Shown: positions 1 to 64,000, counted from the stretch's first letter. The stretch: DNA of 64,000 bases from Dimorphilus gyrociliatus (GCA_904063045.1 CAJFCJ010000006.1:2842946-2906945); one strand, 5' to 3'. Notes: generated from the letters alone by a model not told the origin. Made by a program: numbers and translations.

Positions 1-464
1 GGATCAATTAACTTTACTTGATCAGGTACTAATAGTGGTTGCTCAGTACGAATACAAGTTGGAGGAGTGTCTGGAGATGCTTGTTCTGTTTTGTACTCTA
101 CATTTAAGCCATCTACAAAAACCCAGTTTCTCTCTTTAATAATAGAGTTTATTATCCCAATTTTTCCTTTATCTTTTCCAACCATCACCATTACACGATC
201 TCCTTTGAACAAAGCCATATCGTCAATATCCTGAACATAGATCTTCTTGTGTTTTTGATCGGGTGCATTGGCTCTTTTAAACTCATCTGTCCACGGTCTA
301 TGCTCGTTGTAAAACCAATCAGTTTTTTTAACTTCTTTCCATCCAACAAAGGGATAATGGCGTCTAATAAGTCGATGACCTGAGTTTTCATACATAGCCC
401 GTTCAACATAACGTTGCCAGTATTTCATTTTAACTTTTCTTAACAGAACTTGTCCTAGCCGCAT
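1..464 (-). CDS. MRPL24: Mitochondrial ribosomal protein L24 (uL24m), 5' part; runs off the window edge; not in the ORF track
   Basis: Manual translation from ATG at 464: MRLGQVLLRKVKMKYW...LFKGDRVMVMVGKDKGKIGIINSIIKERNWVFVDGLN...EQPLLVPDQVKLID. Contains the KOW motif and ERNWV.V.GLN typical of uL24m; open to base 1. Confidence 0.9.
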   Translation of the reverse strand, partial: MRLGQVLLRKVKMKYWQRYVERAMYENSGHRLIRRHYPFVGWKEVKKTDWFYNEHRPWTDEFKRANAPDQKHKKIYVQDIDDMALFKGDRVMVMVGKDKGKIGIINSIIKERNWVFVDGLNVEYKTEQASPDTPPTCIRTEQPLLVPDQVKLID

Positions 465-1078
465 GCTTTTTTTTTAACTTTTTGTATTATCGTTCATAGG
501 CAATGTCGGGTACACCTAAATTGTGAAGGAATGGGTTTACCAAAAGAAGTTAATAATTGAAGTAAAATTGAATTTTCACATTATGGCAAAGATATATATT
601 TAAAATACAAAACAACATGGTTAACGTGCTGATTTTCTTATATGTGTTAAAAAAAATAATATCTTTAGATGTGTCATTTATGTAAAGTTTTAAGTTCAAT
701 TTTCAACAGAAGGCCTGTTATACTAATAAGAAACAATAAGAATTGCTTTATTAAGAAATTCAATTACTTTACTAATTCTTACGATATCTTTTATTTGAAG
801 TTGTTTAATTTAAACTTCGTAAAAATTCCTCTCGTGATTTAACTAGACTCATGAGAAAGCGCCATCTGGGAACCTTCTATTTCCGGATTGAGCCTATCAC
901 GTGTTTAGTTCAATTATAGGCGATACTCCTAAGCGGACGAGTCTAATCAGATAAGAGAAAAACGTCGCACTGCTACAGAAAGTCTGGAATGAGCGCTTGC
1001 AGTTGTAGTAAAACATATCGAATTATTAGTCTATAGATCTCTTTGTTTTCTTCTCTGTACAATCCTGTACATTTACAA
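465..1078. promoter_or_regulatory. Bidirectional promoter region between MRPL24 and Elongin A
   Basis: Divergent start codons 615 bp apart; locally GC-richer segment ~840-1020; CTCF/YY1-like AGCGCCATCT at 858-867. Confidence 0.6.
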
Positions 1079-4000
1079 ATGGACGACGTAAATTGTATAA
1101 AAGAGAAGTTACAAAATGATCCGGACGAAAAATCTGTTAGCAATAAATGAATATTTCAGGTTTTATTTTTCAAGTAACAAGTCTCTTTCTTTTACAGATA
1201 GTCAAACTATTCAAAAAGCTCGATAAACTTGAAATTACATTAGAAATTCTTTGTGTGAGTTCTTAGATAACCCCATTTTTTTATGACAAAAATGTCTTGC
1301 GCATGCGTGTTTAACAGATCGTTTGGAAATATCGGGTGAAAAATAAAATTAGTGTGCTAAAAGATGGTTTTGTCATAAGCTAAAATTTGCGTAAAATCTG
1401 TTTTAGGGGTCAATCTATTTAAAGACGAAGACTCTTAAATTATGAGCAAAATTTTACACTTTAGATAATGGATTACATAATAGTTTCCTAATACGCCGAA
1501 GTAGTTTAGTAGTGCTAAATAAAGCAAATAATAGATCTTTTAGATTACATTTAAAGAGTAATTCTAGGTTTGCGATTTCACAGAAAACGAAAATAGGAAA
1601 GGTAGTCAATAGTTTTAGGAAACATGATGGACGCGTCGGCGATATGGCTAAATTTTTGGTGACAAGATGGAAAGAAATGGTTCCACAGAATGTCATGTCA
1701 TCAAACCCTAATAATACTGGATCGCCAGGTAGCATCATTCGTACAGAAACAGTATCAGAGACAAACCTTGACGTCGACAAGGCTCCGAAAATAGATGTTA
1801 TGAAAAAAATCTCACCAGAAAAGACAAGAGAAAAAGATTCAGATCATAAGAAAGATAAGAAAAGAGAGCGAGAAAATCGAAAAAGAAATCATTCGCAATC
1901 TGTCTCATTTGATGATCAACTAAATTACGACAATTCGAAACCTCATAAATCTAAGAAGAAAAAGAAATCAAAGGATAAGGACAGAGAACATACTCACACG
2001 CACACACCTAAGCCATGTATAGTTCCTGAAGTTCCCAAAGTTCCTGAGGTTGTTCCTGAAATTAAAATGCCTTCTCCAAAACCTGTAAGTAAATCTTAAC
2101 CACTTCTTCCAACTGCATACAAATGAATAATTTTTCTTATTACATAGGAAAAAATTGACATATCATCAACTTTACCTGAAATTTCACCGTCGTATAAACC
2201 ACTTCGTAGGCCTTTTGAAGACGAGAAAAGAAAAGGTAATTTTTATCTCTTGTCTTTGAGTCTTTAAAATATTTGTTTTATTAATCTAATATCAGCGAAA
2301 ATAGGAATAATTCTATTTATAAACTTATATAAATAACCGAGACATTCTTCAATTACCTGAAAAGCAGTTGTTGATGAAATTTTGCACTTCTTTTCAAAAC
2401 CTTGTATAAATGTATATATATATATATATACTGTATATACTGTATGTAGTAGATACACACTATACAAGTGTAAAATATAAATTTGTGTATATCTACACTA
2501 TATATATAGTTATAGAGAGAATTATACTGATACTTAATAATACAAATGCAGATTGTTACTTAACCTCTTCCAATTAATCTACTTTTCTACTTAACATTTA
2601 TAATTTAATAATATTTTTTATGTAATAGCCGCTGTCCACATCGACACGTCACATATTGGTAAAAGAGTTTATGCAAGTAGAAAAGTGTATGCTGGTAAAA
2701 GGACGAGATATTTAACTAGTATGTTGAAGTAGACATAAATATTCAGACTTCAATATTTGTTTAAATTGCTTTTTTAGAAGTACCAAAGCTTTTCGATTCT
2801 TGTTTACAAGTCCTAAAGGACAATGTACAATGTAAGTTTTTTAAAATGTTGGATTAAATATAAAAGATTGAATGTGTTCATTTACTATATATAGATATAG
2901 AAAATGTTGGAGCTATTCCAGCGTCACTACTTATGCCTATCTTAGAGGCTTGCACACCAGAAAAACTTTATGAGTTGGAAGATTTTAATCATCAATTTTT
3001 GGGTGAGACTGATGACTTATGGAAAAAATTTTGCAAAGTTGACTTTAAAAATTCAACACCGTCTGAATTTGAAAGCTGGAGGGAATTGTATTTGGTAAGT
3101 GATAAAAAAAACTATTCAGAATGTTCGATAAACTATACAAAAGCGATACTAGTTTGAGAATGGTTACTATTGGATCTGAGACAGCTGTTTTTTTTTTTAA
3201 ATAGAGGCTGGCTGTAAGGTGAAATGTATTTTACAGGAGATTTTCTTTTAAATGGAGCCGAAAAGGAATATAAAGGCATAAGTTTATTCCATTACTCTGA
3301 AAGTATGAGGTGGATTTTAGTCAAATCATATATTTAAAAGCATTTACTAATTAGGGAAGAGCTGAGAAAAAGTTTAACATTTAAAACCATTAGGACAGGA
3401 AATGATTTAATATAGTTTCTGTAAAAATTACAAAAATTTGAACCATCCAGATGCTTTGTAGGTAATTGCTATATTTAGAAAATTATCAATTAATTTATAA
3501 ACCAAAAAAGTTCTTTTAATATTTCATTCAGGTTAGAAAATATTTTGATTTCCAAATAGTATTCCCAAAATTTGTTACGTAGATCTGCTCACATATCTAT
3601 TTATAAAAGGATATTAACTGGTGTTTCACCGCGACTTGCTACGATTGTCTAAGAAATCCTAATAATAGTATCTTTAATATTTTCAAATAGAGATATGAGT
3701 ATAAATCAGATATATATATATATATATATCTGATTTATTAATAAATATCTGTATTTAGAAATACAAATAATTATCTTGGATTTTATCACGCAGCGTCTCA
3801 AAGATGAACAAGAGGAAAAGCTAGCACGAATAACGGATAGGATTTCACAAAGAAATAAGAATAAGGGCGATCCCAAAAGGAAAACAAAATTAGCTTTCGA
3901 AAACTCTATTGCTAAACCTCCTAGAAGCGTATTGAGAAAACAAATTAAGAATGGAGTGACTACACCTCATGCGCTCCAAGTAATTAAACCTGGCGCTAGG

Positions 4001-4081
4001 CCTTTTGTTTCTAAACCTAAGAAGATAGTTCCTCCTCTCATGCAGAAAACGCTCAAACTGTTGAGAAACGTGCGTCGTTAG
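1079..4081 (+). CDS. ELOA: Elongin A (TFIIS N-terminal domain, lysine-rich region, BC-box/F-box-like region); multi-exon
   Basis: Spliced exons: MDDVNCIKEKLQNDPDEKS | IVKLFKKLDKLEITLEILC | KTKIGKVVNSFRKHDGRVGDMAKFLVTRWKEMVP... | VPKLFDSCLQVLKDNVQ | ...TDDLWKKFCKVDFK...SWRELYL | RLKDEQEEKLARIT...RNVRR*. GT-AG junctions checked were phase-compatible. Confidence 0.9.
3701..3738. repeat. Perfect 38-bp palindrome, ATAAATCAG-(AT)10-CTGATTTAT, in the last ELOA intron
   Basis: Read directly; the sequence equals its own reverse complement. Confidence 0.9.
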
Positions 4082-5248
4082 AGGGTTATTTTATCATTGA
4101 TTTGTTGATTTATAATTTTAATGTGTGAGGATATTAAATAAATATTTGTTCAAGTCGAATAGCAAAAAAAAACTTGTCTGTCTGATAATTTCTATTTATT
4201 TTTCATTTTGAGCGACCCATGATGCAGGCATGTTTAAATGTTGCATATTGGTAGATAAATGATAATAGATTGTATCTGAAACCGTAATGTCTGTCAAAGT
4301 AGCAGGAGCCACATATGTCTAATGCAGCTGTTGTTACCTATTAGCAACACGTGCATCTCTTATGGTTAGAGCAGAGTTTATCGTAATGTATCACAATAGA
4401 ACTATATAAGAAACAAATGCTATATTGAACAATATTTAATATTTTTCACAACATGTCTGTCTACCTACAGAGTTGACTTAAACTTTCTAATTTATTTGCT
4501 TTGTTTATTAAATAAAACTTACCATTTAAAGCTGATATTAATTGTTTCTAATCCTTTATATAGCTGTTTTCAAACAAAAGTTCACGGAGTATTTTTTCAA
4601 CTGATTTATCCTTAATTTTCAATATAAACTACGTTTATTTATTTGTTTTTCAACAAGTGTCTTGTAAATGCTACCTGTTTATTCTCACTGATAAAAGAAT
4701 TCTTGTTACAACAGTTTTATACCTCTTCGTTACATAATAAATAACTTTGATTAGAGATAGTCTAAACAATCTGATTGGTTTTCATTAAGAAAAACAACAA
4801 CTTATGCTACGTTTCCAAAACAACTCAACCTGTTTCTTTTTTTTCAATTAAACGTCTTTTTATGGCCATTTTTCTGTTTTCTTTCAATTATAATTTCTTT
4901 GAATATATTTTCCATACTACATTAGCAATCAATATACATTTTACACTTTTAACCATCAATTAAAATGTAGAATAATACAACTTTAGCCATATTTCTATCG
5001 ATTATGATTTGCATATGTACGACTTTCTTACGTAAAATGGGCTAATAGCAATTAAAAAATATTGGAAAAAAACTTGTATTTCTAAGAAATTTACACATAC
5101 AGATGGCGCTACAGGAGGTTAACTTTTACAAATTGAAAAAAAAAACTTATCTCATTAACAGCCGTTGTATTATTCGTAAATATTTAATGAAATAATCATT
5201 GAAAAATTTTTTTCGGAATCAATAAATTAAAATAAAAGAAGAATAAAA

Positions 5249-5366
5249 GAATACGGCACCCAGTGTTCCCAGGCGGTCTCCCATCCAAGTACTGACTGGG
5301 CCGTACGTCATTTAACTTCGGTGATCGGACGAGAACCGGTGCTTGTAACGTCGTATGGCCGTATAC
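5249..5366 (-). rRNA. 5S rRNA gene, single copy in this window
   Basis: Minus strand reads GTATACGGCCATACGACGTTACAAGCACCGGTTCTCGTCCGATCACCGAAGTTAAATGACGTACGGCCCAGTCAGTACTTGGATGGGAGACCGCCTGGGAACACTGGGTGCCGTATTC then TTTT (Pol III terminator). Internal control region intact; helix II pairing preserved (ACGTTA/TGACGT). Confidence 0.95.
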
Positions 5367-7089
5367 AACAGATTGGTTAAACTAGTACTATTTAACAACC
5401 AGAGTTACTACTAGTCTAAGTCTATTTTCTATTGAGAACAAATTTTAATAATCCTATGTATTTTTTGCAAAGATGAAGGGAAACAAAGACCATAAAATTT
5501 CCTTCAAATAGAAGGAACACTAATTTATAGACAACATCCTAAAAATCAAAGCATTTGAGAACGGTTTGTCTCTTAACAAGGTTGAGTTATAGCTCGTCAG
5601 CTTGTGTCTTAAAGGATTTTTTCGCAGTCACAATGGTCTTTTAAATAAAAATTGTATCTTTTTACATCAGTAAAAAGATTATTGATAAAATTACCAAATT
5701 AAAATAAACATTCTATAAAGAAAAGCTTCATCTTTATTTTGGAATTGAGAGTCTCATTTTTAAAGATGGTCTAATATTGGACATAGTATAGCTCATTATA
5801 TCATGTTTTTGATGATCCTCTTTAGCATATTCGAATAATAAGTGGAGTCATTATTTCAGACAATGATTAGATCAAAGTACCAGGAGAGAATAGTACTCTT
5901 ATTATTATTATCCATTTACATATCTATATGATTAAATGGATAGTTTACATTGAACAATGGAATCATCAAACGCATTAATTTAAATATTGTCATGCCATAA
6001 TTCCTATTTTTTTTTGTTATCTCATCTTGATAACCAAATATATCAGAGAGATTTTAAACCTTCCTTAAGAGAGATCGTATTTTCTTACTTTTTAAGCTTC
6101 CTTATAATAAAAACGACTATTGTTTTTAAGGAGAAAAAGAGATAGAAAGAGGATAGAGAGACCTTGAATTATGATTCCTCATAACTTTTACATTGCTACA
6201 AAGCATCCCTTGACTATATTTTCGTTTTGTTATTCTGACCTTTAACCTTGGCTATACGCACTCAGGAGGCCTGATCATACGAGTTTAACAAATCATTCTT
6301 TAATTTGCATATTACTTAACACAAATAAATTAGAAATTCCAATCTATATTTAATTTTGTCCTTTATCACGATGGCCCTATTTACAGATAAAATTATGTTG
6401 ATATAGTCAATTTCGTTAATAAATTCTTTAAAATATCATTTAATTAATATTCATATGAAGGAAATGAAAGCTAAAGATATATTATTCTTTTTTAGTTTAA
6501 CATTATTTCTTAGTTTTAGAGATAAAAAAAACAATAATATAGTTTGTCAAGAATATCTTTGTTTTGTTAACAAACAATCATATGTTTTAGATAATAAATG
6601 AAAAGTGAAATAGTATAAGAATTATATTCTACCGGATGGATTATTGTTTCTTTATTTCTTTATTTTTTATTGGTTCGTTATTGTATCAAAAGGGTTCTAA
6701 TCTCGTTCTCAAGTGATTACCATAGAAACCATTTCTAGATCTTCAATTCGGCAACTCTCATTATCCTTCAATAATGGGTTTAGAAGCGTGAGAAGAACGC
6801 CAAATTGTCTCTTGAAACATCTCTTTCAAAATTACATGGAATCAATTAGATTGAATTAATTTCTGTTTTTATTGTCAAAGAAGGGCTCACTTGCGATGAT
6901 AACATGTGGTGTTAGCCTTAAGGAAAATGGTGTATTTCTTAGTGATTCTCAATGAAAACAGCTATATGATATCCTTATCCCTTTTCAAAGCGAATTACAA
7001 TTTGATAATTATTTAGTATCATTAAAAGATAACTACATTTACGTATTGTAATTGGTTATAAATAAGTGGTTTCCTAATGGATCAAATTA

Positions 7090-7170
7090 ACAAATAGATG
7101 GCGTTACTTCCGGTGAAAAGAAACTCTCTAAGTTTACCACTCAGTTTTTTGTCTCTTTATCGATTGTAAG
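7090..7170. promoter_or_regulatory. Promoter-like motif cluster with no assigned gene
   Basis: AGATGGCGTT (7096-7105) abutting ETS-type ACTTCCGG (7106-7113), with TATCGAT nearby; similar motifs flank real promoters in this window. Confidence 0.35.
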
Positions 7171-7625
7171 AGGTGTTTTAAGCGTTTTTTCCGAAGGAAA
7201 GAGTAGTATGATAATAAATACAAATACTTTTTTAGATGAAACGAAAGAAGATGAGATGATGCATTTACTTTTTTCTCCTCACCTTTTCTTACGCTTCAAT
7301 TCACTAGCACTTTTCGTATAGTAATCTTACGAATATACGTCCACATTCAGGTGAATGAAACGCCTACTCTCATAATTTTAAAGAAGGAATGAATAGAGAA
7401 AAAGTAATATATTTCTCTGACCAATTTTTTTTATCAATGGAAAAAGTCAGCACAGGTGTTTGTTATTAAGTTAGTTCATCTAGGGCTGTATTATCATTTT
7501 ATTGCCTGGACACACGTATTCTTTAGATTAATTTTTACGACATTTATGATTAATTTACCTACTGAAACTAGCTAAGAGTCTACTCATTTCTTCACTTTAT
7601 TCGAATTCTTTAGCTAATCGTTAGT

Positions 7626-10555
7626 TTATTTCTGCTTGATTGATTGATAGTATTCGACCATAACTTTCCAAGCTTTCGGAGCCATAAAACCTTCAGGAGG
7701 GTTTTCACCAGCTCTTGCCATACTTCTCATTTTCGTCCCACTGATGAACAAATAATCGTCTTTTTTGGAGAAATCGACAAAATCCATGGCAGATTTGTTT
7801 TTATTGTATGCTGCTACTTTGAACGGTATAACCTCTAATTGATTTAGTCCTGGAGCCATAGTAAGAACTTTAGCTCCATGTGTTGGATTATACAAATCTT
7901 GCTTGGTATCTGGATGAGGCATTCCAGCTGGATCTCTACCGACAATGTAAAAGTTTGTTCCTGTTGCCATTCGAGCTTTGCAGTGCCATTGAACTTCAGT
8001 TGGTCCGGCATACATCATTGGCGAAGGGAATATTGCCAAAACGGTAGATTCGGGATCGAGTACACCCTCATCCATAATGGCTAAATGCTGCTTGATTCTC
8101 CACGCAAGTGGAACATCGTCTTCCTTGGTCCAACCTCCTAAAGGATGTAGCAGAAGTACGGGTTTTTTATATCCCCGCTCGATCAACTTTCTCTTTGTAT
8201 CTGTCATTAACAGAGCATGTCCGTTATGCACTGGATTACGCAATTGGAAAGCAAAAACTGCATCGGCATTCATCGATCTGAACTTTTGTCTCAGTTCAGT
8301 GGGGGTTTTTCTGTACTCGTCGAGACCGTCATTCCAGCGGATTCTTTCAAAAACCTCCAGATCACCACCACACAACCAATCTCCGCTCTCCATAACCGTT
8401 TTAATATACGGATGACCAGGATTAGCAGTACCCCATTGCCTACTACATCTTTCTTCCTTTCTATGCTCGTAAAATTCTGGAGTACGGAGGATTGCAACGA
8501 TTTTTCCCTCGTAGCTTAATGAAATAGCGGGAGAGCTTGCTAAGCGTTCTTTGTTTTCTGTTGTAACTGGCAAAACGATAGGAATTGATTGGTTAGAGGT
8601 ACCACCGTCCAAGCAGAGAACACCAAAGTGTTGGGAATGCAGAAATTCGCTCTCTCTCATAAATCCTGAAAGTGGTGTCGCCCATCCTTCACTCAGAACT
8701 TGAACCCATTGCAGGTCTAATTTGTTGATTTCCAAAACAGGTAAACCTGCTGCTTCGACTTTTGCAGCTTCAATTCGGTCAGCTGGCACGAATAACTCAT
8801 GAACCATGTTAGTCGAGGCCATTGGAACAATACCATTTTTCTGGAGTAATTCAACAATGTGTGATACACATTCTTCTACAGAACTCTGCCCAGTTTTAAC
8901 GCGTAATTCTGGAGAGTGAGGTTCCTCATACTTTGAGTCTATTCCGGTAAAGCCTTTGATTTGGCCTGCCCTGGCCTTCTTATATAAACCTTTCACGTCA
9001 CGTTCTTCGCAAAGAGAAAGAGGTGTATCGACAAATATCTCGAAGAATGGAAGGTTTGCGGATTCGTGCAATTTTCGAGCTTTATCTCTGTCGTTCCTAT
9101 ATGGTGAGATAAAGCTGGTTAGACAGACTATTCCCCCATCGGCAAAAAGTTTTGAAACTTCTGAAATTCTACGAATATTTTCCTCTCTGTCCTCTGGAGT
9201 AAAGCCCAAATTCTTGTTCAATCCATGACGAATATTATCTCCATCCAAACTATAGGATGGTATACCCTGAGCAACGAGGTATTCTTCCAAAGCGAATGAT
9301 AAAGTTGTTTTACCAGCTCCAGATAAGCCTATTAAAAAATAAAACATACGATTTAAGTAGGGACAAAAACAGAGTCTATAGGTACTCGAAACAACTCGTA
9401 CTTTGATCCATATTAAGACAATATTGTTACTAATCAAAATAAGTAGAAAATTTATCTTTTCCTTTAATTCAATTATTAATCAAGTTCCGACATTTGTACT
9501 CGATATAAGGTGCAAATGAACTTCCTTTTCTATATATATATATATACTTTATATATAATTATTTTTAATTGAGCGGAAGGTGAAAAAAAGTAAAGTTCAT
9601 TTCAAAATAAGTAGGGGACGGTGAATATATATCTCTTTCTTATTCAGTTATACATAGATAATTTAAATCACGATAAATAATTAAAATGGATGATTAACGT
9701 CTGTATTTTCTACCAAGACAGCTAGTTAATCCCGCACTGTCACACAAGAATCCTTGTTTGTCCCGAGCGTAAAAAATAGGATAATAAATTTAAAACAATG
9801 GAGATTGAGTACATTTAAACTTGGTTGTCATCAATAATACTATGTATAGCGTCCTTTTTAATCATTCAAAAACTATAATTAAGTGAGTGAACGAACGTCA
9901 ATTATTTTTCTTTTTTTTTGTCCTTTACATACACATAGATTTATTATCTTTCTTTCATTTTTTTTGTCTGTTCTCTTTTAGAATGATAATTATGATAACC
10001 TCCATTAAACCTTAGATAAAGGGTAATAGATTAAAAAAGAAAGGTATGATAAATAATTATGCAAATTACTACCTTAATTAAATCCCGGATTTAATTAATT
10101 ATATATTATTTATTTGCAACAAATAGATATTTCTATATATGAATATGTTTAAAAATATCATTTAGTTTATATATATATATCTATATACTGTATATCTATA
10201 TATATATATATGCAGTATATATAGATATACAATTTGTGAGAAAGGTATTTTTTCAAGAAGTCACGAAAATGAAAATTGATCGAATATCACATAATAATCA
10301 AAAAGTAGATGGGTTATATGGTGTAATATTACGGAGAGTTTGTAATTACAAATGAACTTGATAAACGATAGACGTTTTCGGATGGTAGTGTACAAAAAAA
10401 AAACTGGGGAAAAATAGAAATAAATCTTTTTGCGGCTTACCTGTAAACCAAACTGTACAACCTCTAAATCCTCCTTTCTGCCCTAAAACTTTCGCTCTTT
10501 CCTGTCTTGAAACATGCTGCGCTTGGTACGTGACATTCGTCGCCCGTTGCAGATT
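7626..10555 (-). CDS. PAPSS: Bifunctional PAPS synthase (APS kinase + ATP sulfurylase), shared exons 10441-10555 and 7626-9328
   Basis: Exon 10555-10441 gives [39 protein letters not shown] and splices to LSGAGKTT (P-loop); [21 protein letters not shown] (HxGH), VGRDPAG and FISGTKMR motifs intact. The ORF-track N-terminus upstream of 9328 is intronic. Confidence 0.95.
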
Positions 10556-11092
10556 CTACAAAGCATAAAATAATGCGAATTACAAGGCGAACTCGAGTTT
10601 TTATGTGTTGCATTTACAATCCTAATAGAACGGTCGATTTTACAGACTCTATCAATCTTACTTCATCTGTTCTATAGTCATTGGAAATGGGAGGAAAGGG
10701 TCAGACAGACTAAACTGCTCCTATCCCAAATAATCACCTTATACAATTAGTCTAGAATAAAAATAGTTGTAATTATAAATTTTAACTTGTGCTAATATCT
10801 TTGACAAACAGATCCGGCTTATAGGCTTACTAAGGGATTATTTACAGTATTTTCTGTACTTTAACGCGACTTCTAAAAGTAGACAATAATGCAAATTATG
10901 TCTATAGTTTCCAGTTTAGCTCTATAATTTTAGTTTTAACCTGTTGTATAGTATTTAAAATTCCCCTAAAGTAAGAGTAATATAACATAAAGAGGTTAAA
11001 TTGACATGAACCTGGCCAACAGTAAGGTTATTTGCGGTTAAACGGCTTCCGTTGAGTACATTATAATAAGGGACGGAACGCAAATTACTTAC

Positions 11093-11098
11093 TATCAT
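11093..11098 (-). CDS. PAPSS: Candidate PAPSS alternative start exon A (Met-Ile only)
   Basis: CAAT-ATG-ATA followed by a perfect GTAAGT donor; phase 0 matches the 10555 acceptor; upstream acceptor TTGTTTAG at ~11253. Confidence 0.5.
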
Positions 11099-12339
11099 AT
11101 TGTCAGTTAACAAACTCAATCAATCAAACTCATCCCCTCAGTAACGGCGGTGGGAAAGTCAGCAAAATATTTGCGGAATACAAAAATGGAGGTCCGGAAA
11201 GCAAGTTTTTTCCCAGATCGACCGTCTCATGTCAATCTTTTTAATTAACGATCTAAACAAGTAATTAATCCACACAAACGAACGAAATAAAAAAAAAAAC
11301 GAGAAAATATTCTAACAAACAGAATAAGATAATAGAATTTGTGATATAATAGGTTTTAATAGCAACATAAAGGAAGAAAGAGAATAAAAATTATCGTCGA
11401 CGCCGACACGCGAAAAATCGGCTGGCTTTCCGGCTATCAGTCTAACGCAGCGTCTCTCGACGGTCGAAGGATATCGACCGTCTCGTTCGTCATCTTACGC
11501 GTCGACGTCTAACGAAACTAATTTTACAGACGTATTTTTCTACTACTCCTCTAGTACGTTATTGTTAGACACGGTTCGTCGTTAGAAAACCCATTTTCGA
11601 GTTATATTTCAAGTCACGTAAACATTGCGATCTCTAATTGAAAAATACCTATAAAGGTATGAAAATTTTTGTATCCAAGTATAGAATATTCTTAAAATAC
11701 TTTTGTAACGTTAATTCTTTCTATTTATAGCTGCTTTTTTTTATCAATATCTTTTTTCCTCTTTCTGTCTCTCTCTTCTCTACCTTCTTATCATTATACT
11801 TTTTATTATCTTGCTGAAGGGAAAATCTTTAAATGTATTTACTAAGATCCTCAATATTTTAGGAACATCAATATTAATACGAATTAGTTTAAAATTGAAG
11901 ATCAGGCTAGCTAACGAACAAATTTAAAACTCACATAAGCGCATCAATATAGACGCACACCCACTAAAACATACATAAAACACATTCAATGCATCTGTGA
12001 TGCTATTTCAATGTCTATACGCATTAAATACTTCTAAATTATCCGTATTTTATTGACAAGTAATTGTCTTAAGAAGGTCAGTAAATTTACTACTGTAAAG
12101 GGTTTATCATGATTTACTTCTTGAATATTTAGACTTTTTTACTCAACGGATTAGGGTGTTTCCAATCTATTTTCTCTCATCTTTCATTCCTAAGCTTATC
12201 TTCATTGAGTTTAGGATATTTAAAAAATTAAAGGAAGGAGTAAATAAAAAAAACAAGTAAGATTAGAAAAGAGGGACAAACTCCCCACCCAATTCCTCTT
12301 TCTACAACCACCCACTTGCGTGCTTTGTCTACATCACGT

Positions 12340-12680
12340 CCAAACTCAATCCAATCGTAATGGATTACACGGTTCGCCAACGTCACGTGACCGTTTCCGG
12401 ACGGCGATTTTCCAGAATATATGTTGTACTAAATATAGAATAAAAATACGATACAGTCTAAAGCCAATCAGGAATCGGCAGTGCGGAATTTTTTCATCGC
12501 CTTTTTCCAGCCGACCGTGTAATATATATAAAAAAGAAAGCGGAAAAGGGTGGGGATAATAAAGGGAAAACAAAAATCGAATTATCTATTGTCAATTGGT
12601 AAAAAACCGAAACCCGTTCCTATTCGAATAATTAAACGACTAATGAGTAGACGTGTTCAGTGTTGACGTCAACTAGTCAC
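12340..12680. promoter_or_regulatory. GC-richer promoter-like island, candidate PAPSS promoter
   Basis: Several CCAAT boxes, palindromic E-box GTCACGTGAC (12382-12391), palindromic CRE GTTGACGTCAAC (12662-12673), and a minus-strand donor-like CAA|GTGGGT near 12315. Confidence 0.55.
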
Positions 12681-13745
12681 AGATGTTTTCAGTTGTACCC
12701 TATCGATTATACTTTCAATTTCACATATGTCCGATTAATTCACAATGTACACACATCCTTCACTTGTATGAAACAATATCATTACAATAATATTTCCTAT
12801 GTTTCTATTAATTAAAATTGACTTAAAAAACGTTTAACGTATCAATTATCAAATGATTATCAAATATTGTATAATGAGAACATTTATATATATATATATA
12901 TTAGAGAGAAAGAGAAGTATCAAAGATGTACAAACTAGTTTACTAGAGAAAATACCAGCTACAAGAAGAAATGAAAAAAGTAAACAAAATGTTATGGAGA
13001 CATGGATAGAGTTCCCAACACAACAAGAAGATCTATTTCACATGAGACATTCTTTTCTTTTCGATTATTTTAAAGTAATTACAAAGGTTTTATCAAATAA
13101 ATTCGCAATATAATCGAATAGAAAAAAGTTTTCTTTTACAAAAAAAAAGTCAAAACAAAAAAAGTTGAAAAAAAGTTGAAAAATATTTTAAAAGTTTGAC
13201 TTTTTTCCAGTGGAAATGAATGGATATATAATTATTTCATTTGGGTTCTTTTTTACAAACAATCATATCATAATTCGACAAGTAATAAAAATGATATTAT
13301 AGATTAAAGTATGAAAGCGTGTTCTAGAATAAAACTGTTCTAATTAATGTTAAAAATATTGTACAACATCGATCTACCCGTATAACCTTGATTTCAAATT
13401 CATGAAAAATATATTTTTTAAAAGAATATTCCGCAATAGATAAAAAAGAGAAGAGAATTTTTTTCAAAGTGTTCCATAGTCTGTTTTGCTTTTTAGAAAT
13501 CTCTAACTTTTTTATCATTCTATTCTTTCATTTGTAATTTTTCATTTGCAAACTTGAACAATCAATACAAATTGTCATTAGGGCGGAAAAGAACTGCTCG
13601 ATATGTCATTCTCTTTTACCTACTCATCATTTTCTCTAATGACAAAAGCTTAATTACTTGTTTTATTTAACTCACTTCTACTAATTCCGTACATTCCCTT
13701 AGTTATTACTGTTTATAAATAATCTATTTATTAGCTATTTTTTAC

Positions 13746-13787
13746 CTGTCTCATTCCATAAGGATCTGGGTTGCTATTCGAAGTCAT
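13746..13787 (-). CDS. PAPSS: Candidate PAPSS alternative first exon B (MTSNSNPDPYGMRQ)
   Basis: AAAATG start, 14 codons, CAG|GTAAAA donor, phase 0; a TATA-like element, CCAAT, E-box and GC box lie directly upstream. Confidence 0.6.
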
Positions 13788-13799
13788 TTTTAAAACGAA

Positions 13800-13900
13800 A
13801 TAATTATTTTCAACAAACGCCGGGAATATATAAGCCTGGTTGTCAACCAATAAACGTTCGAATTTAAAATCACGTGATAAAAATAGGTAGGCGGGGTTTG
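13800..13900 (-). promoter_or_regulatory. Core promoter upstream of candidate PAPSS exon B
   Basis: TATA-like TTATATAT on the minus strand (~13826-13833), CCAAT (~13847), TCACGTGA (13870-13877), GGCGGGG (~13890). Confidence 0.5.
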
Positions 13901-15651
13901 TAATATGTAAATTATTTCTCTGAGAATTCCATCAGACTAGAGACGCTTCTAGTTGTTTAATAATCGATCTAGTGACTAAAAAAATTCGGTGATAAGATTA
14001 TTCTGATAAAGATAGTGTAATCGGACACCGTATAGTGAAATAATTTAATATTAGACTCAGATGAGAAAAGCATTAATTAATCCTATAAGTTCAGCCTAAT
14101 ACCAGATTATGCGGATTATGCACTATAAACGTCAGAATACAAAAGTTAACCAAAATTTCAATAATACAAATAACTTTTCAATTAATTGTTTTAAATTTCA
14201 TTTTTAGTGTAGCTCGAGGTGACATCTGTAGGTTTATTAGGGTAAATAAATCTGCGATGCTCTCCCTTAGCACATTATTGAAGAATAAAGTTGACGAAAT
14301 TTTAATATAAGGACACGTTGACTTCTTTTACGTGCAATGAGAGTCGATTTGTACTACTGTACTTTTCTTATCTTAAGTTGGGTTATCGAGGTGTGTTCTT
14401 ACTTTAACAAGAGAATCTTAACAATCTCAAATGGTCAAACATGAGGTACACTTCGATATAACTACAAAATAAATATTCATATAATTATTCTATTTTCATA
14501 TATTATAATCTTTGCATATGCAAATTATCCTATTATAAACATTATCATTAAATCTTACAATTATTACGTACGGTACAATAATACTGTACAAGCTATTCAA
14601 AATTATTATTACTTTATTAACAATATCAACTTGAAGAGAAGCCTAGCAAGAGTTTATTTAATAAATGTGCTATTAATAAATAAATAATATCTAAATCTCC
14701 TTCTAAGCTTATTTGCTAATATACTTAGATTTTACGTTAGCATGATGTTAACAATACGAGATTTTCTTCTCAATAGGACAAGATTTTGCATATTAGAGCA
14801 TGTTTATCGCTACTATATAGAGGATAACAATATGATAAAATTGACTATTTAAAGATACTAAATAAAACATATTAATAAATAAGGCTGTATTTATTATTTA
14901 AGACTATGTTTTACAATATTCTTGATATAAGACAAAGGAGAGGAGGAGAGAAAACTCATTTATTCTTTGGGTACTCTCAAATAAATCTGTTGAATGATAA
15001 AACATCCAGATATTGGATTGAGTGCTAGAGTTACAGCTTCTAAATAAGGACAGATTATAAAATAAGGCCAATTGAGTTATATAAACATTTCTTCGCTATT
15101 ACGTTCAATCTCTCACAACTAATGTCTTAGGTACAGGCTACAAAAGACTGTATTATATATATACAATTCTCTTTTCAACTATAAAAATATTAGTAAAAGC
15201 ATTTTAACATTCTATTGATTGGAAACGGCATATGCGCTTTGTCGAATAAACAATTTTTGAAACAGACATTTTGACATATACAAAGTGAAATAGGAACTTT
15301 AAGACATATTTAAGCTGTCAAATTTATTATACATTTAAAAAATGAAGTTTGTTGGTGAAAAAGTAAGTCTGATACAATTTAAAAAATCAATATTTATATT
15401 CCCTCGGTAGTATATTAAAATATATTTATTGTATATATTCGATCAGAACAGTCAAGAAACTATACGTATTATCGAGAGAACTAATACTCTAACATTTTTT
15501 CCCTTTAATCATGACTGTAACCATATGAAAGCACAATTCAAACAATTCTTTAAATGTTGTTTGAGTCTGTTATATATTTTGTTGTTAAACATATCTCTAA
15601 TTTGTTTCCTTCCATGCAAAACTTAGTTTCTTATTATTTAAAAAATTATAC

Positions 15652-15702
15652 CTGTCTTCTAAACTCAGTAAGGGAGCTTCTGCCCTTTATCGATCCATTC
15701 AT
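15652..15702 (-). CDS. PAPSS: Candidate PAPSS alternative first coding exon C (MNGSIKGRSSLTEFRRQ)
   Basis: AAAATG start, 17 codons, CAG|GTATAA donor, phase 0. Preceded by a 108-nt 5'UTR intron (15742-15849; GTAAGT donor, pyrimidine-rich CAG acceptor), pointing to a TSS head-to-head with MINPP1. Confidence 0.6.
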
Positions 15703-16223
15703 TTTTCCGGTCCGTTTTTGAAGATTTGTATACTACTTTTACTGACGTAGAATAAAAGAAAATATAATATTGATTGAATCAATAAGAGAAATTATTTTTG
15801 TGTATAAACTAGCGGCTCCAAGAGCAGCAGACGAACTTCTGCAACTTACAAAGAGTATCTCTAGAATATGGATCCGCTGAAATCCACTAGAATAATAAAC
15901 TCTATAATTATTCATTTCTAAGTTTATTCTATTGATATTTCCTGAAACAATAGAATGGTGATTACATATCAAGAAGGACCATCTTTATCAGATTACTAAC
16001 TAATTAATAATGCATCGTTAAACAATAAAATTTTGTAATTGTTCAGCTTTTTAATAAATTACTGGTTTAGAAATATAAATCTTGTAATTTTTATCCTTAT
16101 CACCAATTAATATTTGGTAAGGTGAGCAAAATAAACTAAAATCGATAGTATTTGAGGCAATTACTACAAAACATAAATATCATTATTTGTTAGTAGTACC
16201 CATTCACTGCGAGGGTTTTAAAT

Positions 16224-17867
16224 ATGTCTGCTATTGCGCTAATTCTTACATCTCTAGTTTTGAACTTCTCTTTTTCTTTCAGTGTAAAATACTACGGCAC
16301 TAAAACACTCTATGAAGAATCATTTACAAATGAAGAGTGGAAAGAAGTTCTAAAATCAAAACTAGATCATCCAAAAACTTGCCATCCCATATATTTATCA
16401 GCAATATTCCGGTTAGAAACTAATTTGTAAAATTAGAAGCTTTTCTTTGTTAGAAATAGACTAGTTTACAATCTCTCGCATCCATTTAAAACACTTAGTA
16501 CCTTTTCTATTCCATGATTATTTTATGCATTCATTTCTTTTCCTCAAATTGATTTCTATAACTTAATATTCTAATTTCTGTAATATTGTCATTACTATTG
16601 CAGACATGGTACGAGATCGCCCAGTACGTCAGCCACAAAGAAGACGGAAGGCTTTATATCTAGAATTAAATCGTACTATAATAAAATTGGAAGGGATAAT
16701 GCTCAAGGACATGCTGAAAAATTGTTAAACTGGAGCAATCGCTTTTCCAATGTTAAAGATTCTATGTCATTGGCTGAAAAGGGAAGGGAAGAAATGAGAG
16801 ATTTAGCTAGCAGATTCGCAAAACGAATTGAACCTTATATTAATCCAACTGCTTTAAGAATGGCATTTACATCCAGTAATAAAAGCAGATCTATTCAGAG
16901 TGCTGAATCTTTTAGAGAGTCCTTTCTATCATATTATTCAATAAAAGATGAAATACCAGTCCAATTAAGCGATATTCGATTGAGATTCTTCTCTGATTGT
17001 CCAAAACTGCGTAATACAATAGAAAAAAATAAAAATGCACTCAAAGAATATTACAGTTTTCCAGAAACTTTCGCTGCTCAAGAAGTAATAAAAAAGATAA
17101 ATATGGCTTTAAATATTCCTGGTAAGATATACATTTTTCCACAAATTTAAGAATACAAAGTAATATATTGTAACAGCTGATCTCGGAATTCAGAAAAATG
17201 AATTAAAATCGGTTTTCTCTTTTTGCGGTTGTGAAAATGCTGTTTTTGGTCATTCAAAAATTTGCGACTTGATTGAAGAGCATAGAACTGTATTTGAATA
17301 TTTATCAGACTTGAAAGCCTATTGGAGAAATATGTACGGTTATAAATTAACTAGTAAAGTCTCGTGTACCCTTTTAAAGGATATTTTTGAAGATATGCTC
17401 CTTGTTCAGCGAGATCATGAAAGAGGAATAGAGAATTTCGAACAATTACACTTCCAGTTTGGTCATGCTGAAACGCTTATGCCGATTATAGCTGCTTTGG
17501 GTAATAATTTGTATATTTTTCATAGTCCAATATAAATATATATGTATATATATATATATATTTAGGGCTGTTCAGAGATTCTACTCCACTTCGTGCTGAT
17601 GAATTTAAGAAGAATATTGATAGAAAGCTAAGAGTCAGCAAAATTGCACCATTTTCCACCAACTTGGCATTCGTGTTATATCATTGCAAAGATGAAAATA
17701 AAGAGGACTACAAGCTTCAACTACTCTTTAAAGAACGTCCAATTCCATTTCCTGCTTGCGAGTCGGAAATTCTATGCGATTTAGAAAAGGTTTTAAAGTA
17801 TTACCACTGGATTATGAACGAATGCCATAGAAATAGCATGTGCGAAATATTAAGGGATGAATTATGA
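16224..17867 (+). CDS. MINPP1: Multiple inositol polyphosphate phosphatase (histidine acid phosphatase); multi-exon
   Basis: Hydrophobic signal peptide; spliced RHGTRSP (RHGxRxP) across the first intron; FGHAETLMP motif; C-terminal RDEL ER-retention signal. Confidence 0.92.
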
Positions 17868-18072
17868 TGAATCAAAAAAAAAAAGAGGTCAATTGGTTTC
17901 TTTTTAAAAAAAATAATGTTATTTTAAAAAATTAAAGAAACTCGCTGTAGTTTTAAATAGAAGAAGCAATATTTATTTATTAAAAAAATTACATGCTGTT
18001 TGAATATGTATACATGTTACTAATATATTAAACATACCATCACAACTGTACGCAATATTCAAATAAGTTTTT

Positions 18073-18978
18073 CTAAGCTTCAAGGATTGGATCATCTTCA
18101 ATTTTGTAATCGTAATCGACCTTTTCTCCCAAAATGACATCATGTAGATATTTGTTCAAACCTACAGTATGTGTTTTCTGTACACAATCCACAGTTAACA
18201 TATTACTTATCCATTTGCTGGTGTTTGGTAATTTCTTCAGAATTTCCATTTCTTTTATTTCTTCAAAGACGGAGATCTTCTGTATAAAAGGCCAAATATG
18301 AATATCCAACATAGATATTTCATCTCCACCAAAGAACTTCCTATTTGCTATTTCTTTTTCAAAATGTTGAAAACTTTTCATAAAATTTTCTATAGCTTCA
18401 TCAATATTTTGCCCAGTAACGATAGTATGAATTTTTGGGATTACACTGCCGAAGGCATCCATTAGCATTCTTTCGTGATATCTTTGCTTCTTGCAGCTTG
18501 GAATTAGAGATGCCCCTTCATATTCTTCTTCCAAGAAATTATTGCAAACCGCAGATTCGAATATAATATCATTATCTCTTTCAATAGCTGGTACTGTTCC
18601 GAAAGGATTTTTGTCAAAAAACCAGTCTGGTTTATCTTTCAAATTAATGTTAATTACATCGTGTCTGAAACATGGTTATAAGTAATATAATACGTTATTG
18701 GGTCAATAAATCCTGCTATTTATTGCTTACTATTTGAATTCAACGAATAATTGGTACTTACGGGATTTTTTTATGCCATAACACCATTCTAGTTCTTTTG
18801 GCAAATGGACAGTATCTCATATTGTAGAATCTAACTCTTCCTGAGCTGGAAGACGGGAGTTCATCTCCTAATTTTACATGAAGGAAAAACATTGAATTTA
18901 GCAATTAATTCTTTTGTATATTATATCTTCTTGTAAAAATCTAATGATTTTACCTTTCTTTAAGTGTTTAGTATTCAT
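18073..18978 (-). CDS. GSTO1: Glutathione S-transferase, omega class; 3 coding exons
   Basis: MNTKHLKK|GDELP...RFYNMRYCPFAKRTRMVLWHKKIP|HDVININLKDKPDWFFDKNPFGTVPAIE...FESAVCNNFLEEEY; CPFA active site; FFGGDEISMLDIHIWPF. Confidence 0.9.
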
Positions 18979-20770
18979 TTTGCGGGTTCAAATACAAATA
19001 ACTCTGGTTGAATATTTAGGTCTTCTAAAAAAAGAAAACTCATTATCACTTCCAGTATTAATATACAATATATAATGATATTATATTTGTTTTAATAGAA
19101 AAAAAGATGCCCACACATAAGTTAGAAATACTTATGAAGGTATCAATATGTTAGAAAAATTAACATACCTGTTATGGAAGCGTCGTTCAAACTGTTATGA
19201 AAAACCTTTATTACAATATTCGTTTATACCGGTTATCTCCCTAACCAAACTCAAGCGCCATCTATCAAAAACGCTTAAATACTATAGACAGGCGCCGTCT
19301 AACATTACCTTTACCCGAATTTACGCTCTTGTTTTAAGGCTCTAAAATCATTGTTTAATGGTTGAAATTATGTAATTTTTTAACTATTGTTTATTGAAGA
19401 AATATTGCATGAAGATTAAGGAACAATTTTTGAAAATTCCAAGAAATTGCGCAATGTCCTATACTTTGACCCGAGTCCCATATTTTAACCACTGATCCTA
19501 TTTATGAATATTACTGGTGACTGACTCTAACTTTTAACATTCTATGTGCAATGTCATAAGGAATAAGGAAATTCGCCCAAAAAAAAATGGACATATTTAC
19601 AAACTGAATAATAATGTGCTATAATGTGTAAAATAACGTTATAGACCCAGATAAGACTAGGTCTAGTTATCATATTGATCAATCTTCTTACTTACCATCC
19701 AGACTATGTAGGCTGTATAATTTTTATGTGAGAAAATTCGAAGAAAGCAAAGAGAGAGAAGTAGCTGTTAGAAATCTTGTTTGTCTTAGTATATTATGGT
19801 TATTGATAATTCTTTATTAGTTCCATCTACAAGGTATATCTTTCTATCTGATAATGAGTGGTTTTTCTAAAGGGATTCATTCCATTTTGTACTAAGAACT
19901 ATAATAATTTTATGGTGTAAAATGCATATAATTAGTCTTCCTCTCCTGACTTATTTGCATATAATAATAGTGACTCTTTCAAAGATTGCTTTAGATAGTA
20001 AACTTTTCATGTTAGAGATTGTCTAATTTTAATAACAATTGCAATTCAGTCATGATAATGCAAATATTATGAGAAAGAGAAATGTCTAAATGCGTATATA
20101 AAAGTTAAAGATTGATATTGAAGTACACAAGTTTAAAGCCTCTTTCGTCAATACCTTGCATAGAAATTATTTGATTTCTTATGAGGTAGTTATCTATAAT
20201 TATTCATGAATTGATTAATATATTAGTTTTGTTTTTATTACATTCCATAATTCAAATGGTTTGAGATACAATGACGATATGGGGAAAATAAAGTATGGTA
20301 AACTACACAACTCGACTTATACTGTGTATATTGGAAATTTTGACAAATAGATGATTTTATCGGAAGTACCAAATTATGATAATTCTATTGAAAATGATCC
20401 AATCTACAAATACAAAAATGAATAATCCTATATAACCCATTAGAAATAGTATTATTCGACCTAACTAGAATAGAAAAAAGATTGTTCGAAATTTCCTCCT
20501 CTATCCAACGATTCAAGATTTTTCATACAATCTCCTCTAAGCCAGATATTGATATGAAACGGATTACTAAATTAGTACTCAAGTACAAATTCAATTTTCA
20601 TAATTTTCCAATTATTAATTCACTTATAAAAATAAATAAGTAACGACATCTGAAAACTGTTGAATAAATGAATTTATAATAAACTTTAATCTTTTTCTTC
20701 GTATAAAAGCTAGCTTTTTTGTTTTAAGGCTATTTTCAATGAGGTAAAAGTCCATATTTATATTTATTCA

Positions 20771-20827
20771 TATATATACTGTATATATATATATATATAT
20801 ATATTATATACAGTATATAGATATATA
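20771..20827. repeat. (TA)n microsatellite with inverted CTG/CAG interruptions; one of a dispersed family
   Basis: TATATATACTGTATATA...TATATACAGTATATAG; similar loci at 2421, 10171, 44851-44935, 46691, 50551-50615, 56391, 57201 and 59841. Confidence 0.8.
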
Positions 20828-21856
20828 AAGCTCTTTTTTCAATATAACTGCAGATTAAACAGAAGTTTTATTATCGATTTAAACTAGACAGCATAAAGTA
20901 AATGAGAACTTTGTTAAAAATCCATTGGAAGGTGACGATAAGAATACACTATAAGAAAGAAAAACAGGATATTTAATCCGAATGGTCTTATTTTACTAGA
21001 TTAGAATAAGATCGTGGTTAGTAGACTTATGAATATATATATATATATAAGGATTAATTAATAATATCAAGAATTCTCAAATTCTTATGTAGATGGTACG
21101 ATGAGTAGATTGATAGCAGATAGATTAAATGATTAAACAAGAAAGATCTCTAAATCAATTTATAATGCCAGACTGTTTTTTTTTTAAACAAAAAAAGAAG
21201 GAAAAAAAAAGAGAGGTACGATTATATATATTAAAGACTAATAAAGACTTCCATAAGGAGCGTACATCTTTGTTTCTAAAATCGATTGTTTCCTCTAGTT
21301 TGAAAAAAAAATAAGATGATGGGAACACAATAGGCAGTTTATACTTTTTTACTGTATATGTACATAATAGATTATAAGGATCCTATTTGGTGTTCTATAT
21401 AGATAAGATACAAATAGAATTAGAGAGACACAAAGAGGCAAAAGAGAATAAAAACATTGTTGTAATTTGAATTTTGGAATGACTAAGGGTGTATTTCCGC
21501 TTAAATACGGCCTATAAAAGTCATGTACCGAGCATACAAGTAAATTTATATATGCACAACAGCATAGGCCAAAAGCTGCTCTGGCCTAAAAGTTTTGCTA
21601 CAGTATATACATCACTCAACTGGCATATCTCGCCGAGAATCGCTAAGCGGAATAACCTGGCTAAAAATTATTTAAAAAAAAAGGAACAGTAGAAAAATCA
21701 TCTTATCGCTTAAAAAGTTGATTTGTTTTCTAGAGTACAACAATTTCTACAGAAAGAGGAAGATAAAGATCAAAAGAGAATAGCGAAGAAAGAAGGAAAG
21801 AAAGGAGGATTATAAAGAATAAATTACAATTAGGAAGATAGAATAATATTAAAATT

Positions 21857-24800
21857 ATGATGAAATACTTTAAATATCTTCTATTAGCGTTTATGTGCAT
21901 CAGTGTCACTAGCTGCGAAGATGAAGTAATATTCAAGAACGTCCATCAAGGAGAAATACATGAAAAAGTTATAATTGTAAGGAAACAAAAAGAGCTTATG
22001 GCTTTGCCGGATGATTGCAGATTTGGTAAAGTAACACTTTTTGCGGGTTTTTTATTATTATTACTCCATACATAGATTAAAGTAAATGATAATTGCCCTA
22101 TCTTCCATTAGATGGGTATTCTAATTGCTAAAAGAACGTTTAGAGTGCATACAAATATATTGAGCTGTTACGTAATAGTTACATTGTTTCTTTCTTAATA
22201 TTAATTGTTTTTCTATCTTTTTTATACATTGTATAAAAAGATAGCTGCCTGTCTGTAACTTATTTAGATTTATAGCTGAGAGGCAAAATATGTAGGCCTA
22301 AAGGGGGTTTTATTAGTTTATCATTCTTTCTTATCAAACTAGCTACAGGGATTGATATAAGGATTATTGTAATTTTTTTTTACTTTTTTGATAGATATGT
22401 GCCAAGAAACGTCATCTACTGTCGTCGTGGGTGGTCTCGTGGTTAATTGGACCTGGCCTAGAACATCAGGAGGATATAGAGTTAGTGTTAAATGTCCGAA
22501 TTCAGTAAACATTGGTACACCTCCCTTTGATAATCTTCAATATGGCAATAGAACGTGCCTTATGAATAATACAGCATTCTTATGGAGTGACATTGAGGAT
22601 TATAGCGAGTGCCCCGTTTCATCTATCTTTGAGAGGGCTCGTATTTATTATTCTAAAGAAGATTTCCGAACAACCCCGAAAAGTTTAAGTGCTATACACA
22701 CCTTAGACAAGTTATGTTCCATTTTTCGAGAAAACCCTATGCATAAGAAAGACATTGTAGCTTTATGTAGTATATATAAAGATTTATCAGATTACGATAG
22801 CTGGATTAATTTCGACGATGCTAGATACAAATATTTAAAGATTTTTGATTCGTTTAACATCGGTTATAGTTCTGATCGTAATGAAGATGCCGATAGTTCC
22901 CTGTAAGTATAGTCGGATGTTTACGTTTTATACGGTTAATAAGTATCTGAATTAATATTGAGAAATTTACCAGAGTACAGAATATGGAGGCAGATAAAAT
23001 AGATAAATACGACACTTTATTAAGGTAAGTAAACAAGTTGTTTTTGTTTATTTGAAAAATTGAAAGAAAAGGTTAAGGAACGAATATAATTTGTTGTTTA
23101 GCAACGAAGATATTCAGTATGATTTATAGTAAACTATGGAAAAGTTTATAGAGTATTCCATAGGTGCTTTGGTGCATCAGTAAGCAAACTATCAATTGTC
23201 TGTAAAAAAAAAAAAGAACTAACAGCTACGCTAACTTTCTTATACTCTATGATTTTTTCTTTATCCTTTTCTTATGTACATCTTTTGGTCCTCTCTTTCT
23301 CTTTTTCTCTCTCTCTCTCTCTCTTTCTAACTATCATCTATTTCAATTAATTTTCTTCATTTACTAACGTAACTGATAGGCTCTTCGAATCTCTTATCAA
23401 GTTTGTAAAATCGGTTGCCAAGTTAAAGGAAGATATAACAGTAAAAGCAAATAGAACTTGGATAATACACAAAACTGGTACAAATCAAGCAGAGAGCTCA
23501 GATATAAGTTCCACTGTTGCTCTATCTAATCTATTCGACAAAAATCAAATTGATGCAATTCGTAAGTAATGAATATTTATGACTTGTGCTAATATTTATT
23601 TCTTTTTTTAGCTAACTGCTCATTAACAACTGCGATATTTACATCACCAGTTTTTTATAAATCAGCTGGATTGCTTATACCAGAGATTGTACCGGCTATA
23701 TTTGCTAAAAAAGGAGATGAATGCTTATCCGAACAAAGGAAATTACGACTTGAATATAAGATTTTTATTAAAAAGAGTAACGAGTCATTTGTGTCGAGGG
23801 TAAGTTTTGTTTAACCTAATTAAAAAAAGTTTGTAATTTATTCCTTTATTTTTAATTATACAGTATAATTAATTAAATCAAAATAGTATAATTGATTAAG
23901 TATATTGCGATGCCTTTTTTATTATAAGTGTAATTATGTATTCACAAAATACAATATAATTTTCTAAGTACAAAAGGTCAGTAGTTTAGAGGCTGGTCGT
24001 ACCATCTATATAGACTTAGGTAAAAATCTAACAGGATGTTTATTGCGCAATAGACTATCGTTATAATTGTTTTGTTCAATTAGTAATATATTTCTTTCTC
24101 TTTTTTCCTTTCCCTCTCTATCCAACTGTAACGAATTTTAGTGCTCAACGATAAAGTTAAAGAATAATCGGGCAGTCAGATCCAAACCTGGTTTATGCGA
24201 TTCCGATAAAGCTATATGGAAAAATGAACTAGGAGGATATTACGAACACGTTTGCTATTGTGAATTGAATACGGAAGGATCCTATTTCGCATTAGAAGTA
24301 TATTCAATGTTTAAGGAAAGGATTAAGCTAGGAACTTGACTGATTTTATTCTTTTTAATTTTCATTATTCGATTTTACTTTTCTAAATTCTTTATTTTCA
24401 TTTATTTTTTTTTACGCTATAAAATTCTATTCTATAGAGAAATAGTCTTTAATTTTTCTTTCTATAAATAACAATTCATATCAAACCGAACTATTTTTGT
24501 TATATAAAACAAAAAGGAAGAATAAGAGACTTTATTCTTAAAACTCTGAATTTGGCTATATTAGTATATATATTTTCATATATATATATATTCTAATACA
24601 TTTGTAGTATAGTTATAGCCTGCTAGATATAGATTTTCGTTCGGTTTTTATATGATGAGCGACAGTTTTAGTTGAAATGCTTCATCCTTTCCTATAAATT
24701 TTTTACTCTATGATCATTCATGATCTTCTGCAGTGAAACTTTTTCGTTTTTCTACTTTAAAATGCTCTTTTCTTTTTTTTTTATTAATAAAACTGTATAA

Positions 24801-26153
24801 AACATATTTATATCTTTTTTTTGTTTTTACTCTTTAACAGATGAGCGAAATTGAAGGAAAGTTTATTAGACCTACAGATGTTCCGGGTACAGATCATAGA
24901 AGCGGATCTTTATCATCAGTTTTCGTATGTTATATATTTTTAGAATTATATAAATAGTAGAGTTTATATTGACGTCAGTATTATTATTCTATTGCAGAGA
25001 TTCCCTTATTCGGATGGTTTATATTATTTCGAATTGGCTACTAGAATTATATCAATAGCCTGTTTATTAGCAACTTTAGCAACATTCGCTTTATTTAAGT
25101 AAAAGAAAATAAAATAGAGAGGAAAGATTGTCTATTGTTTTTTAAAATATGATTTTTTTGTTCTCCAATAGGAAATTAAGGCAAAGTACGCCTGCAAAAA
25201 TTCTTATTTGTCTATGTATATCCCTCGTTCTTTTGAGCTCAGTCATGTTTATTAGCGAAGGTCTTGTCGGAGTTGGTTTTGGGGTTGGATGTTTAATAGC
25301 GAACGCTTTGAGATTGTATGCAGTATTGTCGTCCTTACTTTGGAATGGGGCTGAGGGCATTAATATGTACCTTATGCTTGTCCAAGTGTTTGATGTTCAT
25401 GTACGATATTACGTTCTCAAAGCAGGACTAGTTGCTTGGGGTCTTCCAATTATAATTATTGGTATAATAAACGCATTTTCAAAGATGTCTCCAGTAGGTG
25501 AATGGAGAAATTGCGTATTCTAGTAAGTACAATAATATGCTTGATAAACTGACTTAATGAAATTTGTGAATCTTATGTAAAATTCCTTTTAAACAGTTGT
25601 ACCTTATCCAAAACTACTCTCTACTTTGGTCTTTTTTTACCTATGGCCATAATAATCATGATCAACTTAATCATCTACGTAAAAGTTGCTAAAGTATTGA
25701 GAGAGCACGCTAAATTACGTAAAAGTAAGTATTATTGACCTTTTTCATGTTTATAGATTATTTAATGGTATTCTCTTTTTTAAATTAGCCAAAACTAGCG
25801 AGACTCGTAGTGAAAGAAAAGAGAAAGTTATGCGATTTCTTGGTGATGTCGCCATGTTATTTCTCTTAGGAATACCTTGGGTATTTAGCGCTTTCGGCTC
25901 TATAGATTCAACTGGAATGCCAAATTTAGAGTTTATGGAAGGAATATTTAACATCTTCTATATATTACTGTTGAATTTACAAGGCCTCTTTATATTCATC
26001 TTTCATTGTTTACGAGTACCAGAGGTAAGAAATTCCTGGACAAGCTTATTTTCGAGTACATCAAGCGGTGGAAGAGATACAAGATTATCGAAAATATCTT
26101 TGTCAAGATTAAAGCATAAAAGACAGAGTGAGGATAAAATTCCCAAGATATAA
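21857..26153 (+). CDS. Adhesion GPCR (signal peptide, hormone-receptor-like domain, GAIN-like region, degenerate GPS, secretin-type 7TM); ~10 exons
   Basis: Signal peptide MMKYFKYLLLAFMCISVTSC; C...WTWPRT...C...C...W...C HormR pattern; 7TM segments TFALFK|KLRQSTPAKILICLCISL, SLLWNGAEGINMYLMLVQVF, AWGLP, NLQGLFIFIFHC. A phase-compatible exon chain was traced by hand. Confidence 0.85.
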
Positions 26154-26789
26154 ACAAAGTATTTTGCCTACGTTCCTATCATCCTTTCAAGAAGAGCCAA
26201 TCAGCAGCCTCTAATTATTTTTACATTTTTATTTCGCCTATCCCTTTATCTTTTTTGTTGTTGTTGTTCTTCTAGGTTCTTTTTTTCTATTGTCTTCCGT
26301 TAAAAGTATTATCTAGTAAAAGAGAGAAAGAGTGATGATGATTTAAGCGAAAAAAAGAGAAAGAAACCGCCCTAAAGATAATAAATTAGAGCAGTCATTT
26401 CTTATTGTTTTTTTTTATATCTTCTATTTTTATTATCTGTAATTTTGTTTGTTTGTCATATAAAAATTATTGCATTATTTTGATGAAAAAATGAAAAAGA
26501 AAGAAGAAAAAAACTAACGACATCTAGTGGTTGTATTTGATAGGAAAACACATATTAAGTTATTTTTTTGCTTTAACATTACAATATGCGCATAGTTTTC
26601 ACTTAAAGAATATGTAAAAATAAGTCTATTTAACAGGCGTAATGATTAAATAATTGTTTAGTACAGCATTTCTAATAAAACAAACAATCAAACATTTAGA
26701 ATTCCTAATGACAATAAAAAAATGTAAAGATTACTACATTTGTAAATAGTATTACTATAAAATAGGGAAAACAGAAATAACAAAGAAAA

Positions 26790-29700
26790 CTAAGCTTTCG
26801 TATGATTATTATCGCCATTACCATTCAATTCTTTCATCTCTTCTCCTCCGTCTTCTTTATTTGATGGAGGACCGTTTGGATCTGGCTTATTTCTTGTTTT
26901 AAGATAGATTACCACAAGGAAAACAAGAGCTAAGAACATGAAAGTTATAGTAATGCCGTGAAGGTAGTATCTAAAATATGGAGCATTGTATTTAAGGCAC
27001 ACATTTTTACCATCTCCGCAATCGGGAGCCAATAATATACATGTTGTATCAATAGCTCGACCGTAAAGGATAGGCGCAATCATTGTCGCAAATAAGCTAG
27101 TAGCTATATTGTTTAAGCCTAAAGCCAACGATTTCTGCTTTTGCATTACGGATCTATAAATAAAAAGAACAATATGTAATCTGTATCTTAGTTTGCGGTA
27201 AACTTACCGGATAACCATGGAAATAATAGGTGATTGACCAAGACAAATTGAAAATGTTGATATGAAGATAACGATTGTATATGGAATCAAAAGAGGACAG
27301 CTCCTTTTGCAAAAGCCACTTTTAAGATTCTTATTGGGTCCTTCAACGCAAGTACAATTCGTATATATCTGTATGGAGTTAATAAACCATAAATAATATA
27401 TCTATCAAGATAATAATTGTATTTTATTCATTTAATCTTACTATCTCTGGGCCTTTTTCTCCTTTACTATAGCTGACGATATCAGAACATCCCGCATGGC
27501 AGGGGGAATAAAATAATTGTTTATTATCTTCACTGCAAACTGGAGTGAAAATATCTGTGCAATTACAGCTGCTTTGGCAAGTGTCGTATGGTGGAATTTG
27601 TCTGTTTTTTTCATAATAAAAAATTTTAATGAATAGAGAAAAAAGATAAAAACTGAGTATAATAACAAGTTTGCTTGTGGTGGTGTTGCCAGCTCTGACG
27701 GTTCACAACCAAGAAACATAGATATCACAAAGCATACAACTCCAGTGAAACAACCGAAAACGATAAGTTTAGCGGAGCCAGAAATGTCTAGGCCTCTGGC
27801 TGAAACAATCCAGCCACCGACAAAGGTACCAGCAGCTATCGAACCAGCCATAGCAATTGCTGAAATATTTGTCAATCATTTATAAATGTATATATAAACT
27901 ATTGCTTATAATTTTTACATGTAATAATGTTTGCCATGTTTGCTCCCAATGCGAATTGATCTTCAATATATTTAGGCAAAAATGTCATAACACCCCCAGC
28001 CAAATACGACATACAAATCATAACCATAGTGGCGCTAAGATAAACGACTATAAAGATAAAGTTTACATTATTAATTCATTAACAATATTGAAATTTATCA
28101 TTTAGTTTACCATTTTTGAATAGGCTTGGAACTTTTTCTTGTAAATCTGTTCGTTTAGAAGAAACATTAATTTTACATTAGCTATAAGATAACAATCGTT
28201 TCTTTACCTTTCACATCACTGATTTCACTAACTCTCCTTTGCAGAGCTTGACGCATTTTTTCGGCTGTAGTCTTTTCCGAGTCAATATGAGATTCAGTAA
28301 CTGTTACTGGTTTTCTTAAATGTCTGGGGAACAGGAGAAGAGGTAAAGCGGCTAGAAGCATAAAGGACTGCAGAACAAGCGATCCTAGCCAATAAGCACC
28401 TATCCACTCAGGATCACTTGGCTTTAGATTAGTGGCTGCGAGAAATTTTACCAATAGAATTGAACATTATACACTTAAAAACACCAAACAAGATACTCAC
28501 GTCCTAAATCAACGTATAAACTAGTGAATGTGGCACCCAATAGGAAGCCAGCTATAGCTCCCAACATGGCAACACTCATGACAATGGCAACGTACAAAGA
28601 AGAAGTTTGCGGATCTGTGTTGTCGTCGATATACGTAAAGCTGACAGTGACGTAAGGAGCCAAGCCAGCGCCGATAAAACATTGGGATAGGATGAAAAGG
28701 ACAAGGGCTGTTGTAGACTCGTTTGATGACGTGTCAACGCCGTTAGCTGCTGATTTATTCGCTATTAATTCACAGGTGCTTGCTCCCAAGCTGGAGTTCG
28801 ACAAGCACACTCCTAACTCTGAGAGTGGAGGAATTATTTCGCTTAAATTGCCTGCTTCTACTACAGTAGCTTCAGGCTTTGGTCCAGGTCCGAAAATGAA
28901 ATGAGGAAGAGCCCACAGAAGAGATGCAGTAACAGTCAATAAGGCACCAACGAATAGAGAACGTGGTTTATGAACTCTATGACCAAAAACGGAAAAGAAA
29001 GCCAAAAGTATTAAATGACCCACATCTGCGCTAGCAGCTATGACACCGTTCATAACTGTTTGAAAACCGAATCTTCTTTGCAGGGTCGTAAGAAGGGAAA
29101 ATCGAATAGTAACATCAGTTGTGACGAGGAAGCCCAGAATAACAAGAATGCCAACGTATAGTTTCAATGTTATATACTTTCTAAAACCCTGTTTAGGTTC
29201 TTCTTCAACCTCTCCATGTTGTCCGCCATCCAATTGGGAATAAGAGCTGGCAATACTCTGATGACTGGTTGCCAAACCGGAAACTTTAATTTTGTCTTCA
29301 TTTTCAGTTTTAATCCTCAGTGCTCTGATAAATAAAGCATCCAATAAAAGTTGGACATAAAAAGCCTTACTATTCAATTATTTTAGTATATCACCTAGAA
29401 ATACTCGAAAAATTATTCACTAAATCAATATATTTACTACTTCAATCTATAAAAAATGAACGTTTACTTTTTAACACTCTACTTTCAAATGTTTTAATAT
29501 TTTGCATATCTACGACAATATAGGACTATTTAGACCTACATAACTTTAATGAATAATTAGGCAAATCAATTGTTTAATGAAAAATAAAATAAAGAAAAAG
29601 AATTTTAAAAAAGAAATCTTTTTTTTTAATAAAAAAAAAAGATTTTGATAAAGAATTGAAGAGGAAAAAATGATTTTAGAAAGAGCTTACTAAATAGTAT

Positions 29701-30796
29701 GAGGTCAAGTTTGATTTACGACTTGTACCGTAAAAAATCCTTTATACTAGGCTATAAACTAGCATAAAGAGTTTACTGGCTTGTTTGCATAAACGTACTT
29801 GAAATAGTTTAAAATTACACCTATATATATTTTTTGAAAGAGTAAAATACATCCCAATCATTTCTCATCTCCTTTTACATAATTTATTAGTCATTTTAAT
29901 ACATATTTCATATACTAAAAAGAGAACAATTGTGCATAAAAATCATCTAACTATTCCAAGATCGTTAAAATTTTATTACGATTTAGAGATTTAAGTATTA
30001 TTAACAAACTAAAAAAGAAAATAAAATTGAAGAACAATTGAACATAAATCATTGGCAGTTCTTTAAATGATAATAATCTTTAAATATTCTTCTGTCATTT
30101 AATTGCATCTAATATTACGCTTTTAGTAAGTAAAACACGTGCCAAAGTTATAAATATATCATATATATAAAGTATATAATGTAATTGTTAACTATATGAA
30201 ATTGTGTTCTTTTATATAAGGGAAAGGAAAGAGAATAAATTTAAATAAACTTATAAGCCTAATTATTCTTTTTCAATTCATTAAAAAGTTTCAAAACTAT
30301 CGAATTCTCTATTTTTATCTCTAATTATGGAATTTTTTTTTCTACAACTTTATCAATTTTGTTTTCTTTTTTTTTTCTTTAAAAAAAAAAAAGAACTATA
30401 TTATACAAGTTATTGCTTTAAGTAATTCACTTTTGAGAAGAGTTTGTTCAACCTACACAAATATACTTAAATATACAAAAAGTACGAAAGAGTAAACATA
30501 AAATTGGGATTAAATTTTGTTATCTATGTTATCTACCTGAGTAAAAATGGTCAATTATTGATTGATTGTAAACATAGACATAATATACAGTTTATACATT
30601 AAACTGGAATATATATATTTATATATAAACGAACGAAAAGAGCGGGAAACTATTTTCAATATAATGAAAATGATTTTAATAAGATAGATCATCCTTAAAA
30701 AAACCTCTCATTGTAGAGATTAGATTGTTTAGATTATTTAACAAAGAATTAGACAAATAATACTTACTCAACAGATGCTGACAAGGCCCTATTCAT
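26790..30796 (-). CDS. Organic anion transporting polypeptide (OATP/SLCO family); multi-exon, start exon at 30768-30796
   Basis: TTLQRRFG, HKPR..FVGA, ALPHFIFGP, TYIDDNT, DPEWIGAYWLG, Kazal-like PVCSEDNKQLFYSPCHAGC and PILYGRAIDTTC motifs. Start exon MNRALSASV-GA|GTAAGT is phase 2, matching the acceptor at ~29325; the ORF-track N-terminus is intronic. Confidence 0.9.
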
Positions 30797-30929
30797 TGTT
30801 AATTACTTTTGCTTTAGCAGAGTCGTATCGGCTGTAAAATGGCAAATGGCAGCGACGCGGTCTTACTCTCAGTTTTAACAAGGGCCGAACGGCTATAAAT
30901 TTCTATTTGTAGGCCTGTTTAGAAAAAGT

Positions 30930-30947
30930 CAGTGGCGGATCCAGGAT
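30930..30947 (+). mobile_element. Possible hAT-type DNA transposon/MITE terminus
   Basis: CAGTGGCGGATCCAGGAT resembles hAT-Tip100-like MITE ends; only a decayed possible partner (CTGGATTCACCCATA, 31591-31605) and no 8-bp TSD. Confidence 0.25.
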
Positions 30948-32675
30948 ATATCAAAATATTCAATTCTTTTCCTCATAATCCTATATCTCCCCTTGTCTAA
31001 CTTCCATCTTTCTCCAGCAGTATTTGTAACCGAGTTGTTCATTGGACAATTTCGAATTGCAGAAGTTTTGCAGCGGAGCAGTTAGTATTTACTACACGTA
31101 AAAAAATTGTGTATACAGTAGATAAAGCGAGCTGATGGATGGTTCTTTTAGTAATTGATCTAATTCGCTTATCAAATATGCATAGATGTTGGAAAAAAAC
31201 GACAAAAATATATTATCCTCCAATGCATTTAACTTGTTTAATATTATTGTTTAAAATTATTAACACAAAGATTGACTTTTTAGAATACCTACTCTAATAT
31301 GTACACAACCTGTACAGGATACGGACAAATTACTATAGGCCCATTATTTCCAAATACAACTCTACCTAATACTTTATGTCTATTAAACCAAGTCATAACA
31401 AATAATAAATGCGCTATTTAATAAAAAGTATCTTAATATTTTCTTCATTTTTATTATTATTATTAGAGATTTTTAATCAAATTTCTGCAATGAAATAAAG
31501 AAATTGAAGATACTTGAATAGTTTAAAAAAAAAAAAGAAATTCCTGCCATACTCCTCATTCAAAACCCAAAAATTAATCATAAAAAATATCTGGATTCAC
31601 CCATAAAATATAATTTATATGATATAACTGAATTATTATCCTACTTCTTTAGGTAATAAAGTTATTTTTGTAACATTCTATGAAAGAGATAAATGAATAT
31701 GGCATTCTTTTTTTTTTAGTTCAAATATCTGATTTAACTAATCCAGTTGTTAATCGATATAAGTTAAAGTTATAGTTATTACTCAAAAAATATGTTATAT
31801 ACATATATATATATATATTTATTTATTGAATGCTTAAAACAGCAAACAATAAAAAGAAAAAAAAGTAAGGCAAGGTTGATGGAGTGGGTTTAAAAAGGCG
31901 AACTAATCGACATTTTGTTTATAAAATAACTTAAGTTTATATTTAAAATTTAGCGTATTTTATTTTCTATAGTCTATAATTTACTACAAATATATAAATA
32001 TTTAATGTATCTTATTACATGATCTTTGTGTTGTATTCTTAAGTAAGAGTTTCCGTCAATAAATATCATATACATTTATAAAGTTAGAAAATTAATCGAG
32101 CTACTTATTGTTCAGTATTTAACTGGTAATTAAGCTATTTTTTATTTTAAAAAAATGAAAGATAACCCATTAAGTTACTTCGTAGGTCAATTATATCATA
32201 TATTTAAGGTATTTTTATTAAGTAACTGACACTTTTATTATTATAATCCTCGAGTTAAGAAACTTTTAAGTTGATTTTAAAATGAAATTTTATAGATATT
32301 TTGGATAGGAGAGGAAAAAATTTCTGAATTAGTTCGGTGATTTGTTAAAGTTGTAAATTATTCAAATAGCTCGGTTAGCCTTTTTATTTTATCTTACAAT
32401 TGTTTAAAAAAACTATATAATGATAATACAGTTGTTACTAGTTAATAAAATTCGTAAAGTTCGTCATTATCTCTATTTTCCTCTGTCTTACCTTTTTTTT
32501 ATGTGAAAAATAGTAAAGGTACATATTTTCTAAACACATCGTAAAATCTGTACGTAAGTTGGTAAATATACTAAAAACATTAGCGTATGAATTGAAAAAA
32601 GAAAATTCCTTCTTTATTTCTTTATGAAAATTTTTGTTTGATACGATTATTGAATTGATCAAGTAAAACAATATA

Positions 32676-33147
32676 TTAATTTTGGGGTTTCTTTACAGCA
32701 ATTTTTTCTAAAATTTCACTCTTATTTGAGAAATTATGCTGACAATTAGAGTATGCCATTCCTAGGCCTATTCCGGCTCCAAATATAATTGGCCAAGGGC
32801 GTCCTGTAAAATAAAACATCTCGATGTCAAAATAGTCATTAGTGATATGATATATTACTTACGTCGGAAGAATATGACGGAAAATACTACTCCTAAACCG
32901 ACTCCTCCAGCTGTAAAAAAAAACAACTTATCAGAAAAATCAGGGATGAGCGATAATACATGTAAGGCGTTTGGAGGAATATTAAAAATAAAATATTTAC
33001 TGATAACAAGGAGTTATAAACAAAGCAAATAGACATATTTAATAAGTAGGTCATCGAAAATTACTAACCAACTTTAATCCCGGCATCACTTAGGCATCTA
33101 TCCCACTTTCTACCCAAAACATCTTCCGACCGAATGTTAGATGCCAT
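32676..33147 (-). CDS. MICOS10: MICOS complex subunit Mic10; 3 exons (33147-33069, 32910-32863, 32803-32676); not in the ORF track
   Basis: Spliced: MASNIRSEDVLGRKWDRCLSDAGIKVAGGVGLGVVFSVIFFRRRPWPIIFGAGIGLGMAYSNCQHNF...KKPQN*; GxGxGxG and WDRC motifs diagnostic. Confidence 0.93.
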
Positions 33148-34226
33148 TTTTTCCTGTATATTTCGCCTATATGAAAGAGTTAATGAAAATATCCCACTTT
33201 GAACAATTAAACTTTACTAGAAAATGATTTGACAATAAATGATATATAAAGTAAAGTTATTATTAAGAAAAGCCTAATTAATTAACATAGAAATTGATAT
33301 TCTAAATAAAAGAATACTTTATCTTTGAGCTACCTTGTTCTCTTTTTTTAACAAAAGGAAGCCTAGATAATTTTAAATTTAACACTACTCATATTCAATA
33401 TAAAACTACAGGTTTTTAAAGATTACAACAACTACTGTAGTAAAAATAAAAATATAGAGTTAAATATATGAATATGAATGAAACTAATCCCAATAAATCA
33501 GTAAAGAATAAGAATATTATTTCTATCAACTTTCTAGTTGAATAGCATAAATAAAAAGTTAAATTAGGGCGAAATGGAAAATAAAATGGGAATGTGGAAA
33601 GTAAAATACTTGAAAATAATAAAATAAGTGCAAACTTCAATCCCGTTGTTGTCTGTTTTCTTTTCCAAACATTTTATCTTATAAACTTCTACAATTGTGA
33701 CAAAAACCAGTTATTCATACAACTACTTGTATCAATTAACTCTAACACTGTTGAAAAATCGCTCTCTTATACAGTTCAATGTTTACTGGATAAGCTTTAT
33801 TACTTGAGAATACAATTAAAAACAAATTCTTGTGCATTTGTCATGTATATTTGCCAATATGGAAAAAAAAAATATTCCAAAAGCTTTTCAGTATTCACAT
33901 TCTGAATTCAATAATGTATATTTTTGAATTAATACGAAAATATTAATAATTAATAAGTTAACCCCGTATTTCCTGAAAAAAAAGAAAATAGAAAAAATAC
34001 TTAAATAGTAGATATAATAAGCGATGGAATAAAATACAAATAAGATATAATTTCATTTCACTTTTCTATGTGTACATTTACTTAAAGCTAATGAAAAATA
34101 AAATATGTCAAATGAAGAGAAAAGAAAAGTCTATTATATCAATTTGTTTTATGGCGGTTTTTTTCATATGATATTTCGGCAGAAATTCCTCTCTTTCTTC
34201 TAAAGAACACTTCTGTTTTCAAGTTT

Positions 34227-35430
34227 TTACTCAACAACAATTGTTGTAATTCTCCTAGAACTTGGATACATCATAAAAAGTAGCAGTTGGATAGCACTTA
34301 AAATAGTTCCTAAAGCATTTGGCGTCTGCAAAAATAGTTTTAGGGTTTAAAATTTGCATTCGTCTAAATTAAGTTAAAAAGAGATACTTACAATCACGTA
34401 TGTGTCATTTAAGATATATCCATATACAGTCCATTCTGCGCATACAATAAAATTGGCTAAACTTAAAGGAAATGGCATGCATTCTGTGCTTTTGGTCCTA
34501 ATAACAACAAACTAGAAAGTAAAAAGTTTTAGTTTAGTTATTTATTTTTAAACCTTAAATACAACTTACAACTGCAGATAATGGTGATGCGACATTAATG
34601 ACTGAAAAAGTTGATGCCACTGTACCAAGCATTTGTATAGCTTCATCTTTCACTGTTGCATAGAACTTTATATAAATCAGAATAGGGAATAGTATGACAG
34701 CAGCAAACAAAAGATGACGATATAAGAGAGACTGTCATTAAAAAATATCTATTAATATATATTTATACAGCATACATATGTTCATTAAGTATAAATGTAT
34801 TCGAATAAATAATAGATAAGGTTTTTTTTCAAATCAACACGTGTTAGCTTTCGAAAGAGCCAAATATATCTCACCTTTTGAGGAGTGTGAAAGAAGTAGA
34901 ATGTGATGTAACAGAACCCCAGCATAAATCCTATGCAGTTGGTTAGAGCCAATACTTGATCAGATTTTAATAAGCCATATTTAAACCAAAGTGTTGAGCT
35001 GTTGAAAGACAGTGTATTTAACACAAATTCAACGTTTTGTTTCGCTATGAAAACTTTTTAATAGTCTAGCGAAAACTTAATCCCTAAATATACCTTAGAG
35101 CATGATTTGTTTTAAATCTTAATAAAACATTACATCCCTGAAAAGAATACACTAGATTTCACCCGACTTGTCTATTTTAGCTATATTCTTGATAGTTTCT
35201 TGAATTGAAAACTCACCTACAAAACATACAAACTAGAGGCAAAAATGGCGTGTCTTGACTATTACCCTTCGTATACACTTTACGACATATTGAGCTGAAA
35301 GAACAGAAATTAAATAGCTCAAAATTGGTAATTAAAAGTACACCAATACTAACAATCCGGTTAAAAAGTAACCAATTGTACACGTGGTAACTACCCATTT
35401 GTAAAATTCTAGAAATACTGCATCTGGCAT
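34227..35430 (-). CDS. SLC50A1: SWEET sugar transporter (MtN3/saliva family); multi-exon
   Basis: MPDAVFLEFYKWVVTTCTIGYFLTG...FLPLVCMFC...WFKYGLLKSDQVLALTNCIGF...TPNALGTILSAIQLLLFMMYP; two MtN3 repeats. Confidence 0.9.
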
Positions 35431-35789
35431 TTCAAATTAACAGAAGGTTCTTCTGCTGGACGATATAATGCAGATACTTTGAGTCAATGGCGATTTATAT
35501 AATTTCAAGTAGTATACACGAAAGCGAATTGGTGAGCTATGTAGACATTTAGAACTTCAGTTTACTTGAACAGTTAAAAGCAATAACTCCACAGATTTGT
35601 TACCGTTTTCACAGAATATAGTTACACATAATACACGTAAACAAAGTTAACCAATCAGTTACTGATCGGTTCAAATATATTTAGCATTACCCAATGTTTT
35701 ACATTTAGACATACCAAACTTCCGGTGACGTCGCTCTACTGTTTAGAAATTTTCTATACTTTCTATATACAGCTATTATTTGATTTGCA
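35431..35789. promoter_or_regulatory. Bidirectional promoter between SLC50A1 and SPCS1
   Basis: Divergent ATGs 360 bp apart; ETS+CRE composite ACTTCCGGTGACGTC (~35719-35733); CCAAT boxes. Confidence 0.6.
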
Positions 35790-36333
35790 ATGTCCCTCAA
35801 TTTTGATTTTGTCATTAGTCTCTTACCCGAAAGGGTAAAGAAAATTCCGATTCATATGGTGAGATAAATTTGTATATACTTTTGAGTATTTTTTAAATGT
35901 TGCATCTCATATTTGCTATATACTTTTATTATCGCTCATCGCAGGATTTTGATGGTCAACGTCGTGCTGAAAGACTATTTCAAGTTATCTTAGTTCTCTT
36001 TGGAGTAAGTGTTAGAGCTTTAATGAGACAGATTCAAATTAAAAAATGATTTGATCCTTAGGTTGTTGGATTTATCTGGGGCTACATATGCCAGCAATTC
36101 TCTCAGACCGTATATATCCTAATCGCTGGATTTGTTTTGTCTTGCATTGTTTGTATACTTTATACATATTAAAACTAAAGAAAACATTCTAATTTTGACA
36201 ATTTATGCCATTATAGCTTACATTACCACCATGGCCTCTCTACCGTCGTAAACCCGTAAAATGGTTGAAAATAGGCGCCAAAGAACGTCAAGCGAAAACT
36301 ACTGAAACTCGTCAAAATAAAAGAAGAAAGTAA
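35790..36333 (+). CDS. SPCS1: Signal peptidase complex subunit 1 (SPC12); 4 exons; not in the ORF track
   Basis: Spliced: MSLNFDFVISLLPERVKKIPIHM|DFDGQRRAERLFQVILVLFG|VVGFIWGYICQQFSQTVYILIAGFVLSCI|LTLPPWPLYRRKPVKW...RRK*; all junctions GT-AG, phase 0. Confidence 0.93.
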
Positions 36334-36761
36334 ACTAGCTGTTATGAAAAATAATTGTCATTTTCAATCTTTAATTTCCTTCGTTAGCTTGTGAAAATTA
36401 AAACAAAGACAGATATTGTAATATTTAAATAAATGTATGAAATATTCTTGTTACATTTGATTCGAATCAAGTAAGATGTAAAATTAGTTTCGTCAATTAA
36501 TCTTCTTTAGAGAGATTACTAAGAAGTAAAATTTCGGATTATATAAAATGCAATTGCAAGCTCAGTGGGCTATCTTCTAATTAGATTAAATCTTTATCCA
36601 AAAACCAATCACCTTTCTACAGACTCCTAGTATATCTTTCCCACTGTTGTATAAGGCAATTTCTTTAAAAGATCTTCTATCTTTCTTAATATATGTTAAT
36701 ACAATACACTCAGTTTCTCAGTTAGAAAGTATTTGTTTGGTGTTCATTTAAGGAAGTACTA

Positions 36762-37898
36762 ATGAATTTAACAAAACTTAGAGGAGCGGCTCTGCTCGCC
36801 TCATTTACTGGTGTCTTGGCTTTTAGAAATCGTTACAGATATCATAAAACAATTCAACCATTGTTGAATGACAAATATGTCCTAATTACTGGTTGTGATA
36901 CCGGAATTGGAAGGTCAGCAATTAATAAATTGTCCGAAGCTGGGTTCCTTGTTTATGCCGCTTGTTTGACAACTGAAGCTGTAAATGATATCAAAAAGGA
37001 GTTCAATGATCAAGTAATACCTTTCGTCATGGATATTTCAAAGGAGGAGAGTGTTCAAGAAGGATATCAGTTTGTCAAATCAACTATGCGTGATGAAAAA
37101 TGTAGAGTAATTTTTGTTTAGTCTTGAGCTTTAAAAACATTAATTGCTACTATCTTTACAGCTTTATGGGCGGTTATAAACAATGCTGGAATTCTCGGTA
37201 AGTTTTGTCCGTTTGATTGGCAAAACAAAGAAGATTACGAGAACACTATCTCCGTCAACTTCTGGGGTAATTTCAACGTTATGAAATCGTTTTTGCCTTT
37301 GCTGAAAAAGAGTAATGGACGACTTATAACAACAACTAGTGCAACTGTTTTATTGCCTCTACCTTTTACTAGTTCCTATCTTGCTTCTAAATTTGCGCTT
37401 GAAGGGCTAGTCGAGTCAACAAGGGAAGAAGTTGAAGATTTTGGTGTTGGAGTCATCAACGTTAGGCCTGGTCTTGTTTGGACAGACATGACAAAAACAA
37501 CAAAAATCAATTGGGAAAAGTCCTGGAAATCTTGTCCTTTAGAAATAAAAAATCAATATGGAAAAGAGTATTATGAAGAAGGTACTTAACAACTTAATAA
37601 ACTATATCTAATATAGATTTCATTTAAGAATAAAAAACAATCTGTTTTCACAGTGCTCAACAATCAGCCAGAAGTACCTGACTTCCTGAAAACCCCACCG
37701 TCATCTGTTGCGGATATTTACGTCAGAGCTGCTACTGCTAAATTCCCAAGAGCAACTTATTTTATTGGCTATGATGCTTATATATACAGATTTTTCAGTC
37801 ATTTTTCACCTGATAATCTTATAAGAAGTTGGTTTATCAAGAAGTTAACATTACTAAAAACTAAACCTAAAGCTGCAATTTCAAACAATGAGAATTAG
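36762..37898 (+). CDS. Short-chain dehydrogenase/reductase, retinol/hydroxysteroid dehydrogenase-like (SDR9C type); 3 exons
   Basis: VLITGCDTGIG (TGxxxGxG), LWAVINNAGI, catalytic YLASK (YxxxK), VRPG, PRATYFIGYDA. Confidence 0.88.
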
Positions 37899-38357
37899 AG
37901 AGAATTAAATTCTCAAATATTTACTCTAAATGTAGTAAACAAATAGTATTTATATATGTTGTACTTTCAATTAGTTTGTATCATATTGTTATTAATCTTA
38001 TGTAGCTAGTATATCGGATTAATTTAAATAAAGGATTAATCACTTTCTCCATAGATATATAATTAATTGAAACATATAAAGCTCAAAGAATATTACGTAT
38101 TAATTACTATAGGAGATTTATATTTCCCTTTGTGTTTAGATTTTAATATATTATTCTTTTTTGAGTACATAAAACACTATTCGTAAAGATTTAGATGATG
38201 GCGCCATTTATGGACACCGCAATAGCCCATGATCAATGGAAACAACTTTTGTTGAAATTCCTGTGAAATTTCCAAGCCATATTTAAAGGAACTATTTTTG
38301 AGCTGTGAGCAATATTTCCGAAAGGAATACAATCCAACCGGCAAAATTGATAGCAAT

Positions 38358-42343
<3,986 letters not shown>

Positions 42344-42577
42344 ACAGGTCACAACAACTTATATTTAATTTTTCTGTCTCATCTGATATTTTATTTATAT
42401 GTTTATCAATTCATTCTCAGTATTAAATGAATAATTGTCCATAGAAGATTTTTTGTTTGTTCGTGATTTTCAAAAGAGTATTTTTTTCAAAATTATTTCT
42501 ATATTAATGAAAAACGAATACAATTTCACTGTATTTTTTTATGAAAAAAGAGAGTTCCAACGGTGAAAATCTATGTT

Positions 42578-43279
42578 CTATAATTCATCTGAAATTATGC
42601 ATGAACAGGCTTTCTCTTGAGAATGTAGGTAAGCTTGACAACCTAAAGCCATAGCACCGGCGTAGAGTAATTGAGAATTTATTAAACAATCTATAAAACA
42701 ACCAAATTTGTTATTGATCATAATATTAACGATATTAAATAATTAGTTACCTGAGCGTTTTTTACTTGATTTTCTTTTACAGGCTTTTTCTATACAATTT
42801 TTAAAATCTTTATCACATTTAGATCTTTTCTTATTACATGTTCCGTAACAGATATCATGGACATCGCAACATTGACTAATTTCTGGCGAGAATACTTCGA
42901 CCTAACGTAATTGATAATTAGCAAAATTATTCATTATTCTTTCACTTATCATTGTAATTTAATGATGGTAGTTTCTTACTTGTATCCCATAAGCTCCACA
43001 ACCATTTGAATGAGCAGTATAACCTCTCCTTGGAACTGTTTTTTGACCTGTTGGAAAACTGTAATTATTAGCAAATTTTAATTATGAGAACTTCTAAAGA
43101 CTTTTACCTCTCGGACATGAGTATGAGCACTTTTCATCAGAAACTTTTCCTCCAATAATTCCAGCTATGTCACCAATAGCTTTCAAGCCCTCTCCCAAAT
43201 TATCACTATTAAAGTGACAATCGGAAGTATAAAAAAAACCCTGAGAGAATCCTATAAAGAACACATGAACCAGTTTCAT
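42578..43279 (-). CDS. PLA2G12A: Group XII secretory phospholipase A2; 4 exons
   Basis: Spliced: CSYSCPR|GQKTVPRRGYTAHSNGCGAYGIQ|...CCDVHDICYGTCNKKRSKCDKDFKNC...|...LGCQAYLHSQEKACSCIISDEL*. Catalytic HD dyad intact, so XIIA-like; C-terminal SDEL. Confidence 0.88.
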
Positions 43280-44394
43280 TATGTAGTTGTTAGACGTGTT
43301 CTTGTTATATTTCCGTTGATCGGTTCCGGGTATTGCGCATGCGTACTTACCGGTAAATAACAAGGTGAAGGTATAAAAGTTAGGCCTATTCGTCTGTCAA
43401 GGTAAGAATAATCTTTTCAAAATAAAAAACCTTTAACTATTGAACTAGTTAATGATGTAATTTTCCAAGTAGTTAAAATGATATAATAATTATCTTTTAC
43501 AAACTATCAGTCCAATCAATCTGAAGAGATTAGTCTCTTTGATATTTAGTATTTTTCATTTATACTATCTCATCATTTCCTCCTTCCTAGAAGTATTGTC
43601 TATATCTAAGGATTCTTTTCAACAAAAATGCTATGTATATTACAATTCTATCGTTCAAACACAAATTAATTAATAGTCTAAATTAGAGACAAATATTCAG
43701 ATAAGTTTCGATAGTGTTAAAGAACAACCCAGCCAATCAGTAAATTTTAAAAAGTTACGCCTTATTGACATAACTAAGCCAAAACTTTTTATTAGTTCCT
43801 TTTTTTTATATTCTTAACATTCCTTATAAGTTTTTTAGGCCTATTTTATACAAATATAGAATATAATAAGAGAAACTATTGAGGAAATTTAGTGTTAATA
43901 ATTAGTTTATATAACATTGAACATCCTAATTGAAAAATATATTGTATACTCAATTAAAGTATAGCGTATCGCAAATTAAAAGAGGATTAGCCTAAGCCTA
44001 TAATAATATATAAGCACATTAGAGTAAGTTTGTAAAATAGCTCTTGTGTGATTCTCTTTAGTAATATATTACTTTATTAATAAATTTAAGATATTTCCAT
44101 TAAACCTACTCTATTTATAAATTCTTTAGTAAACTTATCACTTTTTATACTAGTTACACTAACAAACAAAATTACTTAAATGATAGGTTAAAAGTTCATG
44201 CTAAAAGGAAAAAAAAACAGGTCTTATCTGAAATCTAAGCAAATTTATAATTAATCCTATATTTAAAAACTATTTTACTCAATTCTGCTTTAAATTACAT
44301 ACAATTACTTTTTTTTATATATTTTTTTCAAGCTTGTTCTCTTTTCGTTAAGTAATGTATATTTCAGAGTAGTTACAAGCCCAGTTGGAAAACA

Positions 44395-47221
44395 ATGTCT
44401 GATCGTCTTAACAATTTGGTAAATCGTTTAGAAGGCGTTACAAAGCGTCTAGAAAATGTATCTGTAGGAAATGGAATGGGTAGTTCACCAAAAGTAAATG
44501 GTTAGTATGAAAAATACTGTAACAATTAATAGCCCTATTGGCGAAAATAAGTATGATAAAATGCTTTTAGTCACAGCCAGCACTAGGTATTGTTTGTCAT
44601 AGTTTAATTAAGTATAATTTACTCGTTCAGACAAATCTATTGTTAAACGAACTGCATTTTATCATTTCTAAAGCCCAGTTGGAAAATGTCAGGTGAATTT
44701 TATAACATTTATATGTTCGTTTAATCTGAGGTTATCTCGAAATTTCTGTATTTGTGCCTTATCAATTTACGATATTAGTTATAACATATTCGTATAAATA
44801 CGTGTATATATAAGTTAATATAAATTTTTTTCTGGTGTTTTGCATATACCATCTACTGTATAATATATAGACATATAGTATACCTTGTATATATTTTTTG
44901 ATATACAGTATACATACATATATATATATATATTTATCTCATTTTCAAATCACTGCGTTGACATTTATCAACTATGGCTGATTCGTTTCGCAGTAAATTA
45001 GCTCTTTTTGAGAATTTATCAGCAAAAAACGCTTCAAACGAAACTATTTCGAATGGTAAGTATATTTAAGATTAATTTGTTCCCAAGGAATTTAAAGTAC
45101 ACTTAAAAAATTGAAATCTTTAGTAAATTAATCAATAAAAGCCTTTTTTTTTTAAATATTCGATTCTAAAATGTAAACTATCTTAATGAAATCGTAAAAA
45201 AAAAACACATTTATTTTTGTCTCTGACAAGTATTAATCATTATATTATCTATCTTCTGTTTTTTAATGCATATGTCATATTTCAAAGTCTAGGTGTTTTC
45301 TTTAACAAAATTTATCTGATAATCATTCTATACTGTTCAATATACATTTTTAGTTTTTCATTGGTTAAAGATTAAATCTAATGTAAAGAAGTATTTCGAT
45401 ATTTTACATATGTATGTTTAATGTAGATAGGTAATGCTTGTTTTAACTGTATAGGACTTAATAAGAATAATTTTCGATTATTTTTTATGTGCGTTTGGTA
45501 TGTCTATACAACAAATTATTATATCATAAAATATATTAGTCATATATTATATATAATAAATTATGTTTTCCTAGGTGCTCCCTTAGCAGCTAATGTTCAG
45601 AATTATGACTCTGAAGTTGTTCCTGTTCTTCAAGAGTATGCTAGTTTGAGTAAAAAGATTGGTGGAGACGTTGCAACCCATTCGAATCTCGTTTTGGATG
45701 CTTTCAATGCCCAACGTCATGTGATAATACTGGCTTGTAAATGTAAGCAACCGGACGATGCTACTTTAGCTGGCTTGATTAAACCACTCTCGGAAAAAAT
45801 TCAGGCTATTACTGCATTTCGTGAAAAGAATAGAGCTTCTAAATTTTTCAACCATTTATCCGCCATTGGTGAAAGTGTTACAGCTTTGGGTTGGGTTACC
45901 GTTAAGCCAACTCCTGTTCCGTATATTAGGGAAATGTCGGATGCTGGACAGTTTTACACAAACCGAGTTCTGAAAGACTTTAAGGAAAAGTCAGTTATTA
46001 AATATATATCAATGTAAACTATAATTACTTATATTTCACAGAGATACTACTCATGTTGATTGGGTAAAAGCTTGGCTTCAAACTTTAAACAAACTGCAAG
46101 GATATGTTAAGCAAGTTTATACAACTGGCCTAACATGGACTGTTCAGGTATTTCCTAAGAGATTAAATCAAATTTCCGACAAATTTAACTCATATCATTG
46201 CAGGGAACGAATCCTAGCTCAGAGGTTGGATCTACATCTGCTCCACCACCACCTGGACCGCCTCCCCCACCTCAAGTTGATGATGTTGGCTCTGCTGGAG
46301 ACTCAGAATCGAGTAGGGCTGCTCTTTTTGCCGATCTAAATAAGGGTTTGAGTGTAACTTCTGGGCTAAAGAAAGTAACTGACGATATGAAGACGCATAA
46401 GAATCCAAATTTGAAATCTCATGGTGTGGTAACCGGAAATAAAACTTCCAATGCTACTTCTGCTGCCGGAAAATCAAAGCAGGAGGTCAAGAAACCTCCG
46501 ATGAAAGCTTTACAAAATAAGAAGGTGCAGTATTTTTCATACTCCAGACAATAATTGAAATTGTGTTATTTGCTTGATCTTTAGTGGATTGTTGAGTACT
46601 TTGACAATGATACTGTCACAATCGATAAGACTGAGCCCAAGCAGACAGTTTACATTTACAAGTGAGAGATTTTAAAATATTGAATATTTTATATATACAG
46701 TATAGAGTATATATTTCTGAAAATATTTAAATTTATAGATGTAACAATACTACTGTTCAAGTTAAGGGTAAAGTTAATTCAGTCGTTTTGGACACGTCAA
46801 AGAAAACGAATGTAGTTTTTGATGAAACTATTGCAACTTTTGATGTCATAAATTGTCAGAGTGTTAAATGCCAGGTGATAAATTTAAATTCATTATCTTC
46901 CCTTTTACGAATAAAAGTTTTTTTTAAGGTAAGCTATAAAGCTCCAACGGTTTCAATTGACAAAACTGATGGCTGCCTAGTTTATCTGAGTAAGGAATAT
47001 GCCAACACTCGGATTGTCACAGCAAAATCTAGCGAAATTAATATTTCTATCCCAGAAGGCAATGATTTTGTAAGTTTTTGAATAATTTGCAAAATCGTAT
47101 TTTGTTATATTTAATCTTTTATTGTAAATAGAAAGAAATACCGATCCCGGAACAATTTGTGACTCTTTGGGATGAGAAGAAGGGAAAGTTTGTAACTTCG
47201 ATTTCCGATATCGTTGCCTAG
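44395..47221 (+). CDS. CAP1: Adenylyl cyclase-associated protein (CAP/Srv2); multi-exon, with alternative start exons
   Basis: [20 protein letters not shown] (RLE motifs); helical domain [16 protein letters not shown]; polyproline [11 protein letters not shown]; WH2 [11 protein letters not shown]...[15 protein letters not shown]; [12 protein letters not shown] and TAKSSEIN; ends EIPIPEQF...DIVA*. Non-coding first-exon donor CAAG|GTAAGA at ~43402. Confidence 0.95.
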
Positions 47222-47314
47222 TTTTGCATACACTTTCTAGATCACAATTAATAATATTTGTGGAATATACGTAACTAGTTTCAAATATTATTGTTTTATC
47301 AATATGAAAATGTT

Positions 47315-50300
47315 TTAAGAAGCTGGTTCAAGCACTTCACAATCATTTTCGCTATCCATGTATTTAAGTTTATTAAGATAGCGTAGGAGGCCCCTTCCTT
47401 TCGATTCAGCAATAGCCCTGTCTTTCTTTTCAATTTCATCACTTTCCAAAATACTTTCAAAGGTGTCTGCTTCATTTTGAAAAGCCTGAGATAGAAAATT
47501 TGAATTCGAGTCAAGACCAATTTTAGAAAAATATCACTTATATTTCTACAGCCTGGCATTCGTAAATTAGCGAGAATAGGATCAATCTAAACTTACGTCT
47601 TCGTCAATGATTGTAAGTTTTTCTTGTTTTTCTTTCTTTGGCCCTCTTAAACTTTTCTTCTTTCTCTCTTCCAACTTTTTGTCTAAGTAACCTGAAAAGT
47701 TATATGCTAATACTTTCATTAATATGAGTGACTAAAGAATTTAATTATTATTAAATTATATACTTCTATTAGTAGTTTCCATTTTATAAATATCACTTCT
47801 ATTCTTTGTCTGAAATATCATGTGGTATATACTCTTCTCATTACAATTAAACATCCGTTTACTGATGTCAACTTTCATATCAGAGTCATTCTGGGGCTCT
47901 CTTTGAGAGTGGCATTCACTGAAGAGTTGTCTTTTTGGAACTGGTTTCTCCTGAGATTTATCCGAGCTATTACTAGATGCAGTGGCTATGTCCTCTTCTG
48001 GTGAATTTTGCGAAACAGAGGTATCTATGTTAATGTTTTTCTGAAACTTAAGATCTTCGTTAGTTGTATTTTCTTCAAGACATTTTACATCTAGGTCATC
48101 ATTGTTGAAGTGATCATCACTAGAAAATTCCTTCATGGACTCACTATTTTTGTTTGACTTGCGCTCATTAGCATCATCTTCATTGAACTTTTGTTCATTA
48201 GAATCATTTTCGTAGGGGTTCTGTTCAATACATTCACTGGAGTCTTCCTCGTTAGAATGACGTTCGCAGGAATATTGTTCATCAGAATCATATTCATCAG
48301 AGTCTTCCTCGTTAGAACCACCTTCACTGAAATTTTGCTCATCAGAGTCATTTTCGTAGGGGTTCTGTTCAATAGAAACACATTCATTGGAGTGTTCGTC
48401 TTTGGAGTCATATTCGTAGGCATTTTGCTCATTGGAATCATATTTATCAGAATCTTCCTCGTTAGAACCACCTTCACTGAAATTTTGCTCATCAGAACCA
48501 TTTTCGTAGGGGTTCTGTTCAATAGAAACACATTCATTGGAGTGTTCGTCTTTGGAGTCATATTCGTAGGCATTTTGCTCATTGGAATCATATTCATTAG
48601 AGTCTTCCTCGTCAGGATCACCTTCGCTAGTATTTTGCTCATTGCAATAATATTTGTCGGAATCTGCGTCGTAAGAAATATGTTCGTCGCTGTTTTCCTC
48701 GATGAAGTTATTTCTAACAAACTTTTCCTCATCACAATCACTTCCATCCACGTCTGTAGTAGAACAACTTGGGAGCCAGTCGTTCTCACAAAAATCGCTC
48801 CCATCCTCGTCTGTAGTGGAACAGCTTGGGAGCCAGTCATCTTTGCCATAATCGCTTCTATCCACATCTAAAGTAGAATGGCTTGAGAGCCAGTCATCAT
48901 CGCCATAATCGGTCTCATCCACGTTCAAAGTAGAATGGGTTGGGAACCAGTCATCCTCGTCATAATCGCTAGATCCATTCCCGTTGATACATTCCTTTTG
49001 ACTTCTATTTTGTCCATCAAACTCATCTTCAGTAGAATTTTCATCAGATTTACTCCTTTCACTTCCTGGGTAATTTTCAGGATAATCATTTGCATTCGAA
49101 CGTTCTCCACTAAAGTTAACCTTTCCGTCTACATCTTCCTTACTTTCAACTTTGCAGAAATCTTCGTCTTCATAGTCACATTCAGCGGGATTCATTTTAC
49201 AGGAATCATAATTGTCAAGGTGATTATCATTGACTGTACCTTCATTAAAATCTCTTTTAAAGGATTCGCCAACAATGAAATCACTTTCCTCAAAGTAATC
49301 CTTTTCAGAGGATTTTTTAACATGATCCAGGGGCTCATCAATGCTACTATCGCTATCATACGCTTTTTCAAATCTTTTATCATTAGTGAAATGATTTCTA
49401 TTTCCGGCTTTACATATTGGTTTATCGAAACTACTATCACTATCATACACTTTTTCAGACGTTTTATCATTACTGAAACGATTTCTATTTGCAGTTTTAA
49501 ATATGGGCTCATCAATACTAAAATCAGTATCATATTCTCTTTCAAATGTTTTACTATTACTGAAATGATTTCTATTTCCAGCTTTAAATATTGGCTCATC
49601 AACACTGAAATCAGTATCATATTCTGCTTCAATAGACTTGTCAATACTGAAGTTACTTTTATAACAATTATTTTTAGGTTCATTAGCAATGGAATCACTA
49701 TCTAACTCTTCATCAATTGAATTACTAACAGTGGAAGCAGTGCTAGAGTCTCTTTCAAAGGATTTTTCAAAAGTGGAGTCTATTCTATTTGATGGACACT
49801 GACTACGATTATATCCATAGTCTTCATCAGAATTGAGAGCAGGTTCCTGATTTAGTATTCTCCCAAAAGATTTTCCTCGTGATGATTCCTCTTGCTCTAG
49901 ATCTTTAGGAAATCTTATAGAATCGTCAATATCTGAAGAAGTTTTATTGTAGCCGCTGTACATTTTACTGGACCCGTCTGAAACTTTAAAATCAGCTTTT
50001 GTCTTGTTTCCCATACTTTTCGCTGATGGTCTCGAAATTGGGGTAGTTTCCCAACCTGTTTCCTCTTCGGATGATTCACTCTCAAAATAAGTATGTGCAG
50101 ACCACTTATCTAAAGTCATTTTCGTCTTGACATTCACAGCTGCAATAGATTGTCAATTATATACATACTAAATGAAACAAGGAAATCTCTAACATTTTCC
50201 ACTAGTGCAACCATCAGATATATAGCGATCTGGACACTCATGTTTAACATGTGCTTCAAACTTATCTTTACTTAAATAATGAGTAGAATTATAGGGGCAG

Positions 50301-50498
50301 ACAGATAAACCATGATTAGGATGTTTCTGAAACGTCGTGAAATTAATAGAAATTAAATTTTAATTGAGATATTACCTTGGCGCATTTACAGATGTGGTAT
50401 TGAAAATAATTTGCCCTAATCTTATGATTTTTATCAAAAGGGCATATTCTATGCGTGCTTTTCTCAATATGTGCAAATTCGTTTGCAAAACTTGTCAT
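47315..50498 (-). CDS. GTSF1/Asterix-like protein: two N-terminal CHHC zinc fingers plus a ~790-aa acidic repetitive exon; 3' exons uncertain
   Basis: Exon 50498-50376 (CPFDKNH...HICKC) and exon 50326-50194 (CPYNSTH...HVKHECPDR) splice in phase to the 2.4-kb exon starting at 50139. Tandem N-terminal CHHC fingers are the GTSF1 architecture. Last exons near 47690-47597 and 47485-47315 are only tentatively phased. Confidence 0.75.
48229..48645 (-). repeat. Coding tandem repeat, 150-bp (50-aa) unit built from 30-bp subunits, ~2.7 copies
   Basis: Near-identical blocks at 48301, 48451 and 48601; peptide unit NEQNxSEGxxxEEDSxEYDSNEQNAYEYDSKDEHSNECVSIEQNPYENxS. Confidence 0.9.
48735..48968 (-). repeat. 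Coding tandem repeat, 57-bp (19-aa) unit with an acidic-Trp core, 4 copies
   Basis: CCAGTC (DW codons on the minus strand) recurs at 48776, 48833, 48890 and 48947. Confidence 0.9.
49335..49640 (-). repeat. Coding tandem repeat, 87-bp (29-aa) unit, ~3.5 copies
   Basis: E.EYDTDFS.DEPIFK..NRN.FSN.KT units; matching GTATCATATTC at 49527 and 49614. Confidence 0.85.
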
Positions 50499-51131
50499 AG
50501 TCTCTTCTGAAATCTATACTGAAAGACATATGCTTATATGAAGGAAATATATCTATATATATCTACTGTATATATAGATATATATATAAGATAAATTTAT
50601 ACATATACTGTATATAATAAAGCACATGTGAAATTCAAGTGGTTGGAATTGATCTTATATAAAGAAAATTGACTTAATTAAGATTACGTTAAGTAGGAAA
50701 AGTCTTTATAAATAATTAAATAATCACATAGTAAGTTTTAGGCGGATAAATAGGTTTCTTTTCAGGACAATTGTGCATTAGGCAATAGTTTAAGAAGTGT
50801 TTGGAAAAGGTATTTCCAAATCAAATTGTTCTTCTTTTTAAAATTCTAATACATAAATATTATAAAACAGCGTAATGGCACAATAAAAATTAAAAGAAAT
50901 CTAAAAAAACATACTTTTCACTGAAGAACAAATTCAAATCTAACAACTTCAAACGTTCTAGAAAGTCACGTTGTGAATAGAAAGCTGTTCCAGACCTTAT
51001 CTTAATATAAGCGGTGTCCAAGATGTTCCGTCAGATAGCGCTAATTTTCGTCTGCTATTCAAAAATTGACTTCAACATATATCATTTATATACTTGGGTT
51101 TAAGAGTTTAATTGCTGACAAAGTTTCGTCA

Positions 51132-54100
51132 ATGTTTAAAATATTTTCTGTCACTCTTCTTTACATCCTTTTCTTGGATTGTCTTTTTGTATTTGCCGAA
51201 GAAAATAATATATTATTAGTTCAAAAGGAAACAGCGAAAGACAAAGGTAGTCTAGAAGACAGAAAAATAAAGTAAGAATACACGAAAACAAACTTATTTA
51301 ATGTGTAAAAGAAATAATTTTTCATTTTAGTAGTGAATGGATGGAAACAGTACATATAGCTGTCGTGGCTTGTGGAGACAGGCAACCAGAGACAACTATC
51401 ATGATTAAATCTGCATTAATCCTAACGAAAGGAAAACTTCATTTCCACATTTTTACTGAACAAGCATTGAGAGAACACTTTAAAAGTGATGTAAATGCTT
51501 TTTTCCATTCTTTAAACTTTATTATTTCAAGAAAGATTTAAAGCACATTTTTAAAGAACAGTACTTAAAACAAATATAAGAACTGAAACCAGTTAATATA
51601 TTATTATCATATTAAGTAAATTTATACAAGAATAGAACATAGGGATACTATTTTATTTGTTATTTATATGTAAAGTATATTCGTATCCTTCTCTAATCAC
51701 TGCGAAATACTGTTGTTCTTGCCGACACAGTCTTTTCAACATATGTTAAAATGTGATTTCTTTTTTTGATAGTTTTTAAAGCTTAATTTTTTATGTGCAT
51801 TTTTATTCTAGTTCGATTCTTTCCCTGCAAGTACTCAAGAGAACTTTCGATATGATTTCTACGATATTCAATACCCAAATGACATTGATATGACCGAATG
51901 GAAGAAAATTTTTAAATTATGCGCCACCCAAAGACTATTTATACCGGTAAATAGGGGTTCTATTTACATTGACTTGTGTAATATTTTATTACATATTTTT
52001 TCTGCTAATTCCTTTTCAGGACCTTATACCTGAATCTGTGACTAATAAACTCTTGTATGTTGATACGGATGTTTTATTCGTTTCGCCTCCTCAGGAAATA
52101 TGGACAATTTTTCATATAATGAACGAGAATCAGGTATAAAAACATTAATACTGTTAATGATGAATTATTAAAAAATATCTTATTAGATATCAGCACTGGC
52201 ACCAGAACACGAAGATCCATCTACAGGATGGTACAATCGATTCGCTCAACATCCTTACTATAAACCTTTAGGTAAATTTTTATTCATTCGATTATTATAA
52301 TTACATAAACAATATAAACGAATAGGTGTAAATTCTGGAGTAATGCTTATGCATTTGGAAAGAATAAGAAATTCAAGTTGGAAGAAGGATATGATTAAAC
52401 ATTATCAGCAGTATAAATATAAAATTACTTGGGGAGATCAGGATTTAATTAATATATACTTTAGTGAGCATCCAGGTAAGATTAATAGCAATAATTTATT
52501 ATTTCCTGTACTATATTGTACTAAAGATAGTTGTAATTTTAGAACAACTTTATATATATACTTGTGAATGGAATTATCGTACGGACCATTGTATGTACAT
52601 GAGTATCTGTAAGGAAGCTGAAAGGTATGGTATTAAGATGCTGCATGGTTGTAGAAAAGCATTTACATCTGATAGTCAACCAGAATTTAGGGTTATATAC
52701 GAAGAATATAAAAAGGTACCTATTAGGTCATAGCTTATTCTAGCTGTTAAATTCTATAATGTTTTATTTGATATGACAGTTCGATATGGATAATGATAAT
52801 GTCCTATCTATACTACCAAATGTTCGAGAAGGTATTGAAAAAGTGCATGATAAAGGAAAATGTAACGTTATAAGTGATCTTATTGAAATTACACTTAAAA
52901 AGGCTTTTGCGGATGAAAAAAGGTACTAGTCGAAAATACTCTCAAGGATAAATGAATTATTAAAAAAAACTTAATTATCCAGACAAATTAGTGATAAATT
53001 AAATGAACATGAAAAAATAAAATATACAAAGGAATCGAACATTGATATTGATTGGGTTTTTAAACATAACACTACAATACACATCGCCGTTGTTGCATGC
53101 GGAGACAGACAAAAAGAAACAGTAGTGATGATGAAATCGGCTGTAATTTTTACAAAAGAGCCGATAGTCTTTCATATATTTGCTGAAAAAGAGCTACACG
53201 AACAATTTATTAACGATGTTCGTAAATTCGTCTATTTTATAAGCTTACTATTAAAAATTTATATTTTTATAGTTTGCTAATTGGCCAAAGAAGACAAAAA
53301 ATCGGATCCGAATGACTCTTTACGATATAGATTACCCTGAAAGTGTCAATGAAAGACAATGGAAAAGTCTGTTTAAGTTGTGTGCGACACAAAGAATATT
53401 TATACCTGTAAAATATCATCACTACTTTACATGCATTTAATAACATTAACATTATTTTTGAATAGTATATCATTTCTCCCGGAGTTACTAATCGAGTACT
53501 GTACGTTGATACCGACGTTCTCTTCTTACGTTCTGTTAAGGATTTATGGGGATTTTTTGATCATTTTAATTCTAGTCAATTATCAGCTTTAGCGCCGGAA
53601 CACGAGGATCGGGCTATGAGCTGGTATAAGAGATTTGCAAGGCATCCGTACTACGGAGAGTTAGGCGTTAATTCTGGTGTAATGTTAATGGATCTAGAGA
53701 GGATGAGAGCCCAAAAATGGAAAGAGAAGATGATTGAGTACTTTAACACATATGAAAAGAACACAACTTGGGGAGATCAGGATTTAATAAATATATATTT
53801 CTCTTTTAGTCCAGGTTTTATTTTTATATGAAATGATTCGTTTTTTCTAAACCGTACTATTCACCATTAGATCAATTGTTTATTTATGACTGCCAATGGA
53901 ATTACAGACCAGATCATTGCATGTATTGGAGCAATTGTAAGGCGGGAGAGGAATATGGAGTTTCTGTTCTTCATGGTAGTCGTAGATTCTTTCATCTGAG
54001 AGAAAAAGAGCCAGCTTTCTGCGAAGTTTATGATGCCATTAATAATGTAACATTTAACTTTAGTCTTGAATTTAATTAATCTATTATTATTCATTTTAAA

Positions 54101-54272
54101 ATTTCAGTATCAGCTGGAAACAGAGTTTAGGACAAATTTATTTGAACCCCTTATTACAAAGTTAAATGCACCTGATATAAAGAATTCAAATTGTGGAAAA
54201 GTTTCGCATTTCTTTTACTACCATTTGGAATATCATTTGATAGCTTTGGAAAAGGAGAATGTAGATTATTAG
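51132..54272 (+). CDS. GXYLT1: Glucoside xylosyltransferase (GT8, GXYLT/Shams-like) with two tandem catalytic domains, most likely one gene
   Basis: Domain 1 (51331-52922) and domain 2 (52983-54272) each contain HIAVVACGDR, FKLCATQR, LYVDTDVLF (DxD), APEHED, GVNSGVMLM, WGDQDLIN, WNYR.DHC and LHG. Only domain 1 has a start Met and signal/anchor. Joined by the 60-nt intron 52923-52982. Confidence 0.88.
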
Positions 54273-57200
54273 AAACTTCTAGAATTTTTAAGTACAATTC
54301 AAAAGGAATCACTGCTCAGATTTATTAGTCGTGTATATTTTTTATTGAATAAATCTATTTTTAAAAAAGTTATATCAATTAATTCAGACTTGGGGAAGTT
54401 GATTGAAAGATCTGAAATAACAATAGACAATTATATATATATATATATATTTTAATTAGAACTAAACCTTCTTCATTAATTTACAATGTAAACTCAAAAA
54501 AGCCAATTTTTACATTCAACTTTTAGGTACTTCTAAATAACTTAATAGAATATAATCCAGGTTATTTATAAATATTTTTCTCTAATAGATGAGAAACTAA
54601 TGAATTTAAAACGTTATAGTGTGTTTTGTTTAGGTATTGGGAATATACACAATGGAATTTATCATTGTCTATAGGGACATAATAAATTGAGTTGTGTTTG
54701 TTTTTTTTTGCATGCTTACAAAATTATGACATACTTTTTGTATTTTGTATAGATATATATAATATAATCAATAAAATATAAATTTAGTTTAACTATTTGC
54801 AGCATCATCTTTAACAAGAATTATGGCGTTGAATAACAAATCTTCCATTATACATGCGTTATTTTGATCAGTTAGAAGGATATATTACAAAAATGATGGT
54901 TATATTAGACGGCAGCTACACAAAGAAAAGGAAAACTTATCATACAAATTTTCTAATACTTGTATATATCTTTAAAGAGATTACTTATATCATTATAAGG
55001 AATATCTCCTGAGAATAAAAATATATATAATCCGAAAGAGAAAATTACCAGATCTTATTCAAGATCTTCAATAATTAAATATTTAAGAAGGAGATATTAC
55101 TATTCACTCTATCTTTTACTGCCATAATCAATGTCGGAATTATAGCTCATTTCTATTATCTCAAAGTGAATGTTGTTGTAAGGAAAATCGATATTAAAAA
55201 CAACTTCTTTGATGTTTAAATACAAAAGTAGTTTCTTTTACTCATCCGGGAGTCAATCATTGATTTTATCATTTTCGTTTGCACTGAACTCGACTGTTAA
55301 TACACTATTATACTCTTGAAGATCTCACGTTAAGTTACGGTACTTTAAAGTATCATGCAATAAAAGCTTTTTACAATAGTCTTACTAAAAATACTATGTA
55401 TTTAAAAGTATACATAAATTTGAATAAATTAGAAGAAAGTTATACATTATTGGCTAAAAATTGTGAATATATAAGGATATTTCGCCAACTTTCCTAAATA
55501 GAGTTACTTTCATTATATTCAATTATACAATGATGCTTGAAATGCCTTTTAATTAACTTTCATAGAGATGTTAAAATATTATACAACCTTGTAGAGTAAA
55601 TTTATAAATTTTATCAATATTTAATTGGTTATATAGTGCTTTTTCTGATACAAAAAAAGAACTTAGGAAATCAAATTAAACATTGATGATTTCTTTCTGA
55701 AAGACCGTTATTCCGAACCACATACCAACATCGACGATTTATTAATTTGATTATTGATTTTTCATAAAAATATAATTAAAAAGATTGGAAAGAGGATAAC
55801 TCAGAAGGAAATCTATTGCCTAACATTCTTTTATTAAAATATTTAATAAATTTGAAGCAGGATCTCCGAATGGAGGAGAGAAAGATGTAGATACAGAAAT
55901 AAAGATTAATAATTCTAATATATATACATATATATATCATTTTTTATCTCTTTACTATGAAAAAAAAAGAGTATGTAACATATTTGATTAATTTATTAAA
56001 GGAGAGTTCAATTTAAAAGCTTAAAGCATGTCAGAAATGCTTTTGCAGAGATGGCGGCAAACAAGAGTGTAAACTTAATAATAGAAAAGCAATACAGATT
56101 TGCATCAAGCTAGAGAGTGTAGGAAAGTAAGAACCTCAAGCAAATTCAATTTTATTATCTTTATAAGTAAGAATGTTAAAATAGGTTAAAGTTTAACTTG
56201 GTACTATTTTAAATTAAAATTTTCCACTTTTTTTTACCTTGAGGCAGGCCTAAAATAAGATAAAAATAGGAAGAGAGCTTTGAGTTATTGACTGACTTTT
56301 CTAGTAAAATTATCAAAAAATTCAGTGTTCCAATATTTATGAAGGGTAATTTATAAAAGTATTATTTATGTGAGATACAGCATATGACGTAATATATATA
56401 TACATACAGTATATATAAAAAATAGTCAATAGAAAGTTGCTGCATCGGCAAAATCTATATTCTAAGAAACACGAAGACAATTAGAGCTGATAAGAATAAT
56501 TTTTAATAGTGGAAAATTGTTCAATTTAATATCAAATAAAATCATTTATAATTAATGTGTTTAATCATCATTTCTTTATTAATAAAGACTCAAAAGGGAA
56601 AAATAAAATTATTTCAGTTTAATACCAATTTTTTTTTAAAACTTCATAAGGCCTATTATATAAAACACTGTTAAATAATAAATACTATAAATTAAGTTGC
56701 TGTTAAATTGAATCAAAGTTACATTTGATTAACTAAATAAAAAAGAATTTAATAGAAAGAATTAGTCGGAAAAAGAAGGAAAAAAGAGCGAAAAATCAAT
56801 TCTAATTATAAAATAGACTTTCAATTAAACTTAATAGCAACATAGTAAAAAATGAAATACTAGGAATATCAATCTAATAGGAAAGCTTTAATTCTATAAT
56901 GAATTTAATTTTAAAAAAATACATTAAACAATGAAAAGCAACTTTTTATTAAAAGTCTACTATTTTATAGATAAGGTTAATATGAATCTTTTAGAAGGGA
57001 AAATCTTTAGAGATATTACAAACCATTATAAGGAAAGGGCTTAAAAGAAATTTTCTTGTGAAGCCCCTTCTCTCTATGTGCTGTTTAATCAAGTTTTGAA
57101 ATTATTCAGCAAAAGATTTGCAGTTAATTATGTTATAAAGTATTTATACCTACTTGTAAACTACTTTTTAATTAAAGCAGCCTATTTTTATGTATATCTA

Positions 57201-58569
57201 CCGTATATACAGTATATATATATGTATATGTAAAGCTTCTTATCTATTGAATTATTTAAAAAAGATTTTAAGCATTAGGTTTTATCTTTTTGAAGCAATT
57301 TTGTTAAAAGATAGATGGCTCTGTCAATCAAGTCATTTCCAGAGCCTAAAGAGCGTAAAAGTAAAGATTAAGACGTTAATCCCTTGTTTGAAAGGGAAAA
57401 TATTCTTATGGAAAGAAATCATTGAGAGAGAAAGTGAATGAAAGAAATAAGGTAGGATGAAAAATAGAATGGATAAATAAATCAGATAAAGTAGACTTGT
57501 TTGCTTCCTTTCTTTTTTTCCTATAAAAGGAAGTTTTTATTTGGCAGAAAGAATAAATTTATTTGGCGATTCCTTAGGAATAACCTTCGCAGTTGAAGTG
57601 AGTTAAAATATCAAGAGTATAGACCGTATTTATCTGATTAATATGCCGCACGCAGCACTATTCGCTTTAGGGAATGAATCCAACCATACAAACAACCAAA
57701 TTCACTTATTTTTCTTTCCTTTGAAATAGAAAAAGAACCTGCTAAAGGTCTAACTGTTACTCCACTTTATTTATGTATTGATATAATAGCATTTTATATG
57801 AATATTTAATAAACTATTGGATTTTTTATGAAGGTATTTATTTTAATATTAAGCTTCATAAAATTTAACATAAATGTAGGTGTATATCATAGTTCTTTGT
57901 AAATGTAAATGTATAGGCTTAATTTACAGTAGATTGTAAAGTATATATAACATCCTCCACAATCGGCTAGACGTCTAGACGCTACCTAAAAACGCCATGA
58001 TTGATGAGACTTTTGCATGTTTCAACACATTTTCGCATGGTTTTTATTCCATTTTCTTAAAAAATAAATGATAATCTTTTAAAAAAATAAAAAAACATTG
58101 TTGGATATCTATTAATCATATTTTACATAAGTTAAATATTTAAAGGATTTGGATTAAATAGGAATTTTTGAATAAAATGAAAAGCTAATTAAAAATTATT
58201 TCATTCCATTTTAATTAAAAAAAAAAAGAATCTTTCGTCTTTTGTATAGATCTAGTTGTATAATTTCATAACTACAATATCTACTTAATAGCCAAAAAGG
58301 AAATTTTCTTTCAAATAGAATAAAACTACTTGTAATTATATTGCAGTATTTTTGATGGCCTAGTTATCTGTATTATTTTTCACCGTTTAGGTATAGAAGA
58401 TTATATTGTATGTTTTCACTGTTCTTATTTCTTAAACTGTGCAGCTTTTGATAACGATTGCGTTAGTTCTCTAGAGACGTTAATCAATATTTCCTTCAGT
58501 GCAGATTAATATTCACATAGTCTTTCGCTTTCAATTTAATTAATAAAGTAGAAAAAAAAAATATTTAGT

Positions 58570-58594
58570 CCCCCACCTCCCTCCCCCCTCCCCC
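58570..58594 (-). other. G-quadruplex-forming sequence
   Basis: Minus strand GGGGG-A-GGGGGG-A-GGG-AGGT-GGGGG fits the G3+N1-7 x4 pattern, in very AT-rich surroundings. Confidence 0.6.
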
Positions 58595-59840
58595 TTTTAA
58601 TCGTCGACTAGAAATGGAAAAGAATGAAATTTTTCTAGAGAGAGAACTAATTGAAAAATTCTATAGCGTCTCCTCTTTTCGTTTACAGTTTTTCGTAGTA
58701 TGGCTAATCGAAAAATTAAAAAAAATAACCATTTTCTTCATAATGTAAAACGAAACAAAAAGGGAATTAATAAGAACGCTTTGTAGATAGCCTTTTCTTT
58801 ATATTTTCTTCAAGAACTTCAATAATACCTTAATTATTAATTAAAACTTTTTTCTTTGTCAATTAATGATTACTAGCAAGGGGTAGATGGTTGAAGAATG
58901 TCGTTCATCTTCTTAATATCTTCCCCTCTGTGTCTTCAAATTAACGCCTTAAAATGAAATCCAGGTCAACGAAATATATTAATAATATATTTGCCCCATC
59001 CCTTACTGAGATGTCTTAGAGTCTAGCGTTTCAATGTTAATCGAGGCTTTCCAAAAATATATTCCTAATATTATTTAACAATGGCGCTTTCTATGCGATT
59101 CTTTAAATAAAATAATACAATCTTTATCCTTTTACTCTCGTAGAGAAATAAAGTACTGTTCGAGAGGGAATTTTCAGGCTTTTTTCAGCCTATAGCTCAG
59201 TAAAAAAAAAGTCGATTCCATCACGGATATCCCCCTCCCTCGTCTAGACAGTTTTTAGTTAAAAATTGGTATCCCATTTTTTCCCCGTCTTATCAGCATT
59301 CTGTAATAAGATAAGAAAAAATCTGAAAAAACAGTCTTAAAACATATATCCTAAATAGCATAAATTAATACATATAAATAGATAACTTATGAATATTAAT
59401 GAAATGAAATTACTGCATAGGAATTAAATAACATTAAGAAGAATCAGATTTCCCCTTATGATGATATGTTATTTTTCTAAAGAGAATAAAAAGTGGCAAA
59501 CTGGAGGAAATACTGTAAATCGTCGTATCGAATATGTGCGTTGTGGTCGATAAATAGGCCTAAAATTCTTGCCATCTAAAAGTTCTATGGCTTAATTATA
59601 TCTATGTAACAATATGCTTATACACAGGAAAAGTATTGCAATACTAAATGAGATTCTTTGTACAAATCTAACTTACAATAATTAGTAAGTTTTTTTTATA
59701 CCAGTTTACATTATTCACTATTTTATTGGACCGATATATATATAATATTTGATTAATCGATAAGGAATATCATGTACAAATACAAAATAAATAACATCAG
59801 TAAAGTAGACAGTAACGTCCAGTACTTACAATATTAGAAA

Positions 59841-59890
59841 TGTATATACTGTATTTATATATATACAGTATATAGATACAGTATATATAT
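59841..59890. repeat. TA-rich hairpin-capable repeat containing three TACAGTA/TACTGTA motifs
   Basis: TACTGTA at 59847-59853; TACAGTA at 59864-59870 and 59877-59883. Confidence 0.8.
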
Positions 59891-62800
59891 GTATTGGTCA
59901 TTTTCTGTTTATATAAGGAACAATGGTCTCTCTTAGAACTTCATCAACTTATCTCTTAGATGGTTTCATTAAGTTTCTTTAATTTTGTTATTCTTAAAAT
60001 ACGATTTTCTAGTCTTATCAACAGAAAGTATATTAGTTTTCTGTCGTTCGTTGCTCTCCTCTTATTATCTAAACCCCTATGTTGCGTAACTTTCAATCGA
60101 TTCCGTAATGTGTCTGTCATAGGCGACGCAGAAAATTTTTTCTCATTCTCCATAGTCTATTTTTGGAAAGGTACTTGTAAGTCGCTAAATGGCTTCCGTA
60201 CGTCTGTTTAGTAAAGCTAAGTCTGTTTTAAATTAACAATCAGACGAAATATCTTTATTAGTATATGTTAAATAAATAGTATTTTAATTAGCGAAAGGAT
60301 ACATAGATAGACTATCCTTACTAACAATTCCAACTCCATCCCAAAAATAAAATTATTTTTTTTTTCGTTTTTTCGTTTTTTTGCTGACTCATCAAAATAG
60401 TTACCCTTTTACTTTTTATTTATTTATCCTATTAGCTCACAAACAAGGAAAAAGTAAGAAAGAAATTTTTAATTTATTAATTATTAATATTATTATAAAG
60501 TAGACCTAATTGCCAGAAATAAACAGTTTATTTAAGTTTAATTTTTATGTTTTTTTATAAGTAGTAAATGAGTTCAGACTGGTTAATAAAAAGCTTTCAT
60601 ACAAATCCCTAGATGACACTGTTTTTTACCTTTGAAATGGTGAACAAATCCATCAATTATCGACGTATTTTTTTTATATAGATGATTTATCCTTTTGGTA
60701 TTATATGCCTCGCCTAAACTACAAACTATAATAGAGAACGATTTCTTAGCTGCTAACTTTGAGTTGTATGCTCAAGTATAGAATAGAAAATGAAATAGTT
60801 ATTTCTATGAGAGATAATTTTTAATAATGATTGAAAAGGGATTGGAGAGAGAAGAACAATTGGGAATGAAAAGGGAAGGATGTGGGCGTGGAAGCTTGGT
60901 GAATTGGGACGTTTTTGTAATCTATCTTTTAGAATTGTTGTCGTTATGGAGTATTAGAAATAAATGATGTAGACAAAAGGAAAATGGCGGGAACGTGACT
61001 TTTGAATGTAATTGATTTGGAAATGTCAACACCCTTCGGAAATGTGTATTGAATGATACTCGAAGAAAGCGGAGTAAAATGGTTGGAGAATGCTGAACAA
61101 GAGTGTTAAATAATGCCGACGACCTTTTGAAGATCTAATAATAAGACACTACTCCTAAAATAAAATACCATTGACCCATTTAATTATCTCAAAAACCTTT
61201 GAAGAATTGAACTGAATTCCTTAGTTACCCAATCGGATATTCTAATTCGTAATAGAGCCCTTAATTGAAACTGAAGGGATACACCTAAACTTTATATGTG
61301 TACTGTGCAGTCTCAGGCAGGGGAACAGCAGAGACTGCATCGATTTTCTACTACGCATGCGCTGTTTGTAGTAGTTGGTTTGCATTCTTCAGAAAAAAAG
61401 CCGGCTGACAAGCTAGAAAAATTTTTCATTTCTTTTCAATTTTTCTCAATTTAAATGCGGGCTTTTGAATGATTTTTTAGATTTGTTACTCATCTGTGAT
61501 AAGCGGATTTTATAGGACGAATAAGTCTGGTAAGATTTTCTTTGTACCTTTCCCTCGTTAACAATTGGACTTATTAGTGTATTATTTTAATTATTTCTCA
61601 CCTCTTTGCTAGGTTGCTAACGATCTAATAAACCAATAATGATTTTTCCTTTTCGCTCTTTTAGTAAAACTATTGGGAAAGTGTTAAAAATTTCATATTT
61701 GATTGATCAGTGTATGAAATTTTACCTTCGTTTCTTTTTATAAATTCAGTAATCTAGTATACATTTTCATTGTCAATAGTTCAGTCACGTTTTTGATACG
61801 TGATGAAATTTATAGCAAATAAAGAACACAACCTTTTCTTTTACAACCACTTATCCTTCGAAATGAAGAATTTTCCTCTCTTCTAATGACGTTTACTCCT
61901 TTATGTAGTTTATTATGCAAATGATGCAAATGTTACATAAAGAATACATAAAGAACCAGGTGGATTGATTCTTTATTTCAAAATATAAATAAAATGAAAG
62001 TTTATCTTCGTAACAACTGTTTTCATAATATTTTTAATTCTGCGCATTAAATATAAACGTTTAAACGTAAATTCTCTTTCTCTCTCTCTCTCTGTCCGGC
62101 AGTTGCAGCCATCTTCAATATTTTTTGTGTATTTATATCTAAAATTCCCCTTCAATTGACAAACAAAAAGAGAACCAATACTATATAAATGACTTTGTCA
62201 AATACCTAAGACCTATTTTGCTTTCTTCTAGCAAGGCTCATTAAGTTATTCTGTTGAGAGCAACGCTTTAAAGCTGGCCTCTTTCATTCAAATTCTTATT
62301 GTGATATTACTGTATAAATTTAACGGTGGAGCAGAGGTTGACTGCTGCTAATTAATGGATATTTATGAGTAAGGAAAATGTGGTATAAATAAGAAACGCT
62401 TTGTAAATAGAAGTTTTATAGCGTTTTTTTTTTTAAAGTTATTTTCATCGATTCATTCTTATTTCGTTTTAAAAAAACAATATTGTATATTTTATAATTA
62501 ACGAAACCGAATCGACCTAGAAGCAAATAGTTTATGCAAAGATATCATTTGCATCTTCATTCATGAAAGATGAAATGTATATGACTAAAAGAGAGCGAGA
62601 ATAGAAAGCGTGAGGGTCTATGTTTATATTAATTTAGGTCTATGCTAAAGCTATTTAGCTTAGAATTACAATAATATACAAGAGGTCGCAGAAGAGAAAA
62701 GAATTGATGAAAAATTGAAAATAAAACGCAAAAAGAAAGGATGAGAAGAGTAGGAGGAATAGATAAAAATATGAAGAAAAAAAGAGAGAGTAAATTCTAG

Positions 62801-64000
62801 ATAATTTATTATACACAGGAGCTCTCTTTATTCTATGAAAAAAAGAATTAAGGGAAAGGAAAGATTTTCTAAAGATTCTATCATCTATTTCTATTTTGGA
62901 TAGTAAATAGGACTTGATGTTTTGTTTTGTTTTGTTTTTTAGCTCGATTTTTGCGTAGAATGTAAAATAACATATGGAGTAAGAGTATCAAGTAAATCAA
63001 TTATAGGGTTAAGAGTAAATGATGCATATTTATATAAAATATTATATATATTTATATGCTTATATATATTAATATATATCTACAACGTATAGTAGTATCA
63101 GACTAAATATAATATTTAGAGCGTTTTTAAATTATGTTGTATTGCTTTTAAGCCTAAGGCAAAAGTTGCTATTTTTTTTAGGGCATATAAGAGAAATTTA
63201 TGACAAAGCCAATACAGCTTTTCCAGGAGTCAGCTTTTGATATTTGCAGTTGTTTTCTTAACTGAATAAATCACTGTTTTTTTCATTAGTAATAGTACGA
63301 AAAATACTATGATTATAGCTCTTCAAAGATTTTTTATACTAATTCTTTCAATAAAAAGAAGCAAACAGTATCTTTTTGATCAATAAGCTTGAACAGCAGC
63401 TGACGTTAGTTTGTACTCTCTACATTCCAAACATACTTTTGTGTGAGTAATCAATTTTACGATGAAAGATGAATAATAACTTTTTGCTATAAGAGTCAGC
63501 TAGTAAATGATACTACAGCATTGTAGAAGGATGTATATATATATACTAATATATATATAGATATACAAGTATTTTTGCACAACTGATGAAAGTTTTGCCC
63601 GATGTAAAATACTAAAAAAGTTTGTAGTCAAAGTTTGCCATTGTAATTAGTTTCTATTAGAAAGTTTGACATGAAATTATAATTAAATACCTTTTAAAGT
63701 TGGTTGTTGTCTGTAGTTATAAATCATTAATTTCTACCTTAATTAATTCCATCTTACTCTCCAAGTATATATCTAATTTATAAAGTAATTTTCTATTCAC
63801 ATTTATTATTTAATTCCCTTTTTCCAGTTCTACTCGAGACAATATTACGTTCTATACAATTTGTTCTTTATAATTCGATTTTTTTCCATATAATTAAAAA
63901 ATTAACATTCTTTAATTATATTTCCAAAATCTAAATTACAAGGGTTGTTTAGTCTAGCTTGTCCTTTGTCTTTTCTATTTAGTTTATGAGGTTAACGGAA

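What the first reader, a model, noticed from the sequence alone, without database searches (positions are those of the whole stretch)
51132..54272. Double-domain GXYLT: two xylosyltransferase domains fused by a hidden 60-nt intron, with a built-in single-domain switch
Seen: domain 1 ends GAA AAA AG|GTACTAG and, exactly 60 nt later, TTATCCAG|A CAA ATT opens a ~30-aa linker (RQISDKLNEHEKIKYTKESNIDIDWVFKHNTT) running in frame into a second complete GT8 domain. Domain 2 has no in-frame Met or signal peptide before its first conserved motif, so it is implausible as a separate gene. If the intron is retained, TAG (52927-52929) ends the protein, and an ATTAAA at 52959-52964 could polyadenylate a one-domain mRNA. 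Known: GXYLT1/2 and fly Shams have one GT8 domain and add the first xylose to O-glucose on Notch EGF repeats; XXYLT1 adds the second; LARGE is a precedent for a two-domain glycosyltransferase. Inference: a tandem enzyme that may add both xyloses or serve two substrates, switchable by intron retention.
Basis: partly seen in the sequence, partly recalled or inferred. Interest (0 to 1): 0.8.

Follow-up and report, generated by a model that had tools for sequence, protein, structure and literature searches.

The report
Two-domain xylosyltransferase gene, junction intron retained
A worm gene carries two complete copies of a Notch-sugar enzyme domain in a row behind a single start; public annotation already joins them into one protein, but the only RNA data show the joining intron left in, which gives the ordinary one-domain enzyme.

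Summary
The window is Dimorphilus gyrociliatus (annelid). Two complete GXYLT-type GT8 units lie in tandem, separated by a 60-nt GT..AG interval (52923-52982) that keeps the frame.

The "hidden" intron is not new. Public protein DgyrCDS4895 (719 aa) matches the fused model exon for exon.

Contigs of the one RNA run confirm the 11 other introns and show both units transcribed. So the retained, one-domain form (368 aa, stop at TAG 52927) is shown. The two-domain form is only inferred.

The inference is still reasonable:
- Unit 2 keeps 56 of 56 family-invariant residues.
- It has 352 open codons in 30% GC DNA.
- It has no start codon and no signal sequence of its own, so it must be spliced onto upstream exons.
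- Two other double-GXYLT proteins exist as uninterrupted ORFs.
- They share a rare 2-residue insertion with both worm domains.

Both domains are GXYLT-like and neither is XXYLT-like, so "adds both xyloses" has no support.

The scan has no earlier report of this locus.

Verdict: partly supported, moderate interest.

The parts
50915..51131 (+). 5' untranslated region. It is covered by the same RNA contig that also carries the first exon of the minus-strand neighbour gene.
   Evidence: record 1 piece 50915-51271, and joint 50518->50915 with CT..AC ends (a minus-strand intron).
51132..51271 (+). Exon 1: ATG and the only hydrophobic segment (signal anchor, residues 4-22). It ends in phase 2.
   Evidence: joint 51271->51331.
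51331..52715 (+). Unit 1 exons 2-7: 51331-51490, 51812-51946, 52020-52133, 52187-52271, 52326-52475, 52543-52715. They encode the first GXYLT-type GT8 catalytic domain.
   Evidence: All six introns appear as GT..AG joints in RNA contigs. Pfam GT8.
52780..52929 (+). Unit 1 last exon. It holds the family's full C-terminal helix. It ends at the donor after 52922 if spliced, or at TAG 52927-52929 if not (...ADEKRY stop).
52923..52982 (+). 60-nt GT..AG interval between the units. It is spliced out in the public model and retained in the assembled RNA. It carries in-frame TAG (52927) and TAA (52972), and ATTAAA at 52959-52964.
   Evidence: record 1 runs unbroken from 52778 to 53217 and no joint is listed here; site scores are within the range of confirmed introns; the annotation splices it.
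52983..53217 (+). Unit 2 first exon. It starts at an acceptor, encodes about 31 hydrophilic linker residues (the former stem), then the first strand and motif of the second GT8 domain. It has no in-frame ATG before the motif.
   Evidence: AlphaFold gives low confidence for residues 366-385, which begin at the junction.
53273..54272 (+). Unit 2 exons 53273-53407, 53466-53814, 53871-54046 and 54108-54272 (stop TAG 54270-54272). They encode the second GXYLT-type catalytic domain.
   Evidence: All four introns appear as GT..AG joints in RNA contigs. Pfam GT8 E=3e-13 on the 116-aa exon. It keeps 56 of 56 family-invariant columns.

Best explanation
This is one gene of Dimorphilus gyrociliatus (public model DgyrCDS4895). 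An old tandem duplication copied everything downstream of exon 1 of a GXYLT-type GT8 xylosyltransferase gene.

Unit 1 (exons 1-8) is a complete type II enzyme with the family's normal C-terminus and its own stop. Unit 2 (five exons) is an equally complete catalytic domain. It begins at a splice acceptor and has neither a start codon nor a hydrophobic segment.

Shown: the first exon of unit 2 lies on the same RNA contig as spliced unit 1, and the remaining unit 2 exons are assembled at comparable depth.

Inferred: because unit 2 is under strong purifying selection and the enzyme works in the ER/Golgi lumen, it must be spliced onto upstream exons. The most likely route is removal of the 60-nt interval 52923-52982. 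That gives a 719-aa protein with one signal anchor and two independently folded GXYLT domains joined by a flexible linker of about 25 residues.

Shown: in the one RNA data set available the 60 nt are retained. The assembled, probably major, mRNA therefore stops at TAG 52927 and encodes a full one-domain enzyme of 368 aa. The splice that yields the two-domain form is not yet seen. Whether the balance between the two forms is regulated is open.
For: -: 11 GT..AG joints confirm the exon model. The contig that carries spliced unit 1 continues into unit 2's first exon. Depths of unit 2 contigs (196, 140) are comparable with the unit 1 contig (280).
- P0164 (NCBI DgyrCDS4895, 719 aa) contains every exon peptide in order and every split codon, including AG+A=R at the junction.
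- unit 2 keeps 56/56 and unit 1 keeps 54/56 of the columns invariant in 26 single-domain animal GXYLTs.
- 352 open codons, p about 2e-13.
- there is one hydrophobic segment only, at the N-terminus, and the same holds for P0001 and P0163.
- P0001 (891 aa) and P0163 (933 aa) are double-GT8 GXYLT proteins, each encoded as one uninterrupted ORF (2676 nt on a 3.3-kb contig; 2802 nt on a 50-kb contig).
- a 2-residue insertion before the DxD motif occurs in 4 of 263 domains scanned. These are both worm domains and domain 1 of P0001 and P0163.
- donor score 6.9 and acceptor score 2.3 lie inside the range of the 11 confirmed introns (3.0-10.2 and -0.1 to 8.8).
- both domains fold with pLDDT mostly 85-98. 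The only low-confidence stretches are the stem (27-51) and residues 366-385, which begin at the junction. pTM is 0.54.
- best structural matches are LARGE1, XXYLT1 and LgtC.
- the genome paper reports no spliced leaders or operons in this species.
Against: - No contig of the only RNA run carries the 52922->52983 joint, although a joint with only 29 letters on one side was reported elsewhere in the same table.
- The retained path is the one the assembler kept, so the spliced form is minor or absent in that sample.
- The public model could rest on ab initio prediction. In that annotation AUGUSTUS had weight 1 and PASA transcripts weight 10, and I could not see its evidence.
- No Logan or NCBI protein of a shorter isoform, and no second copy of the fused one, exists in the protein collection.
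- The tree does not resolve whether the worm duplication is the same event as in P0001/P0163.
- A retained-intron mRNA with four downstream introns would be expected to be a target of nonsense-mediated decay, yet it is the abundant form.
Confidence: 0.58

Rival explanations
1. Shared first exon with two alternative catalytic modules. Exon 1 (donor after 51271, phase 2) splices either to 51331 (unit 1) or directly to 52983 (unit 2). This would give two ordinary single-domain type II enzymes of 368 and about 398 aa, and no two-domain protein.
For: - Both acceptors are phase 2, so AA+A=Lys keeps the frame.
- This is the state expected right after a duplication that began inside intron 1.
- The product size would match typical GXYLTs of 380-400 aa.
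- The fused joint is not seen in RNA.
Against: - No 51271->52983 joint is seen, and the RNA contig is not broken at 51271 or at 52983.
- It would need a 1711-nt intron in a genome whose introns are mostly very short, with a competing donor 60 nt upstream of the acceptor.
- Relatives show that a true two-domain chain is viable.
Confidence: 0.15
2. Unit 2 is not translated. It rides along as a long spliced 3' UTR of the one-domain mRNA, as a recently silenced duplicate or a purely regulatory tail.
For: The only assembled transcript form stops at TAG 52927, and a second in-frame stop (TAA 52972) precedes unit 2.
Against: - The units are only 56% identical, so the duplication is old. Yet unit 2 has 352 open codons (p about 2e-13), all 56 invariant family residues, a shorter branch than unit 1 (0.84 against 1.39) and four correctly spliced introns.
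Confidence: 0.07
3. Two genes in an operon-like or dicistronic unit. Unit 1 mRNA is cut and polyadenylated after the ATTAAA. Unit 2 mRNA gets a 5' end by spliced-leader trans-splicing at 52983, or is translated by internal initiation.
For: - The acceptor at 52983 has no RNA-confirmed donor, and ATTAAA lies 19 nt upstream of it.
Against: - No in-frame AUG exists before the catalytic core.
- A leader ending in AUG would be out of frame, because the reading from 52983 hits a stop after two codons (from the sequence).
- Unit 2 has no signal sequence, so its product could not reach the lumen.
- The genome paper found no over-represented 5' leaders and concludes that this species has no trans-splicing or operons (PMC7854359).
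- The RNA contig runs through the site.
Confidence: 0.04

Closest known systems
GXYLT1 / GXYLT2 (vertebrates) and Shams (Drosophila): UDP-xylose:glucoside alpha-1,3-xylosyltransferases of CAZy family GT8
   Same: Both units sit among animal GXYLT sequences (45-55% identity to named GXYLTs; tree). They keep the DxD, NSGVML, WGDQD, CxWNYRxDHC and LHG motifs. There is an N-terminal signal anchor.
   Different: There are two catalytic domains in one gene behind one anchor. The known enzymes have one domain (from my own knowledge and the lengths of named hits). Activity was not tested here.
Public annotation DgyrCDS4895 (P0164, 719 aa) of Dimorphilus gyrociliatus
   Same: It is identical to the fused model, exon for exon.
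   Different: The annotation gives only the spliced form. The RNA contigs give only the retained form. I found no paper that discusses the double domain.
P0001 (891 aa) and P0163 (933 aa), unnamed proteins from ENA metagenome assemblies
   Same: They have a signal anchor, a GXYLT domain, a linker and a second GXYLT domain in one chain. Domain 1 shares the rare 2-residue insertion with both worm domains.
   Different: They are encoded without any intron. The linker is about 200 residues rather than about 30. Their domain 2 is of the ordinary type without the insertion. The organism is unknown. Common origin with the worm duplication is neither shown nor rejected (AU p 0.13-0.15).
LARGE1 / LARGE2, two-domain glycosyltransferases
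   Same: They are type II proteins with two GT-A catalytic domains in tandem, the first a GT8 xylosyltransferase. LARGE1 is the best sequence and fold match among solved structures.
   Different: LARGE pairs GT8 with a different second family (I recall it as GT49) to build a two-sugar repeat. Here both domains are the same GXYLT type, so there is no evident two-step chemistry.
XXYLT1 (xyloside xylosyltransferase, adds the second xylose)
   Same: It is a GT8 enzyme of the same pathway with a GT-A fold.
   Different: It is only a distant match (E=0.003, 20.8 bits on the 116-aa exon). A true XXYLT1-like domain scores E=1.8e-103 against the same structure. Neither worm domain is of this type.
Bdelloid rotifer GXYLT with a second GT8-like region (P0183 Adineta ricciae, P0002)
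   Same: A GXYLT domain is followed by a second GT8-derived region in one predicted protein.
   Different: The second region is degenerate. The DxD motif reads NPN, and similarity is limited to about 35 residues.

Membership tests
Glycosyltransferase family 8 (Pfam PF01501) | A significant match to the family profile above the curated cut-off, for each unit | tested here: met
   unit 2 exon 50.3 bits and unit 1 exon 24.5 bits, against a cut-off of 24.3. P0164 scores 107.4 bits in two stretches.
Glycosyltransferase family 8 (Pfam PF01501) | GT-A fold with a DxD metal and nucleotide-sugar site | tested here: met
   both domains are modelled at pLDDT mostly 85-98; matches to LARGE1, XXYLT1 and LgtC. 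YVDTD is present in both units.
GXYLT subfamily (glucoside xylosyltransferase) | Groups with animal GXYLTs rather than other GT8 branches | tested here: met
   the best named hits are all GXYLT1/2-like, at 45-55% identity; both domains lie inside the animal GXYLT set (99/96 against the bacterial outgroup), on long branches.
GXYLT subfamily (glucoside xylosyltransferase) | Residues invariant across single-domain animal GXYLTs are kept | tested here: met
   unit 2 keeps 56/56. Unit 1 keeps 54/56 (W to F and K to S).
GXYLT subfamily (glucoside xylosyltransferase) | Type II topology: an N-terminal signal anchor that brings the domain into the ER/Golgi lumen | tested here: inconclusive
   one hydrophobic segment at residues 4-22 serves unit 1. 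Unit 2 has none and depends on a splice that was not seen in RNA.
GXYLT subfamily (glucoside xylosyltransferase) | Transfers xylose from UDP-xylose to O-glucose on EGF repeats | not testable with these tools
   This needs an enzyme assay.
XXYLT1-type xyloside xylosyltransferase | Close sequence similarity to XXYLT1 | tested here: not met
   E=0.003, weaker than the match to LARGE1. Compare, where a real XXYLT1-like domain scores 349.6 bits.
LARGE-type bifunctional glycosyltransferase | Two catalytic domains of different families with different sugar donors | tested here: not met
   both domains are GT8 of the same GXYLT type and 56% identical to each other.
Spliced-leader operon | The downstream cistron has its own start codon and the species uses spliced leaders | tested here: not met
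   there is no in-frame AUG before the core; the genome paper finds no leaders or operons.

The most novel reading that the evidence does not exclude
The gene makes both a canonical one-domain GXYLT (60 nt retained, as seen in RNA) and a two-domain enzyme (60 nt spliced), with the ratio set by regulated retention of a minimal intron. The tandem form acts either as a covalently linked pair or as two domains with diverged acceptor preference. The same architecture would have arisen or persisted in at least one other animal lineage (P0001/P0163), marked by a shared 2-residue insertion.
Probability: 0.25. Interest if true: 0.6.

Novelty: new variant of a known kind. Interest (0 to 1): 0.38.

Why it matters
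GXYLT adds the first xylose to O-glucose on Notch EGF repeats, and that xylose dampens Notch signalling in flies. All studied GXYLTs have one catalytic domain.

A chain with two intact GXYLT domains, found in a compact annelid genome and in two uninterrupted ORFs from unknown animals, raises two questions. Does this enzyme work as a pair? Has one copy taken on another acceptor?

The locus is also a clean case where a 60-nt intron decides between a one-domain and a two-domain enzyme, and where the public gene model and the available RNA disagree.

The practical value is modest. It flags a gene model that needs read-level support and offers a simple natural system for testing tandem GT8 function.

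Tried and rejected
- **Separate downstream gene.** Rejected: unit 2 has no in-frame ATG before the core and no hydrophobic segment, and only 53 nt separate the stop from the acceptor.
- **Spliced-leader trans-splicing.** Rejected for this species on the genome paper's evidence. A terminal-AUG leader would also be out of frame.
- **Read-through of the retained interval.** Rejected: there are two in-frame stops (TAG, TAA). Both units end at ordinary TAG stops and no in-frame stop interrupts any exon, so the standard code applies.
- **Weak splice sites as the cause of retention.** Not supported: the scores lie within the range of the confirmed introns. The matrix was built from only 11 introns, so this is crude.
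- **ATTAAA as evidence of a poly(A) site.** No weight: such hexamers occur at about chance frequency here.
- **Shorter or alternative protein isoforms in the 5.8-billion-protein collection.** Nothing closer than 55% identity apart from P0164. This says little, because proteins from this RNA run seem not to be in the collection.
- **Domain tree to date the duplication.** Unresolved. The worm domains are sisters at only 70/30 support, and the alternative groupings are not rejected (AU p 0.13-0.35).
- **Organism behind P0001/P0163.** No DNA could be fetched, and the Atlas search gave only generic GXYLT clusters.
- **Inter-domain packing from AlphaFold.** pTM 0.54, and only three alignment rows cover domain 1, so no conclusion about a pseudo-dimer.
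- **Rfam scan of the window.** Only a 5S rRNA was found.

Full report
**What is in the sequence.** The window is AT-rich (30% GC) and eukaryotic, with very short GT..AG introns.

- On the + strand between 51132 and 54272 lie two tandem units that each encode a glycosyltransferase family 8 domain (Pfam PF01501).
- Unit 1 has eight exons. It starts at ATG 51132 with the only hydrophobic segment of the gene (residues 4-22). It ends ...ADEKRY at TAG 52927-52929.
- Unit 2 has five exons (52983-54272). It ends ...ENVDY at TAG. It has no in-frame ATG before its first conserved motif.

**Identity.** A profile-free search of 1.84 billion representatives with the 116-aa exon of unit 2 gave GXYLT-like proteins throughout.

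- A follow-up word search found P0164, named DgyrCDS4895 [Dimorphilus gyrociliatus] by NCBI and UDP-D-xylose:beta-D-glucoside alpha-1,3-D-xylosyltransferase by UniRef, 719 aa.
- Every exon peptide of the window occurs in P0164 in order. All five split codons give the residue found there, including AG+A=R at the disputed junction.
- So the window is D. gyrociliatus, and the public annotation already contains the fused two-domain model. The intron is not hidden.
Searches before this point were made exon by exon by reference, and afterwards with the public protein P0164 or parts of it.

**RNA evidence.** One public run holds the region. Its contigs are spliced, so it is RNA-derived.

- Eleven GT..AG joints confirm every other intron of both units.
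- The 4677-nt contig that carries spliced unit 1 runs unbroken from 52778 to 53217. That span covers the last exon of unit 1, all 60 nt, and the first exon of unit 2.
- No joint 52922->52983 and no joint 51271->52983 is listed, although a joint with only 29 letters on one side was reported elsewhere in the same table.
- Bin depths over 52815-53136 equal the depth of that single contig, so no other assembled path covers the junction.
- Contigs keep the better-covered path and drop rare variants. The retained form therefore exists and is probably the major one in that sample, while a minor spliced form cannot be excluded.
- Unit 2 contigs have depths (196, 140) comparable with the unit 1 contig (280, a mean that also includes the neighbouring gene). 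Unit 2 is therefore transcribed at a similar level.
- The retained mRNA stops at TAG 52927 and encodes a 368-aa enzyme. This enzyme is complete, because the alignment shows that unit 1 runs through the family's C-terminal helix.

**Why unit 2 must nevertheless be translated.**

- The two units are only 56% identical, so the duplication is old.
- Unit 2 keeps 352 codons open in DNA where about 8% of random codons are stops (p about 2e-13).
- Of 56 columns invariant in 26 single-domain animal GXYLTs, unit 2 keeps all 56 and unit 1 keeps 54.
- Unit 2 also has the shorter branch in the tree (0.84 against 1.39).
- A lumenal glycosyltransferase domain without a start codon or signal sequence can only be made by splicing onto upstream exons.
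- None of the assembled RNA forms can do that. The contigs are therefore blind to whichever isoform is productive, and they cannot by themselves refute the fusion.

**Which splice.** Two donors are frame-compatible with the acceptor at 52983.

- The donor after 52922 gives the fused 719-aa protein. The donor of exon 1 after 51271 would skip unit 1 and give an ordinary enzyme of about 398 aa.
- I favour the first for three reasons. The interval is 60 nt, inside the 53-73 nt range of ten of the eleven confirmed introns in this gene. Its donor and acceptor scores lie inside the range of those eleven introns. And the genome paper reports that this species' splicing machinery is adapted to short introns (PMC7854359).
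- The second route would need a 1711-nt intron with a competing donor 60 nt from the acceptor.
- The annotation pipeline weighted PASA transcripts 10 and AUGUSTUS 1. I could not see which evidence produced this model.

**Relatives.** Two unnamed proteins from ENA metagenome assemblies, P0001 (891 aa) and P0163 (933 aa), are 64% identical to each other.

- Both have the same layout: one N-terminal hydrophobic segment, a GXYLT domain, a lysine- and glutamate-rich linker of about 200 residues, and a second GXYLT domain.
- Each is called as one uninterrupted ORF: 2676 nt on a 3353-nt contig and 2802 nt on a 50-kb contig. A two-domain GXYLT chain therefore exists without any need for splicing.
- A 2-residue insertion between the QRLFIP and YVDTD motifs occurs in 4 of 263 GXYLT domains scanned. 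These are both worm domains and domain 1 of P0001 and P0163. This hints at kinship between these genes.
- The tree is unresolved. The worm domains are sisters at only 70/30 support. Neither a shared duplication (AU p 0.14-0.15) nor a clade of the four insertion-bearing domains (p 0.13) is rejected.

**Structure.** AlphaFold2 on P0164 with 43 aligned sequences gives a mean pLDDT of 85.

- Both domains are modelled confidently.
- The only stretches under 50 are the stem (27-51) and residues 366-385, which begin exactly at the splice junction.
- pTM is 0.54, so the relative placement of the domains is not defined.
- The best structural matches are LARGE1, XXYLT1, LgtC and the UGGT catalytic domain.
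- The linker is thus the former stem region of the second copy, and the protein reads as two beads on a flexible string.

**Function.** Both domains are GXYLT-type.

- XXYLT1 is only a distant match (E=0.003). A genuine XXYLT1-like domain scores E=1.8e-103 against the same structure.
- The idea that the tandem enzyme adds both xyloses therefore has no support from sequence.
- Diverged acceptor preference, or action as a covalent pair, remains possible but untested.
- I found no paper on double-domain GXYLTs.

**Rivals.**

- A separate gene or spliced-leader operon is close to excluded. There is no AUG and no signal sequence, no leaders are reported in this species, and the contig runs through the site.
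- An untranslated unit 2 conflicts with its conservation.
- The shared-first-exon model remains the serious alternative.

**Limits.** Only one RNA run was available, kept as contigs, and one look at it was allowed. Raw reads would settle the matter.

Noticed in passing
proteins P0005, P0009, P0155, P0195, P0202 (not in the window): Bacterial metagenome proteins unite three domains in one chain: a GXYLT-like GT8 domain, a GT90/POGLUT-like domain (PF05686, E about 1e-77 to 1e-80) and an XXYLT1-like GT8 domain. They come from a Gammaproteobacteria MAG (MGK0304876.1, 1050 aa), Thermoanaerobaculia MAGs and others. P0005:680-963 scores E=1.8e-103 against mouse XXYLT1. These are the three enzymes of the animal Xyl-Xyl-Glc-O-EGF pathway. 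From reading the sequences, domain order seems to differ between P0005 and P0009; P0009's N-terminal region got no Pfam hit and was not searched against structures. I found no paper on this.
   Followed up: partly
proteins P0183 (Adineta ricciae, 600 aa) and P0002 (475 aa): Bdelloid rotifer GXYLT models carry a second, degenerate GT8-like region after the catalytic domain. The DxD motif there reads NPN, and similarity is limited to about 35 residues (E=7e-7).
   Followed up: partly
window 50400-51131: The RNA contig that carries the GXYLT transcript continues into the minus-strand neighbour (the GTSF1-like gene with a 793-aa open frame at 47756-50137) through a minus-strand intron at 50519-50914 (CT..AC). 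The two head-to-head genes therefore have overlapping first exons or 5' UTRs around 50915-51131.
   Followed up: no
window 53218-53272: The contig carrying unit 1 ends exactly at 53217. The summed depth in bin 53137-53297 (247) exceeds what the listed spliced contigs explain by my arithmetic. This may mean that the 55-nt intron after unit 2's first exon is also partly retained. The pieces needed to check this were not shown.
   Followed up: no
window 5248-5366 (-): A single 5S rRNA gene (107.6 bits, full length) is the only Rfam match in the window.
   Followed up: no
window 52020-52475 versus 53466-53814: Unit 1 has two introns (52134-52186 and 52272-52325) that unit 2 lacks. The other four intron positions and phases are shared between the units. 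The introns therefore predate the duplication, and unit 2 lost two or unit 1 gained two.
   Followed up: partly
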